64,000 bases of DNA, from the NCBI GenBank assembly GCA_049997795.1, contig JBEKVT010000001.1, positions 243,751 through 307,750 on the forward strand, in the 5' to 3' direction. Numbering within the stretch: position 1 is the stretch's first letter; each line of letters opens with the position of its first letter. Positions 1 through 64,000 of the stretch are shown one piece after another. A program made the position numbers and the translations under genes. The DNA comes from Minisyncoccia bacterium (GTDB lineage: Bacteria; Patescibacteriota; Minisyncoccia; Phycocordibacterales; PALSA-1337). The notes beneath the pieces were generated by a model, which had not been told where the DNA came from, did not search any database, and was given only the letters and a program-made list of their open reading frames with translations.

Positions 1-287
1 ACAGTCTCGAAGCCGGTTCGAGGTGTAAGGACCCTTCCGTGTCTGCCCGACGCGCTGTCGTCGAAGAATCTGATCGACCCTCGGATGACACGGTACGTCT
101 CGTATGTGGCGTTGTGGTGGTGAGGCTTCGATGCGCCAATGATGGCCACCGCCACACTCCATTTGCCGGCGGGGTCCTTGTCGATTTCGCAGATGACTTC
201 TGTGGGGTCCTTCTCGGGAAGACAGACGATCTTCTTGCCCGGGAACCTCTCGGCAAGCTCCCGGATCATGTGTCTCGGTATTTTCAT
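1..287 (-). CDS. cupin-domain protein (partial, continues beyond window start)
   Basis: Minus-strand ATG at 285-287 (cat on plus) gives MKIPRHMIRELAERFPGKK...ASKPHHHNATYETYRVIRGSIRFFDD; His-rich cupin-like motif; ORF runs off the window edge so it was absent from the ORF track. The overlapping plus-strand ORFs 39..392 and 139..804 look like GC artefacts. Confidence 0.45.
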   Translation of the reverse strand, partial: MKIPRHMIRELAERFPGKKIVCLPEKDPTEVICEIDKDPAGKWSVAVAIIGASKPHHHNATYETYRVIRGSIRFFDDSASGRHGRVLTPRTGFET

Positions 288-480
288 TGCATGTGCCTTT
301 CGTTCCCAAAGATATCAGCGAGAGGACAAAAATACAAGACCACGGGCAGGTACCAAAAGACAGAAAATCAATTGCCGCCCTCGGCAGATTAAAAAAGTCC
401 TAAGCTCCCGTACAAGAGGACCCAAGATTAAAAAACCGCATCGCTGCGGGACTCTTCTAGCCAGAGATCCTTGCGGGGGA

Positions 481-1104
481 CTACTTGAGCACGCTGTTCA
501 GCGAGACTATGTCGCTCACGAACACTTTTTCGAAGCAGCCGGCTTCCGCCGAGTTGCTGCCGACGCTGCTTATGATGACGGCCCGGATGAGGTCATCCTT
601 GACCTTCACATAGCCGTCCGTCCTCGAGTTGGCTCCGTCGGAGAACAATGGCTCGATGTTGAAACCCTGTACCTTGAGATCCAGGCCCCAATTGCGGCTG
701 TCCTTGAGCTCGGACAGATAATACCCGAAGAGCGTCGGCCTGTAGAAATTGACCTTGCAGGTCTGGGTCGTCCATTCCTGGCCGGGCAGGTCAACCTCTT
801 TTGAAGTGAACGAGTTGATGTTGTAGACGTACAGGGCGTCCTTTTTCACTGTGGAGGCCGTCGTCCATTGGAGTTCCGGCCTGTACAGAGGCGGAGTCTC
901 GAGCGACTGGTCCACCAGGCTCGGCGAGACATCGATGGTCTGACCGACTTGCACGGATGACAAGCTCAATGTGTTCTGTTTCGCTTGCCAAGCCACATCT
1001 TCGTACTGCATGCCGATGTAGAAGGCCCATACGGTGGCCAGGACGAACACAAGCAACGTCAGCGCCTTAGAATACCAAGTGACCTTGTTCCACACGACCG
1101 TCAT
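481..1104 (-). CDS. membrane-anchored hypothetical protein (N-terminal TM, extracytoplasmic domain)
   Basis: ORF 481..1353(-). Internal Met (MTVVWNKVTWYSKALTLLVFVLATVWAFYIGM...) precedes a single hydrophobic anchor and is the likely start; no recognisable family. Confidence 0.5.
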   Translation of the reverse strand: MTVVWNKVTWYSKALTLLVFVLATVWAFYIGMQYEDVAWQAKQNTLSLSSVQVGQTIDVSPSLVDQSLETPPLYRPELQWTTASTVKKDALYVYNINSFTSKEVDLPGQEWTTQTCKVNFYRPTLFGYYLSELKDSRNWGLDLKVQGFNIEPLFSDGANSRTDGYVKVKDDLIRAVIISSVGSNSAEAGCFEKVFVSDIVSLNSVLK

Positions 1105-1269
1105 GCCGTAAATTGTATCACAGCCGTGCCGCGATAGAACTAGCAGCTGTGCATAACCGAGTTTTTTCGAATCGCTCTCGGCCCGTTCCACGCCAAAAAT
1201 GAAGAAAACCCCATATTGAGGTACAATTCTCTTGTGGAAACGCCACCTCCAGAAAATAAGAGATTCTCC

Positions 1270-1638
1270 ATGGTCAAAAGAGCCGAGAGCTTCGCCCACG
1301 CCGGCAGGGGGGTAAAGATATTCATGAAGACAACCCATAACGCCTGGCTGCATGCCGGGATCTTCGCGGCGGCCGTTCTCGCCGGCGTATTCTTCAAGAT
1401 CTCCCCAACCGAATGGCTCGCGGTCGTGCTTGCGAGCGGCCTAGTCTTCGTCTCCGAGGCCTTCAATTCCGCCATCGAAGTCGACATCGATTTGACGTCG
1501 CCAGAGTATCATCCCCAGGCTCGCGACACCAAAGACATCGCTGCCGGAGCGGTGCTCATCTCGGCCGTCACGGCCGCGATCGTCGGCCTCCTCGTCTTCG
1601 GGCCGCACATCATAGGCAGTATCCCCCCGGGCCCTTAA
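1270..1638 (+). CDS. dgkA: diacylglycerol kinase (DgkA family)
   Basis: MVKRAESFAHAGRGVKIF... with the EAFNSAIE motif matching the bacterial DgkA ExxNSAIE signature; three TM helices; about 122 aa from the Met at 1270, as in E. coli DgkA. Confidence 0.75.
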   Translation: MVKRAESFAHAGRGVKIFMKTTHNAWLHAGIFAAAVLAGVFFKISPTEWLAVVLASGLVFVSEAFNSAIEVDIDLTSPEYHPQARDTKDIAAGAVLISAVTAAIVGLLVFGPHIIGSIPPGP

Positions 1639-1639
1639 A

Positions 1640-2680
1640 ATGTCTGACTCCGACTACAATTACATCCTGCCGAAAGGCTTCATCGCCAACGCCCCCGCCG
1701 ATCCGCGCGATGCCTCGCGGCTGTTCGTCTATAGCATCAAGACTAACGAGATCGTCCTCGATACCTTCGCCAACCTGGCCCGTTATGTCCCTGCGGGCTC
1801 GGTCCTCGTCATCAACGACACGAAGGTCGTGCCGGCGCGCCTAGAGCTCTCCAATCTATCCGGCCGCAGCCTGCGCGTCCTCATCTTGTTCAACGAGTGG
1901 GACGGCGGTCCGATGGTTAAGGGCCTTCCCGACAAGGACGTCGCCACGGGCGAGCCCTTGTTCTGGAACGAGCGGCCGTGCCTCGAGGCGGCCTCTCACG
2001 TGAGGCAGGAATTCACCTTCAGATTGCTCATGCCGGCCGCCGAGTTCGAGAGGCTGTGCGAGAAGCATGGTCAGACGCCTCTGCCGCCCTACATCCACAC
2101 CGCTCTTCCCGAGAAAGAGCTGCGGGAGAAGTATCAAACCACTTTCGCCGCCAACCCGAGCTCGGTGGCGGCGCCCACGGCCTCGCTCCACTTCACCCCC
2201 GGCGTCTTCCGGTCGCTCGACGACAAGGACGTGAAGCGCGCTGCGGTGACGCTCCATGTCGGCCGGGGCACTTTCTCGCCGGTCTCGTCGGAGATGGCGT
2301 CGACTGGCAAGCTCTATCCGGAGCCGATCCAGATCGGCGAAGAATCAGCCAGGATGGTCGCCGAGGCCAAAAGGGCCGGCAGGACCGTCGTGGCGGCCGG
2401 CACCACCTCGGTCCGGCTCCTCGAGTCGGTCCCTGAGGCTATCCTAGAAGGAAAGGGGTATCACGGCGAGACCACCCTTTTCATCCGGCCGCCATACCGA
2501 TTCGTGGTCGTTGATGCCCTGCTCACCAACTTCCACCTGCCCGGCACCTCGCTCCTCATGCTCCTCGACGCCTTTCTCCGCTTCAAGGGGGCCAAGAAGT
2601 CTTGGCGCGACCTGTACGACCGGGCCATCGAAGAGAAATTCCGGTTCTATTCGTTCGGCGATGCCATGTTGATTATATGA
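1640..2680 (+). CDS. queA: S-adenosylmethionine:tRNA ribosyltransferase-isomerase
   Basis: 346 aa; N-terminus DYNYILPKGFIANAPADPRDASRLFV and LPPYIHT motifs typical of QueA; full length. Confidence 0.85.
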   Translation: MSDSDYNYILPKGFIANAPADPRDASRLFVYSIKTNEIVLDTFANLARYVPAGSVLVINDTKVVPARLELSNLSGRSLRVLILFNEWDGGPMVKGLPDKDVATGEPLFWNERPCLEAASHVRQEFTFRLLMPAAEFERLCEKHGQTPLPPYIHTALPEKELREKYQTTFAANPSSVAAPTASLHFTPGVFRSLDDKDVKRAAVTLHVGRGTFSPVSSEMASTGKLYPEPIQIGEESARMVAEAKRAGRTVVAAGTTSVRLLESVPEAILEGKGYHGETTLFIRPPYRFVVVDALLTNFHLPGTSLLMLLDAFLRFKGAKKSWRDLYDRAIEEKFRFYSFGDAMLII

Positions 2681-2705
2681 AGGCGGCTCTATATAATCAG
2701 ACCTC

Positions 2706-3344
2706 ATGAACATTAGACGCACCCTCTTCTGGTCAGGCTTTGTCGTCGTACTCGTCCTCATCGTCTGGGGTCTCATCGCCTCCATGGGGAGGCAGGCGTC
2801 TACTCCCGTCTTTGGCACCCCGGCGCCGGTCTCGTCTGCCGACCATGTCCGCGGCCCCTCCGGCGCCCCCGTCACTGTCATCGAATACAGCGATTTCCAA
2901 TGCCCGGCCTGCGAGGCCTACTACCTTCTGATGGAACAGCTTTTATCCGGCGCCTCGACCACCATGCGTCTGGTCTACCGTCATTTTCCCCTGCCTCAAC
3001 ATCCGAACGCCGCTCTGGCGGCCCAGGCTTCCGAGGCCGCCGGCATGCAGGGCAAGTTCTGGGAAATGTACGGCCTCTTATTCCAGGATCACGCCGAATG
3101 GACGGATGTCCCTGATCCGCACCAGGCTTTCGACGGCTATGCCTTGAGGCTCGGCTTGAATGTCGGCAAGTTCAAATCGGACATGGATAGCGCAGCCGCG
3201 AAGGGGATCGTAGACGGCCAGCTTGCCGAAGGCCAGTCTATCGGCATAGATTACACTCCGACGTTCTTCGTGAACGGCAAGGTCATAAATAATCCCCAAA
3301 GCTATGAGCAGTTTAAGGCGATCATTGACGCGGCCGCTCGCTAG
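2706..3344 (+). CDS. DsbA-family thiol:disulfide oxidoreductase (membrane-anchored)
   Basis: N-terminal TM anchor, thioredoxin-fold CPAC active site (YSDFQCPACEAYY), cis-Pro region HFPLP. Confidence 0.8.
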   Translation: MNIRRTLFWSGFVVVLVLIVWGLIASMGRQASTPVFGTPAPVSSADHVRGPSGAPVTVIEYSDFQCPACEAYYLLMEQLLSGASTTMRLVYRHFPLPQHPNAALAAQASEAAGMQGKFWEMYGLLFQDHAEWTDVPDPHQAFDGYALRLGLNVGKFKSDMDSAAAKGIVDGQLAEGQSIGIDYTPTFFVNGKVINNPQSYEQFKAIIDAAAR

Positions 3345-3816
3345 GGAAGCGGCGACTCGGGCAGTCGTCTTCTTTATGATCATGGCCCTCGTCGGCTTCG
3401 CCGACTCCACCTTCCTCGCAGTGGAGCATTATCGCGGCGTCATCCCGCCGTGCTCGGCCAACGAGGGCTGCGAAAAGGTCCTCTCCAGCCAATACTCGGC
3501 GGTCTTCGGCGTCCCGACGGCGCTTTTCGGCTCGCTCTATTATCTAGCCGTCTCACTCGGCTCCTTCATATATCTGGAGTCCAGACACGGCAGAGGTTCG
3601 GTCGCGGCGCACCACGCGGCCATCCTCAAATGGACCATGCTCGCGACCGTTCTCGGCTTTGTCATGTCGCTTTGGTTCGTCTATCTGCAATTATTCATCC
3701 TGCGCTCGATCTGCATCTATTGCATGGGCTCGGCTGCCACCTCCACGGTCCTTTTCATCGCCGCCGCGACGATGCTCAAAAAGTATTCGGCCGCCGATCG
3801 GCCTCCCACGGTCTAA
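3304..3816 (+). CDS. vitamin K epoxide reductase (VKOR)-family protein, DsbB-like partner of DsbA
   Basis: Multi-TM protein with a CxxC pair (PPCSANEGCEKV ... CIYCMGS) typical of bacterial VKOR. Start uncertain (3304 overlapping dsbA by 41 nt, or Met at 3377). Confidence 0.7.
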   Translation: MSSLRRSLTRPLAREAATRAVVFFMIMALVGFADSTFLAVEHYRGVIPPCSANEGCEKVLSSQYSAVFGVPTALFGSLYYLAVSLGSFIYLESRHGRGSVAAHHAAILKWTMLATVLGFVMSLWFVYLQLFILRSICIYCMGSAATSTVLFIAAATMLKKYSAADRPPTV

Positions 3817-3820
3817 TCCG

Positions 3821-4699
3821 ATGAAAGATCTGAAGATCTCGATCACCGCCCGGAGCCGCGATTACGAGTTACTGGACTCCGGCGAAGGCGAGAAGCTCGA
3901 ACGCCTCGGGGGATTCACCCTGTCCCGGCCAGACCCGCAAGCTCTTTGGGCCAAGCGGCTGCCGGACGGCGAATGGAACAAGGCCGATGCCTATTTCACC
4001 CGCGCGAGCGACAAGGCCGAGTGGTCTTTCAGGAAAAAGTTACCGGAACAATGGCCGGTCGAGCTCGACGACCTGAAATTCTGGATAAGGCCGACAGCCT
4101 TCAAGCACACCGGCCTGTTCCCGGAGCAGGCGGTGAATTGGGATTGGTTGCGCGGATTGGTAGAAAGGGAAAAGGATATCGAGGTCCTGAATCTTTTCGG
4201 TTACACCGGCGGCGCCACGCTAGCTTGTGCCCAAGCCGGTGCCAAGGTCGTGCATATAGACGGCTCCAAGACCGCTATGGCCTGGGCCCGCGACAACGCC
4301 GAACTATCAGGACTTAAAGACAAGCCGGTGCGCTGGATCGTCGAGGACGCTCGCGTCTTCGCCCTGCGGGAGATCCGCCGCGGCCGCGCTTATGACGGCA
4401 TCATTATGGACCCGCCGGCCTTCGGCCACGGGCCGGGCAATGAATTGTGGAAGATCGAAGAGCATTTCCTGCCCCTAGTCGAGAATTGCAAGAAGCTCTT
4501 GAAGCCCAAGCCGCTCTTCTTCCTCATAAACGGCTATTCTGCGGGCTATTCTGCCATCGCCTACAAGAACAATCTGCTCCCGCTCAAAGAGAGGTTCGGC
4601 GGCGAGATAGAGCTCGGCGAGCTGGCCATTGAGGAATCGAAAAGCCAGCGGCTGCTACCTTGCGGCATATTTGCTAGGTGGTCGGCGAGACAAAACTGA
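3821..4699 (+). CDS. class I SAM-dependent RNA methyltransferase (RlmI/RlmK-like Rossmann domain, no PUA domain)
   Basis: Met at 3821 (MKDLKISITARSRDYELLDSGEGEKLER...). SAM-binding motif LNLFGYTGGATLACAQAGAKVVHIDGSK and DPPAFG catalytic motif. Confidence 0.75.
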   Translation: MKDLKISITARSRDYELLDSGEGEKLERLGGFTLSRPDPQALWAKRLPDGEWNKADAYFTRASDKAEWSFRKKLPEQWPVELDDLKFWIRPTAFKHTGLFPEQAVNWDWLRGLVEREKDIEVLNLFGYTGGATLACAQAGAKVVHIDGSKTAMAWARDNAELSGLKDKPVRWIVEDARVFALREIRRGRAYDGIIMDPPAFGHGPGNELWKIEEHFLPLVENCKKLLKPKPLFFLINGYSAGYSAIAYKNNLLPLKERFGGEIELGELAIEESKSQRLLPCGIFARWSARQN

Positions 4700-4730
4700 A
4701 CCACTGGTCGAAATGTGCTATGGTATAGCC

Positions 4731-5612
4731 ATGAGCACTCTCATCCTCGACGGCCGGGCCGTGCGTGAGGCCCGCACTCCGGAATTGATCGAACGGGTCA
4801 AGCAACTTTCACGCCAACCAACCCTGGCCATCATCCAAGTCGGCGACCTGCCAGATTCGACCGCCTTCATCAAGGCTAAAAGCGCCTTTGCCGTGAAGAT
4901 TGGCGCCAAAGTCAAACACATCCATCTGCCGGAAAGCATTTTCCGGCACGAATTAGTCGATGAGGTCCGTGAATGCAACGCTGACGCGGATATTCAAGGG
5001 ATCATCGTTCAATTGCCCCTGCCGATCGCCATCGATCAGGATGCTGTTATAGAGGCTGTCGATTCAAAAAAAGACGCCGACGGCCTTACGTCATTCAATG
5101 TGAAGCGCTGGCTCGAAGGCAGGGAAGACGCCGTCATCCCCGCCACGACGCGCGGGGTGAAAGAGCTTCTTGAATATTACAAGCTCGGCCTTTTCGGCAA
5201 GCACGTCGTCGTGGTCGGCCGTTCGATGCTCGTCGGCAAGCCGCTCGCCGCCTTCTGTCTGAATGAGAACGCCAGCGTGACAGTTTGCCACTCGAAGACG
5301 GTCGATCTCCCCGAGGAGACCAGGAAAGCCGACGTACTCATCGTGGCCGCGGGGAAGTCGAAGCTCATAACGGCCGATCATGTGAGAGAAGGCACGGTCG
5401 TCATCGATGTCGGCATCAACACGGTCAAGGGAGAAAAGCTTGAAGATGAGATCTCCGGACGGAAGCTCGTCGGCGACGTCGATTTCGAAGCGGTGAAAGA
5501 CATCGCTTCGGCCATCACGCCCGTACCTGGCGGCGTCGGCCCGATGACTGTCTTGGCCCTCTTCGAGAATCTCGCCGATTTGTGCCTTGAGCCGAAAGAC
5601 GATATCATTTAG
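4731..5612 (+). CDS. folD: bifunctional methylenetetrahydrofolate dehydrogenase / methenyl-THF cyclohydrolase
   Basis: MSTLILDGRAV... 293 aa; FolD family layout with NAD(P)-binding GRSMLVGKPLA and PGGVGPMT motifs. Confidence 0.9.
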   Translation: MSTLILDGRAVREARTPELIERVKQLSRQPTLAIIQVGDLPDSTAFIKAKSAFAVKIGAKVKHIHLPESIFRHELVDEVRECNADADIQGIIVQLPLPIAIDQDAVIEAVDSKKDADGLTSFNVKRWLEGREDAVIPATTRGVKELLEYYKLGLFGKHVVVVGRSMLVGKPLAAFCLNENASVTVCHSKTVDLPEETRKADVLIVAAGKSKLITADHVREGTVVIDVGINTVKGEKLEDEISGRKLVGDVDFEAVKDIASAITPVPGGVGPMTVLALFENLADLCLEPKDDII

Positions 5613-5648
5613 CCCTTAACCGAAAGCATTAATCATCAATAAATCATC

Positions 5649-6500
5649 ATGAACATCCCTGAAAGGTTCTGGAAGGCTGCCACGGGCGCTCTCGGCCTCC
5701 TCGCGATCTTCCTCATAGTCGTCTCCATAAAGGAGCTCAAGGCCATCGGCTATGTCGGCGTCAATCCGCAGGGACCGAACACTATTACGGTGAGCGGCAC
5801 AGGCGACGCCATGGCCGCGCCCGATGTGGCCACGTTCTCCTTCACGGTGACAGAGACGAAAACGACCGTCGCCGACGCCCAGAAAGCCGCCACCGACAAG
5901 GTCAATTCCGCTCTGAAGGCCGTGCGCGACGCCGGAGTGGCCGACAAGGACATCCAGACGGAGTCCTATTACATCAACCCTCACTATGAATATCAGGGCG
6001 AAAGCTGCGTCTATCAATCAGATTCCGGAAGCGGCACCGTTTCGGGCGGGGGGACGATGGTCCCGTCGCTGCCGTCCGTGCCCGTCTGCCGTCCCGGCAA
6101 GAACGTTTTGACCGGCTATGACGTCAGCCAGTCCATCCAGGTCAAGGTGCGCGACCTCGGCAAGGCCGGCGCCATCTTCACCACCATCGGCTCGCTCGGC
6201 GTGGAGAGCGTGAACGGCCTGGCCTTCTCTATAGATGATCCGGATTCCGTACAAGCCCAAGCCCGCACAAAGGCCATCGCCGACGCGCAGTCGAAGGCCA
6301 AGGAATTGGCCAAAGAGCTCGGCGTCAGCCTCGGCCGCATCACGAGCTTCTCGGACGACAATTATTATCCGCGGCCTGTGATGTACGCAATGGGCGCCGC
6401 CGTCGGCAATGAATCCTCTAAAAGCGCTACCCCGCCGGAGATCCCGGCTGGCGAACAGAAGACGACTGACACGGTTTCCATCACTTACGAGATAGAGTAG
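5649..6500 (+). CDS. SIMPL-domain (DUF541) periplasmic/immunogenic protein family
   Basis: N-terminal TM anchor followed by SIMPL-like repeats (ATFSFTVTETKTTVADAQKAATDKVNSALKAVRDAGV ... AQARTKAIADAQSKAKELAKELG). Confidence 0.65.
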   Translation: MNIPERFWKAATGALGLLAIFLIVVSIKELKAIGYVGVNPQGPNTITVSGTGDAMAAPDVATFSFTVTETKTTVADAQKAATDKVNSALKAVRDAGVADKDIQTESYYINPHYEYQGESCVYQSDSGSGTVSGGGTMVPSLPSVPVCRPGKNVLTGYDVSQSIQVKVRDLGKAGAIFTTIGSLGVESVNGLAFSIDDPDSVQAQARTKAIADAQSKAKELAKELGVSLGRITSFSDDNYYPRPVMYAMGAAVGNESSKSATPPEIPAGEQKTTDTVSITYEIE

Positions 6501-6518
6501 GCGCCCTTTCTGCGGCGT

Positions 6519-6547
6519 TTGACTTCGATAATCGAGAGGTATATCAT
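6519..6547 (+). promoter_or_regulatory. candidate sigma70-type promoter for secE-nusG-rplK (TTGACT-17-TATCAT)
   Basis: TTGACT at 6519-6524, 17-nt spacer, TATCAT at 6542-6547, about 40 nt upstream of secE. Confidence 0.4.
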
Positions 6548-6588
6548 GAACGGGCAATCCCGGAGCAGGGGTTTTTTAATACAAAAGC

Positions 6589-6768
6589 ATGAAGATCGGC
6601 GAATATATCAAGGCTACTCGAGCCGAAATGGCCCACGTCAACTGGCCGACCCGGACGCAGACCATCCGCTTCACCGTGGCCGTTATCGCGGTCTCCATCT
6701 GTACGGCCGTCCTCCTTGGCATCTCCGATTTCGTCTTCTCGCGCCTCCTTACCCTTCTCTTCAAATAA
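6589..6768 (+). CDS. secE: preprotein translocase subunit SecE
   Basis: 59-aa ORF MKIGEYIKATRAEMAHVNWPTRTQTIRFTVAVIAVSICTAVLLGISDFVFSRLLTLLFK. Classic single-TM SecE directly upstream of nusG; below the 60-aa cutoff of the ORF track. Confidence 0.85.
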   Translation: MKIGEYIKATRAEMAHVNWPTRTQTIRFTVAVIAVSICTAVLLGISDFVFSRLLTLLFK

Positions 6769-6769
6769 C

Positions 6770-7315
6770 ATGGCCAAACAACAGATGACAGGGGAACGCA
6801 ACTGGTATGCCATCCACACTTACGCCGGCTATGAGAACGCCGTGGCTAGGAACCTGAAGCAACGCATCGAGTCGCTCGGCATGGAGGACAAGATTTTTGC
6901 CGTGGTCGTGCCGACCGAGAAGAAGATCAAAGTGAAGAGCGGCAAGAGGGCGGAAGAAGAAGAGAAGATCTACCCCGGCTATGTCCTGGTGGATATGATC
7001 GTCACGGACGACAGCTGGTACGTGGTCAGGAACACGCCTCGGGTGACCGGCTTCGTCGGCTCCGGCGTCTATCCTGTGCCTCTCGACAAGGCCGAGGTCG
7101 AATCGCTCTTCGCCCGCATGCAGAAAGGCGAAGCCGAGCACGCCATCGACCTCGCTATAGGCGACCTGGTCAAGGTGGCCGACGGGCCCTTCAAGGATTT
7201 CGAAGGCAAGGTCAGCGAGGTGGACACCCAGCGCGGTAAGATCAAGGTCCTGGTGTCGATGTTCGGCCGGGAAACGCCGGTCGAGCTCGATTTCTTGCAA
7301 GTCAAGAAAGTTTAA
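6770..7315 (+). CDS. nusG: transcription termination/antitermination factor NusG
   Basis: NGN domain (WYAIHTYAGYENAVARNL) and C-terminal KOW (GDLVKVADGPFKDFEGKVSEVD); start at Met 6770, two nt after the secE stop. Confidence 0.9.
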   Translation: MAKQQMTGERNWYAIHTYAGYENAVARNLKQRIESLGMEDKIFAVVVPTEKKIKVKSGKRAEEEEKIYPGYVLVDMIVTDDSWYVVRNTPRVTGFVGSGVYPVPLDKAEVESLFARMQKGEAEHAIDLAIGDLVKVADGPFKDFEGKVSEVDTQRGKIKVLVSMFGRETPVELDFLQVKKV

Positions 7316-7335
7316 GGTAGGTTTCATCCATCGCC

Positions 7336-7758
7336 ATGGCCAAGAAAGTCATCAAAACGGTCAAAGTCATCGCCCCGGCCGGCAAAGCCACCCCGGCGCC
7401 GCCCTTGGGTCCCACCCTGGGCCAGGCCGGCGTCAACATCGGCGATTTCACCAAAAAGTTCAACGAAGCCACCAAGGGGATGGGCGGCGACATGATCCCG
7501 GCGGTCATCTCCATATACGAAGACCGCACCTACAGCTTTGTTTTGAAGACTCCGCCGACCTCGAGCCTGATCCTGAAAGCCCTCGGCAAGGAGAAGGGCT
7601 CCGGCAAGCCGAACACGTCGAAGGTCGGCAGTCTCACCAAGACCCAACTGAAGGAGATCGCCCTGAAGAAGATGCCGGACCTGAACGCTTCGGATATCGA
7701 GACGGCCATGAAGGTAGTGGCCGGCACGGCCAGACAGATGGGCGTGGAGGTCAAGTGA
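7336..7758 (+). CDS. rplK: 50S ribosomal protein L11
   Basis: [43 protein letters not shown]...; canonical L11. Confidence 0.95.
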
Positions 7759-7794
7759 TGCCCGGACGCCGTCTGGGCCGAAAATGAGGACAAA

Positions 7795-7826
7795 AAAGCG
7801 CCGGCGATGAGCTGGCGCTTCGTGTC
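7795..7826. terminator. bidirectional hairpin between rplK (+) and the convergent HD-domain gene (-)
   Basis: AAAAAAGCGCCGGCGATGAGCTGGCGCTTCG: GC stem with an A-run upstream (T-run on the minus strand). Confidence 0.45.
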
Positions 7827-7841
7827 ATAGACGAAAGATCC

Positions 7842-8453
7842 TCAGTGGGCTTTCTCGGCGACATGGTTCAGGTCGACGAAGCCCTTGAAATAATCCCGCA
7901 GATTCAGCGTCCACACGACCTTGTCGAACCCGGGTAGCTCCGCGGCGATCGCGTCGAGCTCGACGATCTGGTTCCTGGCGACCTCGACCAAGATCCGGAT
8001 TATGTCGTGCTCGACATAGCACTCGTAGGCGTAGTACATGTAATCGAGCCTCTGGACTCCGTCGAAGAACAAGGCTTCATTGCGCCGGTGTTCGGCGAGG
8101 TCGGTCATGACGAGCCTGGCTTCCTCGGGAAAGCAGGCCGGGTTCCTCAGGCAGAATTGTAGGAGGAAGCTGCGCTCCAGCTCCCTCCATACCGCCACGC
8201 CGAGCGGTCCGCACAATCTCCTGAAGACCAGATATTCCTTCAGGTCGTCCTCGTCCGTCTTGATGTCGGCCGGCAGATCGATGATTCTGATGCCTTCCGG
8301 TTCGTCGTGATGGCTTACGCAGCGAGAGAGCAGGAGCTCGTCCAGCCGGCAGTATGGTCGCATCCCGATCATCATATAGTCGAAGAGGAAACAGACCGAG
8401 CACCGATGCTCATGTCCGTTCTGGTGCCGCATCCGATCCCCGAATGGCTTCAT
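7842..8453 (-). CDS. HD-domain 5'-deoxynucleotidase (YfbR-like dNMP phosphohydrolase)
   Basis: HQNGHEH ... SHHDEPEGIRIIDLPADIK matches the YfbR H...HDasEvltgDLPtpvK metal-binding motifs. The ORF extends to 8582 but the Met at 8453 gives about 203 aa, the YfbR size. Confidence 0.6.
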   Translation of the reverse strand: MKPFGDRMRHQNGHEHRCSVCFLFDYMMIGMRPYCRLDELLLSRCVSHHDEPEGIRIIDLPADIKTDEDDLKEYLVFRRLCGPLGVAVWRELERSFLLQFCLRNPACFPEEARLVMTDLAEHRRNEALFFDGVQRLDYMYYAYECYVEHDIIRILVEVARNQIVELDAIAAELPGFDKVVWTLNLRDYFKGFVDLNHVAEKAH

Positions 8454-8641
8454 ATACCTGCCAAAACGGATTATCCGTTCTTGGCCGTGTTGTAGCTTCC
8501 GCCAGACGTAGAAAGGGTGGCCCAACACGCCGGACGCGCCGATCCTGCAGTGACAGTTGTTGCCGTTACTGGTGCCGTTCATAGAGCTGTTCCTTCGGTT
8601 TAAGGTTGGATTTTCGTTGAACTGTCGTCCGTTGACGAAGA

Positions 8642-9163
8642 CTAGCCCATAGCCCCGGGATTTTCAACTGCGTATGTCAACAGCAGAGACCCGCCATCCG
8701 TGCGCGTGAGCTCTGCCAGCTTTAGCTTATAGTCCAGGCCTTCCTTGAAAAGCCCGATGCCGTCGCCGAAGACGACCGGCTCGATGGTGAGATAGAGCCT
8801 GTCGACCAGGCCGGACTTCATGAACATGGTGTATATGGCAGAACCGCCGCAGATGGCGACCTCTTTGAACCCGCGCGATTCCAATTCCCGCAGAAGCTCG
8901 GCTGGCGGCTTAGCTGTGATCTCAACGCCGGCTGGTAAATCAGCGATCGGACCGGGCGAGTAAACGACATTCAAACGGTCCTTGAGCGGTTTCCCGCCGA
9001 AGGTCTGCCAGGTATTCAAACCCATCACACAGATTCCCGCGCGCTTCGAGACCTCAACGAAACGCTTCTTATCCTCCTTACTGGTCCATGTCGTCGAAGG
9101 CACGGACGGATCTTTGGCGATGTATCCGTCGGCCGACATGGCGGCGATGATGAAGCACTTCAT
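8642..9163 (-). CDS. dihydrofolate reductase (FolA / RibD-C fold)
   Basis: MKCFIIAAMSADGYIAKDPSVPSTTWTSKEDKKRFVEVSKRAGICVMGLNTWQTF parallels the FolA N-terminus (MISLIAALAVDRVIG...W...[20 protein letters not shown]); 174 aa from the Met at 9163. Confidence 0.7.
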   Translation of the reverse strand: MKCFIIAAMSADGYIAKDPSVPSTTWTSKEDKKRFVEVSKRAGICVMGLNTWQTFGGKPLKDRLNVVYSPGPIADLPAGVEITAKPPAELLRELESRGFKEVAICGGSAIYTMFMKSGLVDRLYLTIEPVVFGDGIGLFKEGLDYKLKLAELTRTDGGSLLLTYAVENPGAMG

Positions 9164-9183
9164 GGTATTTTTCTGGGACGCGC

Positions 9184-9816
9184 TTACTGGACCTTGTATT
9201 TCTCCTTCAATTGCTTGATGTCGCCCCTGATGATGAGATCGACTTCCTCTTTCTCCTCCATGAGCACCCCTTCGATTATGTCTTTCTGGTGATATTTGCT
9301 CTTGCGCGGCAGGACTTCGTTCTTCAGCTCCTCGAAAGTGACCTGGCACAGGCGCTCGCCAGGATAGAGCCGGACCGCCTGCGATCTGGTGTTGTTGCGG
9401 ATAGGGAGGACCAGCTGGCCGTCGTAGCCGGCGTCGATAAGGCCCGTGAGATCGAGCGACAGGCCCTTGCGGTTGGTCGAAGAGCGCGGATATAAGACGC
9501 CCATCAGGTTATTCGGCATCCTGATCGATTCCAAGGTCGAGACCAGGATGAATTCTCCCGGCAAAAGGTCGAAATATTGGCCCTGTTCGAGCTCCACCAC
9601 GTCGAAATACTCGTTATTGCGCTTGTCGAAATGGGTGATGTCCAGCGGTTCCCGGCCCCGCGGCGTCATGTGCCACATCTTGGGGATGAGGAAGGTGTAG
9701 CCGAGACGCAGGTCGACCGAATGTTCCTGGAGCTGGAACAGGTCGATGCCGGGCTTGAAGACCAAGGCGCCCGACCTCACTAGCTCGACGATCTGTTGTT
9801 TAGTAATGATGGCCAC
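9184..9816 (-). CDS. dcd: dCTP deaminase family protein (Dcd; possibly bifunctional dCTP deaminase/dUTPase) with C-terminal Lys/Glu-rich extension
   Basis: VDLRLG, SSTNRKGLSL and IDAGYDG motifs of the Dcd/dUTPase trimer fold; about 25 extra charged residues at the C-terminus. Confidence 0.75.
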   Translation of the reverse strand: MAIITKQQIVELVRSGALVFKPGIDLFQLQEHSVDLRLGYTFLIPKMWHMTPRGREPLDITHFDKRNNEYFDVVELEQGQYFDLLPGEFILVSTLESIRMPNNLMGVLYPRSSTNRKGLSLDLTGLIDAGYDGQLVLPIRNNTRSQAVRLYPGERLCQVTFEELKNEVLPRKSKYHQKDIIEGVLMEEKEEVDLIIRGDIKQLKEKYKVQ

Positions 9817-9838
9817 GGTCTGGTCTCGATGCCGATGG

Positions 9839-10675
9839 TTAAAGGATAAGCTTAAGCCCCTTGATGGGGTCCATAGGATTATACTGCCTCGAAAGGTTTT
9901 CCACTATCTCCTCCAAGAGTTTCGGGTCCTTATTCTCGGCACGGTCGAACGCGCCCGGCGGCAATTCGAGCCTGATCGTTGGGTGGTCGTTCTTCCGGCC
10001 CATGAGCTCCCGGGCGCCGTCGTAATGTGTGTCGTATATGTGGGCGTTCGAAATGGAATGCGAGTAGATCCCCGGTTTGACGCCGAGCTTCTGGGCCAGG
10101 AAGCATTGGAGCAGGGCGAAGCCGGCCACGTCGGCCCGACAGCCCAACATGATGTCGTTCGATCGGACGATGTTATGGAGATGCAAACGGCCGCCGACGA
10201 TGTTGACCGTGAATGTGTACGGGCACGGCACGTTCTTCTTCTTGATCGCCGATAATCCGTCGCTTCCCGGATCCCAGGTGACAACTACGGCTTGGCGCGA
10301 GCTCGGCTCGTTCTTCAAAAGCTCTATGAGGAGCCCCAGCTGGTCGCGGCCGAAATGCTTGCGCCAGCGGTAACCGTAGGCCACCGTCACGACGTCGCCC
10401 GGATTGGTGAATTCATCCCAGATATGGGTGTATTCCCGGAGGAAATCCTCTGGTTTCCGCGCCCCGGAGACGAACCACATCTGTTCGGCCACGAACATCT
10501 TGATGGGAGTCTTGATGAGAGTGAGCAGGGGAAAGCCGTCCTTCTCGAGATCGAGCTGGAAATGGACGCCGACCAGGGCCCTCGTCTCATGGCCGGTGCG
10601 TTCGGAGAATTCGACGATGCCGTTCTCCATGATGTCCTTCACCATATCGCGGTAGATCTCGTCGAACTTGGTCAT
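9839..10675 (-). CDS. thyA: thymidylate synthase-family enzyme (ThyA-like) with Asn-to-Asp substitution at the pyrimidine-specificity position
   Basis: Catalytic Cys in VPCPYTF (PCH region), RSNDIMLG (E. coli RSCDVFLG), then CRADVAGFALL where TS has PFNIASYALL: Asp182 (codon 10130-10132) replaces the invariant Asn. C-terminal HIYDTH matches THLY. Confidence 0.8.
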   Translation of the reverse strand: MTKFDEIYRDMVKDIMENGIVEFSERTGHETRALVGVHFQLDLEKDGFPLLTLIKTPIKMFVAEQMWFVSGARKPEDFLREYTHIWDEFTNPGDVVTVAYGYRWRKHFGRDQLGLLIELLKNEPSSRQAVVVTWDPGSDGLSAIKKKNVPCPYTFTVNIVGGRLHLHNIVRSNDIMLGCRADVAGFALLQCFLAQKLGVKPGIYSHSISNAHIYDTHYDGARELMGRKNDHPTIRLELPPGAFDRAENKDPKLLEEIVENLSRQYNPMDPIKGLKLIL

Positions 10676-10683
10676 GGCCGGCT

Positions 10684-10697
10684 AATTATATATAATT
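10684..10697. promoter_or_regulatory. perfect 14-bp AT palindrome AATTATATATAATT in the 37-nt divergent intergenic region (overlapping -10-like TATAAT boxes in both directions; possible operator)
   Basis: Read directly; it lies between the divergently transcribed thyA-like operon (-) and the dCMP deaminase-tmk-glyA operon (+). Confidence 0.4.
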
Positions 10698-10712
10698 GCG
10701 GAGATATTCAAA

Positions 10713-11189
10713 GTGAACAACCGTTACCCATACATCCCGGAAGGAAGGACGATCAAGTACGTGCCTGAGAGCGATCCATTCATGCGCGAAGCTAAACGGA
10801 CGCGCGACACGGATTCGACCGACCTCATCCATTCGACCGGCGCCGTCGTGGTTCTGAACGGCGAGCCCATCGGTCGGGCGGCCAATCAGTCTGCCCTTAA
10901 GAACAGGAAGCTTCTTGAGCTGCATAAAAAAGGCCTTTGCGTCAGGCGCTTGCTCGGGATCCCGTCCGGACGGAAGTACTGGCTCTGTCCAGGGTGTTCT
11001 TCGTGCAGGCATCACGCGGAATCCAGAGCCGTCAAAGATGCCGCATCACACCATCCTTCGATTGCCGGTGCTGATCTTTACCTCTATGGCCATTGGTGGT
11101 GCTGTAAGCCGTGTTGGGATGCTATGATCGAGGCAGGGATCAGGGACGTATACCTAGTCGAGGGAGCAGACGAATTATTCAAGAGATAA
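10713..11189 (+). CDS. dCMP deaminase (cytidine/deoxycytidylate deaminase zinc-binding fold)
   Basis: HAE zinc-ligand motif (CRHHAESRAV) and PCxxC (CCKPCWDAM); 158 aa. Confidence 0.8.
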   Translation: MNNRYPYIPEGRTIKYVPESDPFMREAKRTRDTDSTDLIHSTGAVVVLNGEPIGRAANQSALKNRKLLELHKKGLCVRRLLGIPSGRKYWLCPGCSSCRHHAESRAVKDAASHHPSIAGADLYLYGHWWCCKPCWDAMIEAGIRDVYLVEGADELFKR

Positions 11190-11201
11190 GCATACAAGAA
11201 C

Positions 11202-11837
11202 ATGAAACCGAAATTCATCGCCATCGAAGGAGGAGAAGGCTCCGGCAAGTCGACGCTCGTCGCCGCCCTGAAGGAAGAGCTCGGCGATTCCGTCTTCTTT
11301 ACCCGTGAGCCCGGCGGCTCGCCTTATGCCGAGGTGATACGGGAGACCACCCTGAAGAATCCGCTCGCCAAGACGGCTCCAGCCGATACTACCCTCTGTC
11401 TCATGTTCGCTGCCCGGTTCGACAACGCCGTGAATGCCATCGAGCCGGCCTTGAAGAAAGGCCTGTCTGTCATCGCCGATCGTTTCGACGGCTCGTCTTA
11501 TGCCTACAACGTTTCGGCCCAATCTGATTACGCCCTCGAGCCGCTCTTCTGGGACCTGAGGAGGCGACTTTCCATCATCCCGGACCTCTATGTTTGGATA
11601 GACGTCGATCCGAAAGAAGGGATGCGGCGAACCCGTTCCCGCAACGATTCGTCGGTCGCCAGAGGGAAGTACGACCACTTCGATGACCGGGAGATCGCAT
11701 TCCACGAGAAGGTCAGGGCGGGATATGCGAAGCTAATGGCCAAGGTCCCGCATGCCGTGATCGACGCCAACCGGCCGCTTGAAGAGGTTAAGCGCGACTT
11801 CATCGCCGAGGTCAAGAGACAGCTGGGAATGAGCTGA
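11202..11837 (+). CDS. tmk: thymidylate kinase
   Basis: MKPKFIAIEGGEGSGKST P-loop, DRF motif (VIADRFDGSSYAY), lid region; 211 aa. Confidence 0.9.
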   Translation: MKPKFIAIEGGEGSGKSTLVAALKEELGDSVFFTREPGGSPYAEVIRETTLKNPLAKTAPADTTLCLMFAARFDNAVNAIEPALKKGLSVIADRFDGSSYAYNVSAQSDYALEPLFWDLRRRLSIIPDLYVWIDVDPKEGMRRTRSRNDSSVARGKYDHFDDREIAFHEKVRAGYAKLMAKVPHAVIDANRPLEEVKRDFIAEVKRQLGMS

Positions 11838-11900
11838 TCTCGAGAGCAGATCCTTTGTCCGCCCGCATCCTCATGGGAGCAGGCGGACTTTTTTACCGGT

Positions 11901-13127
11901 ATGCTACAATTTATAACCGTGAAAGACGTCCAAATCCGAAAACTGATCGAAGCCGAGAAGAAAAGGCAGAAAAAGGTCGTCAACCTGATCGCCTCGGAGA
12001 ACTACGTCTCGAAGGACGTGCTCGAGGCCTTGGGTTCGGAGCTTACGAATAAGTATGCCGAAGGCTACCCCGGTCGGCGCTATTACGGCGGCAATGAGAT
12101 CGTCGACAAGATCGAACGCCTCTGCGCCGAGCGCGCCCTCAAGCTCTTCGGGCTCGACCGGAACGAGTGGCACGTGAACGTCCAACCGCTCTCCGGCTCG
12201 CCGGCCAACCTGGCCGTCTACGTGGCCCTTGTGCCTCAGGGCGGTAAGATCATGGGCATGTCGCTCGACCACGGCGGCCACCTGACGCACGGCCACAAGG
12301 TCTCGTTCACCGGCAAATCATGGACGCAGGTCCCTTACGGCATCGACCCGATCACGGAGACCGTGAATTACGACCAGCTCCTCGAGAAAGCCATGAACGA
12401 GAAGCCGGACATCCTGGTGGCCGGCTACACGGCTTACCCACGGGCGATTGACTGGGCCAGGCTGCGCAACGTGGCTGATGCCGCGAACGCCATCTTCATG
12501 GTGGACATGTCCCATGTCGCGGGCTTGGTGGCCGGCGGCGCATACCCGTCGCCCTTTCCGCACGCCGACATCGTCACCACTACCACGCACAAGACTCTGC
12601 GCGGTCCGCGCGCGGCCATGATCTTCGCCAAGAAAGACGCCCGCGAGCTCGACAAGAAGATAGACAAGGCCGTCTTCCCAGGCCTCCAAGGAGGGCCTCA
12701 CATGAATCAAATTGCCGCGGTAGCCGTGGCCTTGAAGGAGGCGTCCACTTCGTCGTTCCGGAGATACGCGGCCCAAGTGGTGAAGAACGCCAGAGCCTTG
12801 GCCGACGAGCTCAAGGGCCGCGGCTGGCGGCTCATATCCGGCGGCACCGATTCGCATCTCATATTGATGGACACCTGGATGAGCGACCTCGTCAACGAGA
12901 AAGGCGCTGGCGGCGTCCCCGGCAAGGAGGGGAGCGAGCGCCTAGAGAAGGAAGGCATCGTCGTCAATAAGAATGCCATACCGTTCGACAGCCGGCCGCC
13001 GGCCGATCCGTCCGGCATCAGGCTCGGCACGGCGGCGGAGACGACCCGCGGCAGGAAAGAGAAGGATTTCAGGAAGATAGCCGACAGGATTGACAAGATC
13101 TTGAAGAAGCGCAATAAGCGGTCCTGA
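11901..13127 (+). CDS. glyA: serine hydroxymethyltransferase
   Basis: LIASENYVS, YAEGYPGRRYYGG, and the PLP-lysine region TTTTHKTLRGPR; 408 aa. Confidence 0.95.
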   Translation: MLQFITVKDVQIRKLIEAEKKRQKKVVNLIASENYVSKDVLEALGSELTNKYAEGYPGRRYYGGNEIVDKIERLCAERALKLFGLDRNEWHVNVQPLSGSPANLAVYVALVPQGGKIMGMSLDHGGHLTHGHKVSFTGKSWTQVPYGIDPITETVNYDQLLEKAMNEKPDILVAGYTAYPRAIDWARLRNVADAANAIFMVDMSHVAGLVAGGAYPSPFPHADIVTTTTHKTLRGPRAAMIFAKKDARELDKKIDKAVFPGLQGGPHMNQIAAVAVALKEASTSSFRRYAAQVVKNARALADELKGRGWRLISGGTDSHLILMDTWMSDLVNEKGAGGVPGKEGSERLEKEGIVVNKNAIPFDSRPPADPSGIRLGTAAETTRGRKEKDFRKIADRIDKILKKRNKRS

Positions 13128-13157
13128 CTGGTTACTGGTTTCTCCATAAAAAAGATG

Positions 13158-13187
13158 GGCGCAGTACGCACGAGTACGTACTGCGCC
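13158..13187 (+). terminator. perfect 11-bp inverted repeat hairpin downstream of glyA (non-canonical terminator or regulatory hairpin)
   Basis: GGCGCAGTACG-cacgagta-CGTACTGCGCC, 30 nt after the glyA stop; an A-run precedes it but no U-run follows on the plus strand. Confidence 0.35.
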
Positions 13188-13423
13188 GGCCGCCCCATCC
13201 TGCGGGAAACCGCAGAGGGGCAGGGAGGAGGAGGGTTCAGAGGGATACTGCCCTGAAAAGAGCCGAGAGTTTAATCTCACAGTTCGCGCTTGGGTTGATG
13301 TCTGGCTGACAAGCGCGGGACGGCTGTCTGCTATCCCTTTTACCCGCCGGAATCAATACTAGCTTATCTTATGGAATAAGTCAAGAAAATCCTGTATCGC
13401 TATCGCGCCGCGGCTCTGTTACA

Positions 13424-15196
13424 ATGTTTTTCATGAAAGAACGATTGACCGAGAAGCTCAAGGCCGTCGCAGCGTCCGTCGGCATCAAGGAAGCCCTCGT
13501 AAGCCTCGAATACCCGACCGACCCGGCTCACGGCGATTTTTCCACGAATGTCGCTTTGGTCGGCGCCGACAAACTTAAGACCAGCCCGCGCGTTCTGGCG
13601 GAAAAGATCGTCGCTGAATTAAAAAAGGACGCACCCGATTTCATCGGTTCAATTGAGATCGCCGGTCCGGGCTTCGTCAACTTCAAGATCAAGGACAAAG
13701 CGCTCGCGGAAGCGGTTGTCGGGATCGCGGCCAACAAGGACGACCTCAAGGGGCCGAAGGCCGATCCCGCGAAAAAGGTGATGGTGGAGTACACTGACCC
13801 GAATCCGTTCAAGGTCTTCCATATCGGCCATCTCATGTCGAACGCCATCGGCGAATCACTGTCCCGGCTCATCGAACATTCCGGCGCGAAGGTCATCCGA
13901 GCGTGCTACCAAGGCGACGTCGGCCTGCATGTGGCCAAGACTATCTGGGGGATAAAATTCTTTCACCCAAACAATATAAAAGATTTCAACAGTCTGAAAA
14001 ATAAAGGCTCTCTTAATGACAGGATGCTCCTTTTAGGAAACGCTTATATAAAAGGCAGCGGGGCTTATGATGCTGCTGATTTATCAGGCTCGGTATCCGG
14101 CGGATCAGCAAAGTCAGATTTACAAAAAGAAATAGATTTAATCAACAAGAAGATTTTTGAAAAATCTGATTCAGAAATCAACGAAATCTACGAGACTGGC
14201 CGGAAATGGAGCTTGGAATATTTCGATTCCGTCTACGCGCGCCTCGGCACTAAGTTCGACAAGCTATTCTTTGAGAGCGAGGTCGGCAAGGCGGGCGTAA
14301 AGGCGGTGAACGAATTCCTCGGCAAGGGAGTCTTCGAGAAAAGCGAAGGCGCGATCGTCTTCAGGGGCGAGAATCATGGATTGCACACCAGAGTCTTCAT
14401 CACTTCGCATGGATTGCCGACCTACGAAGCCAAGGAGCTTGGTTTGAATGAGGAGAAGTTCAGGCTCTGTCCTGACTTGACTGAGTCGGTCATCGTCACC
14501 GGGAACGAGCAGGACGATTATTTCAGGGTGCTGCTCAAGGTATTGTCGTTGACTGCGCCGGAAATCGCGAAGAAGACCAGGCACCTGAGCCACGGCCTGA
14601 TGCGTTTTGCTTCAGGCAAGATGTCGTCGCGCAAAGGGAACATCATATCCGCCGAGTCGTTGATCGACGACATCAAAACCATGGTTTCTAAAAAAATGAT
14701 CGGCCGGGAATTCTCCGCTGCGGAAGCCGATAAAGTCGCCGATCAAGTGGCGATCGCCGCCATCAAATACACCATCCTGCGCCAGTCGATCGGCGGCGAT
14801 GTCATCTTCGATTCGGCCAAGTCGATCTCTTTCGAGGGCGACTCCGGGCCTTACCTCCAATATTCAGCTGTTCGCGCGCAGTCTGTCTTGAATAAGGCCG
14901 GGAAAGCCGCCGCCCCTCCCGCCCGGAAGCTTCCAGACAAAGTCGGACTGCTAGAAAGATTGATCGCCCGCTTCCCGGACGTCGCTCTGCGCGCCCGGAC
15001 CGAATACGCGCCGCAGCAGGTCGCCAGCTATCTGATCGAGCTGGCCGGGGCTTTCAACGGCTTTTACGCGCGCCAGGAGATCATCAACGAAAAAGACCCG
15101 CTCTCGTCTTATTATCTGGCGTTGACGCGGGCGTTCCTCACGACCATGACCGAGGGCCTAGGGCTCCTCGGCATCAAAGTCCCGGACAAGATGTAG
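13424..15196 (+). CDS. argS: arginyl-tRNA synthetase
   Basis: HIGH motif (FHIGHLMSNAIG), class I Rossmann fold and DALR anticodon-binding C-terminus (ends ...GIKVPDKM). Contains a low-GC patch at about 13960-14200. Confidence 0.9.
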   Translation: MFFMKERLTEKLKAVAASVGIKEALVSLEYPTDPAHGDFSTNVALVGADKLKTSPRVLAEKIVAELKKDAPDFIGSIEIAGPGFVNFKIKDKALAEAVVGIAANKDDLKGPKADPAKKVMVEYTDPNPFKVFHIGHLMSNAIGESLSRLIEHSGAKVIRACYQGDVGLHVAKTIWGIKFFHPNNIKDFNSLKNKGSLNDRMLLLGNAYIKGSGAYDAADLSGSVSGGSAKSDLQKEIDLINKKIFEKSDSEINEIYETGRKWSLEYFDSVYARLGTKFDKLFFESEVGKAGVKAVNEFLGKGVFEKSEGAIVFRGENHGLHTRVFITSHGLPTYEAKELGLNEEKFRLCPDLTESVIVTGNEQDDYFRVLLKVLSLTAPEIAKKTRHLSHGLMRFASGKMSSRKGNIISAESLIDDIKTMVSKKMIGREFSAAEADKVADQVAIAAIKYTILRQSIGGDVIFDSAKSISFEGDSGPYLQYSAVRAQSVLNKAGKAAAPPARKLPDKVGLLERLIARFPDVALRARTEYAPQQVASYLIELAGAFNGFYARQEIINEKDPLSSYYLALTRAFLTTMTEGLGLLGIKVPDKM

Positions 15197-15197
15197 C

Positions 15198-15314
15198 CTA
15201 GTGAGGCAGAGCGCTCATGAAAGCGCCGATGTAGTACGGCCAGATGATTAGAGCCAGGACCCCGTTCCAGAAGGAGAGCTGCAGGAAGCCGATGGTGAAG
15301 AGCCAGCCGATCAT
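15198..15314 (-). CDS. candidate 38-aa hydrophobic small membrane protein
   Basis: Minus strand: GGGAGG then 7-nt spacer then ATG; MIGWLFTIGFLQLSFWNGVLALIIWPYYIGAFMSALPH*. It lies in the argS-ileS intergenic gap. The alternative frame MDDRLALHH... (track ORF 15112..15318) looks non-coding. Confidence 0.3.
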   Translation of the reverse strand: MIGWLFTIGFLQLSFWNGVLALIIWPYYIGAFMSALPH

Positions 15315-15422
15315 CCATATGCCTCCCAAGAAGCTATGTTGTTCTACTTTTACGATGCTCACGCGATAAGTATATAATCAATGAGCGAAAAATGATAGAA
15401 TACCTTTGCATATCTGGAAAAT

Positions 15423-18400
15423 ATGGCCGATTCACCTGATAGTCTGAAGAAATCCTCTCACGCCGAAAGGGAAGAGCGCATCCTGAAGTTCTGGAAAGAC
15501 AAGGATATCTTCAAGAAGAGCCTCGATAAAGAAGCGCCGAAAGGCGAGTTCGTTTTCTACGAGGGTCCGCCGACGGCCAACGGCCGCCCGGGCATCCATC
15601 ACCTCGAGGCCCGCGCCTTCAAAGACGTTATCCCGCGCTTCCGGACCATGCGCGGCTATCATGTGCGCAGAAAGGGCGGCTGGGACACTCACGGCCTGCC
15701 CGTCGAGCTGCAGGTTGAGAAGGATCTTGGTTTGAAGTCCAAGAAGGAGATCGAGAGCTACGGCATCGAGAAGTTCAACGACAAGTGCAAGGAGAGCGTC
15801 TGGACCTACGTGCGCGAGTGGGAGGATTTCACCAACCGCATGGGGTACTGGGTTGACCTCAAGGACCCATATATTACCTACAAGCCGGAGTACATGGAAT
15901 CGCTCTGGAACATAGTGAAGACCGTCGACAAGAAAGGCCTGCTCTACAAGGACTACAAAGTCGTGCCCTGGTGCCCACGATGTGGTACGGCACTGTCGTC
16001 TCATGAGTTAGCCCAAGGGTATGCGGATGTGAAGGATCTGGCGGTGACGGTGAAGTTCAAATTGAAAGCCGGCCAAAAGATCGGCGATTTTACGACCGAC
16101 GATAAGACTTACATCCTAGCTTGGACGACAACGCCATGGACCTTGCCGGGAAACGTCGGATTGGCGGTCGGTAAAAATATTATCTACAACAGGATTGAAT
16201 TAAATGGCGAACAGTTAATTGCTTCACATGACGCGATAGTTAGGTTGGATATGTTTAAAACCAATCCGAGTTATAAGGTAATTGAAAAAGGAATATCAGG
16301 ATTTAAATTGGTTGGTTTGGAATACGAACCCCTCTACCCGTTCTTAAAAGACAGTATCTCCGGTGCCGAGAAGGAAAAGCTACCGAACGCTTACAAGGTC
16401 TATCTGGCCGACTTCGTCACGACAGAAGACGGCACGGGCGTCGTGCACACGGCAGTCATGTACGGCCAGGACGACTTCGAACTAGGCGTGAAGGTCGGTC
16501 TGCCGAAATATCATCTGGTGAACGAAGACGGGACATTCAAGAAGGAAGCCGGCTTCCTGGCGGGGAAGTTCGTGAAAGACGAAGCGACCGACGTCGAGAT
16601 CATCAAGGACCTGGCACACCGCGGCCTCCTGTTCCACAAAGAGAAGCACGAGCACAGCTATCCTTTCTGCTGGCGATGCCAGACGCCGCTCATCTACTTC
16701 GCCCGCGATTCTTGGTATATCGGGATGTCGAGGCTGCGCGACAAGCTGGTCAAGGAGAACGAGAGCATCCATTGGGAGCCGGAACACATCAAGGAGGGCC
16801 GCTTCGGCGAATGGCTCCGCGAGGTCAAGGACTGGGCCTTTTCCCGCGAGCGCTATTGGGGCACACCTCTCCCCGTATGGGTCTGCGACAGGTGCGGCGC
16901 GAAGAAGGTGGCCGGCTCCGTCGCCGACGTCTCGAGGAAGCCCCGCAACACCTACTATGTCATGCGCCATGGCGAGGCCGGGAATAACGCCAAGGCAGTC
17001 CTGAATTATTCTGAGAGGGACCTGCATCCCCTGACGGAGAAAGGCCGTGGGCAGGTGAGGAAGTCGGCAGAGGGGCTGAAGGGCGCCGGAATAGACGCGA
17101 TATATTGCTCGCCGTTCATCCGCGCCAGGGAGACGGCGCAGCTCGCGGCCGAGGCCATAGGACTGAAGAAGGAAGATGTCAAGATCGAAGAACGCCTGCG
17201 CGAATTCAACATGGGGGATCTCGACGGGGAGCCGATCTCCAGGCTGACGACGGAATTCCCCGACGAAGTCAGGTTCGACAGGTGGCCGGAGGGAGGGGAG
17301 AGCTACGCCGACATCAAAAAGCGCATGGGGAGCTTCCTCTATGAGATGGAAGAGAAACATCAGGGCAAGACCATCCTCATCGTCTCTCACGAGACGCCGC
17401 TCTTCCTCTTAATATCCGCGGCCGAAGGCCTGGATCGCAAGCAGACTCTCGCCATGAAGCCGCAGCACCGCTTCATCAGTAACGCCGAAGTGCGCAAGCT
17501 CGAATTCACGCTCCTGCCGCACGACGCCGAATATGAGCTGGATCTCCACCGCCCTTATATAGACGAGGTAAGGCTTCCTTGTGCCTGCGGCGGAGAGATG
17601 AGGCGCGTCAAGGAAGTCATGGACGTCTGGTTCGATTCCGGGGCGATGCCTTTTGCTCAAGATCACTACCCATTCGAAGGCAAGAGAGGCGGACTTCTCG
17701 GCCGGTTCGGCGGTCAAAAGCTCGCCTACCCGGCTGATTTCATCTCCGAGGCCATCGATCAGACGCGCGGCTGGTTCTACACCTTGCATGCGGTGGGTGT
17801 CCTTATGGGCCGCGGCAAGGCCTTCAAGAACGTCATCTGCCTCGGTCTCATCCTCGACGCCGAAGGCAAGAAGATGTCCAAGTCCGTAGGCAACGTCATA
17901 GATCCAGCGGTCATGATGGACAGATACGGCGCGGATGCCCTGCGCTTCTGGATGTATTCGATCAATCAGCCGGGTGAATCCAAGAACTTCGAAGAGAAGA
18001 CCGTGGACGAGGTCGTCAAGAAGGTCTTCAACCTGATCTCCAATACGACGGTCTTCTACAAGATGTACGCAAAAGCCGACGTTGAACCGTCTTCGGACTC
18101 TGAAAACGTCCTTGATCGCTGGATCGTCGCGCGGCTGAATCAGTTAGTCGCTGATACCACGAAAAATCTGGATGATTACATTCTGTTGGAACCGGCGCGC
18201 GCCATCAGGGATTTCGCCGCAGACCTCTCGCAGTGGTATCTGCGCCGCTCGCGCGGACGATTCAAGGGAGAGGGAAGCGACAAACAAGCCGCACTGGCCA
18301 CGACCAAATACGTCCTACTCACCCTGGCTAAGGTAATGGCACCGTTCACGCCGTTCTTCGCGGAGGAGCTTTACCGGGATGTCGGCGGCGAGAAAGAGAG

Positions 18401-18896
18401 CGTGCATCTCGAGGATTGGCCGGAGGCAGGTTTAATCGACAAAAATGTTTTGATTGGAATGAGTTTTGTCCGTTCATTCGCATCGATGGCCTTAATGCAA
18501 CGCATGGAAAATAAAATCCCAGTGCGTCAACCGCTGTTAAAAATAAAACATAAAGGTAAAATCCCTGATTTTTGGAATAAGGAATTGGAACAAATCTTGA
18601 TGGACGAGGTGAATGTCAAAGCGGTTGTCTTCGACGGTAAGATGAGCCAAGACGATCCTCCGGTTAAATTAGACACGACCATCACCCCGGAGCTCAAGGA
18701 AGAAGGTGGCCTGCGAGAGCTCCTGCGCAGGATCCAGGACTTGAGGAAAGAAAAAGGATTGTCGGTCAATGACCCGGCGATCTTGACGGCCACCGGTGAT
18801 TTGAAGGACCTCATTTCCAAGCACGAAAGAGAGATAAAGGCCGCCACTCACTTGACGGAGATAAGATTCGGCGATTCGTTCGAGCTCAAGACGTAA
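15423..18896 (+). CDS. ileS: isoleucyl-tRNA synthetase carrying an in-frame inserted histidine-phosphatase (PGAM-like) domain
   Basis: HIGH-like PPTANGRPGIHH, KMSKS (GKKMSKSVGN), editing domain, C-terminal extension. Residues about 505-715 (nt about 16935-17570) form a complete RHGE histidine phosphatase domain (YYVMRHGEAGNN ... IRARETAQ ... ILIVSHETPL) between CDRCG and CACGG. Confidence 0.9.
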   Translation: MADSPDSLKKSSHAEREERILKFWKDKDIFKKSLDKEAPKGEFVFYEGPPTANGRPGIHHLEARAFKDVIPRFRTMRGYHVRRKGGWDTHGLPVELQVEKDLGLKSKKEIESYGIEKFNDKCKESVWTYVREWEDFTNRMGYWVDLKDPYITYKPEYMESLWNIVKTVDKKGLLYKDYKVVPWCPRCGTALSSHELAQGYADVKDLAVTVKFKLKAGQKIGDFTTDDKTYILAWTTTPWTLPGNVGLAVGKNIIYNRIELNGEQLIASHDAIVRLDMFKTNPSYKVIEKGISGFKLVGLEYEPLYPFLKDSISGAEKEKLPNAYKVYLADFVTTEDGTGVVHTAVMYGQDDFELGVKVGLPKYHLVNEDGTFKKEAGFLAGKFVKDEATDVEIIKDLAHRGLLFHKEKHEHSYPFCWRCQTPLIYFARDSWYIGMSRLRDKLVKENESIHWEPEHIKEGRFGEWLREVKDWAFSRERYWGTPLPVWVCDRCGAKKVAGSVADVSRKPRNTYYVMRHGEAGNNAKAVLNYSERDLHPLTEKGRGQVRKSAEGLKGAGIDAIYCSPFIRARETAQLAAEAIGLKKEDVKIEERLREFNMGDLDGEPISRLTTEFPDEVRFDRWPEGGESYADIKKRMGSFLYEMEEKHQGKTILIVSHETPLFLLISAAEGLDRKQTLAMKPQHRFISNAEVRKLEFTLLPHDAEYELDLHRPYIDEVRLPCACGGEMRRVKEVMDVWFDSGAMPFAQDHYPFEGKRGGLLGRFGGQKLAYPADFISEAIDQTRGWFYTLHAVGVLMGRGKAFKNVICLGLILDAEGKKMSKSVGNVIDPAVMMDRYGADALRFWMYSINQPGESKNFEEKTVDEVVKKVFNLISNTTVFYKMYAKADVEPSSDSENVLDRWIVARLNQLVADTTKNLDDYILLEPARAIRDFAADLSQWYLRRSRGRFKGEGSDKQAALATTKYVLLTLAKVMAPFTPFFAEELYRDVGGEKESVHLEDWPEAGLIDKNVLIGMSFVRSFASMALMQRMENKIPVRQPLLKIKHKGKIPDFWNKELEQILMDEVNVKAVVFDGKMSQDDPPVKLDTTITPELKEEGGLRELLRRIQDLRKEKGLSVNDPAILTATGDLKDLISKHEREIKAATHLTEIRFGDSFELKT

Positions 18897-19477
18897 TGTA
18901 CGCGATCCACACCACTCCCGGCCTCGTCATCGATTCGCGCCCGTACGGCGAGGCCGGCAAGAGGCTCTCCATCTTCACCCGAGACTTCGGGCTCGTCTTG
19001 GCTACCGCCCAAGGCATCAGGCTCCAGAGGTCCAAATTGCGCTACCACGCCCAGGATTATTCTTTCGGCGAGTTCTCGCTCGTAAGAGGCAGGGAATCTT
19101 GGCGGCTGGTGAACGCGGGCGGGTCCTCGCTTGCGCTCCCGAGGCGCGCCGACCGGGAATTGATCGCCCGGGTCGCCTCCCTCCTCCGGCGGCTGCTTCC
19201 GGGCGAAGAGGCCAATCCCGAGCTGTTCGGGCGCCTGGAAGCGTGCGCCGCCTTCCTTGCCGGCGGCCCCCTGGCGGACGGGGAAAAGCTGAAGACCTTG
19301 GAGTCCATCACCGTTTTCGGCATCCTCCGCGCTCTCGGCTACATCGGCGAGGACAAGGCGCTGGCTCGATACGCCGGCCCGCTTGACCTTACGCCGGAGC
19401 TCGTCGACCTCGCTGTCCCGAAACGGGGAGCCATGAACCGCCATATCAACAAAGCCCTGAAAGAGAGCCACTTATGA
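18896..19477 (+). CDS. recO: DNA repair protein RecO
   Basis: N-terminal OB-fold (GLVIDSRPYGEAGKRLSIFTRDFGLVLATAQGIR); start overlaps the ileS stop (TAATG). Confidence 0.8.
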   Translation: MYAIHTTPGLVIDSRPYGEAGKRLSIFTRDFGLVLATAQGIRLQRSKLRYHAQDYSFGEFSLVRGRESWRLVNAGGSSLALPRRADRELIARVASLLRRLLPGEEANPELFGRLEACAAFLAGGPLADGEKLKTLESITVFGILRALGYIGEDKALARYAGPLDLTPELVDLAVPKRGAMNRHINKALKESHL

Positions 19478-19511
19478 TGAGCGAAAGCGCCGCGTAAGGT
19501 ATAATTGAGCG

Positions 19512-21452
19512 ATGCCGTCAGAGGAACGCAGCCGCATCGAAGATCTGAAGAGGTCCCTCTATTCAAGGACCGCCCCTGACGTGCGCACCCGGCGCAAACT
19601 GCGCTTCTCCGACCAGGTCTCCGGCATGAAGACGCACTGGGACGAGAAAGAAGAACCGGAGGAAGACGCCGTTCCCGCAAGCGATCGCGAGCGCCGCTCG
19701 ATGTCTTTTTTCACTAAATTGCTCATAGGCTCGCTCATCTTCTGCGTTTTGGCGGTCGGGGCCGGGGCTTACATCTTCTTTTACGGCGCCAATCTCATCT
19801 CGGCGAATAACATAGACGTCGCCATAAGCGGCCCAGTGTCCGTTCCGGGCGGATCTCCGGTCACCCTGACGATCACGGTCACTAACCGAAACAGCGTGCC
19901 CCTGAAAACGGCCGACCTGGCTGTGTCATTCCCGGCCGGTGCCACCGATCCGAACGATACCACGAAGCCGCTTACGACCTATAGGGAGCTCCTCGGCGAC
20001 CTTGCGCCCGGCGCCTCGGTCTCGGAGACCGTCCAGGCAGTCCTCTTCGGCGAGGAGAACCTGGAGAAAGAGATAACCGCCACCGTCACTTACAACATCA
20101 ATGGTTCGTCGTCCATCTTCACCAAAGAACAAAGCTACGGCGTTCTCATCAACTCTTCGCCGGTCATCCTCTCCGTCTCGTCGTTCGACGAAGTGACTTC
20201 CGGGGAGCCGTTCGATATGACCGTGGACGTCAAATCGAATTCTGAGAATATCCTGAAGAACATCATCCTCCAGGCCACATATCCGTTCGGCTATGTCTTC
20301 GGTTCTTCTTCCGTGAAGCCGACGTCCTCGGGCAATGCCGCCTGGACTCTCGGCGACATCCCCCCCGGCGCTGACCGCAAGATCGTGATCCACGGGACGC
20401 TCACTGGCGAGAATAGCGACCTTCGGGCCTTCCACTTCACGGTCGGAGCGGGAAGCCAGGACAGCCCGGACGCGATCAGCATGTCGTACATGGACGCGGA
20501 GAAGGACGTGACCATCAAGAAGCCGTTCATCTCGCTTTCCATCTCGGTTGACAACGATTCGTCCACGGCCGACCACGTCGGGCAGTTCGGCAAGCCGGCG
20601 ACCGTGGTCATCAACTGGACGAACAACGTCCCGGAGGCCCTGTCGAACGTGGAGATCGACGCGCACCTCTCCGGTTCGGCTTACGACAAAACGAGCGTCT
20701 CTTCGCCTGGCGGGTATTTCCGTTCAGCCACCGACGATATCATCTGGAATCAGCAGACCGAGCCGGATTTGGCTTCGGTCGCCGCCGGGGGAAGCGGCAG
20801 CGCCACCTTCGTGGTCACGCCTTCGGACAACGGCACCACAGAGAATCCGGCCGTCAATCCGGTAATCACGATCGCCGGCAGCGCGACCGCCGACCGGACG
20901 GCCGAATCGAACGTGCCGGAAAGCACGGCCCAAGTGGCGCGGACGATCAGGATCTCGTCCAGCATCTCGCTCTCCGGCCACGTCACCCGCTCTGGCGGAG
21001 CCTTCACGAATACCGGCCCTATCCCGCCCAAGGCCGAGCAGAAGACCACCTATACCATCGTCTGGACGGTCGACAACTCCTCGAATGCCGTGAGCAACGC
21101 CTCTGTGACGGCCACTTTGCCTCCGTATGTCTCTTGGCTTGGACAATCGAGCCCGCCAGCCGAGAACGTGACGTATGACGGGAACAGCGGGACCGTCACC
21201 TGGGACATCGGCAACATAAACGCCAATACCGCCGGCACCACGGGAAGGAGGGAAGTCCAATTCCAAGTCTCTCTCTTGCCTTCCGTGGATCAGATCGGCC
21301 AGGTGCCCATCCTGGTCAATCGGGCGCTCCTTTCGGCCACCGATAACTGGACCGGCGCCGCCCTCTCGAGCACTCAGGATTATCTCACCACCAGCTTCAG
21401 CACAGACTCATCCTTCCGTTACGGCAACGAGACCGTGATAAACGGCCAATGA
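19512..21452 (+). CDS. membrane-anchored protein with tandem beta-sandwich (CARDB/DUF11-like) repeat domains
   Basis: Charged N-terminus, single TM (FFTKLLIGSLIFCVLAVGAGAYIFF), then repeated Thr/Ser-rich Ig-like modules (PVTLTITVTNRNSVPLKTADLAVSFP ... ATFVVTPSDNG ...). Confidence 0.6.
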   Translation: MPSEERSRIEDLKRSLYSRTAPDVRTRRKLRFSDQVSGMKTHWDEKEEPEEDAVPASDRERRSMSFFTKLLIGSLIFCVLAVGAGAYIFFYGANLISANNIDVAISGPVSVPGGSPVTLTITVTNRNSVPLKTADLAVSFPAGATDPNDTTKPLTTYRELLGDLAPGASVSETVQAVLFGEENLEKEITATVTYNINGSSSIFTKEQSYGVLINSSPVILSVSSFDEVTSGEPFDMTVDVKSNSENILKNIILQATYPFGYVFGSSSVKPTSSGNAAWTLGDIPPGADRKIVIHGTLTGENSDLRAFHFTVGAGSQDSPDAISMSYMDAEKDVTIKKPFISLSISVDNDSSTADHVGQFGKPATVVINWTNNVPEALSNVEIDAHLSGSAYDKTSVSSPGGYFRSATDDIIWNQQTEPDLASVAAGGSGSATFVVTPSDNGTTENPAVNPVITIAGSATADRTAESNVPESTAQVARTIRISSSISLSGHVTRSGGAFTNTGPIPPKAEQKTTYTIVWTVDNSSNAVSNASVTATLPPYVSWLGQSSPPAENVTYDGNSGTVTWDIGNINANTAGTTGRREVQFQVSLLPSVDQIGQVPILVNRALLSATDNWTGAALSSTQDYLTTSFSTDSSFRYGNETVINGQ

Positions 21453-21476
21453 TTGTGTCGGAACGCTTTTTTTGCT

Positions 21477-22814
21477 ATGAATACACCCATGTCTAAGACT
21501 GAACAGAAGAGTGAAGACGTGATGGATGCTTTAGTGGCGCTCTGCAAGAGGCGTGGTTTCATCTTCCAAGGTTCGGAGATCTACGGCGGCCTGGCAGGGA
21601 CCTGGGATTACGGCCCGTACGGCCTCACCTTGAAGGAGAACATCAAGAAGCTCTGGTGGCAGCGCTTCGTCCTCGATCGCGAAGATATGTACGGCATGGA
21701 CGCCGCTATCCTCATGAATCAGAGGACCTGGGAAGCCAGCGGCCATGTCTCCGGATTTTCCGATCCGCTGGTCGAGTGCGCCGAATGCAAGCACCAATTC
21801 CGTGCGGATCAATTGGATGATCCTCACAAATGCCCTGATTGCGGTGGCAAGGTAGGCAAGGCCAGGCAGTTCAATATGATGTTCAAGACGCATGTCGGAG
21901 CCGGCGAAGACACCGCGTCGGTCTCCTACCTCCGTCCCGAGACCGCCCAGGGCATGTTCGTCAATTTCAAGAACATCATCGACAGCTTCCATCCGAAGCT
22001 GCCGTTCGGCCTGGCCCAGATCGGCAAGGCTTTCCGGAACGAGATCGCCCCGCGCGATTTCCTCTTCCGTATCCGCGAATTCGAGCAGATGGAAGTCGAA
22101 TACTTCATCCGGCCGGAGGAATGGGAGAAGCAGTTCGACCACTGGGAGAAGATCCGTATGGGCTGGTGCCTTGAGATAGGCCTGCCCAGGGAGAAGATCC
22201 ATATCCGCGAGCACAAGAAAGAAGAACTCTCCCACTATTCGAAGCGCACGACCGACATCGAGTTCGACTATCCGTTCGGCCGGAAAGAACTGTACGGCCT
22301 GGCCTACCGCACCGATTTCGACCTGAAACGGCATTCCGAGTGGAGCAAGGTCGATCTGTCGTATTACGACGAGGAGAAGAAGGAGCGCTTCATACCGCAT
22401 GTCATCGAGCCGTCGGTCGGCGTCGACAGGTCCGTTCTGGCCGTCCTTTCCTCGGCCTACACGGAAGACGAGATGGGCGGCGAGAAGCGGGTCTTCCTGA
22501 AGCTCGTGCCGGCCGTCGCTCCGGTTAAGGTTGCTGTCTTTCCACTCCTCAAAAACAAGCCGAAGCTCGTCAAGAAGGCCCGCGAGATTTACGCGACGCT
22601 CAAAAATGAATTCGGCGCCGTCGAGTTCGACGACAACGGCAATATCGGCAAGCGCTACCGCCGCCAGGACGAGATCGGCACGCCGTTCTGCGTCACGGTC
22701 GATTTCGAGACCATCGAGAAAGACGCCGGCGTCACCGTTCGAGACCGGGATACTGGAAAACAAGAGAGGATGGCGATCGCCAACCTTGCCAAACATTTGA
22801 AATCGAAGATATAG
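21477..22814 (+). CDS. glyQS: glycyl-tRNA synthetase (alpha2, archaeal/eukaryote-like class II form)
   Basis: CKRRGFIFQGSEIYGG, class II motifs (FRNEIAPRDFLFRIREFEQME) and C-terminal anticodon-binding domain. The track ORF begins at a TTG at 21453; the first ATGs are at 21477 and 21489. Confidence 0.85.
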   Translation: MNTPMSKTEQKSEDVMDALVALCKRRGFIFQGSEIYGGLAGTWDYGPYGLTLKENIKKLWWQRFVLDREDMYGMDAAILMNQRTWEASGHVSGFSDPLVECAECKHQFRADQLDDPHKCPDCGGKVGKARQFNMMFKTHVGAGEDTASVSYLRPETAQGMFVNFKNIIDSFHPKLPFGLAQIGKAFRNEIAPRDFLFRIREFEQMEVEYFIRPEEWEKQFDHWEKIRMGWCLEIGLPREKIHIREHKKEELSHYSKRTTDIEFDYPFGRKELYGLAYRTDFDLKRHSEWSKVDLSYYDEEKKERFIPHVIEPSVGVDRSVLAVLSSAYTEDEMGGEKRVFLKLVPAVAPVKVAVFPLLKNKPKLVKKAREIYATLKNEFGAVEFDDNGNIGKRYRRQDEIGTPFCVTVDFETIEKDAGVTVRDRDTGKQERMAIANLAKHLKSKI

Positions 22815-22831
22815 AGCGGCCGACTGATCTG

Positions 22832-22872
22832 ATTTTAAATAAAAAGCGCAGCTCCTCCGTAGGGGCTGCGCT
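22832..22872 (-). terminator. rho-independent terminator of the minus-strand Cys-rich membrane protein gene (also a hairpin after glyQS)
   Basis: The GCGCAGC...GCTGCGC stem abuts the stop at 22874 and is followed on the minus strand by TTTTTATTTAAAAT. Confidence 0.55.
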
Positions 22873-22873
22873 G

Positions 22874-23380
22874 CTAACGATCCCCCTCTTCAGGAGGCGG
22901 TTCTTCGTCAGAGACGATCGAAGAAGCTTCTGTGAATGGATCGCGAGGCGATTCGTGGCCGCTGCTTGTTTTTACCAGCTCCACGAGGGAGTCGGCGCTT
23001 TTACGCAGGCCATCCAGAGAATCGAACGTATCTTTGTTGTCTTCTTGGCATCGGAAGCAGGGATTCCGTCCCTTGTAGTCTGGACGGCATTTCGCGATCT
23101 CTTTGCCGTAGATCTTCAGTCTGTCGCAATATTCACAAACACCGGAGTCGCGAAAGAAATACCTGAAGATCCTTTTATAGGCGATTAGCCCCATGACTAG
23201 CATCAAGCACCAAGTTACCGGTCTTCTCCAATCAACTGCCAAGGCCAATGGTATCCAGAAGCCGAAGATTATCAGCGCATTGTACGCCAACTTGCGGGCC
23301 TTTCTGGGATGCTTGAAGCGGTTTCCTATGCGTACAGCCAATCTGGCCAACAGATCCCATCTGTTTGGTTCATTTTTCAT
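22874..23380 (-). CDS. hypothetical membrane protein with a CxxC...CxxC zinc-ribbon-like motif
   Basis: Two TM helices, then CEYCDRLKIYGKEIAKCRPDYKGRNPCFRCQ; acidic C-terminus. Confidence 0.5.
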   Translation of the reverse strand: MKNEPNRWDLLARLAVRIGNRFKHPRKARKLAYNALIIFGFWIPLALAVDWRRPVTWCLMLVMGLIAYKRIFRYFFRDSGVCEYCDRLKIYGKEIAKCRPDYKGRNPCFRCQEDNKDTFDSLDGLRKSADSLVELVKTSSGHESPRDPFTEASSIVSDEEPPPEEGDR

Positions 23381-23451
23381 TTTATTAAAGAGCTGAGGGT
23401 TTAAAATCGATTGGATTATATCATGCGCAGATTCTCTGCTATAATTTTCAC

Positions 23452-24057
23452 ATGCACATAAAGAAGCTCAAGCATTGTTGCATGGTGATAGACGTAAATA
23501 AACGGCGCATCGTGACCGACCCAGGATTCTACTCTATCGAAGAACACGACAAGATCCAACATGCGGACATCGTGCTTATCACCCACGAGCACGCGGACCA
23601 TTTCCATGTCGAGTCGTTGAAGGCCATGATCAAAAGGATACCGGGCCTGTCGGTGATCGCGAACGACGCCGTCGGTGAGATTCTGGCCAAGGACGGCATC
23701 GAGCATCGCGTCATGAAGCATGGCGAGGCCATCGATCTGAAAGACGTACACATCGAAGCATACGGCAAGCACCACGCGCTGTTCCATAAGTCGATTCCGC
23801 CGGTATCGAATATCGGGTTCTTTATCGAGAACAAATTATTCTACCCTGGAGACGCTTTTACTGACCCGAAGAAGCCCGTCGATGTCCTAGCCCTGCCGGT
23901 AGCCGGCCCGTGGATGAAGATCTCGGAGGCTATCGATTACGCTCTGAAGTTAAAGCCGCGCCTGGCCTTCCCGGTGCACGATGCCATGCGCATACCGTCC
24001 CAGCATCTCCTTGCCGCTTCCCCCGTCAACGCCAATCTGTTACATTTGAAGCCATGA
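23452..24057 (+). CDS. MBL-fold metallo-hydrolase
   Basis: THEHADHF motif (HxHxDH) and later His/Asp ligands; 201 aa; its stop overlaps the next start (ATGA). Confidence 0.75.
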   Translation: MHIKKLKHCCMVIDVNKRRIVTDPGFYSIEEHDKIQHADIVLITHEHADHFHVESLKAMIKRIPGLSVIANDAVGEILAKDGIEHRVMKHGEAIDLKDVHIEAYGKHHALFHKSIPPVSNIGFFIENKLFYPGDAFTDPKKPVDVLALPVAGPWMKISEAIDYALKLKPRLAFPVHDAMRIPSQHLLAASPVNANLLHLKP

Positions 24058-25322
24058 AATTCAACAAGACTGTCTTGCCGAACAGCCTGCGCATCGTCAC
24101 TGTTCCTATGCCCGACAATCCGGCCGTAGCGGTCCTCGTCATGGTGGAGGCCGGTTCAAAATATGAGACAAAGCGGACGAGCGGCATCTCGCATTTCTTG
24201 GAGCATATGACGTTTAAGGGCACGCCCAAGAGGCCGAAAGCCATAGAGATATCGCGGGAGCTCGACTCGATCGGCGCGCATTACAACGCTCTTACCTCGC
24301 ACGAATTCACCGGCTATTGGGCCAAGGCCGGGGCCAAGCACCTCGACAAAGTCCTCGACGTTGTGTCTGACATGTACCTCCACCCGCTTTTCGACGCCAA
24401 AGAGATCGAGAAGGAGAAGGGGGTGATCATCGAGGAGCTGCGGATGTACAAGGACTTGCCGCAAAGGCATGTCCACGACGTCCTTTCAGGACTCCTTTAC
24501 GGCGATCAGCCGGCCGGCCGGAACATAATCGGCACCGAAAAAACCATAAAATCGTTCGGCCGCGACGATTTCTTGGAGTATCGAGCCGCCCATTACGTCG
24601 GCTCCGCCACGACTGTCATAGTCGCCGGCTCTTTCGACGAGAAGAAAATCGTCGGGCAGATCGAGAAAGCCTTTGCCGGCATCCCTCGGACGGTGAAGAA
24701 AGAGAAGCCGGGAGTAAAAGAATCCCAAAAGAAGCCCGCCATCAAAACAGTCTTCAAGGAGACCGATCAGACGCATCTGGCCATCGCCGTCCGGACATTC
24801 TCGCTCTTCGACCCCCGCATCCCGGCCATGGATGTGCTCTCGACCATCCTCGGCGGCGGCATGAGCTCGCGCCTGTTCTCCAAGATGCGCGACGAGCTCG
24901 GCATCTGCTACTACATCGGGGCATCGCACGATCCCTATACCGACCACGGCGACCTGGCCATCTCTGCCGGCGTCGACAATTCCCGCGTCGAGGAGGCCGT
25001 CAAAGGCATCCTTAGCGAGTGCTCGCGCCTGAAGACGGAACTGGTCCCCGCCGCGGAACTGAAGAAGGCCAAAGATTCCATCGCCGGCCGCACCCTGCTC
25101 GACCTCGAGACATCAGACGCCCGGGCCGAATTCTTCGGCCTCGAAGAGACTCTGAAGCATAAACTGGAATCGCCGGAGGAGCAGATCGCCAAGATAAACG
25201 CCGTGACCGCGGCCGACGTGAGGAAGCTCGCCCGCGAGATCTTCGTGGACAAGGGCCTGAATCTAGCGCTCGTCGGCAGGACGAAGGGACAAGCCCTTTT
25301 GCCTATCCTGAAGTTCGCCTGA
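24054..25322 (+). CDS. M16-family (pitrilysin/insulinase-like) zinc peptidase
   Basis: Inverted zinc motif HFLEHMTFKGT (HxxEH) and downstream Glu; 422 aa from MKFNKTVLPNSLRIVT. Confidence 0.85.
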   Translation: MKFNKTVLPNSLRIVTVPMPDNPAVAVLVMVEAGSKYETKRTSGISHFLEHMTFKGTPKRPKAIEISRELDSIGAHYNALTSHEFTGYWAKAGAKHLDKVLDVVSDMYLHPLFDAKEIEKEKGVIIEELRMYKDLPQRHVHDVLSGLLYGDQPAGRNIIGTEKTIKSFGRDDFLEYRAAHYVGSATTVIVAGSFDEKKIVGQIEKAFAGIPRTVKKEKPGVKESQKKPAIKTVFKETDQTHLAIAVRTFSLFDPRIPAMDVLSTILGGGMSSRLFSKMRDELGICYYIGASHDPYTDHGDLAISAGVDNSRVEEAVKGILSECSRLKTELVPAAELKKAKDSIAGRTLLDLETSDARAEFFGLEETLKHKLESPEEQIAKINAVTAADVRKLAREIFVDKGLNLALVGRTKGQALLPILKFA

Positions 25323-25345
25323 GGAGCGTGTTATAATGTCTTTGC

Positions 25346-26431
25346 ATGCCCGAACCCTCTCACAATCCGTCTTCATACATCACGACAGGCGCCATCCTAC
25401 GGTTCTTCTTCATAGGCATCCTCCTTTTCGTCCTCTACTACATCTCCGACATCCTGCTCCTGGTGGTGGCCGCCATCATCTTCGCCTCCGCCATAGAGCC
25501 CGTGATCCGGCGGCTTGGGCGGTATCGGGTCCACCGTGTCATCGCCGTCATACTCATCTATCTCACGATCGCCGTCGCTCTGACGGTCCTCTTGATCTTC
25601 TTCATGCCGGCCGTAGTCAACGACATGATATCTTTCCTGGCCAACATGCCGCAGACGATCTCCCTCCAGTATCTGTGGGGCCCGGTCCAGTCCGCAGGCG
25701 TCCATATCGGCTCGACCACTCTGGCCCCCGGCACGATCTCCCTCTCCGACCTCATGGACGGCCTGCGGTCGTTCATCGTGGGGAGCCCAGCGGGCTTTTT
25801 CCAGACCGCCGGCTTCCTCTTCGGCGGCGTCCTCGGCTTCATCCTGATCGTCATCCTGTCGTTCTATCTGGCGGTGCAGGAAGAGGGGGTGTCCGATTTC
25901 CTGCGGATCGTCTCGCCGGTCAAGCACCATGACTACATCATCGACCTGTGGAAGCGGTCGCAGAGGAAGATCGGCTACTGGCTGCAGGGCCAGCTCCTCC
26001 TCGGAGTGGTGGTCGGCGTCCTGGTCTACCTGATCCTCATGATCGTCGGTATACCGCACGCCCTGGTCCTCGCGCTCCTCGCGGCCATCTTCGAGATCAT
26101 CCCGGTCTTCGGGCCGATCATCTCTTCCGTGCCGGCCATCCTGCTCGCCTTCGCCTATGGCGGCATCGGCACCGGTCTCCTCCTGGTCGGCCTTTACATC
26201 ATCATCTACCAGTTCGAGAGCCAGCTGTTCTACCCGCTGGTGGTCAAGAAGATCGTGGGAATCTCCCCGATCGTGGTCATCCTGGCTCTGGTGATCGGCG
26301 CCAAGCTCGCCGGCGTCCTCGGAGCCCTGATCGCCGTGCCCTTGTCGGCGGCCCTCATGGAATACGTCCATGACATCGAGAAGTATAAGAAGCAGGAAGT
26401 GGCGGAGCGGATGACGGTAGGGAAGCCATGA
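25346..26431 (+). CDS. AI-2E family transporter (UPF0118/PerM-like permease)
   Basis: About 8 TM helices; layout and conserved C-terminal segment (LVIGAKLAGVLGALIAVPL) typical of the AI-2E family. Confidence 0.7.
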   Translation: MPEPSHNPSSYITTGAILRFFFIGILLFVLYYISDILLLVVAAIIFASAIEPVIRRLGRYRVHRVIAVILIYLTIAVALTVLLIFFMPAVVNDMISFLANMPQTISLQYLWGPVQSAGVHIGSTTLAPGTISLSDLMDGLRSFIVGSPAGFFQTAGFLFGGVLGFILIVILSFYLAVQEEGVSDFLRIVSPVKHHDYIIDLWKRSQRKIGYWLQGQLLLGVVVGVLVYLILMIVGIPHALVLALLAAIFEIIPVFGPIISSVPAILLAFAYGGIGTGLLLVGLYIIIYQFESQLFYPLVVKKIVGISPIVVILALVIGAKLAGVLGALIAVPLSAALMEYVHDIEKYKKQEVAERMTVGKP

Positions 26432-27918
26432 AGAAAAAGCCTTTCTACATCACCACCACTCTGCCGTACGTGAACGCGGAGCCGCATATCGGCCATGCGA
26501 TGGAATTCATCCGCGCCGATATCATCGCCAGATCTAAGAAGCTCGCCGGTTTCGACGTGTTTTTCAATACCGGCGCCGATGAGCACGGCATAAAGATCTA
26601 TCAAAAAGCCAAGCAAGCCGGAATGGAGCCGCAAGCTCTTGTCGATCAGAACACGGCCAAGTTCAAAGAGATACTCCCGCTCCTCGGCATCATGTCGGAA
26701 GCAAATTTTGTCCGCACCACCGATCCGCACCACATAAGAGCGGCGCAAGAATTCTGGCGGATAGTGGACAAGAACGGTTTTATCTACAAAAAGGATTATT
26801 CGGTCAAGTACTGCGTCGGCTGCGAGCAAGAAAAGACCGAATCGGAGCTCGTGAACGGCCGTTGTTCCCTCCATCCATTGCAGGAGCTTGAGATCATCCA
26901 AGAGAAGAATTATTTCTTCAAGTTCAGTGCTTTTCAGACCAAGTTGCTAGAATTATACGCATCTCGTTCCGATTTCGTTGTGCCGGACTTCCGGTTCAAC
27001 GAGATAAAGGCCTTCGTCAGGCGCGGCCTGGAAGACTTCAGCATCTCACGATTGAAATCGAAGATGCCCTGGGGCATAGGAGTGCCCGGTGACCCGGAAC
27101 AGGTCATGTATGTCTGGTTCGATGCCCTGGTGAATTATATTTCCGCCGTCGGCTGGCCCGATGATGAGATTCAAGGCAAGAAAGAAGCCGGGTCATTCAA
27201 TAAATGGTGGGTTGAGACCGGCGGAGTGGTGCAATATTGCGGCAAGGATAATCTGCGCTATCAGAGCGCCATGTGGCAAGCCATGCTCCTGGCCGCCGGT
27301 TTGCCGCCGTCCAAGACCATCGTAATCAATGGCTGGATCACGGGCAAAGGCGGCGTCAAGATGTCGAAATCGCTCGGGAACGCCGTCGACCCGCTAGAGA
27401 TCGTCAAAGGATACGGCACCGACGCCCTGCGCTATTACGTCTCTCGCGAATTGAGCCCGTTCGAAGACAGCCCCTTTACCATGGAAAAATTCAAGGAGGC
27501 TTACAACGCCGGCCTGGCTAACGGTCTGGGGAATCTCGTATCCAGAGTGATGAAGATGGCGGCCGACAATTCCGTCTCCTATGAAGACTATGATGGCGTT
27601 GGGGAAGATACTAATATCGGAAAGAACTTCTATTCTTTCAGCCATGCTAGAAATTACGACAGCTTCAACATCAAGGAAGAAACTGATGATGTATGGAAAA
27701 CAATTGCCGCATTGGATGTGTTCATACAACGCGAACAACCGTTCAAGAAAATTAAATCAGATCCTGTGAGCGGCAAGAAGGACATAGCATATTTGCTTAG
27801 CCATCTTTTACGCATTGCAGTGAGACTTGAACCAATAATGCCTCAAACATCTTTGGCTATTCAAGACCTCGTCAAGAGGCGCCAGATGCCCACAGCTCCG
27901 CTTTTTGCTAGAAAATGA
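26428..27918 (+). CDS. metG: methionyl-tRNA synthetase
   Basis: HIGH (PHIGHAMEF), zinc knuckle CVGCEQE ... C, KMSKS (VKMSKSLGN). Low-GC patch in the C-terminal anticodon-binding region (about 27560-27900). Confidence 0.9.
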   Translation: MKKKPFYITTTLPYVNAEPHIGHAMEFIRADIIARSKKLAGFDVFFNTGADEHGIKIYQKAKQAGMEPQALVDQNTAKFKEILPLLGIMSEANFVRTTDPHHIRAAQEFWRIVDKNGFIYKKDYSVKYCVGCEQEKTESELVNGRCSLHPLQELEIIQEKNYFFKFSAFQTKLLELYASRSDFVVPDFRFNEIKAFVRRGLEDFSISRLKSKMPWGIGVPGDPEQVMYVWFDALVNYISAVGWPDDEIQGKKEAGSFNKWWVETGGVVQYCGKDNLRYQSAMWQAMLLAAGLPPSKTIVINGWITGKGGVKMSKSLGNAVDPLEIVKGYGTDALRYYVSRELSPFEDSPFTMEKFKEAYNAGLANGLGNLVSRVMKMAADNSVSYEDYDGVGEDTNIGKNFYSFSHARNYDSFNIKEETDDVWKTIAALDVFIQREQPFKKIKSDPVSGKKDIAYLLSHLLRIAVRLEPIMPQTSLAIQDLVKRRQMPTAPLFARK

Positions 27919-28172
27919 CAGTCTCCGAGTTTAGGAAGTTTCTTCACGGAGATTTGAACAAAAATTCACTGGAATTTGAGCCTTTTTTGAAGCGGATTTT
28001 AACCGCTTCGTGATACTTTAACGGGGCCTCTCCAAGCGCTCTTGCGCCGGGAGACGGCCCGTGTTAGTCTCGGTAGGCACTATCAATAATCGCAGTAAGT
28101 CCCCGGCCGCCACGGCGTGTCTGGCGAACGGGGTTCCCGAGGACATCCGAGGGATCACTGACTGCATCATCC

Positions 28173-28700
28173 ATGGATGAGCCAAATCGAGACGACCAAG
28201 CGTGCGTGTATGAGATAGGGTATCTCCTCGCCGGCGTGCCGGAGGAGCGAGTTCCCGCCGAGGCCGACAGCCTCCGCGGCGCCATAACCGCTGCCGGAGC
28301 CTCTGTCCTTGCCGAAGAGGCGCCGCACCACGAGCGCCTGGCGTACACCATCCGCAAGAAGACGGTAGCCGGCTCGTACGAGAAATACGACGCCGCCTAT
28401 TTCGGCTGGATAAAGTTCGAGGCGGGATCGGACAAGGTCGAAGGCCTGAAGAAGACCATCGAGGCCATCCCCGCGGTCCTTCGCATGCTCCTCATCTCCA
28501 CGGTGCGCGAGAATACGTACCTCGGCAAGCGCGCCTCCGCCATCGCCGCCTCCTTCGTCAGAAGGCCGTTCTCGACCGGGCTAGGCGACGCTCATGCCGC
28601 TCCAGCGGCGAGGAAAGAGACCGTCCCGACCGCTCCGGCCACTCCCGCCTCTATCGAAGAGATGGACAAATCCATCGAAGAGATGGTCAAAGAAGTCTAA
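28173..28700 (+). CDS. rpsF: 30S ribosomal protein S6 with an Ala/Pro-rich C-terminal extension
   Basis: YEIGYLLAG ... ERLAYTIRKK ... core of S6; first gene of the conserved rpsF-ssb-rpsR cluster. Confidence 0.8.
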   Translation: MDEPNRDDQACVYEIGYLLAGVPEERVPAEADSLRGAITAAGASVLAEEAPHHERLAYTIRKKTVAGSYEKYDAAYFGWIKFEAGSDKVEGLKKTIEAIPAVLRMLLISTVRENTYLGKRASAIAASFVRRPFSTGLGDAHAAPAARKETVPTAPATPASIEEMDKSIEEMVKEV

Positions 28701-28718
28701 TCCTAGTACACTAGTATC

Positions 28719-29177
28719 ATGTATCTCAACAAAACATTCATCATCGGCAACCTGACCCGCGATCCTGAGCTCAAGGCTCTGCCTTCCGGATCTAAAGTCG
28801 CCAGTTTCGGCCTGGCCACCAACCGCGTCTATAAGGACAAGGAAGGCAATCGCCAGGAATCCGCCGAGTTCCATAACATCGTGGCTTTCGGCCGCCTGGG
28901 CGAGCTCTGCGCCCAGTACCTGAAGAAGGGCGCCCAAGCCTTCGTCGAAGGCCGGCTCCAGACCCGTTCATGGGATGCCCCGGACGGCTCCAAGAAATAT
29001 CGCACCGAAGTTATCGCCGAAAACGTCCAATTCGGTTCCAGGTCCGGCGGAGGCAAGGGAAGCTCGGCTGAGCCCTCTTCGCCGAAAAGCGAGGCCCCGG
29101 CCAAAGACGAGCCGGCCGGCGCCGAAACGATTGAATATCCGCAGGAAGAGATAAATCCGGACGACATCCCATTCTAA
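28719..29177 (+). CDS. ssb: single-stranded DNA-binding protein
   Basis: OB-fold N-terminus (MYLNKTFIIGNLTRDPELKALPSGSKVASFGLATNR...), Gly-rich linker, acidic C-terminal tail ending DDIPF. Confidence 0.9.
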   Translation: MYLNKTFIIGNLTRDPELKALPSGSKVASFGLATNRVYKDKEGNRQESAEFHNIVAFGRLGELCAQYLKKGAQAFVEGRLQTRSWDAPDGSKKYRTEVIAENVQFGSRSGGGKGSSAEPSSPKSEAPAKDEPAGAETIEYPQEEINPDDIPF

Positions 29178-29182
29178 CCGTC

Positions 29183-29386
29183 ATGAAAAGACAGTGTTAT
29201 TTCAGCCAGCATAATATCAAGCACATCGATTACAAGGACACGGAGATCCTGCGCCGGTTCCTCAATCCGCACGGCCGGCTCATAAGCCGCAAGCGTTCGG
29301 GCATATCAGCCAAATACCAGCGCCAGCTGGCCACGGCTGTGAAGCGCGCCCGCTTCATGGGGCTTCTGCCGTACGTAGCCAAGTAA
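29183..29386 (+). CDS. rpsR: 30S ribosomal protein S18
   Basis: 67 aa; DYKDTEILRRFLNPHGRLISRKRSGISAKYQRQLATAVKRARFMGLLPY. Confidence 0.9.
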   Translation: MKRQCYFSQHNIKHIDYKDTEILRRFLNPHGRLISRKRSGISAKYQRQLATAVKRARFMGLLPYVAK

Positions 29387-29398
29387 TCGGACAATCTT

Positions 29399-30487
29399 AT
29401 GCCTATAAAGAAGACAAAGACCGCCGCGAAGCACGAAGAGACGGCGGCTTCGGCTCCCACGCATCCCGCACCCGTCCACATCTCAGCGCTCGAGGCCCGC
29501 AAAGCAAAATCCGCGAACGACATCAGGAGCGCCCTTGACGCCATCCGAGTCAAATTCGGCGAGGAAGCCATCATGCGCCTGGGCGACAGGCCGAAAGTGA
29601 GCGTCGGGGCCATCTCTACAGGCTCGATCGGCCTCGATGCCGCTCTGGGGATAGGCGGCCTGCCACGCGGCCGGGTTATCGAGATCTTCGGCCCGGAATC
29701 CTCCGGCAAGACTACCCTGGCTCTCCATGTCGTGGCCGAAGCCCAGAAAAAGGGCGGCACCTGCGCCTACATCGACGCCGAGCACGCCTTGGACCCCGAT
29801 TACGCCAAGCGCCTCGGGGTGAAAGTCGAAGACCTGCTCATCTCCCAGCCTGATACCGGCGAACAAGCTCTGGAGATCGTCGACAGTCTCGTCCGGACCG
29901 GCAACATGGACGTGGTCGTCATCGATTCCGTGGCGGCTCTGACGCCCAAGGCCGAGATCGAAGGCGACATGGGCGCTGTCCACGTCGGCATCCAGGCCCG
30001 GCTCATGTCCCAGGCCTTGCGCAAGCTGACCGCCATCGTCGCCAAGTCCAAGACTACCGTCATCTTCATCAATCAGATCCGCATGCAGATTGGCGTGATG
30101 TTCGGCAACCCGGAGACCACGCCCGGCGGCAAGGCTCTGAAATTCTATTCCTCCGTGCGTCTCGACATCCGCCGCATCGCCCAGATCAAGAAAGGCGAGG
30201 AAGTCATGGGCGGCCGGGTGCGCGTCAAGGTCGTGAAGAATAAAGTGGCGGCGCCCTTCCGACAGACCGAGTTCGACCTGATGTACAACGAAGGCATATC
30301 CCAAGAAGGAGAGATCATCGCCTTGGGCGAGAAGTACGGCCTCATCGAGCATTCCGGCGCCTCGTACAAATACGGCGGCGAGTCCCTCGGCCGCGGCTAT
30401 GACGCTACCCGCCAGTTCCTGAAAGAGAACGCGAAAGTGAAGGACGAGATCCTCGCGAAGATCAAGGCGAAGCTCGACGAGCAGTAA
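29399..30487 (+). CDS. recA: recombinase RecA
   Basis: Walker [11 protein letters not shown]1/L2 loop motifs; 362 aa. Confidence 0.95.
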
Positions 30488-30514
30488 AAACTGCTCGAGA
30501 TGACACATCAGCGC

Positions 30515-30547
30515 AAAACCCCGCTCCGACGGGGTTTTGCTTTTTGA
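30515..30547 (+). terminator. rho-independent terminator after recA
   Basis: AAAACCCCGCTCCGACGGGGTTTTGCTTTTTG. Confidence 0.7.
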
Positions 30548-30602
30548 GAGAAACCGTGTAGAATGGCTCAATTATTCGATTTTCAATCATTTTTATAACC
30601 TC

Positions 30603-31175
30603 ATGTCTCTCCTCGAATACAACGAAGTCACCGAAAAGAAGTTCATCGTCATGGGCGGCATGCCCTACGAAGTGCTGTCTTCGCACGTCTTCCGCAAACA
30701 GCAGAGGAAGCCGGTGAACGCCGCCAAGCTGAAGAACCTCTTGACCGGCAAGGTCACCGAGTACTCTTTCCATCAGTCAGAGAAAGTCGAGGAGGCGGAG
30801 ATCGAGACGCGCGAGGTCAAATACCTGTACAACAACCGCGGCGAATGGTGGTTCTCCGAGACGAGTGACCCGTCGAAGCGCTTCAAGGTCTCTCTGGAGG
30901 CTGTAGGGCCCCAGGGCAGATTCCTGAAGCCGGATACGATCGTCGAACAACTGCTCTTCAAAGGCCAGCCGATGAGCTTCAAATTCCCGGTCATTGTCGA
31001 GCTTAAGGTCACGGAAGCTCCGCCGAACGTAAGAGGCGACACGGCGACAGGCGGCCAGAAAATAGTCACCTTGGAGACCGGCGCAACCATCAACGTGCCT
31101 CTGTTCGTCAATGCCGGGGATGTCATAAAGATCAACACCGAGAACGGCGAGTACCGGGAACGCGCCGGCAAATAG
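30603..31175 (+). CDS. efp: elongation factor P
   Basis: KPVNAAKLKNLLTGKVTEYSF (KOW-like domain I) and OB domains II/III; 190 aa from the Met at 30603. Confidence 0.85.
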   Translation: MSLLEYNEVTEKKFIVMGGMPYEVLSSHVFRKQQRKPVNAAKLKNLLTGKVTEYSFHQSEKVEEAEIETREVKYLYNNRGEWWFSETSDPSKRFKVSLEAVGPQGRFLKPDTIVEQLLFKGQPMSFKFPVIVELKVTEAPPNVRGDTATGGQKIVTLETGATINVPLFVNAGDVIKINTENGEYRERAGK

Positions 31176-31184
31176 GCCGGGGCC

Positions 31185-31577
31185 CTATCGCCCGGTCGTG
31201 GTGGACGCCGTCGGGAGCGGCGTCGTCCCGAATATCTCGAGTCTGGCTTCCGTGCCGCGGCCGAACTGGTCGGCGGCGCGGAGAGTCAAGGTGTTCACGC
31301 CGGGGAAGACGATGAGAGTCTCCTTGAAACTACCCTGCTCGTTCACGGAAATGGGGGAACCGTTCAGGGTGAGCGAAACGACGCGCTCAGCCTGGCCGAC
31401 CACGTCGATCGTCGGACCGGCGACGGCGGAGCCGTCGACCGGTTCGAAGACGTCTATGCGCGGCCCTTGCGCGTACGGCAGCGACCGCCAGGATATGTAT
31501 CCGATGATGACGGCGCAGATAAGGACGGCGCCCGATACCCGGATGGTGCGGAGCAATCTTGTGCGCGTCAAAGGCAT
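31185..31577 (-). CDS. hypothetical membrane-anchored protein (Ig-like ectodomain)
   Basis: N-terminal TM (VSGAVLICAVIIGYISW) then a beta-rich domain; no recognisable family. Confidence 0.45.
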   Translation of the reverse strand: MPLTRTRLLRTIRVSGAVLICAVIIGYISWRSLPYAQGPRIDVFEPVDGSAVAGPTIDVVGQAERVVSLTLNGSPISVNEQGSFKETLIVFPGVNTLTLRAADQFGRGTEARLEIFGTTPLPTASTTTGR

Positions 31578-31590
31578 CTTGGCGTGGCGG

Positions 31591-33837
31591 TCATCCGTCT
31601 TTCTCGTCCCCGGCGCCTTCCTTCTCGATCCCAGCGCCCGCGCCGATGACCTCGCGAGGCTTCGAGCCGTTAGCCGGGCCTATCACCCCGCGCTCTTCGA
31701 GCATGTCCATCAATTTAGCGGCCCGGGAATATCCGACCCCGAGCTTCCTTTGGATGTATGAAGTCGAGGCCTTGCCGGCGGTGAGGACCGCTTCGCGAGC
31801 CGGTTCGTACATCTCGTCTTCTTCGTCGAACGAATCGCCGTCGAGCGCCCCGGAGAGGCCGTTCATGGAGTCGAAAGCGGCGCCAGAGCCCGCTTCCGGC
31901 ATCGTCAGGCTGATCTCGCCCATGACCTCGTCTTTGTACTGATCGGCCAGATATTTGACCACCCGCTTGACTTCCGATTCGGAGATGAAGGCCGACTGCA
32001 ATCTGACGGGCTTCGACATCTCGGCTCCGAGATAGAGCATATCGCCGGCACCGAGGAGCTTCTCCGCGCCGCTCTGGTCCAGGATGGTCCTCGAATCTAT
32101 CTGCGAGGCCACCTGGAGAGCCACGCGCGACGGGATGTTGACCTTGATGAGGCCGGTGATGATGTTGACCGACGGCCTCTGGGTGGAGATGACGAGATGG
32201 ATGCCGACGGCCCGGCTCATCTGAGCCAAGCGGACCACGGCCGACTCGAGCTCGCGCGGGTAGGTCTGCATGATATCGGCCAGCTCGTCTATGACTATGA
32301 CGATATAAGGCAGGGTCTCGGGCAATCCGCCGGAAGCGCCGCTGCGGCCCTTTTTGAGCTTGGCCAGAGCTGGCGACAAGACATTCTTATGGTACGACTC
32401 GACGTCCCTGGCCGCGCTCTTCTCCAGGACGTCGTAGCGGCGGCTCATCTCTTTGGCGGCCCACTTCAGAGCCAATATGGCCTTTTTCGGATCGGTGATG
32501 ACCGGCGTCAAGAGATGCGGCGTCCTGTTGTACAAAGTAAGTTCGACGCGCTTCGGGTCGATCATGATGAATTTCAGGTTCTCCGGCGAGTTGCGGTAGA
32601 GGAGGGAAGCGATGAAGGCGTGGATGGTCACGGACTTGCCCGAGCCGGTGGCGCCGGCGATCAGGATGTGCGGGGCCTTGCCGAGGTTGGCGAAGTGGGC
32701 CCGGCCGGCTATGTCCTTGCCTAGAGAGACCAGCAAGGGCTTCTCGGATTCCTGATAGTCGGCCGAAGCCAAGAGAGTGGCCAGGCCCACTGTCGTCTTG
32801 GCCGTGTTCGGTACTTCGATGCCGACCAGCGATTTCCCGGGAATCGGCGCCTCGATCCTGATCGGATGAGCGGCCAGAGCCAAGGAAAGATTGTTGTTCA
32901 GGGCGACGATGCGGGAGAGCTTCACGCCCTCGGCCGGTTTCAGGGCGTACCGCGTCACCGAAGGGCCGATGGAGACCTCGTCCATCTCCACAGTGATGCC
33001 GAAGTTCTGCAGAGTGCGCTTGATGATGTTGGCGTTCCCTTTGATGTCGCCCGTCTCGGGTTTGCCTCGGTCTCTCTCGAGGAGCGAGAGGGGAGGAGGC
33101 GTGAAGGGCGCGAGATGCGGGACGATGACCGATGAAGCGAAGTTCTCTTCCTCGTCGTCTGTGAAGTCTAGCTTCTTTTGCTTGGCTTTCTTTTTCGCTT
33201 CCCCTCCCAGTTTCTTCCCGTCCAATTCGGCCGCCGCCACCGCTTCTTCCACCGTCGCCTCTTCGTCCTCGTCCATTTCCATGGCCGGCTCCTTATCCTT
33301 TTCGCGCTTATCTTTCTTCCTGAAGGTCAGGCCCTCCCAAGCGATGCGCCATTCGAACATGACCACCAGAGACGTGATGAACAGCGCCAAGAGGACGAGA
33401 GCCGTAGCCCAGACATCCATGACCTTGACTAGCGGAGCGCCGATCCATCTGCCGATGACGCCGCCCAGATGATTGGGGACGTTCGTGGGTATGAGATATA
33501 TGAGCCCGAGACCAGACAGGAAGAAGACGAAGGCCCCAATGGCCTTTGTCTTGTCGAAGCGCCTTTCCACCCCGCGCAAGAAAGCGATGCCTAGGACGGC
33601 GAAGACGATGGGTATCAGGAAATATCCTATGCCGAAGGCCCTGTTCAGGAAGTCGAAGCCGTATCCGCCGATCAGTCCTGCCAGATCGCTCCCATCGCTA
33701 TGATGGAAAGAGGCCAAGAGGGAGATCAGGGCTACCAGGAAGGAGAATATCGACAGGATCGCCTGGATAGTCTCGTCGCGCAGATTGTCCCAAAAGTGGA
33801 ATTTCTTGCCGAGATCGCCCGTTTTCTTTTTTGCCAT
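31591..33837 (-). CDS. ftsK: DNA translocase FtsK/SpoIIIE
   Basis: N-terminal TM helices, motor domain with Walker A GATGSGKS and Walker B region, C-terminal gamma wHTH; start at Met 33837 (MAKKKTGDLGKKFHFW). Confidence 0.9.
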   Translation of the reverse strand: MAKKKTGDLGKKFHFWDNLRDETIQAILSIFSFLVALISLLASFHHSDGSDLAGLIGGYGFDFLNRAFGIGYFLIPIVFAVLGIAFLRGVERRFDKTKAIGAFVFFLSGLGLIYLIPTNVPNHLGGVIGRWIGAPLVKVMDVWATALVLLALFITSLVVMFEWRIAWEGLTFRKKDKREKDKEPAMEMDEDEEATVEEAVAAAELDGKKLGGEAKKKAKQKKLDFTDDEEENFASSVIVPHLAPFTPPPLSLLERDRGKPETGDIKGNANIIKRTLQNFGITVEMDEVSIGPSVTRYALKPAEGVKLSRIVALNNNLSLALAAHPIRIEAPIPGKSLVGIEVPNTAKTTVGLATLLASADYQESEKPLLVSLGKDIAGRAHFANLGKAPHILIAGATGSGKSVTIHAFIASLLYRNSPENLKFIMIDPKRVELTLYNRTPHLLTPVITDPKKAILALKWAAKEMSRRYDVLEKSAARDVESYHKNVLSPALAKLKKGRSGASGGLPETLPYIVIVIDELADIMQTYPRELESAVVRLAQMSRAVGIHLVISTQRPSVNIITGLIKVNIPSRVALQVASQIDSRTILDQSGAEKLLGAGDMLYLGAEMSKPVRLQSAFISESEVKRVVKYLADQYKDEVMGEISLTMPEAGSGAAFDSMNGLSGALDGDSFDEEDEMYEPAREAVLTAGKASTSYIQRKLGVGYSRAAKLMDMLEERGVIGPANGSKPREVIGAGAGIEKEGAGDEKDG

Positions 33838-33979
33838 GGGAATAATGATACCACAAACCATGGAACCGCCGAAATGAGCCCCTTGCATTATTTCTGGCGG
33901 CTCTTATATAATGGCGATGTCCGATATGCCCACTTGCGTCTTTTAATAAAAGACGTAGGATTGAACCTTAAGGACACCG

Positions 33980-34756
33980 ATGGAAAACAAAGACAACAAC
34001 AATCTTCCGGCGTTCAATGACCCTATAAACTGGAAAACCCTTGGTTTTTTCTCGGCCGAGGACTACCTCCTGTATATCTTCAAAAAGACGGAGAAGATCA
34101 CAGCGGGCCTTTATCTGGTTTCCGGCCTTCTAAAGGACGACGAACCGCTGAAATGGGAGCTGCGTAACCGAGGCATGGACCTGATATCGTCCTCTTTCAC
34201 TGTTTCGAGCTCGATGCCAGGCGACAAGAACGTCGTCATCCAGTCGCTTTTCACGGCGGCTCTCGAAACCATCTCGCTTCTCAATGTGGCCAGGATCTCC
34301 AACCTTATTTCCGACATGAATCACGCTCTTCTGGTGAAAGAGATCGACAATATCGTCAGTCTGCTGAGCGACCGCCTGGTCCAGAACGCCGAGAACGCCG
34401 GTTACGTCCTTTCCGAAGCCTTCTTTAAGACACCGAGCCTGTTCGCTTCCGGGTTAAGGACTGAGGTCGGCAGCCGCAGCCAAAATGATAAAGGACAAAA
34501 AGGGCCAGAGCGCGAATCCAGACGCGGCAGTGACGGGTTTAAAGGACACGAGGATATGCTGGAAAAAAAGAATCAAAGACAGGAAAACATTGTAGGCCTT
34601 CTTAAAGGACAGTCGAATCTGACCATCAAGGATTTTTCCCGGGTGATTAAAGATTGCAGCGAAAAGACCATCCAGCGCGAATTGCTGGAATTGGTAGCCA
34701 GGGGCGTCATAAAAAAAGAAGGAGAACGCCGTTGGAGCCGTTACTCTCTGAAATAG
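33980..34756 (+). CDS. hypothetical protein with C-terminal winged-helix DNA-binding domain
   Basis: C-terminal TIKDFSRVIKDCSEKTIQRELLELVARGVIKKEGERRWSRYSL resembles DeoR/MarR-type wHTH; N-terminal 180 aa of unknown function. Confidence 0.5.
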   Translation: MENKDNNNLPAFNDPINWKTLGFFSAEDYLLYIFKKTEKITAGLYLVSGLLKDDEPLKWELRNRGMDLISSSFTVSSSMPGDKNVVIQSLFTAALETISLLNVARISNLISDMNHALLVKEIDNIVSLLSDRLVQNAENAGYVLSEAFFKTPSLFASGLRTEVGSRSQNDKGQKGPERESRRGSDGFKGHEDMLEKKNQRQENIVGLLKGQSNLTIKDFSRVIKDCSEKTIQRELLELVARGVIKKEGERRWSRYSLK

Positions 34757-35204
34757 GGCCAAATAAGGCGAAATATGGCAAGATGCGCCATTCCTGCGCC
34801 GTTTTTCGTATTTTTCATTGGATCCTTTGACTTTTGTGGCTTAACGGCTTATAGAGTTATCCACATTGAGCCGTTTTGCGCCGATACCCCATTAGGCGTT
34901 ATAATGCTTTGCAACGAGCGCCAAATCAGTCGTTTGGTTCGGCGTTCGTCCCAAGGCGTAAAAGCTTGGGGTGAGCGGACTTTGACAACTTAAGAAGTCT
35001 GTCACAAGTTCGTTTTGTGTCAGCCACTAAATTCCCGGCCTGGATGTCGATAGTACGGGCGGGGAAATGTGGAATTGTGCGCGTGCGGTCGACCCGTTTT
35101 GTTACGGAACGCACGCTCATTATCAGTTTACCAGACGACGTTTCTCCGAATATAAACTTAAAAGTAATCTCGGGAAAGCGTTGTTAATTATCAAAATCAT
35201 AGCT

Positions 35205-37196
35205 ATGAAAAGAATTATCTTCGCAACCGGCGTCGCCGTCCTGGCGCTTGCTTTGGTTGCCGGAGCTCAGGGCCAGGTCTTCAACGTCAACTTGACGGTT
35301 GGTTCGACCGGCTCTGACGTTGTGGCCTTACAGACGGCTCTCATGTCTGCCGGCTACAACATCCCGTGGATCGCTTCCGGCGCTGCCGCCAAGGGCTACT
35401 TCGGTTCGCAGACAAAGGCCGCAGTCATGCAGTATCAGGCTGCTCACGGCGTGCCGAACACGGGCTTCGTCGGCCCTCTGACCCGTGCCGCTCTTAACGG
35501 CGGCGCAATGACCGTTGGAGGCACCACCTGCCCGGCCGGCTACACCTGCACCCTGACGGGCTCGCCCGTCACCGGAGGCTCGTCCGCTGGTGGCATCACC
35601 ACCCCCGGCGTCCCCGGCATCATGACATCTACGGCTGGCCCGCTCTCTAGCGCCGTCTTGAACGTCGGCGCTCAGCAGGTCCCGGTCATCACTGTCCGCG
35701 TCCAGGCTCAGTACTCTGACTTGGATGTCCAGTCCTTGACTCTCGACCTAGGCAACAACACGTCCGCCTTCAACAAGCTCTTCAACACGGTCTACGTGAC
35801 CGACGGAACGAACGTTCTGTCTTCACAGGCCCTGAACGGCTCGACGGTCGTCCAGAGCGGCAGCGAGTACATCCTCGGCCTTGCCGGCTTCCACTTCTTC
35901 GTCCCGAGGGGCACGTATAAGGATCTGGTCATCAAGGGTTCTCTGAACACCTCGATCGACACCGCCTATCTTGCCGGAGGCGCGCACTTCCCGGATGGCG
36001 TCCATGCTGCTCTCAACAGCATCAACGGAATCGCAGTCACCGGATGGGGCATCGGCGTCGTCGCCAACGGCGTCCGCGCCGTGGACGGCGCAGGTTTGAA
36101 CCTGTACGGTCCGACCACTGGCTTCAACCAGGTCTTGACCATCAACGCAAGCTTGGTTGACAACGCTCAGGCCAACGTCTCGCTTGACGCAGCCTCTCCG
36201 CTTGTCGCCTCCGTTCCTGTGAGCGACACAACCAACGGCAATTACCTCGGCCTTCCGGTCTTGATCTTCGACGTCAACGCCCAGAACGACACCCTCCACC
36301 TCCATGAAGTGAAGGTGCAGATCGGCACTGTCGGCGCCGTCGGTTCAGTTGGAGCTGCCTACCTCTATAACGGCAGCACCATGATCACTTCGGCCTCGGT
36401 CTCCGGAGGCATCGCCGACTTCAACAACATCGTCGACGGTACCAGCGGCGCGACCATCCCGGTCAACACCACCGTGCCGTTCACCGTCAAGGTTGACGTC
36501 ACTGGCGTGACTGGTGCCGGCGTTGCTCTGTCCGTCGTCGCCTCGACGACCGGCAGCGTCGGTGCGGCTCCCCTGTCGATCTACAACTCGATCGACAGCA
36601 CTGCGGCCATTAGCGGTTCTGCCGTCGGCAACACCCAGACGGTGGCTGCGGCCGGTCCTCTGTTCCAGCTCTCAGGCACTCCGACTATCGTCAAGTCTGT
36701 CTTGAGCAGCGACCAGAACGGTAATGCCACCGATTCGTACACCGCGACCTTCAATGTCCAGGTCACGTCGATCGGCCAGAACATCAACTTCGCTCTGCCG
36801 GCCTCGACGACAGGCGCGATGTTCCTGGTTGCGAATGCCGCCAACAACGCCTATGCGACTACCTCGCTTAGCGTATACAAGAACGGCTCGATGGATTGGG
36901 CTGGTATCGGTGGAAACACCAACGGCTTGGGTAACTACTGGACCAATGGTGCTAGCGTAGTCGCCAACTACTCTCAGCCGACGAATACCACGATCTCGAG
37001 CAACGGACTGTACTTCACCCTCGCACAGAACCAGACTGTGACCATTCCGGTCACCCTCACCTGGCTCGTGAAGAACCCGGGTGCAAACACCTACGCTGCT
37101 CAGCTTCAGGGTATCAACTGGCTGACGAACGCGCTTGCTCCGAACAGCTCTATCTTCATGGCCAATCAAACGGCCTGGAGGAGCCCTGCGATCTAA
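35205..37196 (+). CDS. secreted cell-surface protein: signal peptide, N-terminal peptidoglycan-binding (PG_binding_1-like) domain, long Thr/Ser/Gly/Ala-rich beta-repeat region
   Basis: MKRIIFATGVAVLALALVAGAQG signal; GSTGSDVVALQTALMSAGY ... GYFGSQTKAAVMQYQAAHGVPNTGFVGPLTRAAL PG-binding fold; the rest is low-complexity beta-rich repeats. Confidence 0.65.
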   Translation: MKRIIFATGVAVLALALVAGAQGQVFNVNLTVGSTGSDVVALQTALMSAGYNIPWIASGAAAKGYFGSQTKAAVMQYQAAHGVPNTGFVGPLTRAALNGGAMTVGGTTCPAGYTCTLTGSPVTGGSSAGGITTPGVPGIMTSTAGPLSSAVLNVGAQQVPVITVRVQAQYSDLDVQSLTLDLGNNTSAFNKLFNTVYVTDGTNVLSSQALNGSTVVQSGSEYILGLAGFHFFVPRGTYKDLVIKGSLNTSIDTAYLAGGAHFPDGVHAALNSINGIAVTGWGIGVVANGVRAVDGAGLNLYGPTTGFNQVLTINASLVDNAQANVSLDAASPLVASVPVSDTTNGNYLGLPVLIFDVNAQNDTLHLHEVKVQIGTVGAVGSVGAAYLYNGSTMITSASVSGGIADFNNIVDGTSGATIPVNTTVPFTVKVDVTGVTGAGVALSVVASTTGSVGAAPLSIYNSIDSTAAISGSAVGNTQTVAAAGPLFQLSGTPTIVKSVLSSDQNGNATDSYTATFNVQVTSIGQNINFALPASTTGAMFLVANAANNAYATTSLSVYKNGSMDWAGIGGNTNGLGNYWTNGASVVANYSQPTNTTISSNGLYFTLAQNQTVTIPVTLTWLVKNPGANTYAAQLQGINWLTNALAPNSSIFMANQTAWRSPAI

Positions 37197-37235
37197 CCTC
37201 TCTTTGGTTTAGCGCCAAATCGAGTTAAATCACAC

Positions 37236-37277
37236 AAAAACCGCCTTCCGTCAGATGACGGAGGCGGTTTTGTGTTG
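37236..37277 (+). terminator. rho-independent terminator
   Basis: CCGCCTTCCGTCA-gat-GACGGAGGCGG followed by TTTTGTGTT. Confidence 0.7.
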
Positions 37278-37373
37278 CAAGTCTTTTAAATTTATCCGCC
37301 CGGACCAGTCTCGCACCACCAGAGCTCTTCCAGGTGTATAATTATGGCATACTACTAGCAGCTATAAATAATC

Positions 37374-39098
37374 ATGAAAATCAACAATAAATGCTTTATT
37401 AACGTTATAGCTGTGGCTGTTCTGTCCATGGCCCCCATCATCCTGTCGGCCGGTGCCGCTTCCGCCGCTCTGACTCCGATGATGCAACAATTGACGGCGC
37501 CTTCAGCAGGTTCAAGTGTCGTCACGGTCACGGTCTATGGCGCCGATCCGAACGCATCCGTCTTGCTGTATTATCCCTCCTCCTCTTCGCTCGCCTCGAC
37601 GAACATAGGCACGACCAACGCCAGCGGCTATCTGTTGACTACAGTCAATTCCACGACCTACGGCATCGCCGCCGGTTCCTCGGTCTATGTCATAGTAGAC
37701 GGAGCACAGTCTCAAGCCCAGGCCTGGCCAAGCTACAATTCTTCCGGAGGCTTGCCGCTGAACCAGACGAACGTCACTCTGCAGGCGGGGCAATCAATAG
37801 CGGTCTCGGCGTCGGTCTCCGCAACCCTATCCATCTCCAATAACAGCAACTCGTCTGTGGCCGGCGCTTACATAAACGGCAATCAGATAATCGTCACGGC
37901 CGGTAATCCCGGCACGACGAACATCACGGTCTGTGCCGCGAACATCGGCTGCTCGACCATATATGTCACCGTCCAATCTTCCTCGTCTTCCGCTCCCGCT
38001 TCCATATCGCTCAGCCAGTCCAATGTGACCATCACCGCCGGGAATAGCCAGGCGGTCACCTTGTCCGGTTCCGGCTCGTATTACGTCTCCAGCAATTCCA
38101 ATCCGTCCGTCGCCTCGTTCAGCCTCTCCGGTTCGACCTTGACCGTGAGCGGCACGAATGCCGGCACCACCGCTCTTTCCGTATGTTCTTCCGGCGGCAA
38201 CAGCGCTAGTTGTGGCACATTGAACGTCACCGTCGTCGCCTCGGGCACGACCAACTCCTCGACGAATTCGGCCGCGCCGACCTTCTCGCCATCTAACGTG
38301 ACCTTGACTGTAGGCGGCAGGCAGTCAGTGACTGTCTACGGCACCGGCACGTATTACATCTTGGCCAATTCCAGTCCAAGCACGGTCACAGCCAACGTGA
38401 ACGGCACCAACATAGACCTGACTGGACTCGCCGTCGGCGGAGCCAACGTCACGGTCTGCCAGATGACCGGCGAATGCAGCAATCTATACGCTTATGTCGC
38501 GGCGGGGAGCGGGACCACAGCCGCATCTTCGGTCCAGTCCCTTGGAACGCCAGCCCTGACCTCGTTCAGCGTCTCCTCGAACGGCATTAACGGCTTCATG
38601 GGCGCCGGCTCTGTCCTGACCTTCACCATGATCGCCAATCAGTCCATCAACACGCCGTCGGTCAAGATCGCCGGCTCGCCGCTCTCGGTCTCCGGCGGCG
38701 GCAACGGCCCCTATACCGCGTCTTATACCGTGACTGGGAACGAGGGTCAGCCGATGTCGGTGGTCATGGCATTCACTAACTCGGTCGGCACCGGCGGCCA
38801 AGCTTATGTCTCGCTCGGCGCTCTCTCCCCGAGCATCTCCACAACCCCGACGTCGGGGAGCCAGTCTTCGGGCAACGCGGCGGCCTTCACCCAATATCTC
38901 ATCGTCGGTTCGAGCGGCTCGGAAGTATCGGCTCTTCAGCGGCGCCTGGCCCAAGATGGCCTCTTCTCCGGCTCGGTCACGGGCTACTTCGGCGCCGCGA
39001 CCAAGGCCGCCGTCAAGGCGTATCAGACCAAGAACGATCTCACTCCGCTCGGCGTAGTCGGCCCGTCGACGAGGGCCCTCTTAAATCAGGGCATATAG
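37374..39098 (+). CDS. secreted cell-surface protein: signal peptide, tandem Big_2-like Ig domains, C-terminal peptidoglycan-binding domain
   Basis: Signal peptide; repeated modules ending ...GTTNITVCAANIGCSTIYVTV / GTTALSVCSSGGNSASCGTLNVTVV (Cys pairs); C-terminal YLIVGSSGSEVSALQRRLAQDGLFSGSVTGYFGAATKAAVKAYQTKNDLTPLGVVGPSTRALL. Confidence 0.65.
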   Translation: MKINNKCFINVIAVAVLSMAPIILSAGAASAALTPMMQQLTAPSAGSSVVTVTVYGADPNASVLLYYPSSSSLASTNIGTTNASGYLLTTVNSTTYGIAAGSSVYVIVDGAQSQAQAWPSYNSSGGLPLNQTNVTLQAGQSIAVSASVSATLSISNNSNSSVAGAYINGNQIIVTAGNPGTTNITVCAANIGCSTIYVTVQSSSSSAPASISLSQSNVTITAGNSQAVTLSGSGSYYVSSNSNPSVASFSLSGSTLTVSGTNAGTTALSVCSSGGNSASCGTLNVTVVASGTTNSSTNSAAPTFSPSNVTLTVGGRQSVTVYGTGTYYILANSSPSTVTANVNGTNIDLTGLAVGGANVTVCQMTGECSNLYAYVAAGSGTTAASSVQSLGTPALTSFSVSSNGINGFMGAGSVLTFTMIANQSINTPSVKIAGSPLSVSGGGNGPYTASYTVTGNEGQPMSVVMAFTNSVGTGGQAYVSLGALSPSISTTPTSGSQSSGNAAAFTQYLIVGSSGSEVSALQRRLAQDGLFSGSVTGYFGAATKAAVKAYQTKNDLTPLGVVGPSTRALLNQGI

Positions 39099-39353
39099 AA
39101 TGGCGGTCGGCCGGCTTCCAGGTCTCATCAGCCGGCAGAATGCAGGCAAGTGACGGTTCGGCTATAATAAATGCATGGTCAATCCGTTCGATCGAAGCTT
39201 CCTGAAATTCCTCATAGGCTTCGCCTGCATCCTTCTCTTGAGCTTCGCTCTGCTCTACTTCGTCGGCGCTTACCTTCATTGAGCTTTTAATGTTTCTTCA
39301 CTGAAAATTGAACCTTTTTTGAAGGTTCTTTGAACCTGCTGTTGCTATGCTTC

Positions 39354-39383
39354 GCGCATTACGAAGAGTAATGCGCTTTTTGG
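39354..39383 (+). terminator. rho-independent terminator
   Basis: GCGCATTACGAAGAGTAATGCGC followed by TTTTTGG; a second hairpin GAACCTTTTTTGAAGGTTC lies just upstream (39310-39328). Confidence 0.65.
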
Positions 39384-39396
39384 CGCTTCCATTTTC

Positions 39397-42354
39397 ATGG
39401 GCAAGATAAGGAAAGTGCTTTTGATCATCAGTCTGGGCATCATCGAATTATTCGCGGTCGTCAGCCTGTCTCCGGTCGCCGCGAGAGCCGAGACCAGGGT
39501 CGGCGGCGTCATCTCGACCGATACCGTCTGGTCTGCCGATAAGAGCCCGTATCTTTTGACAGCTGACCTCACCGTCCCTGACGGCGTCGCCTTGACGATA
39601 GGCCATGGTGTGTCCGTCGGCTTGGCCCCCGGAGCAGATGCCGGTGACATCGATTCCGACCCGGCGCTCTACGTTTCCGGAGGCCGCCTGTTGATCGAGG
39701 GCACCGGCAAAGATCGGGTTTCGATCTCAGACATCGGAGGCGTGATCGTCGCCGGCGGTTCCACTGATAACGGATCAGCCGACATAGCCGACGCCGATCT
39801 TTCCGGCGGTACGGGGATCTCTTTCAGGGATTCGCGCGGTTCCTTGGCTACCACCACTATCTCCGGCGCATTCCAAGGGATCTATATGAAAGACAGCATC
39901 GTCTCCGTCTGGGGCAGCCGGATCAAAGGCAATGAGACGGGCATATTCGTCCAGCCGCACCGGGTCTTTCTGGTCGTGAATGATCAAGATTCGAGACGGA
40001 GGACAGAGCTTAGTGACCGCTTCGGCACGGGCGGCATAGGCAACGCTCTGGCGGACGCCCCGGATCTATATGCTTCGTCGTCTCTCACTATCCGCGGGAC
40101 GAGCTTCGGCGGCAACGCCAGCCGTTCCATATATAACGGCGCCGACTTCACCGTCGACGCGGTCGGCAACTGGTGGGGAAGCCCGACCGGTCCCACCGCG
40201 GCCGGCGCCGATTCTGTCCGTGGTCCGGTAAGCTACTCACCGTGGCTGACGGCCGAACCGCCGCTAGACACCGGCCCGGATGATGCGCCATGTTGCTCGA
40301 GCATCCTTTTCATCCCAGGGCTCGAGAGCACTAGATTATATAGACCGGAATCGCGTCCGTTCGGTCTCGGCACGGCCGTTAACCGCTTATGGGAACCGAA
40401 CGATAATGCCGACGTGACCAAGCTCTATCTCAACCGGTATGGCTCTTCGACCGACGCCTCTATATATTCTGGCGGTCCGATCGACAAGGCTCTCGGTCTC
40501 TTCGGGATATATGGAAGATTCATGGGCTTTCTTGATGATCTTGTCCGAAAAGGCACCGTAAACGAATGGCAAGCCTTCGGCTATGACTGGCGCAAGCCGG
40601 TGTCAGAAGTGGTCGCAGGAAAAGAAAAGAAGGCCACGACGACCGAGTCGCTCGTCGAGACCGTCGCCAAGCTTGCCTCGCGCTCGAAGACAGGCAAGGT
40701 GAGCATCGTCGCCCATTCGAACGGCGGCCTGGTGGCGGAATATCTGGTGAAGACCCTGGCCGATCTCGGCAAGGCCGGCCTCATAGATTCGGTCATATCC
40801 GTCGGCGTGCCGTATCTCGGCACGCCCGCCGCCATCCCGGCCCTGCTTCACGGCGACGGTGAGTCTGTTGGATACGGCCTCATCATGGCCCAGGCGAACG
40901 CCCGCGGCTTGGGCGCCAACATGCCGAGCGCTTATTCGCTCCTGCCCTCGCGTGAGTTCTTCTCGAAAGTCTTCAGCCCGACGATTGTATTCGCCTCGAC
41001 CACTGTTCCCGACCTGAACGACGGTTCGTATCCGCAATCTATCGGTTCATTCGAAGCCCAGTCGGCCTTTATCTCCGGTACGGCCAATTCCCGCAAGGCC
41101 CCTGCAGCCTCGAATACAGCTACGCCTATTAAAGGCAATCAGTTACTCATGGCCACGGCCGACGCGCTCCATGGTCTGCTCGACCCGTTCGCGTGGCCCA
41201 CTTCGATCGCCCGCTGGGCGATAGTGGGATGGAACGACAAGAACACGCCCGTGGGGATCGGATATTCGAACAAGGGTTACAGAGTCATCAGAGATCCTTA
41301 TGGTGACGGGACGGTCATGGCGCAAAGCGCCGAGTTCAATAGCGGCCGAGTCATACCGGTCGATCTTGCCGCGGCCTCGCACCTGGATGGTAAAAATATC
41401 AATCATTCGAACATCTTGGAGGCATCCAACACGGAGACCGCCATAGGCTCGATGATCAGCAATCCCTCCAGGAGCGGCGATCGGATTTACAATGACAACC
41501 CGGCCGAGCACAATACGAAAGTCCTTAACGAGCTGTCAAAGATCCCAGGCGTCAGCGTGAATGACATGGATTGGAACCATCTGGCCGCCGAATATGAAGC
41601 CTCCAGGAAAGAATTACGGGTGAGCACCCATTCGCCGGTCAAGTTGAACGTTTACGACAGCCACGGCAATCATACCGGCGAAGTACCTTTGCCGCCGGAA
41701 GTGGCGTCGCAGGTCGAGGAAGGCCTTTATACCATGAAAGAAGAGAAGATACCTGGCAGCAGTTACGACGTGCTCGGTTGTGGTAGCGATAACGATTGCA
41801 ATACTTCGATCGCAGTCCCGGATGACGGCGAGAAGTACACGGTGACGCTCGACGGCGTCGGCACGGGCTCTTTCACCCTCGATATAGAGCGCGTGAGAGC
41901 CACCACGACCGTCGAAACGGTTGAGTGGAACGGCGTACCGGTAACACAGCTGTCTGCGGCGACCACGACTATCGTAAGCTACGCCGGATTCAACGCCCCT
42001 AAGGCCGGTCTGGCTTCCTCGACCGCTCCGCTTTCGCTCGACATAGACGGCGACGGGACTATCGACGCTACCTCAAGCCCCGGCCCTTCATTTGACCAGG
42101 ACAAGGCTCTGGATCTCCTGAAAAAATCCTGCGATGCCGCGGGACACGGCTCGCAGCGTTGTAAAGATATCTCCAGCCGCATCGATCGCATACGAGAATC
42201 GATGAAGTCTCTAAGATTCCTCTCGGCGCATGCCTCAGATTGGCGCTTGCCGCTTGCCGGTTCCGGGCACCTTAGATTCAAAATGCTCACTCCATCCGAC
42301 CGAAACCACCTCTTAGACAGCCTCGACGACTTCCTGAAGCGATTCGAGCATTGA
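39397..42354 (+). CDS. large secreted protein: N-terminal right-handed parallel beta-helix, central alpha/beta-hydrolase (LCAT/PGAP1-like lipase-esterase) domain, C-terminal beta-rich domain
   Basis: Signal/TM MGKIRKVLLIISLGIIELFAVVSL; beta-helix-like repeats; nucleophile elbow IVAHSNGGLVAEYL (GxSxG-like) in a region resembling LCAT/lipase class 2. Confidence 0.6.
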   Translation: MGKIRKVLLIISLGIIELFAVVSLSPVAARAETRVGGVISTDTVWSADKSPYLLTADLTVPDGVALTIGHGVSVGLAPGADAGDIDSDPALYVSGGRLLIEGTGKDRVSISDIGGVIVAGGSTDNGSADIADADLSGGTGISFRDSRGSLATTTISGAFQGIYMKDSIVSVWGSRIKGNETGIFVQPHRVFLVVNDQDSRRRTELSDRFGTGGIGNALADAPDLYASSSLTIRGTSFGGNASRSIYNGADFTVDAVGNWWGSPTGPTAAGADSVRGPVSYSPWLTAEPPLDTGPDDAPCCSSILFIPGLESTRLYRPESRPFGLGTAVNRLWEPNDNADVTKLYLNRYGSSTDASIYSGGPIDKALGLFGIYGRFMGFLDDLVRKGTVNEWQAFGYDWRKPVSEVVAGKEKKATTTESLVETVAKLASRSKTGKVSIVAHSNGGLVAEYLVKTLADLGKAGLIDSVISVGVPYLGTPAAIPALLHGDGESVGYGLIMAQANARGLGANMPSAYSLLPSREFFSKVFSPTIVFASTTVPDLNDGSYPQSIGSFEAQSAFISGTANSRKAPAASNTATPIKGNQLLMATADALHGLLDPFAWPTSIARWAIVGWNDKNTPVGIGYSNKGYRVIRDPYGDGTVMAQSAEFNSGRVIPVDLAAASHLDGKNINHSNILEASNTETAIGSMISNPSRSGDRIYNDNPAEHNTKVLNELSKIPGVSVNDMDWNHLAAEYEASRKELRVSTHSPVKLNVYDSHGNHTGEVPLPPEVASQVEEGLYTMKEEKIPGSSYDVLGCGSDNDCNTSIAVPDDGEKYTVTLDGVGTGSFTLDIERVRATTTVETVEWNGVPVTQLSAATTTIVSYAGFNAPKAGLASSTAPLSLDIDGDGTIDATSSPGPSFDQDKALDLLKKSCDAAGHGSQRCKDISSRIDRIRESMKSLRFLSAHASDWRLPLAGSGHLRFKMLTPSDRNHLLDSLDDFLKRFEH

Positions 42355-42419
42355 TCCGGCCGACCTCTTGCAAAACGGTTGCGCTCCAGAGCCGCCCATG
42401 CTAATCTAGCCGTCAAGGC

Positions 42420-42554
42420 CAAAGACAGAAGGCGACCGCTTAGAGCGGGTTAAGACCTTCCGAGGTATATCATCTCCTTTGTTTGGCCTCACAAAGGTCG
42501 AACCTGCCCCCTGCACGCAAGGGGCAGGATATAAGATTCATAACCGATCATCAT
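42420..42554 (+). promoter_or_regulatory. putative rplJ leader (L10 autoregulatory region) with GC hairpin
   Basis: Structured 5' region CTGCCCCCTGCACGCAAGGGGCAG immediately upstream of rplJ; family assignment by position only. Confidence 0.3.
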
Positions 42555-43046
42555 ATGGCTCGCACAAAAGAACAGAAGAAGGCCGTGGTGGAGAAGCTCC
42601 AGACGATCATGGACGGAGCGAAGTCCTTGGTCTTCGTCAACATCCACGGCCTCAAGGTCGCCGACGCCACGGCCATGCGCCGCAAGCTGAAGGCGGACCA
42701 GACCGGCTTCTTCGTGGCCAAGAAGACCCTGACCGGGAAGGCCCTCGAGGCCAAGAAGTACAAAGGCACCGAGCCGGTGCTTCCCGGCGAATTCGCCATG
42801 GCCTACGGCGCCGATCTGGTCGCCCCGGCCCGCGGCGTGTACGAATTCCAGAACAAGTTGAAAGACAGGATCTCCATCGTGGGAGGCGTCTTCGAAGGGA
42901 AGTACATGTCGAAAGACGAGATGACGGCGATCGCCGCCATCCCGCCACTCTCGGTCCTTCGCGGCATGTTCGTCAATGTTATTAATTCGCCCATCCAAGG
43001 CCTTGTTTCGGCCTTGGACGAGATTAGCAAGCAAAAGACTGCTTAA
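42555..43046 (+). CDS. rplJ: 50S ribosomal protein L10
   Basis: MARTKEQKKAVVEKLQTIMDGAKSLVFVNIHGLKVADATAMRRKLK...; start at Met 42555 within the longer track ORF. Confidence 0.9.
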   Translation: MARTKEQKKAVVEKLQTIMDGAKSLVFVNIHGLKVADATAMRRKLKADQTGFFVAKKTLTGKALEAKKYKGTEPVLPGEFAMAYGADLVAPARGVYEFQNKLKDRISIVGGVFEGKYMSKDEMTAIAAIPPLSVLRGMFVNVINSPIQGLVSALDEISKQKTA

Positions 43047-43055
43047 TTAAAAATC

Positions 43056-43466
43056 ATGGAAACCAACAACACCCCCAATAATAATGTCCTCCTAGAGATC
43101 CCGGCGAAGTTCAAATCCATCGTCGAGACCATCGAGAAGATGTCCGTCATCGACCTTTCCGAGCTCGTCAAGCTCCTGGAGAAGAAGTTCGGCGTCTCGG
43201 CTAAGGCCGCGGTCCAGGCGGCTGCCCCGGTCGCCGCTCCGGCCGGCGAAGAGAAGAGCATCATGGCCGTCCACCTTACCTCGGCCGGCGCTCAGAAGAT
43301 CGCCGTCATCAAGGCCGTCAAGGAAGCCCTCATCCTCGGCTTGAAAGAAGCCAAAGACCTCGTCGACAGCGCCCCGGCCCTCTTGAAAGACGGCATGAAG
43401 AAAGAGGATGCCGAGAACCTGAAGAAACAGATCGAAGCCGCCGGCGGCAAGGTCGAGTTCAAATAA
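43056..43466 (+). CDS. rplL: 50S ribosomal protein L7/L12
   Basis: Ala-rich hinge and CTD ...[56 protein letters not shown]. Confidence 0.95.
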
Positions 43467-43494
43467 GCCCCGGACTGGTCCCGAATCGGGTATA

Positions 43495-44133
43495 ATGTCA
43501 TATACCATGGACGCTCTCGACGCCATCTTCGGCAACCGCGCCAAGGTTAAGATTCTGCGCCTTTTCCTATTCAATCCGGAGACGGCCTTCTTTCTGCGCG
43601 AGGTGTCGCGCCGGACGCGGGTCTCGCCGAACACGGTGAGAAAGGAGCTCTCTAACCTCACGGAGGCCGGCATCCTGAAGAAACGGCCGATCGTGAAGAA
43701 CGTCGAGACCTTCCGCGGCAAGAAAGCGGTCGTCAAAAAAGCCCGCGGGGAAGGATACGTCCTGTACGGGAAGTTCGCTTACCTCGAGCCCTTGAAGAAT
43801 CTCCTGGTCATCTCCAGCGTTTCCGCCGACGAGTCGCTCGTCAGGCGTTTCGCCGGGGTCGGCCGCCTCAAATTCGTCCTGGCCGCCGGCATCTTCATCC
43901 AGAATTGGGATTCGCGGGTCGACATTCTCATCGTCGGCGACGGCCTCTCCCTCCGCAAGATCGAGACCGCGATCAGGGGGATCGAAGCCGACATAGGCAA
44001 GGAGATAACCTATTCCGCTTTCGAGACGCAGGATTTCGAATATCGCTTGGGCATCCATGACCGCCTGGTCAGGGATATCCTCGACTACCCGCACGTGACT
44101 CTCCTGGACCGGCTCGGGGTCGAACCGCGGTAA
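43495..44133 (+). CDS. hypothetical protein with N-terminal winged HTH (transcriptional regulator-like)
   Basis: KILRLFLFNPETAFFLREVSRRTRVSPNTVRKELSNLTEAGIL resembles ArsR/MarR-type wHTH; C-terminal 120 aa unassigned. It sits where rpoB would normally follow rplL. Confidence 0.5.
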   Translation: MSYTMDALDAIFGNRAKVKILRLFLFNPETAFFLREVSRRTRVSPNTVRKELSNLTEAGILKKRPIVKNVETFRGKKAVVKKARGEGYVLYGKFAYLEPLKNLLVISSVSADESLVRRFAGVGRLKFVLAAGIFIQNWDSRVDILIVGDGLSLRKIETAIRGIEADIGKEITYSAFETQDFEYRLGIHDRLVRDILDYPHVTLLDRLGVEPR

Positions 44134-44255
44134 TCCAGGCCGGACCAGCGCCTCCATTCGGTATCCACAGGCCTTTCCGAGGCCTGTTTCGGCGTTAAGT
44201 GGTATAATCAAACGACCATTACAAGGCGTAATTATCAGTTAAAAGCCATAAATAT

Positions 44256-44945
44256 ATGATGTTCATCCAAACCTGGGGCGATGTCTTCACTCAATCGCTT
44301 CAGAGCGTCTGGTACGGCGTGGCCAACTTCGTGCCGAGCCTTATCGTCGCCCTTATCATCTTCGCCATCGGCTGGGTCCTGGCTTCTCTCGTCGAGAAGC
44401 TCGTAGAGGGGATATTCAAGGTCCTGAAAGTCGACGCCGGACTCCGGTCCGCCGGCATGGAAGACGTGGTCAAGCGCGCCGGCCATAACCTCAACTCCGG
44501 TATGTTCGTCGGCGCCCTCTGTAGGTGGTTTGTCATCGTGGTCTTCCTGATGGCCTCGTTCGACGTCCTCGGCCTCCAGCAGGTCAATCAATTCCTCCGC
44601 GAGGTCGTCTTCTATCTGCCGCAGGTCATCGTGGCCGTCCTCATCCTGATGATCGCCGCGGTAGTGGCCAACGCCATGCAGAAGCTCGTGGTGGCGAGCG
44701 CCAAAGCCGGTCATCTGCACGTAGCCGAGCTCGGCGGGCGCGTCACCAAGTGGTCCATCTGGATCTTCGCTCTCTTGACGGCCCTCTACACCTTGGGCGT
44801 GGCCCCGAGCATCATCCAGACCGTTTTGACGGCCGTCTTTGCCGGCGGCGCCCTGGCCTTCGGTTTGGCCTTCGGTTTGGGCGGCAAGGAAGAAGCGCAG
44901 AAGATCATCGACAGCACTTCCCGCGCCCTGCTCCGCAGGGATTAG
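44256..44945 (+). CDS. membrane protein with conserved TM-helix repeats (MscS N-terminal-like)
   Basis: Three repeats of a basic-flanked TM helix plus short linker; 229 aa. Confidence 0.5.
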   Translation: MMFIQTWGDVFTQSLQSVWYGVANFVPSLIVALIIFAIGWVLASLVEKLVEGIFKVLKVDAGLRSAGMEDVVKRAGHNLNSGMFVGALCRWFVIVVFLMASFDVLGLQQVNQFLREVVFYLPQVIVAVLILMIAAVVANAMQKLVVASAKAGHLHVAELGGRVTKWSIWIFALLTALYTLGVAPSIIQTVLTAVFAGGALAFGLAFGLGGKEEAQKIIDSTSRALLRRD

Positions 44946-44965
44946 CCTTTATCCATTATGGACGC

Positions 44966-44996
44966 GAAGCGGCCCCGGCTGGGGCCGCTTTTGTTC
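44966..44996 (+). terminator. rho-independent terminator
   Basis: GCGGCCCCGGCTGGGGCCGC followed by TTTTGTT. Confidence 0.7.
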
Positions 44997-45046
44997 TCCA
45001 ACGCTCTATCCCCACTATTCACAAACCGCCTGCCGGCTCCCGGGTA

Positions 45047-45074
45047 TTGACTTAAAAACGGCCGTAAGTATACT
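45047..45074 (+). promoter_or_regulatory. strong sigma70-type promoter for the 23S-5S rRNA unit (TTGACT-16-TATACT)
   Basis: TTGACT 45047-45052, 16-nt spacer, TATACT 45069-45074, about 230 nt upstream of the 23S 5' end. Confidence 0.55.
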
Positions 45075-45851
45075 TATAGGCACATCGGAATGATTACAAA
45101 CATTAATCGCCAACATACGCGGCCGTAGCCACACCCCTTTTAACTAGAGGCGTGATGCGGAGCCGCCCAATGAAGCGGTTTTTCGTTTTTACGGGACGAC
45201 TGAAGCTTGAAAATCTCATACCTCAAACAAGTATGTAAGGTCCGTCGGGCTCGGGTCGAGCCGGGCGGACAAAGCAATGTAGGTAATTAACACAAGCGGT
45301 TTTTAGAGTTCCCGACGGGAATTCTAAGGGCGTATGGTGGATGCCTTGGCTTCATGGAGGCGATGAAGGACGCGGCGTGGCGGCGATATGCTTCGGGGAG
45401 GTGCCGAGCAACCTTTGATCCGAAGATTTCCGAATGGGGAAACCCCGTGATGTGAACCATCATGACCTATGTAGTTACTCTATATAGGAGCGTACCCTGG
45501 GAAGTAAAACATTTCAGTACCAGGAGGAATAAAAACAAACTATGCATTCCGTCAGTAGCGGCGAGCGAACGCGGAGGAGACTAAACTCAACCTAAATCGT
45601 ACGGAGCCAGCCGAAAGGCTCGTGCCGTGCGATTTAGGTTGGGAGTTGCAAGGCGGAGACGTGCCGTTTATCGGCAGAGAAGTTACAAAATCTTTCGTTA
45701 GTCGAATCATCTGGAAAGATGAGCCCCAGCAGGTGACAGCCCTGTAGATGAAAATAAAAGATCTTCTTTGTTTCCGTTCTTAAGTACCCCGGGACACGAG
45801 AAGCTCGGGGGAATCCGCCGGAACTAACCGGCAAGTCTAAATACTCCAGAA

Positions 45852-45891
<40 letters not shown>

Positions 45892-46626
45892 CAGCCCGGA
45901 AGGGCGGTGAAATAGACCTGAAACCATATGCCTACAAGGAGTCGGAGCGGGCAGGACTTCGCGTCCGGAAAGTCGGAAGCGGGGCCCTGTCCGTCACGGC
46001 GTGCCTATTGAAGAATGAGCCAACGAGTTCAAGCAAGCAGCTCTGCTAAGGGCGAGAGCCCGGAGCAACAGGGAAACCGAGTCTGAATAGGGCGTTCGTT
46101 GTTTGCTTGAGACCCGAAGCCGGATGAGCTTGCCACGCGCAGGGTGAACCTTTCCGAAAGGAAAGGGGAAGCCCGAACCGGTGAGCCGTGCAAAACTCTC
46201 GGATGACGTGTGGTAAGGAGTGATAAGCTAATCGAATTCGGTAATAGCTGGTTCTCTCCGAAAGAACTTTTGGGTTCGCGTCGCGTTTACCCTTGCGGGG
46301 TAGAGCACTGGAAGATCTCGACAGGCCGAAAGGCCGCGAGACCTATCAAACTCCGAATACGCAAGGTCACTGCGCGGCAGTTAGACTGTGGGGGCTAAGC
46401 TCCATTGGTCAAAAGGGAAACAGCCCATGATCTCAATTTAAGGTCCCTAAATCGACGTTAAGTGCGCTTAAGGTGGTGATATCTCTCCGACAATGAGGAT
46501 GTAGGCTTAGAAGCAGCCATCATTCAAAAAAAGCGTAACAGCTTACTCATCGAGAGGTGTCGCGCCGCAGATAATCGGGGCTCAAACGTCGTACCGAAAC
46601 TGAGGGCTTGTGAACTTCATTGAGGA

Positions 46627-47073
46627 AAATTTTGTTCTTTTAGCCGGTTCCCGCGTAACTAGTCGGCATGGGCGTGCCCGCTGTCTCCCAAGTCAGCAAC
46701 GCTGATCGCTGAATAACGGGAACCGGTGTCGATTTCGCGTCGGAAGGCGGCTCGAATGCGTCGAGCGCTCGAAAGCGGTGGATTAACCTAATCCCAGGTA
46801 AGGAGCCTGGACTAGCTCACTATATCTCTGTGAACCACTGCTTTAAAGCATCGTTCGTTTTCGAGTCTGCCTTCCGACCGGATTTGGTGTCGGGGTGTGG
46901 CGTAGCCCGGTAGCGCGCTCGCTTTGTGGGGCAACAACGTATACCGTGTGTTAAGCACGGCGTGCTAGTGATGATGAGCCATAGATAGTAATCCCCATCT
47001 TGCGAGAAGTCGTCGGTTCAAATCCGACCACCCCGACCAAACTTTTTCTGGCATTTTTCAGGTAAAAATGCCT
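46627..47073 (+). other. intervening sequence (IVS) in 23S helix 45, closed by a 19-bp stem
   Basis: CTTGTGAACTTCATTGAGG (46608-46626) pairs with CCTCAATGAAGTTCGCAAG (47074-47092), one G-U. Flanking sequence aligns to E. coli 23S on either side of helix 45 (about nt 1170), the site of known Salmonella/Yersinia IVSs. Confidence 0.7.
46891..47039 (+). tRNA. tRNA-like element inside the 23S IVS, with a 72-nt insertion in the anticodon loop (possible anticodon UGU)
   Basis: Acceptor CGGGGTG/CACCCCG (7 Watson-Crick bp), U8, D-arm GCGT-AGCCCGGTA-GCGC (G18G19 present), anticodon stem CTCGC/GCGAG, 5-nt variable loop, T-arm GTCGG-TTCAAAT-CCGAC, discriminator A plus encoded CCA. Confidence 0.5.
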
Positions 47074-47786
47074 CCTCAATGAAGTTCGCAAGCGGTAGGA
47101 GAGTATTCGCATCGCCTTGAAGGTGAAGGGGTGACCCGCACTGGAGCGTTGCGAAGTAAGAATGTTGGCACAAGTAACCGCAATGCGGGCGAGAATCCCG
47201 CACGCCGAAAGACCAAGGTTTCCTTGGCAATGTATATCAGCCAAGGGTTAGTCGGTCCTAAGGGGATGGCGAACGCCGCACCCGATGGACACACGGTTAA
47301 TATTCCGTGACTTTCGCGAAGATCGATGGAGCGACGAGGGGCAGTATGCTGCGCGTATTATCGGATTTAACGTTCATGCTGTAAGGATGGGTCCCGGCAA
47401 ATCCGGATCCTGCTTTCGATGGCGAACCCGAGCGGAGTGAAAATGCCGCAAGGCAAATACAGCAAAGCGCCCCTTCAAGAAAAACTTCTAAGATCATCTT
47501 CGCGAGAACCGTACCGCAAACCGACACAGGTGGTCAGGTCGAGTAGACCAAGGCGAACGAGTGAGAGGTCTCCAAGGAACTCGGCAAAAAAGCAGCCGTA
47601 ACTTCGGAATAAGGCTTGCCCTTCGTTCAATCGAGGGGCCGCAGCTAAAGTATCTCTGGCAACTGTTTAACAAAAACACAGCTCCCTGCGAACTCGAAAG
47701 AGGATGTATAGGGGGTGACACTTGACCAATGCGAGAAGGTCAAATAACGACGGTGCGATCACATCAAGCTGATTGTTATAAGCCCT

Positions 47787-47826
<40 letters not shown>

Positions 47827-48452
47827 CAATTCCTTGTCGGGTAAGTTCCGACGCGTTGAATAGTGCAATGACTGGAGAACTGTCTCGGAGACTCGCTCGG
47901 TGAAAATACAATACCGGTGAAGATGCCGGTTACCTGCAGTTAGACGAAAAGACCCTAGAAGCTTTACTGTAACTTGATATTGACCATACGTGCTCCATGC
48001 GTAGCGTAGATGGGAGGATTTGAGGCGTTCCTTTCGGGGGGCGCTGATCCGTCGATGAAACACCATTCTTGGATTATGTATGTTCTAACCTCGGCGGCAT
48101 AAACGCCGGGAGACAGTATCTGGTGGACAGTTTTAGTGGGGCGCTATCCTCCTAAAAAGTAACGGAGGAGCCTATTAAGTTCAGCTAGGCGCGAATGGAA
48201 ACCGTGCCGATAGTGTATGGGCACAAGCTGGATTGACTGCGAGACGTACGTGTCGAGCAGATGCGAAAGCAGAGCCAAGTGAACCGACCGTGGGCGTTAG
48301 ACGCCGCGGAAGATTATCGGACAAAAGCTACTCTAGGGATAACAGGCTAGTTCCGCCTAAGAGTTCATATCGACGGCGGAGTTCGGCACCTCGATGTCGG
48401 CTCACCACATCCTGGGGGCGGAGAAGCTCCCAAAGGTTTGGCTGTTCGCCAA

Positions 48453-48496
<44 letters not shown>

Positions 48497-48826
48497 TGGT
48501 CTCCTATCTACTGCAGGCGTTGATGCTTGAGGGGAATTGACTCTAGTACGAGAGGACCGAGTTGAACGGACCGCTGGTCTACCTGCTGTCGTGCCAACGG
48601 CACCGCAGGGCAGCTATGTCCGGATCGGATAATCGCTGAAAGCATATAAGCGAGAAGCCGGCCCCAAGATGAGGCATCGTCAAGACCCGTGAGAGATGAT
48701 CACGTTGATAGGCGTTAGGTGTACGCGCCGCAAGGCGTTGAGCCGGGACGTACTAATCCGTCGATCTCGTCGGGAACCCTGAAAATCGCTGTGATAATCA
48801 CCACATTGCTATGATCAAACTTGTTT

Positions 48827-48947
48827 GGACTGGAACGGTATGTGTTGCTTTCATTGAAAATGATCTTCACCGGACTTCGTGGTGACGCAATACATGTCTT
48901 GCCCAGCGGGTCATTTTCAATTCAAACAACACATACCGTTCCAGTCC
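48827..48947 (+). repeat. extended inverted repeat (21-bp perfect stem plus extension) in the 23S-5S spacer
   Basis: GGACTGGAACGGTATGTGTTG (48827-48847) vs CAACACATACCGTTCCAGTCC (48927-48947); arms extend a further 11 nt imperfectly; the loop carries its own hairpin. Confidence 0.6.
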
Positions 48948-48979
48948 AGAGGCATGAGCATATCGCATTGAATCTTGCG

Positions 48980-49090
48980 TTCTGGTGGTTCAGCGCTGTG
49001 GCACCACCCGTTCTCATTCCGAACACGGCAGTGAAACGCAGTTGCGGCGATGATAGTCCCATTGGGGCGAAAGTAGCTTGCCGCCAGAAC
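48980..49090 (+). rRNA. rrf: 5S ribosomal RNA
   Basis: TTCTGGTGGTTCAGC ... CCGAACACGGCAGTGAAACG ... CTTGCCGCCAGAAC; helix I pairing of the termini; conserved loop C/helix III. Confidence 0.8.
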
Positions 49091-49118
49091 AGAGGATTCA
49101 ATGATATAATGTCTGCCG

Positions 49119-49874
49119 ATGGCCTCATGGTCTCGGCAAAGAAGGCTAAAATACGCGGCGACCATCATTGCCGTGCTTGTCGTCGCCGCGGGCGTGCCGG
49201 CCTTTTTCTTTTTCTACAAAGCGCCGTCTTGCTCCGACGGCATTAAGAACGGCGACGAGCAGGGCGTGGACTGCGGCGGCTCCTGCGAGAAGCTCTGTCC
49301 CGTCGCCTTTTTGGCCCCGTCCGTTTCCTGGGCTAGATTCAAGGAGGTCGCCCCCGGCCTTTACAACATGGCCGCTTACGTCATCAATCCCAACAGGAAC
49401 GCCGAAGCCACGGGCACGCCATATCAAATGTCTCTCTTGAACGATCAGGGCATACCGCTCGCCGAGATCGACGACGTCATGACCATCCCCCCCGGCCGGG
49501 ACACCCTCGTCTTCCAGGGAGCCGTGAGCGCCGGCAAACAGACGCCAGCCAGGACCTTTTTCCAGTTCACCGCGCCGCCCCGATGGTTCGTCCGCTCCGA
49601 CCCGCTCTCGTCTCTTTCAGTCTCCGACAAGAACTACAACGAAACCGCGTCCAGCTCGTCGCTCTTCGTCGCCATCTCTAACAGCAGCGTGAACCCGGTG
49701 AAAGACGTCATAATCTATGCCGTGCTCCTCGACAAGGACGGCAATGTCCTGGACTTCTCGAAGACCGCCGTCGACTTGATCCCGCCCTCCGGCACGGCCC
49801 ACGCCCCGTTCACTTGGCCGATAAGCCACGGCGGAGCCGTCGTTTCCATCGAAGTCCTGCTTATGGCAAAATAA
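49119..49874 (+). CDS. hypothetical membrane-anchored protein with Cys-rich segment
   Basis: Single N-terminal TM; CSDGIKNGDEQGVDCGGSCEKLC; upstream of ftsW. Confidence 0.5.
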   Translation: MASWSRQRRLKYAATIIAVLVVAAGVPAFFFFYKAPSCSDGIKNGDEQGVDCGGSCEKLCPVAFLAPSVSWARFKEVAPGLYNMAAYVINPNRNAEATGTPYQMSLLNDQGIPLAEIDDVMTIPPGRDTLVFQGAVSAGKQTPARTFFQFTAPPRWFVRSDPLSSLSVSDKNYNETASSSSLFVAISNSSVNPVKDVIIYAVLLDKDGNVLDFSKTAVDLIPPSGTAHAPFTWPISHGGAVVSIEVLLMAK

Positions 49875-49881
49875 GGGGCGC

Positions 49882-51003
49882 ATGGACAAATCGAGCCCGA
49901 ACATCGATTGGTGGCTCGTTGGAGCGATCGTTCCGATCCTCGCGGCTGGTCTGGCGACGATGTATTCGTTCACCGGCGACAATTCCTTCGCCGTACATCA
50001 GCTCGTCTGGATATCCCTTTCTCTCGCGGCCTTCTTCGCCATGAGCCGGGTCGACGTGCGTTTCCTCCGGACCACCACGGCTTCCGTAGCCCTCTTCGCC
50101 GTCTCGGCGCTCCTTCTCGGCTCCCTCTTCGTCTTGGGCAGAGTGTCCCACGGCGCCGAAAGCTGGCTCTCGTTCGGCGCTTTTTCCTTCCAGCCGTCCG
50201 ATCTCGCCAAGATCTCCCTCATCGTCGTCCTGGCGAAATATTTTTCCAGGCGTCACATCGAGATAGCCAACATAAGGCATATCCTCGTCTCCGGCGCTTA
50301 TGCCCTCGCCCTGTTCATCCTCGTCATTCTCCACCCGGACCTCGGCTCGGCCGTGACGATCGCCCTGGTCTGGCTCGGCATGGTCATGGTTTCCGGCATT
50401 TCGAAGAAGCATCTCTTCGCTCTTCTCGGCGTCGGCCTTCTCGCCGCGGCCCTGCTCTGGAATTTCGGCTTCAAGAGCTACCAAAAGGACCGCATCCTCA
50501 ACTTCATCGAGCCGCTGTCGAACGTCCATTCGACCGGCTATAACGCCTATCAATCGACTATCGCCGTCGGCTCCGGCGGGCTCTTCGGCAAGGGCCTGGG
50601 CTACGGCACCCAATCGCGCCTGAAATTCCTGCCGGAATACCAGACGGACTTCATCTTCGCGGCCTTCGCCGAGGAATGGGGCCTTGTCGGCATCTTCATC
50701 CTGCTTGGTCTCTACGGCGTCGTCATCTGGCGGGTCATAAGGGCGGCTCAACGTGGTGCCACGAATTTCGAGATCCTGTACGGGGCCGGCGTGGCGGTCT
50801 ATCTGATCGTCCATATCGGCATCAATGTAGGCATGAACCTGCACCTATTGCCCGTGACCGGCACGCCTCTGCCATTCATGAGCTACGGCGGCACGCACAT
50901 GATGAGCGAGTTCCTACTTCTCGGCGTTCTCATGGCCATGATGCGCTACGCCCGGCCGGCCCACAAAGACGCGGTCAAGAACGAGTTCCTAGGACCGAGA
51001 TAG
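49882..51003 (+). CDS. ftsW: SEDS-family peptidoglycan glycosyltransferase (FtsW/RodA)
   Basis: About 10 TM helices; conserved SEDS motifs (QPSDLAKISLIV, NFIEPLSN ... GYNAYQSTIAVGSGGLFGKGLG, PLPFMSYGGT). Confidence 0.85.
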   Translation: MDKSSPNIDWWLVGAIVPILAAGLATMYSFTGDNSFAVHQLVWISLSLAAFFAMSRVDVRFLRTTTASVALFAVSALLLGSLFVLGRVSHGAESWLSFGAFSFQPSDLAKISLIVVLAKYFSRRHIEIANIRHILVSGAYALALFILVILHPDLGSAVTIALVWLGMVMVSGISKKHLFALLGVGLLAAALLWNFGFKSYQKDRILNFIEPLSNVHSTGYNAYQSTIAVGSGGLFGKGLGYGTQSRLKFLPEYQTDFIFAAFAEEWGLVGIFILLGLYGVVIWRVIRAAQRGATNFEILYGAGVAVYLIVHIGINVGMNLHLLPVTGTPLPFMSYGGTHMMSEFLLLGVLMAMMRYARPAHKDAVKNEFLGPR

Positions 51004-51030
51004 TGCGTTGGTCCGACGATTACGCGTCTT

Positions 51031-52170
51031 CTATTCACTCATATAGACCTCCTCAGTCTCCTTGATCATCCTCTCCAGGGAGAAATCTTTCAGGACTTTT
51101 TCCCGCAGGGCCCTGCCGTAGCCGCGGCGCTCTTCCGGATGTTCGATCATGAACGAGATGGCGTGCGAGAGCTCGCAGGCGTTCTTCGGCTGGACCAGGA
51201 TGCCGGATTCCATGTCATCCACGACTTCCGGGATGCCGCCCACCGTCGTGGCCACGACCGGGAGCGACGCGGCGCCGGCCTCGAGGAGGACGTACGGCAG
51301 GCCTTCCTTGACCGAGGACATGGCGAACATAGTGAAGGCCTTCATGTATTCCGAGGCGTTCGGGACGTATCCGGGGAGGAACGTCTGTCTTTCCAGCTTC
51401 TTTTCCTTGATGAGCATATGGAGGCGGGCTTTTTCTTGGCCGTCGCCTATGATCACCGAGATCGTGTCGGGATGCTGCCGGACGACCAGGGCGACGGCCT
51501 CGACGAGATAGGAAAGGCCCTTGTTCGGATGCGGTTCAGCGATGGTGCCGATGACGTTCTTCTTGCCGTTGAATGCGGCCGGATCCAGGCCGATCTGCCT
51601 GGCCATGAATCGCTTCGCGCCGTCCACCGAGACGAGCGCCGCCGGGCCGATGCCCGGCCGGATCAATACGAGTCTTTCCCTCAGTCCGGGGAACCGGACG
51701 CCCTGCTCGTAATCCCGTTTGGAGACGACGATCACCTTGTGGCACAGGATGGCCGTGAGCCACGAGAAGAGGGCGATCAGTGCCCGCTCGTGGAAAGGCC
51801 GACCCTCGTTGAATGTCCAGCCGTGCACTGTCGAGATGATCTTTTTGACGCCGAGGATCCGGCCGGCCACGGCGCCGAGGCCCGCCGCCTTGGGGCTGTG
51901 CAGATGGAGGATGTCGGGCCGCTGGCGCCTGATGACGGAGAATAATTCCCTGAACGAGCCGGCGTCCTCGAAGACCGAGACGTCCCTCCTCAGAGAATCT
52001 ATCGGGTAAGTGAATACGCCGGCCGCCTCCAGACGGGTCTTCAGGGCTCCCTCGCCGCCAAGGGCCGCCTTGACCTCATGGCCGCTCTTTTTCATGGCTG
52101 TGGCCAGATCGAAGACGTGTCTTTGAGCGCCGCCCCAGTTGGATTTGGTGATGACGTAGAGTATCTTCAT
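51031..52170 (-). CDS. GT4-family glycosyltransferase
   Basis: MKILYVITKSNWGGAQRHVFDLA ... C-terminal EGLPYVLLEAGAASLPVVATTVGGIPEVV (EX7E-type GT-B motif). Confidence 0.8.
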   Translation of the reverse strand: MKILYVITKSNWGGAQRHVFDLATAMKKSGHEVKAALGGEGALKTRLEAAGVFTYPIDSLRRDVSVFEDAGSFRELFSVIRRQRPDILHLHSPKAAGLGAVAGRILGVKKIISTVHGWTFNEGRPFHERALIALFSWLTAILCHKVIVVSKRDYEQGVRFPGLRERLVLIRPGIGPAALVSVDGAKRFMARQIGLDPAAFNGKKNVIGTIAEPHPNKGLSYLVEAVALVVRQHPDTISVIIGDGQEKARLHMLIKEKKLERQTFLPGYVPNASEYMKAFTMFAMSSVKEGLPYVLLEAGAASLPVVATTVGGIPEVVDDMESGILVQPKNACELSHAISFMIEHPEERRGYGRALREKVLKDFSLERMIKETEEVYMSE

Positions 52171-52233
52171 CCGTTTTAAAGTAACATTTACTCGTCCTTG
52201 AAACAAGCGCTTATCCGTGGTAGCGTGATTTCC

Positions 52234-53592
52234 ATGGCCAGGATCTCAAGCCTCCGCAACACCGCGCTGCTCATCGTCGGGGACCTCGTCGCGTACACCT
52301 TTTCGCTGGTCATGACCTTGGTCGTGCGCTACGGCGCCATCCCCGGACGATACCTGCTCTTCCTCAACTTCCCGCCGTTCCTCATCCTGTTCGCCGTCTC
52401 CATCATAGTCAATTTCAGCGCCGGGCTCTACGACAAGCAGCTGGCCTTCGTCCGCCGCCGCACCAGGGGCCTCATCGTCCGCTCCCAGATCGTAAGCGCC
52501 ATCCTCGGCGTGCTCTTCTTCTATTTCGCCCCGGTCGCCATCACCCCGAAGGCCAACCTGTTCATCTATTTCGTCATATCCACCCTCTGCCTGTTCCTCT
52601 GGCGGATGGTCATGCTCCCGGTCATGAGCGTCTCCAAGAAACAGACGGCGATCTTGGTCGGCGCGGGGAACGACATCCAGGACATCTTCGATGAGATCAA
52701 CGGGAGCGCCCGGTATGGCATCGTGTTCAAAGACCGCGTCGAGCCGTCGAAGTCCGCGAGCGAGACGACCGCCGCCATCACGGCCGCGGTCAAGAGCTCC
52801 GGAGCCTCAATGATCGTGGCGGATCTCCACGACAAGACCGTGGAGGCCGCGATGTCCTTCCTGTATTCGCTCATCTTCTCCGGGGTCCAGGTCGTCGACG
52901 GAAGCAGGCTCTACGAGACGCTCTTCGACCGCATCCCGCTCTCGATGGTGGGCGAGAGATGGCTCGTCGAGAATTCCTCCGCGGCTCTCGGCAATCGCCG
53001 TGTCTACGATACCCTGAAACGCGCCATGGATATCATCATCTCCTCCGTCCTGGGGGCGATTTCACTCGTCGCCTATCCCTTCGTCTACGCGGCCGTGAAG
53101 CTCGATGACGGCGGGCCGATCTTCATCACCCAAGAGCGCGTAGGCAAGAACGGCAGGACGATCAGGATCGTCAAATTCCGCAGCATGTCGGGTGACGATC
53201 ACGGCGATTACGGAGCGGACGGCGTCACCAAGAACAAGGTCACTCGAGTGGGCCGCTTCCTGCGCGCCTCGCGCATCGACGAGCTGCCTCAGCTCTGGAA
53301 TGTGCTCCTGGGCGACCTCTCGCTCATCGGTCCGCGGCCGGAACTGCCGTCGCTCTCCGGCATATACAGGAAAGAGATCCCGTACTACAATGTTCGCCAT
53401 CTCGTCACGCCCGGCCTGTCCGGCTGGGCCCAGATATATCACGAGGCCCATCCGCATCATGCGGTGGCGACGGAAGAGACGCGCGACAAGCTGTCTTATG
53501 ACCTGTATTACATCCGGAACCGCTCGCTCATCCTGGATCTCAAGATTGCTCTTAGGACGCTCCAGGTGCTGCTCCGGAAGACGGGGAAGTGA
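52234..53592 (+). CDS. polyprenyl-phosphate sugar-1-phosphate transferase (WbaP/bacterial sugar transferase family), initiating enzyme
   Basis: N-terminal TM block and C-terminal catalytic domain KRAMDIIISSVLGAISLVAYPFVYAAVKLDDGGPIFITQERVGKNGRTIRIVKFRSM ... DELPQLWNVLLGDLSLIGPRP. Confidence 0.8.
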   Translation: MARISSLRNTALLIVGDLVAYTFSLVMTLVVRYGAIPGRYLLFLNFPPFLILFAVSIIVNFSAGLYDKQLAFVRRRTRGLIVRSQIVSAILGVLFFYFAPVAITPKANLFIYFVISTLCLFLWRMVMLPVMSVSKKQTAILVGAGNDIQDIFDEINGSARYGIVFKDRVEPSKSASETTAAITAAVKSSGASMIVADLHDKTVEAAMSFLYSLIFSGVQVVDGSRLYETLFDRIPLSMVGERWLVENSSAALGNRRVYDTLKRAMDIIISSVLGAISLVAYPFVYAAVKLDDGGPIFITQERVGKNGRTIRIVKFRSMSGDDHGDYGADGVTKNKVTRVGRFLRASRIDELPQLWNVLLGDLSLIGPRPELPSLSGIYRKEIPYYNVRHLVTPGLSGWAQIYHEAHPHHAVATEETRDKLSYDLYYIRNRSLILDLKIALRTLQVLLRKTGK

Positions 53593-53654
53593 CGCGAAGG
53601 AGACCTATCGAGTTATAGCCGAAGAAGGCCTGTCAGAAGCGATACGATCAAATC

Positions 53655-54587
53655 ATGAAAAAGACCCGTAGAAGCAAAACAAGGAAAACAGGCAAAAAAC
53701 CCGACAAGGTAGTCGTCACCGGCGGCGCCGGCTTCATCGGCAGCAACCTGGTCGAAGCTCTTATAGAAGAGGGCTATGACGTCCACGTCGTCGACAACCT
53801 CTCCGCCGGCAAGCGCGAGCACGTCCATCCGAGAGCGACGCTCCACATCGTCGACATCCGGCATAAGGAAGACCTGCTGCCCATCTTCGGAGGCAGCAGA
53901 TACGTCTTCCATCTGGCGGCTCTGCCTCGGGTCCAGTATTCCATCGAAAACCCGGTCGAGACCCATGAAGTCAACATCACCGGCACCCTGAACGTCCTCG
54001 AGGCCGCCAGGGAAGCGGGAGTGGAGCGTCTCATCTATTCCGCGTCAAGCTCGGCGTACGGAGACCAGCCGAAGATGCCGCTTCGGGAAGACATGCCGGC
54101 CCTGCCGAAGAGCCCGTACGGCATGCAGAAGCACGCCGGCGAGCTCTATTGCCGCGTCTGGTCCGAAGTCCACGGCCTCGAGACCGTCTCACTCCGATAT
54201 TTCAACGTCTACGGTCCGCGCCAGAGCGAAGAAGGCGCGTACGCTCTCGTCATAGCCAAGTTCATCAAACAGAAGCGGGAAGGCAAGCCCATGACCATCA
54301 CCGGAGACGGCACTCAGACGCGAGACTTCACCCACGTCGTCGACGTGGTCCGCGCCAACATCCTGGCGGCCAAGAGCAAGAAAGTCGGCAGAGGGGAAGT
54401 CATAAACATAGGCGGCGGCAGGAACATCTCGGTCAAGCGCATCGCCGAGCTCCTCGGCGGGCCGTTCGTCCATATCGAGCCCCGTCTTGAGCCTCACGAT
54501 ACTCTCGCCGATTATACCAAGGCGAAAGAATTGCTCGGCTGGGAACCGACCATCGTCATCGAAGAGGGGATCAAAGGGCTCATGTGA
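53655..54587 (+). CDS. NAD-dependent nucleotide-sugar epimerase/dehydratase (UDP-hexose 4-epimerase-like)
   Basis: VVVTGGAGFIGSNLV Rossmann motif, YSASSSAYG with YxxxK (PYGMQK). Confidence 0.8.
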   Translation: MKKTRRSKTRKTGKKPDKVVVTGGAGFIGSNLVEALIEEGYDVHVVDNLSAGKREHVHPRATLHIVDIRHKEDLLPIFGGSRYVFHLAALPRVQYSIENPVETHEVNITGTLNVLEAAREAGVERLIYSASSSAYGDQPKMPLREDMPALPKSPYGMQKHAGELYCRVWSEVHGLETVSLRYFNVYGPRQSEEGAYALVIAKFIKQKREGKPMTITGDGTQTRDFTHVVDVVRANILAAKSKKVGRGEVINIGGGRNISVKRIAELLGGPFVHIEPRLEPHDTLADYTKAKELLGWEPTIVIEEGIKGLM

Positions 54588-54704
54588 GTTGCGGAATCTC
54601 CCGGAACCAATATATTCGCTTCGCTCATATAACGACTGCGCTCGGATCATGTAAATACCTAAAAGGCATTTACAAATCCTCGCTTGTCGTTATAATAGGC
54701 CGAT

Positions 54705-56081
54705 ATGCTTAAGCACCGGGCCAAGGCCTTCTATATCGTCGTCATCGCCGCTTTGGTCGGCTATTTTGTTTACGCCACCAACGCCCCGGGCGCCAGATTC
54801 CCGTTCAAGCTGGGCCTGGACCTCTCCGGCGGCACCCACCTCGTCTATCAGGCCGACGTCTCGAAGCTCGCCCCGGCCGACATCTCCGCTTCCATGGCGG
54901 CCTTGAAAGACGACGTCGAACGGCGCATCAACATCTTCGGCGTCTCCGAGCCTCTGATCCAGACCGAACAGGCCGCCGCCCTTTCCTCGAAAGAAGCCGC
55001 CTACAAGCTCATCGTCGAGCTTCCGGGCGTCACCAACGTCGACGAGGCTGTGAAGGCCATCGGCGCCACTCCGAACCTGGAATTTCGCGTGGCCACGGCC
55101 AATGACCTGAAGACCTTCTCGAGCTCGAAGGAAGCGACAGCCACGACCGCTCCCGAGACCAAGAATGCCGCCTATCTGGCTCTCTTCAAGCCGACGGGCC
55201 TTACAGGCGCCATGGTGGGCAAGGCCAGCCTGCAGTTCAATCCGACCACTAACCAGCCTGTCGTGGGTCTCACCATGAACAACGATGGCCGCGTCCTTTT
55301 CGATACCCTCACCAAAAATCACACCGGCGACTACATCGGCATCTTCCTTGACGGCGTCCTCATCGAGGCCCCGGTCGTCCGGGAAGAGATCCCCAACGGC
55401 CAGGCCCAGATCACGGGCGGCTTCACCGTCGAGACGGCTCAGACCCTGGTGCGCAACATCAACTTCGGTGCCCTGCCCATTCCCGTCACCCTTATCTCCA
55501 CCCAAACGATCGGTCCGACCCTGGGAGCAGAAGCCGTGAAGGGCGGCATCGAGACGGGCGTTATCGCCTTCATCCTGATCGGTCTCTTCCTCGTCCTTTG
55601 GTACAGGTTGCCCGGCCTGGTGGCGACCGTCGCCTTGGCCATATACGCCGCCATCATGCTGGCCCTCTTCAAGCTCATCCCGGTCACCCTGACCGCCGCT
55701 GGCATCGCCGGCTTCATCATAACGATAGGCATGGCCGTCGACGCCAACATCCTCATCTTCGAGCGCATGAAGGAGGAGCTCCTCCGCGGCCGGGGCATCT
55801 GGGACGCCATGCATGAAGGCTTCGCCAGGGCCTGGCCTTCCATCCGCGACTCGAACGTCTCCTCGATCATCACCGGCTTCATCCTGTACAAGTTCGGCTC
55901 GACCTCCATCGTGACGGGCTTCGCCCTGGTCTTCGTGATCGGCGTCCTGGTGTCCCTCTTCACGGCCATCACCGTCTCGCGCCTCTTCCTTTATTCCGTG
56001 GCGCCGTCAAAGACGACCAAGCTCTCGCAATTCCTCATCAGCAACGGCTTTCGCAGACATAAACCGCCGACCAACGTTTAA
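54705..56081 (+). CDS. secD: protein translocase subunit SecD
   Basis: N-terminal TM, periplasmic domain, and C-terminal 6-TM block with ...GIAGFIITIGMAVDANILIFERMKEEL. Confidence 0.9.
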   Translation: MLKHRAKAFYIVVIAALVGYFVYATNAPGARFPFKLGLDLSGGTHLVYQADVSKLAPADISASMAALKDDVERRINIFGVSEPLIQTEQAAALSSKEAAYKLIVELPGVTNVDEAVKAIGATPNLEFRVATANDLKTFSSSKEATATTAPETKNAAYLALFKPTGLTGAMVGKASLQFNPTTNQPVVGLTMNNDGRVLFDTLTKNHTGDYIGIFLDGVLIEAPVVREEIPNGQAQITGGFTVETAQTLVRNINFGALPIPVTLISTQTIGPTLGAEAVKGGIETGVIAFILIGLFLVLWYRLPGLVATVALAIYAAIMLALFKLIPVTLTAAGIAGFIITIGMAVDANILIFERMKEELLRGRGIWDAMHEGFARAWPSIRDSNVSSIITGFILYKFGSTSIVTGFALVFVIGVLVSLFTAITVSRLFLYSVAPSKTTKLSQFLISNGFRRHKPPTNV

Positions 56082-56093
56082 ATCGATACCACC

Positions 56094-56987
56094 ATGTGGA
56101 TAGTCAATAACAGAAAGATCTTCTATAGCATCTCCATCGCCTTGGTGGTCATCTCCATTCTGGCTCTCAGCGTCTGGAAGCTCGTTCCCTCGATCGACTT
56201 CACCGGCGGCACCCTGATCGACGTCTCATATTCGAGCGGCAATCCCGACCAATCGGCCGTAGCCAAGGCACTCTCGACCGTCGACCCGGCCGTTTCCGTC
56301 CGCCCGTCCGGCACCGGCGGATTCATCGTGCGCATGAAGGCCGTCGACCAGAATGAGAAAGCCGCCGTGGTGAGCGCCCTGTCCTTGAACAGCACCGCCT
56401 CCTCGACCATCGCCTCTTTCGATTCCGTCGGTCCGGTCCTTGGCCTCGAAGCCGTCAAGCGCTCCATAGTCTCGGTCCTCCTCGTCATCCTCGGCATCAT
56501 CATCTACATCACCTGGGCCTTCCGCAAGGTCTCCCAGCCGGTCTCTTCCTGGAAGTACGGCCTGGTGGCCGTCGTCTCGCTCGTCCACGATGTCATCATC
56601 CCCATGGGCGCCTTCTCCATCCTGGGGCACCTCTTCGGCTATGAAGTCGACACCCTCTTCGTCACGGCCGTCCTCGTCATCCTCGGCTTCTCCGTCCACA
56701 ACACCATCGTCGTCTTCGACCGCGTCCGCGAGAACCTTAGGACCTCCTCCGGCAAGAAGCCGTTCCTCGAGATCGTGGGGGAGAGCATCAGCCAGACCTT
56801 CACCCGCTCCATGAACACTTCCGCCACCGTCGTCCTGGCCCTCGTCGTCCTCTACATCCTCGGCGGCTCCGCCACCGCCCACTTCACCCTGGCCCTCATC
56901 ATCGGCATCGTGGCCGGCACCTTCTCGTCCGTCTTCATCGGCTCGCCGCTCCTCGTCACTATCGAGAGGTGGCAGGGGAAGAGATAG
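56094..56987 (+). CDS. secF: protein translocase subunit SecF
   Basis: SIDFTGGTLIDV and ...LGFSVHNTIVVFDRVRENL motifs; 297 aa. Confidence 0.9.
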   Translation: MWIVNNRKIFYSISIALVVISILALSVWKLVPSIDFTGGTLIDVSYSSGNPDQSAVAKALSTVDPAVSVRPSGTGGFIVRMKAVDQNEKAAVVSALSLNSTASSTIASFDSVGPVLGLEAVKRSIVSVLLVILGIIIYITWAFRKVSQPVSSWKYGLVAVVSLVHDVIIPMGAFSILGHLFGYEVDTLFVTAVLVILGFSVHNTIVVFDRVRENLRTSSGKKPFLEIVGESISQTFTRSMNTSATVVLALVVLYILGGSATAHFTLALIIGIVAGTFSSVFIGSPLLVTIERWQGKR

Positions 56988-57137
56988 TTCTAATTCTTGC
57001 TGTTCGAGTACAAGCCTATACTAGTAGCAACGTTGAAATCGGAACGTTTTTAGGTGTTTTTGCCAGCATCGACTATAGATTGTAGTTTAATACCACACTA
57101 GCAAAATAGTAAAACCTGAGTAACATAAAGATAATCA

Positions 57138-58946
57138 ATGGTTATTAGCAAACTCTACATTCAGAATTATCGTTGCTTTGGCGAGGAGCCCGCTGTTATT
57201 GATTTTGCAAAAACGAGCTTGATGGCATTTGTGGGTAGCAACAATGCCGGTAAGAGTACTGCATTAAGGGTAATAGAGATTTTACTTGGTGATAAATGGC
57301 CGTCGAGTCAGTTTTCAGAAGATGACTTTTACAAGAAAGACTTTGGGAGAAAAATTGTAATGGCATGTGAATTCTCAGAGAACATAGTTATTCCAGAATC
57401 ACGATCAGCAGGTGGACGTACAAAAAGCATTAAAGGTCTTATTATTGAAGTTGCATATCTATCTAGTGGGCATGGTCAAAATTCCACCGAGGTGGAATTT
57501 CATCTGATTGAAACAATAAATGACTTCAGTGTTGCTGATTGGCAGATTGCATGTTATGGAACATCCGATAAGAAAATATATGTATCACAAGAAATTAGAA
57601 ATCATCTCCCGATTGCTATCACTATCCCTTTGATCAAGCTCCAATCAGAGCAGCCATCGAACAAATGGAGTGTTATTGGTAAGATGCTTCAGAAAGTCGA
57701 AAATGCCTTTAGTAATGATCAATCAAAGAAAACACGATTTGAAAGAGGTATTAGAAGGGTAATGAGTATACTCCGTGAGCCAGCTGAATTTGCAACACTT
57801 GAAAGAGATGTAACTACGTTCTGGAACGAGGTAAAACCCAACAATCTTTCAGGGACTGCTCTGCAGTTTTTGGATTATGATCCATGGCATTATTATCGGC
57901 AATTCCATCTAGCTATTACAAAGAATAAAGAAGACGTTCCACTAGAAACACTAGGAGAAGGAATTCAGCGTTTGGCTATCATCTCTCTTTATCGCGCATA
58001 CTTGAAAGCGCATAGCCGAAATCAAAGAGCCATCCTTCTTATTGAAGAACCGGAGAGTTATCTACATCCTCAGGCTCGAAGTATTGTTTACAAGATACTT
58101 AGAAAAGCAGTGGAAGGAACAGATATTGAAGGTCAGATTATTTATACTACTCACTCATCAGATTTTCTGAGTTGTGAATTCTTTCAAGAAATTGTTGTAT
58201 TCACTGAAACTTCAGATGGGTCTATAACAAGACAGGTAAATAAACTGAGAATGCAGAGCCAAACTGCTGCTCTAACCGGAATCGACCCGGCTACGCAAAT
58301 TGACCCCATGATTTATTATAGGCTTACGGAAATTGATACCTATGGCTTAAAAGATGCACTGTTTTCCGGACTTGCAGTTATAGTCGAAGGTCCAACTGAT
58401 TTTGAATTTTTAAAGGCCTTTGGAGGAACTGAAGAAAAACAAACTTCAATTGTGATTGCTGCAGGTAAGGCTGTTATACCTGCAATATATTCATTTCTAA
58501 CAGCATTCGGTGTCAGAACTGCCGTCTGTATAGATCAGGATAATGCAAACCCCGGTGAATCGAACGCTACCCTTGCATCGTTGATAAACGAACGCAGGAT
58601 TAATAACCTTTCCTTACGTACACGAGTATTTACCGAAGCAGAAATCAACTCTGTTCCTGCCGGGTCACTAACTGTTTTCAGAAACTTACTAGTTTTCGCA
58701 AGAGATATTGAGAATGTTTTAGATTCCAGAATCCCGAATTATCATACACTTACTACTTCTCTAAAATCACGTCTAAATTTAGGCAACAGCAAACCAAAAC
58801 TCATGTTCGCTCTGAAACTGTGTGCCGAAGGAAGAATTCCTTCCCTGACTTTATCTACTGAACAAAGAGCAGCCTTAGAAACTCTTACTGCGGAAATCAA
58901 TACTTTTTTGAACCAACGGATTTTACAGCCCGTGCTTATAGTTTAA
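57138..58946 (+). CDS. OLD-family ATP-dependent endonuclease (N-terminal ABC-type ATPase + C-terminal Toprim), class 1 stand-alone architecture
   Basis: Walker A GSNNAGKST (aa 33-41), ABC signature-like LGEGIQRLAII, Walker B/H-loop ILLIEEPESYLHPQ, Toprim Glu in LAVIVEGPTDFEFL and DxD in CIDQDNANPGE; 602 aa (P2 Old is 586 aa). Confidence 0.8.
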   Translation: MVISKLYIQNYRCFGEEPAVIDFAKTSLMAFVGSNNAGKSTALRVIEILLGDKWPSSQFSEDDFYKKDFGRKIVMACEFSENIVIPESRSAGGRTKSIKGLIIEVAYLSSGHGQNSTEVEFHLIETINDFSVADWQIACYGTSDKKIYVSQEIRNHLPIAITIPLIKLQSEQPSNKWSVIGKMLQKVENAFSNDQSKKTRFERGIRRVMSILREPAEFATLERDVTTFWNEVKPNNLSGTALQFLDYDPWHYYRQFHLAITKNKEDVPLETLGEGIQRLAIISLYRAYLKAHSRNQRAILLIEEPESYLHPQARSIVYKILRKAVEGTDIEGQIIYTTHSSDFLSCEFFQEIVVFTETSDGSITRQVNKLRMQSQTAALTGIDPATQIDPMIYYRLTEIDTYGLKDALFSGLAVIVEGPTDFEFLKAFGGTEEKQTSIVIAAGKAVIPAIYSFLTAFGVRTAVCIDQDNANPGESNATLASLINERRINNLSLRTRVFTEAEINSVPAGSLTVFRNLLVFARDIENVLDSRIPNYHTLTTSLKSRLNLGNSKPKLMFALKLCAEGRIPSLTLSTEQRAALETLTAEINTFLNQRILQPVLIV

Positions 58947-59096
58947 TAAAGTGGCTGTCGATATTCTTCCAATTCTCGTTGCACGAGGGCTCACCCCCGT
59001 ACCAGACAGCCAGTCTGAATCAACGTAGTATCGAAGTTATGCCGAAGAGTTCCTAGACTTCGTTTATTGCAGATTAGTCCTGTATGACTAATCCCA

Positions 59097-59525
59097 TTAT
59101 TTAAATTTCTTCTTCCAGTCTATTCCAAAGGCGAGAAGCATAATGAGAAGGGCTACTGGAATTGAGACCATTAGCCACATTGAAATAAAAATTAATCCCA
59201 TCAATGTATATCCTTGCCATATCGGCACACTGCTTGCTTGGGTCGATGTGGCTATTGACGCAAGCGGAATCACATATGATCCGATTCCTATAAGTATCGT
59301 GTTATTTAGCCATTTTAAATGCCTCTCATCAATCTTGTCACCAAGAGCCGTGAAGAAAATGTAGTCGATGATATAAGCTGCTACAAGTATACATCCTGCC
59401 AGCTGCACACCAGAGAAAATAGTGAGAAAAAAGACTAGCATTATGACCACGAATTGTAGGCGGATCTCGATTTTGTTAGTCAATCTTTCTTTCATATCTT
59501 GCATGGCATAAGTATACATCATCAC
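59097..59525 (-). CDS. hypothetical 4-TM small membrane protein
   Basis: About 140 aa, four hydrophobic helices, AT-rich codon usage like its neighbours; convergent with the OLD gene. Start ambiguous (MMMYTYAMQDMKERL...). Confidence 0.5.
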   Translation of the reverse strand: MMMYTYAMQDMKERLTNKIEIRLQFVVIMLVFFLTIFSGVQLAGCILVAAYIIDYIFFTALGDKIDERHLKWLNNTILIGIGSYVIPLASIATSTQASSVPIWQGYTLMGLIFISMWLMVSIPVALLIMLLAFGIDWKKKFK

Positions 59526-59633
59526 AAATGATGTTTTTAATCTTGTAATTTCGATGTAGAATTAACTAGAGTCCTGAAATGTTACTTCGCTAGTTAAAAA
59601 GGTCCCAACGACACACCTCGCAGCTACAAGAAT

Positions 59634-60377
59634 ATGCAAAATGAAATAATCAATTCATTTAAAGAGGAGATAAAGAAAAGATTAACCACCTCTTTTTATG
59701 GCACATATATTATATTCTGGCTCATCTTTCATCATGAGTTTGTTCTCTCGTTATTCTTTGCAGATGGTGACAAAATATGGTCTACAACAGGACTTCTGAA
59801 GAGTCAGTATCTAAGCAAAGAATTTTTTAACTCCCAAGATTGGCACTCCTATTTGGGGTGGATGGTACCAATTATTTTGACCTGGCTATTTATTGAATAT
59901 TTCCAGAAGTACGTTGCTATTTACTTTTTTAGACTTGAACAGTTATATGATACTGAAAAGAAAATTATCCAAATTTCTGAACAAAGAAAAATAGAGGTTG
60001 CACAAAAGAGTCTTGAAAAAGCAAGTGTTGAAAAACTAGAAGTTGTAGAAAAGAAAACACAAAAAGAAAAACAAATACGATCCATTGACCCAACAATAGA
60101 GTGGCAAAAGGAACTCGAGTACATTTCTTCTAACCAGTCTGCATTGATGGCTATTAGGGACGCGGTTCTTATTATCTATAGAAGTGGTGGCGAATTCACA
60201 GGTGACGTTGGACTTTCAAATTCTATCGCTCAACCATACCTAAACCCAGATTCATTGTCACGCCTTGATACTATGGATATAGTCAGTATTTCTAAAGGAA
60301 TTTATGGCAATAAAATAGCATTTACCAGTAAAGGTAAGTATTTAGTGAGAAGACTACAAGAACAAGGAAAGGTTTAG
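59634..60377 (+). CDS. hypothetical membrane protein with two TM helices, Lys/Glu-rich coiled coil, and C-terminal winged-helix-like domain
   Basis: TSFYGTYIIFWLIFHHEFVLSLFF and LGWMVPIILTWLFIEYF helices; EQRKIEVAQKSLEKASVEKLEVVEKKTQKEKQIR coiled coil; C-terminal ...IAFTSKGKYLVRRLQE. Confidence 0.5.
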   Translation: MQNEIINSFKEEIKKRLTTSFYGTYIIFWLIFHHEFVLSLFFADGDKIWSTTGLLKSQYLSKEFFNSQDWHSYLGWMVPIILTWLFIEYFQKYVAIYFFRLEQLYDTEKKIIQISEQRKIEVAQKSLEKASVEKLEVVEKKTQKEKQIRSIDPTIEWQKELEYISSNQSALMAIRDAVLIIYRSGGEFTGDVGLSNSIAQPYLNPDSLSRLDTMDIVSISKGIYGNKIAFTSKGKYLVRRLQEQGKV

Positions 60378-60530
60378 GGATAACGATTACTTGCTTAAGT
60401 AGCAGTCCTAACTTCATCCTGCAAGTCCGGTAAAATTAATTCGTATTAAAGATCATTTAACGGTCTAAATCCGTCAAAAAGGTTCCAACATCGTCCGTGC
60501 CAGCCGATTTAAGACGCTTTCAGGCTCCCC

Positions 60531-60558
60531 TTGACTTCCTTTTTCCTTCAGGTAAACT
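60531..60558 (+). promoter_or_regulatory. candidate sigma70-type promoter for the 16S rRNA gene (TTGACT-16-TAAACT)
   Basis: TTGACT 60531-60536, TAAACT 60553-60558, about 250 nt upstream of the 16S 5' end. Confidence 0.4.
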
Positions 60559-60809
60559 AGCTCTTACCTCTCATAACAAGCAAAACGCCTTGTTACCCGA
60601 GGCGGAACTTTGAAAGTCACATAAAGAGAATGTATTAAGCTTCTTCGAGGTCCTGCTAACCCGGGACGACGAGGAAAGTGCAAGTACACATATATTCAAA
60701 CAATGATTACGATGGATTCCGTAGATTCAACGGATCCGACCGAGCAGAGGATGGCGAAATTAAGATAGACGGTTAGCGCCTTCTATTTTGTTCCGTTCGC
60801 TTATAGTTA

Positions 60810-62300
<1,491 letters not shown>

Positions 62301-62473
62301 CAACGTTCTTCCGAAAGGAAGGACTTATGTCGATCTCATCCCAGAAGGATGAGGGGTGATCGCTCTCCGACCGTAAACGGGAGCGCTTAGTCCCCGAAGA
62401 GAGGGGACACCACATGGACAGCCTCAATTGAGCTGTTCATGGGCGAACGGGACAAAATAGAGCGCGCTACGAA

Positions 62474-62501
62474 AAGACCGCCCAACAGGGCGGTTTTTTC
62501 G
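62474..62501 (+). terminator. rho-independent terminator after the 16S rRNA
   Basis: ACCGCCCAACAGGGCGGTTTTTTC. Confidence 0.7.
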
Positions 62502-62505
62502 TGTA

Positions 62506-62533
62506 TTGACAAATATACAATTTCTGTTATACT
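62506..62533 (+). promoter_or_regulatory. consensus-like sigma70 promoter (TTGACA-16-TATACT)
   Basis: TTGACA 62506-62511, TATACT 62528-62533; drives the small ORF at 62543. Confidence 0.5.
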
Positions 62534-62542
62534 TTTAAGCGA

Positions 62543-62764
62543 ATGAACATTAAACCTTTTCCGTTAGATCGGCGCAGTCCGCTCGAGCGCAAGCTTGATG
62601 GACTGCCTCGTTGGAAACAAGCACTGATCTCCATTCCAACCTGGGTCGTGACCATATATATCGGTTTAGGATTGCTCCGTGCATTCGCCGCTCTGGCGTT
62701 TAGACACGCACCGATGTACTGGCCGTGGCTTGACTGGTGGTGGGTGTGGTTGTTCCATCCGTAG
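62543..62764 (+). CDS. candidate 73-aa small membrane protein with Trp-rich C-terminus
   Basis: [73 protein letters not shown]; self-contained unit between a strong promoter and a terminator. Could instead be a non-coding leader. Confidence 0.4.
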
Positions 62765-62774
62765 GATTCTTTCG

Positions 62775-62810
62775 GGGCGCCGGACCAGATTCGGCGCCCT
62801 TTCTCTTTTC
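62775..62810 (+). terminator. rho-independent terminator
   Basis: GGGCGCCGGACCAGATTCGGCGCCC followed by TTTCTCTTTT. Confidence 0.65.
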
Positions 62811-62839
62811 CGGCAATTGCTTTATAGTGAGTGCCGAAC

Positions 62840-62921
62840 GGGCACGTGGCGGAACTGGTATACGCGTACGCCTCAGAAGCGTATGGAGCAATCCTTGGGA
62901 GTTCGAGTCTCCCCGTGCCCA
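62840..62921 (+). tRNA. tRNA-Leu (anticodon CAG), type II with long variable arm
   Basis: Acceptor GGGCACG/CGTGCCC, 3-bp D-stem GCG/CGC, anticodon stem TACGC/GCGTA with loop CTCAGAA, 13-nt variable arm, T-arm GGGAG-TTCGAGT-CTCCC, discriminator A; CCA not encoded. Confidence 0.8.
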
Positions 62922-62951
62922 CAAGCGTTCGAGATGCTATCATAAGCCCCA

Positions 62952-64000
62952 ATGTCAAAACGGCAGGCCTATTTCGACAACGCTTCCACGACGCCCTTAG
63001 ACCCGCGCGTCTTGAAAGCCATGATGCCGTATCTTGAAGGAGAATATGGCAATCCTTCCAATCTCTATGCCATGGGCCGTCATGCCAGGGCGGCCATCGC
63101 CGAAGCCGGCATGACCATCGCCAAGCTTCTCGGCTGTCGGCCGGACGAGTTCATCTTCACCGGTTCGGCCACAGAGGCTGATAATTTGGCTGTTGTCGGC
63201 GCGGCCAGGGCCCACAGAGCCGCCGGCAACCGCATCATCATCTCAAGCCTCGAGCATAAGGGAATCATGGCTGCCTGCGACGCCCTGGAGAAAGAAGGCT
63301 TCGAGATTATAAAACTACCCGTCGGCAAGGATGGCATAGTAAGCTCTGACGAGGTCAAAAAGGCTTTGAATGAAAAGACGATCATCGTTTCGGTGACCAT
63401 GGCCGACAGCGAGACGGGGACTTTGCAGCCGATCGAGAAGATCTCGGCGGTCGTTAAGTCATTCCGCGGAGACAAGCCGTTGCCATACTTCCACACCGAC
63501 GCCAGCCAAGCCGCCGCCTACGCCGACGTGAATGTTGAAAAGCTGGGAGTAGACATGATGACGCTGTCTGCGCACAAGCTCCGCGGCCCGAAGGGGATCG
63601 GCGGCCTTTTCGTCCGCCGCGGCGTCAAGTTGAGTCCGGTCGTGTACGGCGGCGGCCAACAGGGGCGCCTGCGCTCCGGGACTGAGAACGTGCCAGGCAT
63701 CGTCGGCTTCGGCGTGGCTATGGGATTGAACGAGAAGAGCAAGAGAGCCGAAGGCGCCAAGGTCAAGAAGATGCGCGACGCTCTAGAGAAAGGCATATTC
63801 AAGTCCATAGACAAAGTCGTCCTGAACGGCCATCCGACCGAGCGCCTGCCGAACTTCCTGAACATCTCCATCCTGGACGTCGAAGGCGAGTCGCTGCTCC
63901 TCGAGCTCGACGAGCACGGCATCATGATAAACACCGGCTCGGCCTGCAATTCCGAGAGTTTGGAGCCGTCGTATGTCTTGACGGCCCTCGGCAACCCATA
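62952..64000 (+). CDS. iscS: cysteine desulfurase (IscS/NifS family), 3'-partial at window end
   Basis: [53 protein letters not shown]... PLP-lysine [19 protein letters not shown], active-site [16 protein letters not shown]. Absent from the ORF track because it runs off the edge; the antisense ORFs there are artefacts. Confidence 0.85.

Follow-up and report, generated by a model that had tools for sequence, protein, structure and literature searches.

A low-GC secF-16S island in a Minisyncoccia bacterium carries a stand-alone OLD-family nuclease gene of probable Class-1 type

Here, we report that, in a Minisyncoccia bacterium, the island separating secF from the 16S rRNA gene is horizontally acquired DNA carrying a further member of the Class-1-type OLD family. 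The analysis covers a window of 64,000 nt (the whole stretch of DNA that was read), and the reading we prefer, with a probability of about 0.7, is that a variable spot between secF and the 16S gene took in about 3.5 kb of low-GC foreign DNA, in which a stand-alone Class-1-type OLD gene is the main cargo and its neighbours are independent accessories. The features of the locus are as follows.

56094..56987, plus strand: secF, native left flank (Pfam SecD_SecF_C; GC3 0.90)
56988..60526, no strand: AT-rich acquired island filling the secF-16S interval (GC, junction, alignment to relatives)
57138..58946, plus strand: OLD-family ABC-ATPase/Toprim nuclease, 602 aa, stand-alone, Class-1 type (Pfam, PADLOC and PDB matches)
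59097..59525, minus strand: protein of 142 aa, or 140 aa if translation starts at the ATG at 59519, transcribed towards the OLD gene; four TM segments predicted (hydropathy)
59596..59609, plus strand: AAAAAGGTCCCAAC, first copy of a 14-nt direct repeat (exact match; divergent intergenic region)
59634..60377, plus strand: 247-aa protein of an uncharacterised family, with a membrane anchor, a coiled-coil region and a winged helix at its C-terminus
60476..60489, plus strand: AAAAAGGTTCCAAC, 14-nt direct repeat, second copy (exact match; the island's right edge lies about 40 nt further on)
60531..60558, plus strand: 16S promoter-like element TTGACT-16-TAAACT, native, marking the right border (promoter scan)
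60803..62297, plus strand: 16S rRNA gene, native right flank (Rfam SSU_rRNA_bacteria, 1351.9 bits)

A previous reading of this DNA from its letters and open reading frames (the sequence-only reading) had placed an AT-rich island between secF and the 16S gene, and the windowed GC and codon-usage check that it proposed confirmed the compositional break. The GC content of positions 56988-60526 is 0.380 compared to 0.572 ± 0.045 for 400-nt windows elsewhere (z = -4.3). Directly after the secF stop codon (56987) it falls from about 0.61-0.63 to 0.33-0.42, and it rises again at the 16S gene. Elsewhere in the 64-kb window, low-GC runs are no longer than 700 nt. GC3 is 0.85 in secD and 0.90 in secF, compared to 0.30 in the OLD gene, 0.43 in the 142-aa gene and 0.31 in the 247-aa gene, which leaves a gap of about 0.5 between native and island genes. 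All three open reading frames were found intact at the coordinates given in that reading. The left border of the island is the stop codon of secF, and the right border is the onset of similarity to the 16S leader and promoter of relatives; the promoter-like element is aligned and conserved in L071, L072 and L098.

An abrupt switch in composition exactly at a gene boundary would also be expected of an assembly chimera, in which low-GC DNA of another organism was fused to a high-GC contig. Against this, the secF junction was recovered in 13 contigs of this Minisyncoccia population from separate assemblies (JGI, ENA and Logan; different samples), at least 7 of which span the whole island into the 16S gene, and the island sequence is 100% identical across the 13 wherever it is covered. 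Given its fixation and its identical sequence in 13 contigs of independent assemblies, the island has next to no chance of being a chimera. Presence/absence polymorphism within the species was also rejected: every contig crossing the 3′ end of secF runs on into the island, and thus the island varies between lineages only.

The comparison of the secF-16S interval in related genomes, also proposed earlier, showed that both its length and its content vary among lineages. In relatives whose SecF is 54-82% identical, the order from secF to 16S is kept while the interval measures 282, 353, 1013, 1878, 2803, 3824 or 6852 nt and carries a DAG kinase, a CDPS-like gene with ORF6N, UDPG dehydrogenase/TPR/ORF6N, or ABC-F/GIY-YIG. 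The gap thus ranges from 0.28 to 6.9 kb with unrelated cargo, which indicates a variable insertion spot, and the OLD gene is missing from the corresponding interval of all related lineages. Both marks of a genomic island, atypical composition and presence/absence variation among relatives, were therefore found. The horizontal acquisition that had been suggested is supported by the break in composition and GC3, by the variable interval, and by the closest OLD relatives, which are in low-GC genomes of other phyla. Among mobility signatures, neither an integrase, att repeats nor a tRNA target was found for the island, and its ORF list and Pfam matches contain no integrase ORF.

Short repeats at the left edge and around the last gene had been put forward as possible integration scars. 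The two direct copies (59596 and 60476) do match, and a minus-strand hairpin resembling a terminator overlaps the second; the supposed inverted copy on the left (57038-57051) has 3 mismatches to the 14-mer, and matches as good as this number 11 in the window compared to 7.7 ± 2.6 expected. Within the island, 2 pairs of 14-mers with at most one mismatch were observed against 1.7 ± 1.4 in simulated sequence, so the repeats occur at chance level and their interpretation as scars did not hold up. A 17-nt repeat pair (D3; 57119/60615) was rejected as a scar for the same reason, being no commoner than in simulated sequence, and its right copy (60615) sits in the conserved native 16S leader.

By sequence, the 602-aa protein has every part of an OLD ATPase-Toprim nuclease, and its best matches point to the Class-1 type. 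[quoted passage not shown] In the PADLOC check proposed earlier, its top match was the P2-type ‘Old’ (7e-38), and the best PDB match is 6p74, the Class 1 OLD of Thermus scotoductus (4.5e-25). The motifs named in the sequence-only reading are conserved in the alignment: Walker A (G33-S40), the signature (G273/G275/Q277), EEPE (303-306) with H310, and TTHS (337-340). Across 25 sequences that include distant relatives, the ATPase residues G33-K39-S40, G273/G275/Q277, E303-E306/H310 and T337-S340 vary little or not at all. In the Toprim domain, no variation was seen at E417, K444, D466 or E525, and conservation of D468 is 90% or more. The loss of catalytic Toprim residues on alignment, which that reading had named as grounds for giving up the claim, did not occur, and the conserved catalytic set comprises K39, E303/E304, H339, E417, K444, D466, D468 and E525.

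The Class 1 enzymes (P2 Old; Thermus scotoductus OLD, PDB 6P74; Vibrio cholerae Vc OLD; E. coli YbjD) resemble the island OLD in being stand-alone genes in variable neighbourhoods, and its best profile and PDB matches fall among them. The island gene stands alone in the same sense, in that it has no conserved partner, no reverse transcriptase or non-coding RNA, and a Toprim domain that is not split off. It differs in being only about 25% identical to the characterised members and in having a CPR bacterium as host, and its subfamily has an extra 20-30 residues or so between the DxD and E525 and often adjoins restriction-modification (RM) genes. Against Dataset EV1 (PMC12796447), which spans Classes 1-5 and clades U1-U11 and of which few sequences were compared, the protein scored 116 bits with a ‘Class 1’ entry and 14.5 bits with a fragment of a U5 entry, two scores that are not on equal terms because that fragment is much shorter (about 170 aa). 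Rfam found no retron or other non-coding RNA by the OLD gene, and the retron Eco8 effector model gave 19.7 bits against a cut-off of 250.

[quoted passage not shown] GajA profiles match the island OLD at 1e-27 and weaker, below the ‘Old’ profile, and the prediction that no UvrD-like GajB partner is present was correct: no UvrD-like or helicase gene lies within about 8 kb to the left or about 7 kb to the right, the flanks that were read. In PARIS (Class 4), the AriA ATPase and the AriB Toprim protein (DUF4435) are encoded by separate genes. The ATPase half of the island protein matches the AriA profile (3e-37), but its Toprim domain is fused to the ATPase in one 602-aa open reading frame.

CPR bacteria (Patescibacteria) have very small genomes, are hard to culture, and have been reported with few classical defence systems. 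By analogy to the Class 1 enzymes that have been characterised, the OLD protein would be a dimeric ABC ATPase whose binding and hydrolysis of ATP allow a two-metal Toprim nuclease to cleave nucleic acid when phages infect. It could nick phage or host DNA, as the Vibrio Vc OLD does, or cleave the anticodon stems of tRNA, as for P2 Old, and either mode of cleavage would stop phage replication. Class 1 OLDs can defend alone, as reported for Vc OLD (PMC12392090), P2 Old (PMC12445682) and YbjD (PMC13261556). For the island protein, a role against phages is inferred, as are its trigger and substrate.

The island OLD belongs to a subfamily of about 60 proteins with 41-60% identity, patchily distributed across phyla (Saccharibacteria, Thermodesulfovibrionia, Cloacimonadota, Nitrospinota and Altiarchaeota), and all of its loci have 30-39% GC. 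RM or AIPR genes adjoin the OLD gene in 4 of the 5 close homologues with readable flanks, namely type III RM, a type IIG RM gene that directly touches the start of the OLD gene, HsdS/HsdR of type I, and AIPR with DUF6119; the nearest homologue on a long contig has a metallo-beta-lactamase neighbour instead. The neighbours thus change from one homologous locus to the next. A 2023 review defined Class 1 OLD genes as not proximal to other defence genes, and the frequent RM neighbours of this subfamily sit badly with that definition. In the window itself, no known defence gene was found near the OLD gene, which is accompanied by secDF, two orphan membrane-protein genes, the 16S gene, tRNA-Leu and NifS/NifU genes. 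The defence role proposed in the sequence-only reading is made plausible by the neighbours of the close homologues, while the anti-phage activity itself would follow from the analogy above.

A non-defence, housekeeping role like that of archaeal Cran1 in cell cycle and chromatin could be considered, as Cran1 is an OLD-family enzyme that is not antiviral and the island is fixed in its population. Cran1, by contrast, is vertically inherited with a conserved partner, whereas the island gene has a foreign composition, is absent from the same interval in related lineages, and belongs to a subfamily with a patchy cross-phylum distribution and RM/Abi neighbours. A housekeeping function is therefore highly improbable. 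With the acquisition of a stand-alone OLD as the preferred reading, a cleanly bounded, recently acquired island with an intact Class-1-type gene suggests that CPR bacteria pick up single-gene immunity at a variable spot by an rRNA gene, and the locus brings to light a separate OLD subfamily that spans phyla, frequently lies within RM loci and is amenable to heterologous testing.

The OLD gene and the two membrane-protein genes had been read as one module of a kind that was said to be undescribed. The novelty claim is outdated, since the Sulfolobales enzyme Cran1, a ‘class 5’ OLD, is accompanied by a conserved membrane protein (SiRe_0087; PMC12796447), so that there too an OLD-family gene lies beside a small membrane-protein gene. 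This precedent, the adjacency and common low GC of the three genes, and a weak KwaA-like match of the 142-aa protein (E 0.017) would speak for a new defence system in which the OLD protein senses or cuts phage nucleic acid and the membrane proteins serve as Abi effectors or anchors. However, the trio was found nowhere else, and no homologue of either partner occurs in 7 close-subfamily or 43 distant-relative OLD loci, a sample in which one fragment, L009, has almost no flank. Similarity of the island to other loci never exceeds a single gene, the genes run +, -, + with intergenic gaps of 108-150 nt and form no operon, members of the 142-aa family occur in loci without OLD, and KwaB is absent. 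Cran1 is also essential, with vertical inheritance and a conserved membrane-protein operon, whereas the island OLD is foreign and patchy and its neighbours are not conserved. A three-gene defence system is thus not supported and very unlikely, and the two membrane-protein genes look like unrelated passengers rather than obligate OLD partners. The similar low GC of the three genes counts against independent accessories, and they may have arrived together. The island reveals no new kind of defence system.

The four TM segments predicted for the 142-aa protein were confirmed by four hydropathy peaks (25-43, 43-61, 76-94 and 111-130). No Pfam, NCBIfam or significant PHROG match was found, and the KwaA match is not significant. 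Like KwaA of the Kiwa pair (KwaA and KwaB) the protein has four TM segments, but the match is marginal and no KwaB (DUF4868) gene is present, and a KwaA-like identity was rejected. Searches returned the exact protein and three homologues (52-61% identity), located in a recombinase/PrimPol/FtsK mobile element or beside an SMC-like ATPase, and no OLD gene lies near any of the three. The idea that relics of the recombinase/FtsK element surround the 142-aa gene was rejected, as tblastx similarity ends with the gene.

The 247-aa protein is not an ORFan: a word-indexed search found only the protein itself, while an exhaustive HMMER search returned 260 representatives, giving a family of at least 260 clusters. 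A phage or plasmid origin was rejected, with no matches in viral contigs, phage records or plasmids. The single-sequence AF2 prediction (pLDDT 59.8) was replaced by a confident alignment-based model, and an uncharacterised membrane-anchored winged-helix family with such a model is a by-product of this work. Two members lie inside type I RM operons, which suggests that the family tends to live in defence loci; three others lie among housekeeping genes (ATP synthase operons and tRNA synthetases).

These contexts bear on whether the OLD and 247-aa proteins form a two-gene variant, in which the winged-helix protein might hold or present DNA at the membrane, or control the OLD protein, and the 142-aa protein would be a passenger. 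An OLD gene lies within 4 kb in 2 of 6 independent 247-family contexts (the window and L123) compared to 0 of 53 control loci (415 kb); without the discovery case, this becomes 1 of 5 against 0 of 53 (Fisher's exact p ~0.09). In L123, a single type I RM island contains the two genes at a distance of about 3.5 kb, which makes some functional link possible, but hsdR and a 143-aa gene stand between them, and the OLDs of the window and L123 come from different subfamilies (E 3e-11 to each other). The members amid housekeeping genes and the lack of any 247-family member in the 7 close and 43 distant OLD loci also count against the pair, which we regard as unlikely. It is decidedly unlikely that the family as a whole consists of widespread membrane-tethered winged-helix DNA-binding proteins that act in defence loci and cooperate with OLD-type nucleases; if it does, the OLD and 247-aa pair in the window would be a further context-defined OLD class.

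Windowed composition confirmed the break that the sequence-only reading had placed after secF: GC was about 0.61-0.63 up to the secF stop, fell at once to 0.33-0.42, and rose again at the 16S gene. The stretch 56988-60526 has a GC of 0.380 compared to 0.572 ± 0.045 for 400-nt windows in the remainder of the window (z = -4.3) and is the sole low-GC run of more than 700 nt in the 64 kb. Shorter runs occur at 27401-28100, 23101-23600, 13801-14400 and 16001-16500 (minimum 0.41-0.44, each at most 700 nt). GC3 cleanly splits the native genes (secD 0.85, secF 0.90) from the island genes (OLD 0.30, 142-aa gene 0.43, 247-aa gene 0.31), and the three open reading frames lie where they had been placed by eye.

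Features of the island and its surroundings
56094-56987, + strand: secF
56987, + strand: left border of the island (secF stop codon)
57138-58946, + strand: 602-aa OLD-family ATPase/Toprim protein (OLD)
59097-59525, - strand: 142-aa four-TM protein
59634-60377, + strand: 247-aa membrane-anchored coiled-coil/winged-helix protein
About 60526, no strand: right border of the island, where the alignment to the relatives' 16S leader begins
60531-60558, + strand: promoter-like TTGACT-16-TAAACT, conserved in the relatives' 16S leader
60803-62297, + strand: 16S rRNA gene
62840-62922: tRNA-Leu(CAG), after the 16S gene, as is a cysteine desulfurase/NifU cluster

An assembly artefact was ruled out by the presence of the same secF-island junction in 13 contigs from different samples (JGI, ENA and Logan assemblies), at least 7 of which span the entire island into the 16S gene; the island is 100% identical among them wherever covered. 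The database record of the OLD protein, "AAA family ATPase [Minisyncoccia bacterium]", is on a 657-kb contig.

A SecF scan of metagenome contigs gave 47 related loci (33-86% identity). In 8 of these secF is followed by a 16S gene, the order seen in the window, and since two are near-duplicates, there are seven distinct arrangements, with secF-16S gaps of 282, 353, 1013, 1878, 2803, 3824 or 6852 nt. The cargo differs from relative to relative, and some intervals are empty. It includes a diacylglycerol kinase with a large membrane protein (native GC), a cyclodipeptide-synthase-like gene paired with an ORF6N gene (low GC), a UDP-glucose dehydrogenase with a TPR protein and ORF6N, and an ABC-F gene with a pseudouridine synthase and a GIY-YIG gene; no homologue of the OLD, 142-aa or 247-aa protein is present in the seven arrangements. 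The presence/absence variation that had been suggested as a check on this interval was found between lineages but not within the window's own population, in which the island is fixed (13 contigs). Because the relatives carry different cargo without OLD or the small proteins while the island is fixed in its population, horizontal acquisition is well supported, at a site whose contents change from lineage to lineage. Of value here is a clear-cut case of a CPR genome gaining a defence gene at a variable site between secF and rrs. At two related loci (L072 2721-3194 and L076 7688-8074), the interval gene nearest the 16S promoter encodes an ORF6N-domain (KilA-N-like DNA-binding) protein, a hint that mobile elements have visited this site repeatedly.

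The 14-nt repeats that had been read as integration scars did not hold up. The exact 14-mer has two direct copies only (59596 and 60476), the supposed inverted copy on the left agrees at 11/14 positions, and matches occur at chance frequency, both with 3 mismatches in the window (11 versus 7.7 ± 2.6 expected) and as pairs with at most 1 mismatch inside the island (2 observed versus 1.7 ± 1.4 simulated). A 17-nt pair that brackets all three genes (57119/60615, 15/17 matching) was also rejected as a scar, being one of seven similar chance-level families with its right copy (60615) within the native conserved 16S leader. No integrase was found in the island.

The ATPase/Toprim architecture proposed for OLD was borne out by Pfam (AAA_15, 6e-39; OLD-like_TOPRIM, 1.5e-6, above the cut-off) and by PADLOC, in which the P2-type "Old" model ranked first (7e-38, residues 2-479), followed by AriA (3e-37, ATPase half only) and GajA models (1.5e-27 and weaker). 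The sole PDB relative by sequence was the Class 1 Thermus scotoductus OLD (6P74, 4.5e-25). In a 25-sequence alignment taking in relatives at 23-27% identity, the Walker A residues G33, K39 and S40, the signature motif G273, G275 and Q277, EEPE 303-306 with H310, TTHS 337-340, and the Toprim residues E417, K444, D466/D468 and E525 were invariant or near-invariant. Since the catalytic Toprim residues are kept, the enzyme looks competent from its sequence. Both the low-GC island and the assignment of the protein to OLD are on firm ground.

In the protein database, about 60 proteins have 41-60% identity to OLD, after which identity falls sharply to 27%; these relatives are a distinct subfamily. 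Members were named or located in Saccharibacteria, Thermodesulfovibrionia, Cloacimonadota, Nitrospinota and Altiarchaeota, and in the subfamily an additional stretch separates the DxD motif from E525. GC was 30-39% in 5/5 readable subfamily loci, which fits the composition of the island and suggests a pool of donors with low GC. Close homologues neighbour a type III restriction-modification (RM) pair (N6_N4 methylase and ResIII), an Eco57I/MmeI-type IIG enzyme whose stop codon adjoins the start of OLD, type I HsdS and HsdR, AIPR and DUF6119 upstream with a trypsin-like protease downstream, or a metallo-beta-lactamase-fold gene. Repeatedly, OLD genes are located within RM operons or fused to their ends (L017 194-6804, L018 4558-9836, L019 6-5475 and L123 1-6425), the arrangements being type III, type IIG with its stop abutting OLD, type I with OLD overlapping hsdS, and a P2-type OLD with hsdS and hsdR on either side. 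The textbook picture of Class 1 OLD genes as isolated (PMC10568477) conflicts with this, and the repeated embedding of the subfamily in RM loci is a second point of value.

A stand-alone Class-1-type OLD is the best-supported reading. Gabija is defined by its helicase partner, and the lack of a GajB partner, correctly seen from the sequence, means that OLD is not a member; in PARIS the Toprim is on a separate protein, whereas here it is fused. No RT or ncRNA of the kind seen in Class 3 retrons is present (Eco8 effector model, 19.7 bits versus a cut-off of 250), the match of the 142-aa protein to KwaA of Kiwa is marginal and KwaB is absent from the locus, and OLD has no conserved partner, unlike Class 5 (Cran1). 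By this context definition OLD is Class 1, and its top matches among the handful of Dataset EV1 entries compared were "Class 1" sequences including Patescibacteria entries (up to 116 bits, PMC12796447). The assignment is tempered by the extra DxD-E525 segment and by the subfamily often adjoining RM genes, whereas Class 1 in the review is not near defence genes (PMC10568477). Published datasets already include OLD genes from CPR bacteria, and the present gene adds a member, and a distinct subfamily, to an established kind.

The Thermus enzyme, TsOLD, is dimeric, and catalysis by its Toprim domain relies on two metals (PMC10568477). Vibrio Vc OLD alone stops phage genome replication, depends on its two active sites and introduces nicks into DNA in vitro (PMC12392090), P2 Old cuts tRNA anticodon stems once ATP hydrolysis activates the enzyme (PMC12445682), and E. 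coli YbjD gives anti-phage phenotypes upon induction (PMC13261556). By analogy, the CPR OLD would be an ATP-gated nuclease that stops phages from replicating, and its substrate may be either DNA or tRNA. It is unlikely to serve a purpose other than defence, as archaeal Cran1 does (PMC12796447), because the OLD gene is foreign and patchily distributed with RM-associated relatives, whereas Cran1 is vertically inherited.

Every test run speaks against the three genes belonging together, and the idea of one defence module made of OLD and two membrane proteins is not supported. Profile searches with the 142- and 247-aa families gave no match in any fetched OLD-family locus (7 close, 43 distant; most flanks up to 8 kb, with L009, among the close loci, a 2-kb fragment with almost no flank). 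The genes do not form an operon (orientations +, -, +; intergenic gaps of 108-150 nt), and in tblastx of the island against the 142-aa homologue loci, similarity ends at the individual gene's ends.

The 142-aa protein matched itself and three homologues (52-61% identity). Two of the three belong to a conserved block that includes an FtsK/SpoIIIE-type ATPase, and because a serine recombinase, an NrS1-1-type primase-polymerase, an SDH protease and a reverse transcriptase adjoin it on longer contigs, the block marks a mobile element; the third adjoins a 930-aa SMC-like ATPase. In L010-L012 and L015 (e.g. L011 1-11272), the block consists of 323-, 181- and 128-aa proteins, the ATPase, and 133- and 136-aa proteins, the 142-aa homologue being last; flanked by a large serine recombinase, an NrS1-1-like primase-polymerase, an SDH/NfeD protease and a reverse transcriptase, it looks like an integrative mobile element of about 36% GC.

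The 247-aa protein appeared to be an ORFan in a word-indexed search, which was overturned by an exhaustive HMMER search: the family has 260 cluster representatives at E <= 1e-3 (14 at <= 1e-30), nearly all of 235-265 aa, with conserved motifs that include GLLKxxYL, following the first hydrophobic helix, and a C-terminal LTEKGKYF. The AlphaFold model from the family alignment (pLDDT 94.9) agrees with the structure described from sequence, with two N-terminal hydrophobic helices (hydropathy peaks at 25-43 and 72-90) and a single continuous helix at residues 70-151. From the K and R distribution we infer an N-in/C-in topology, so that the winged helix would be cytoplasmic. The family matched nothing in Pfam, PADLOC or NCBIfam, and no phage, plasmid or viral contig. 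An uncharacterised membrane-anchored winged-helix family is a further point of value. This unannotated family (at least 260 clusters), very confidently modelled by AF2 as a membrane anchor, an 80-residue helix and a winged helix, was seen at L120 3848-4642, L123 7001-7726, L119, L121 and L122, in or beside type I RM operons at two loci, one also with a SocA/Panacea antitoxin-domain gene.

Five further independent family contexts were readable: two adjoin an ATP synthase operon, one is between a tRNA synthetase and a DUF2207 gene, one is inside a type I RM operon (HsdM - 158 aa - HsdS - family member - 247 aa - HTH/SocA_Panacea - 126 aa - HsdR), and one is just downstream of a type I RM operon with a P2-type OLD (PADLOC 1e-60) between hsdS and hsdR. 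Counting the window, an OLD lies within 4 kb in 2/6 contexts versus 0/53 control loci (415 kb); minus the discovery case, this becomes 1/5 versus 0/53 (Fisher's exact test, calculated by hand, p about 0.09), the two OLDs are of different subfamilies, and the reverse test from OLD loci outward was empty (7 close, 43 distant). A functional link between the two proteins is of low probability, and we read the proximity as shared residence in defence or accessory islands.

The rRNA genes of the window are unlinked and in an unusual order, with 23S (45311-48776), 5S (48981-49089), about 11.7 kb of protein genes and 16S (60803-62297), all on the + strand. The 23S spans 3466 nt compared to a 2925-nt model, which implies several hundred nt of insertions. 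Within it, at 46891-47036 (+), Rfam gave a well-formed tRNA (51.7 bits, all four stems paired, 75-nt anticodon-loop insertion), ARAGORN made no tRNA call there, and the 23S alignment around it is largely missing (model positions about 600-1200); one possible explanation is a tRNA with an intron, within an intervening sequence or a fragmented 23S. In two related CPR lineages, the 16S gene carries insertions relative to that of the window, of about 265 nt between positions 63 and 88 (L095 4208-4499) and of about 76 nt near positions 1110-1130 (L076 10446-10542).
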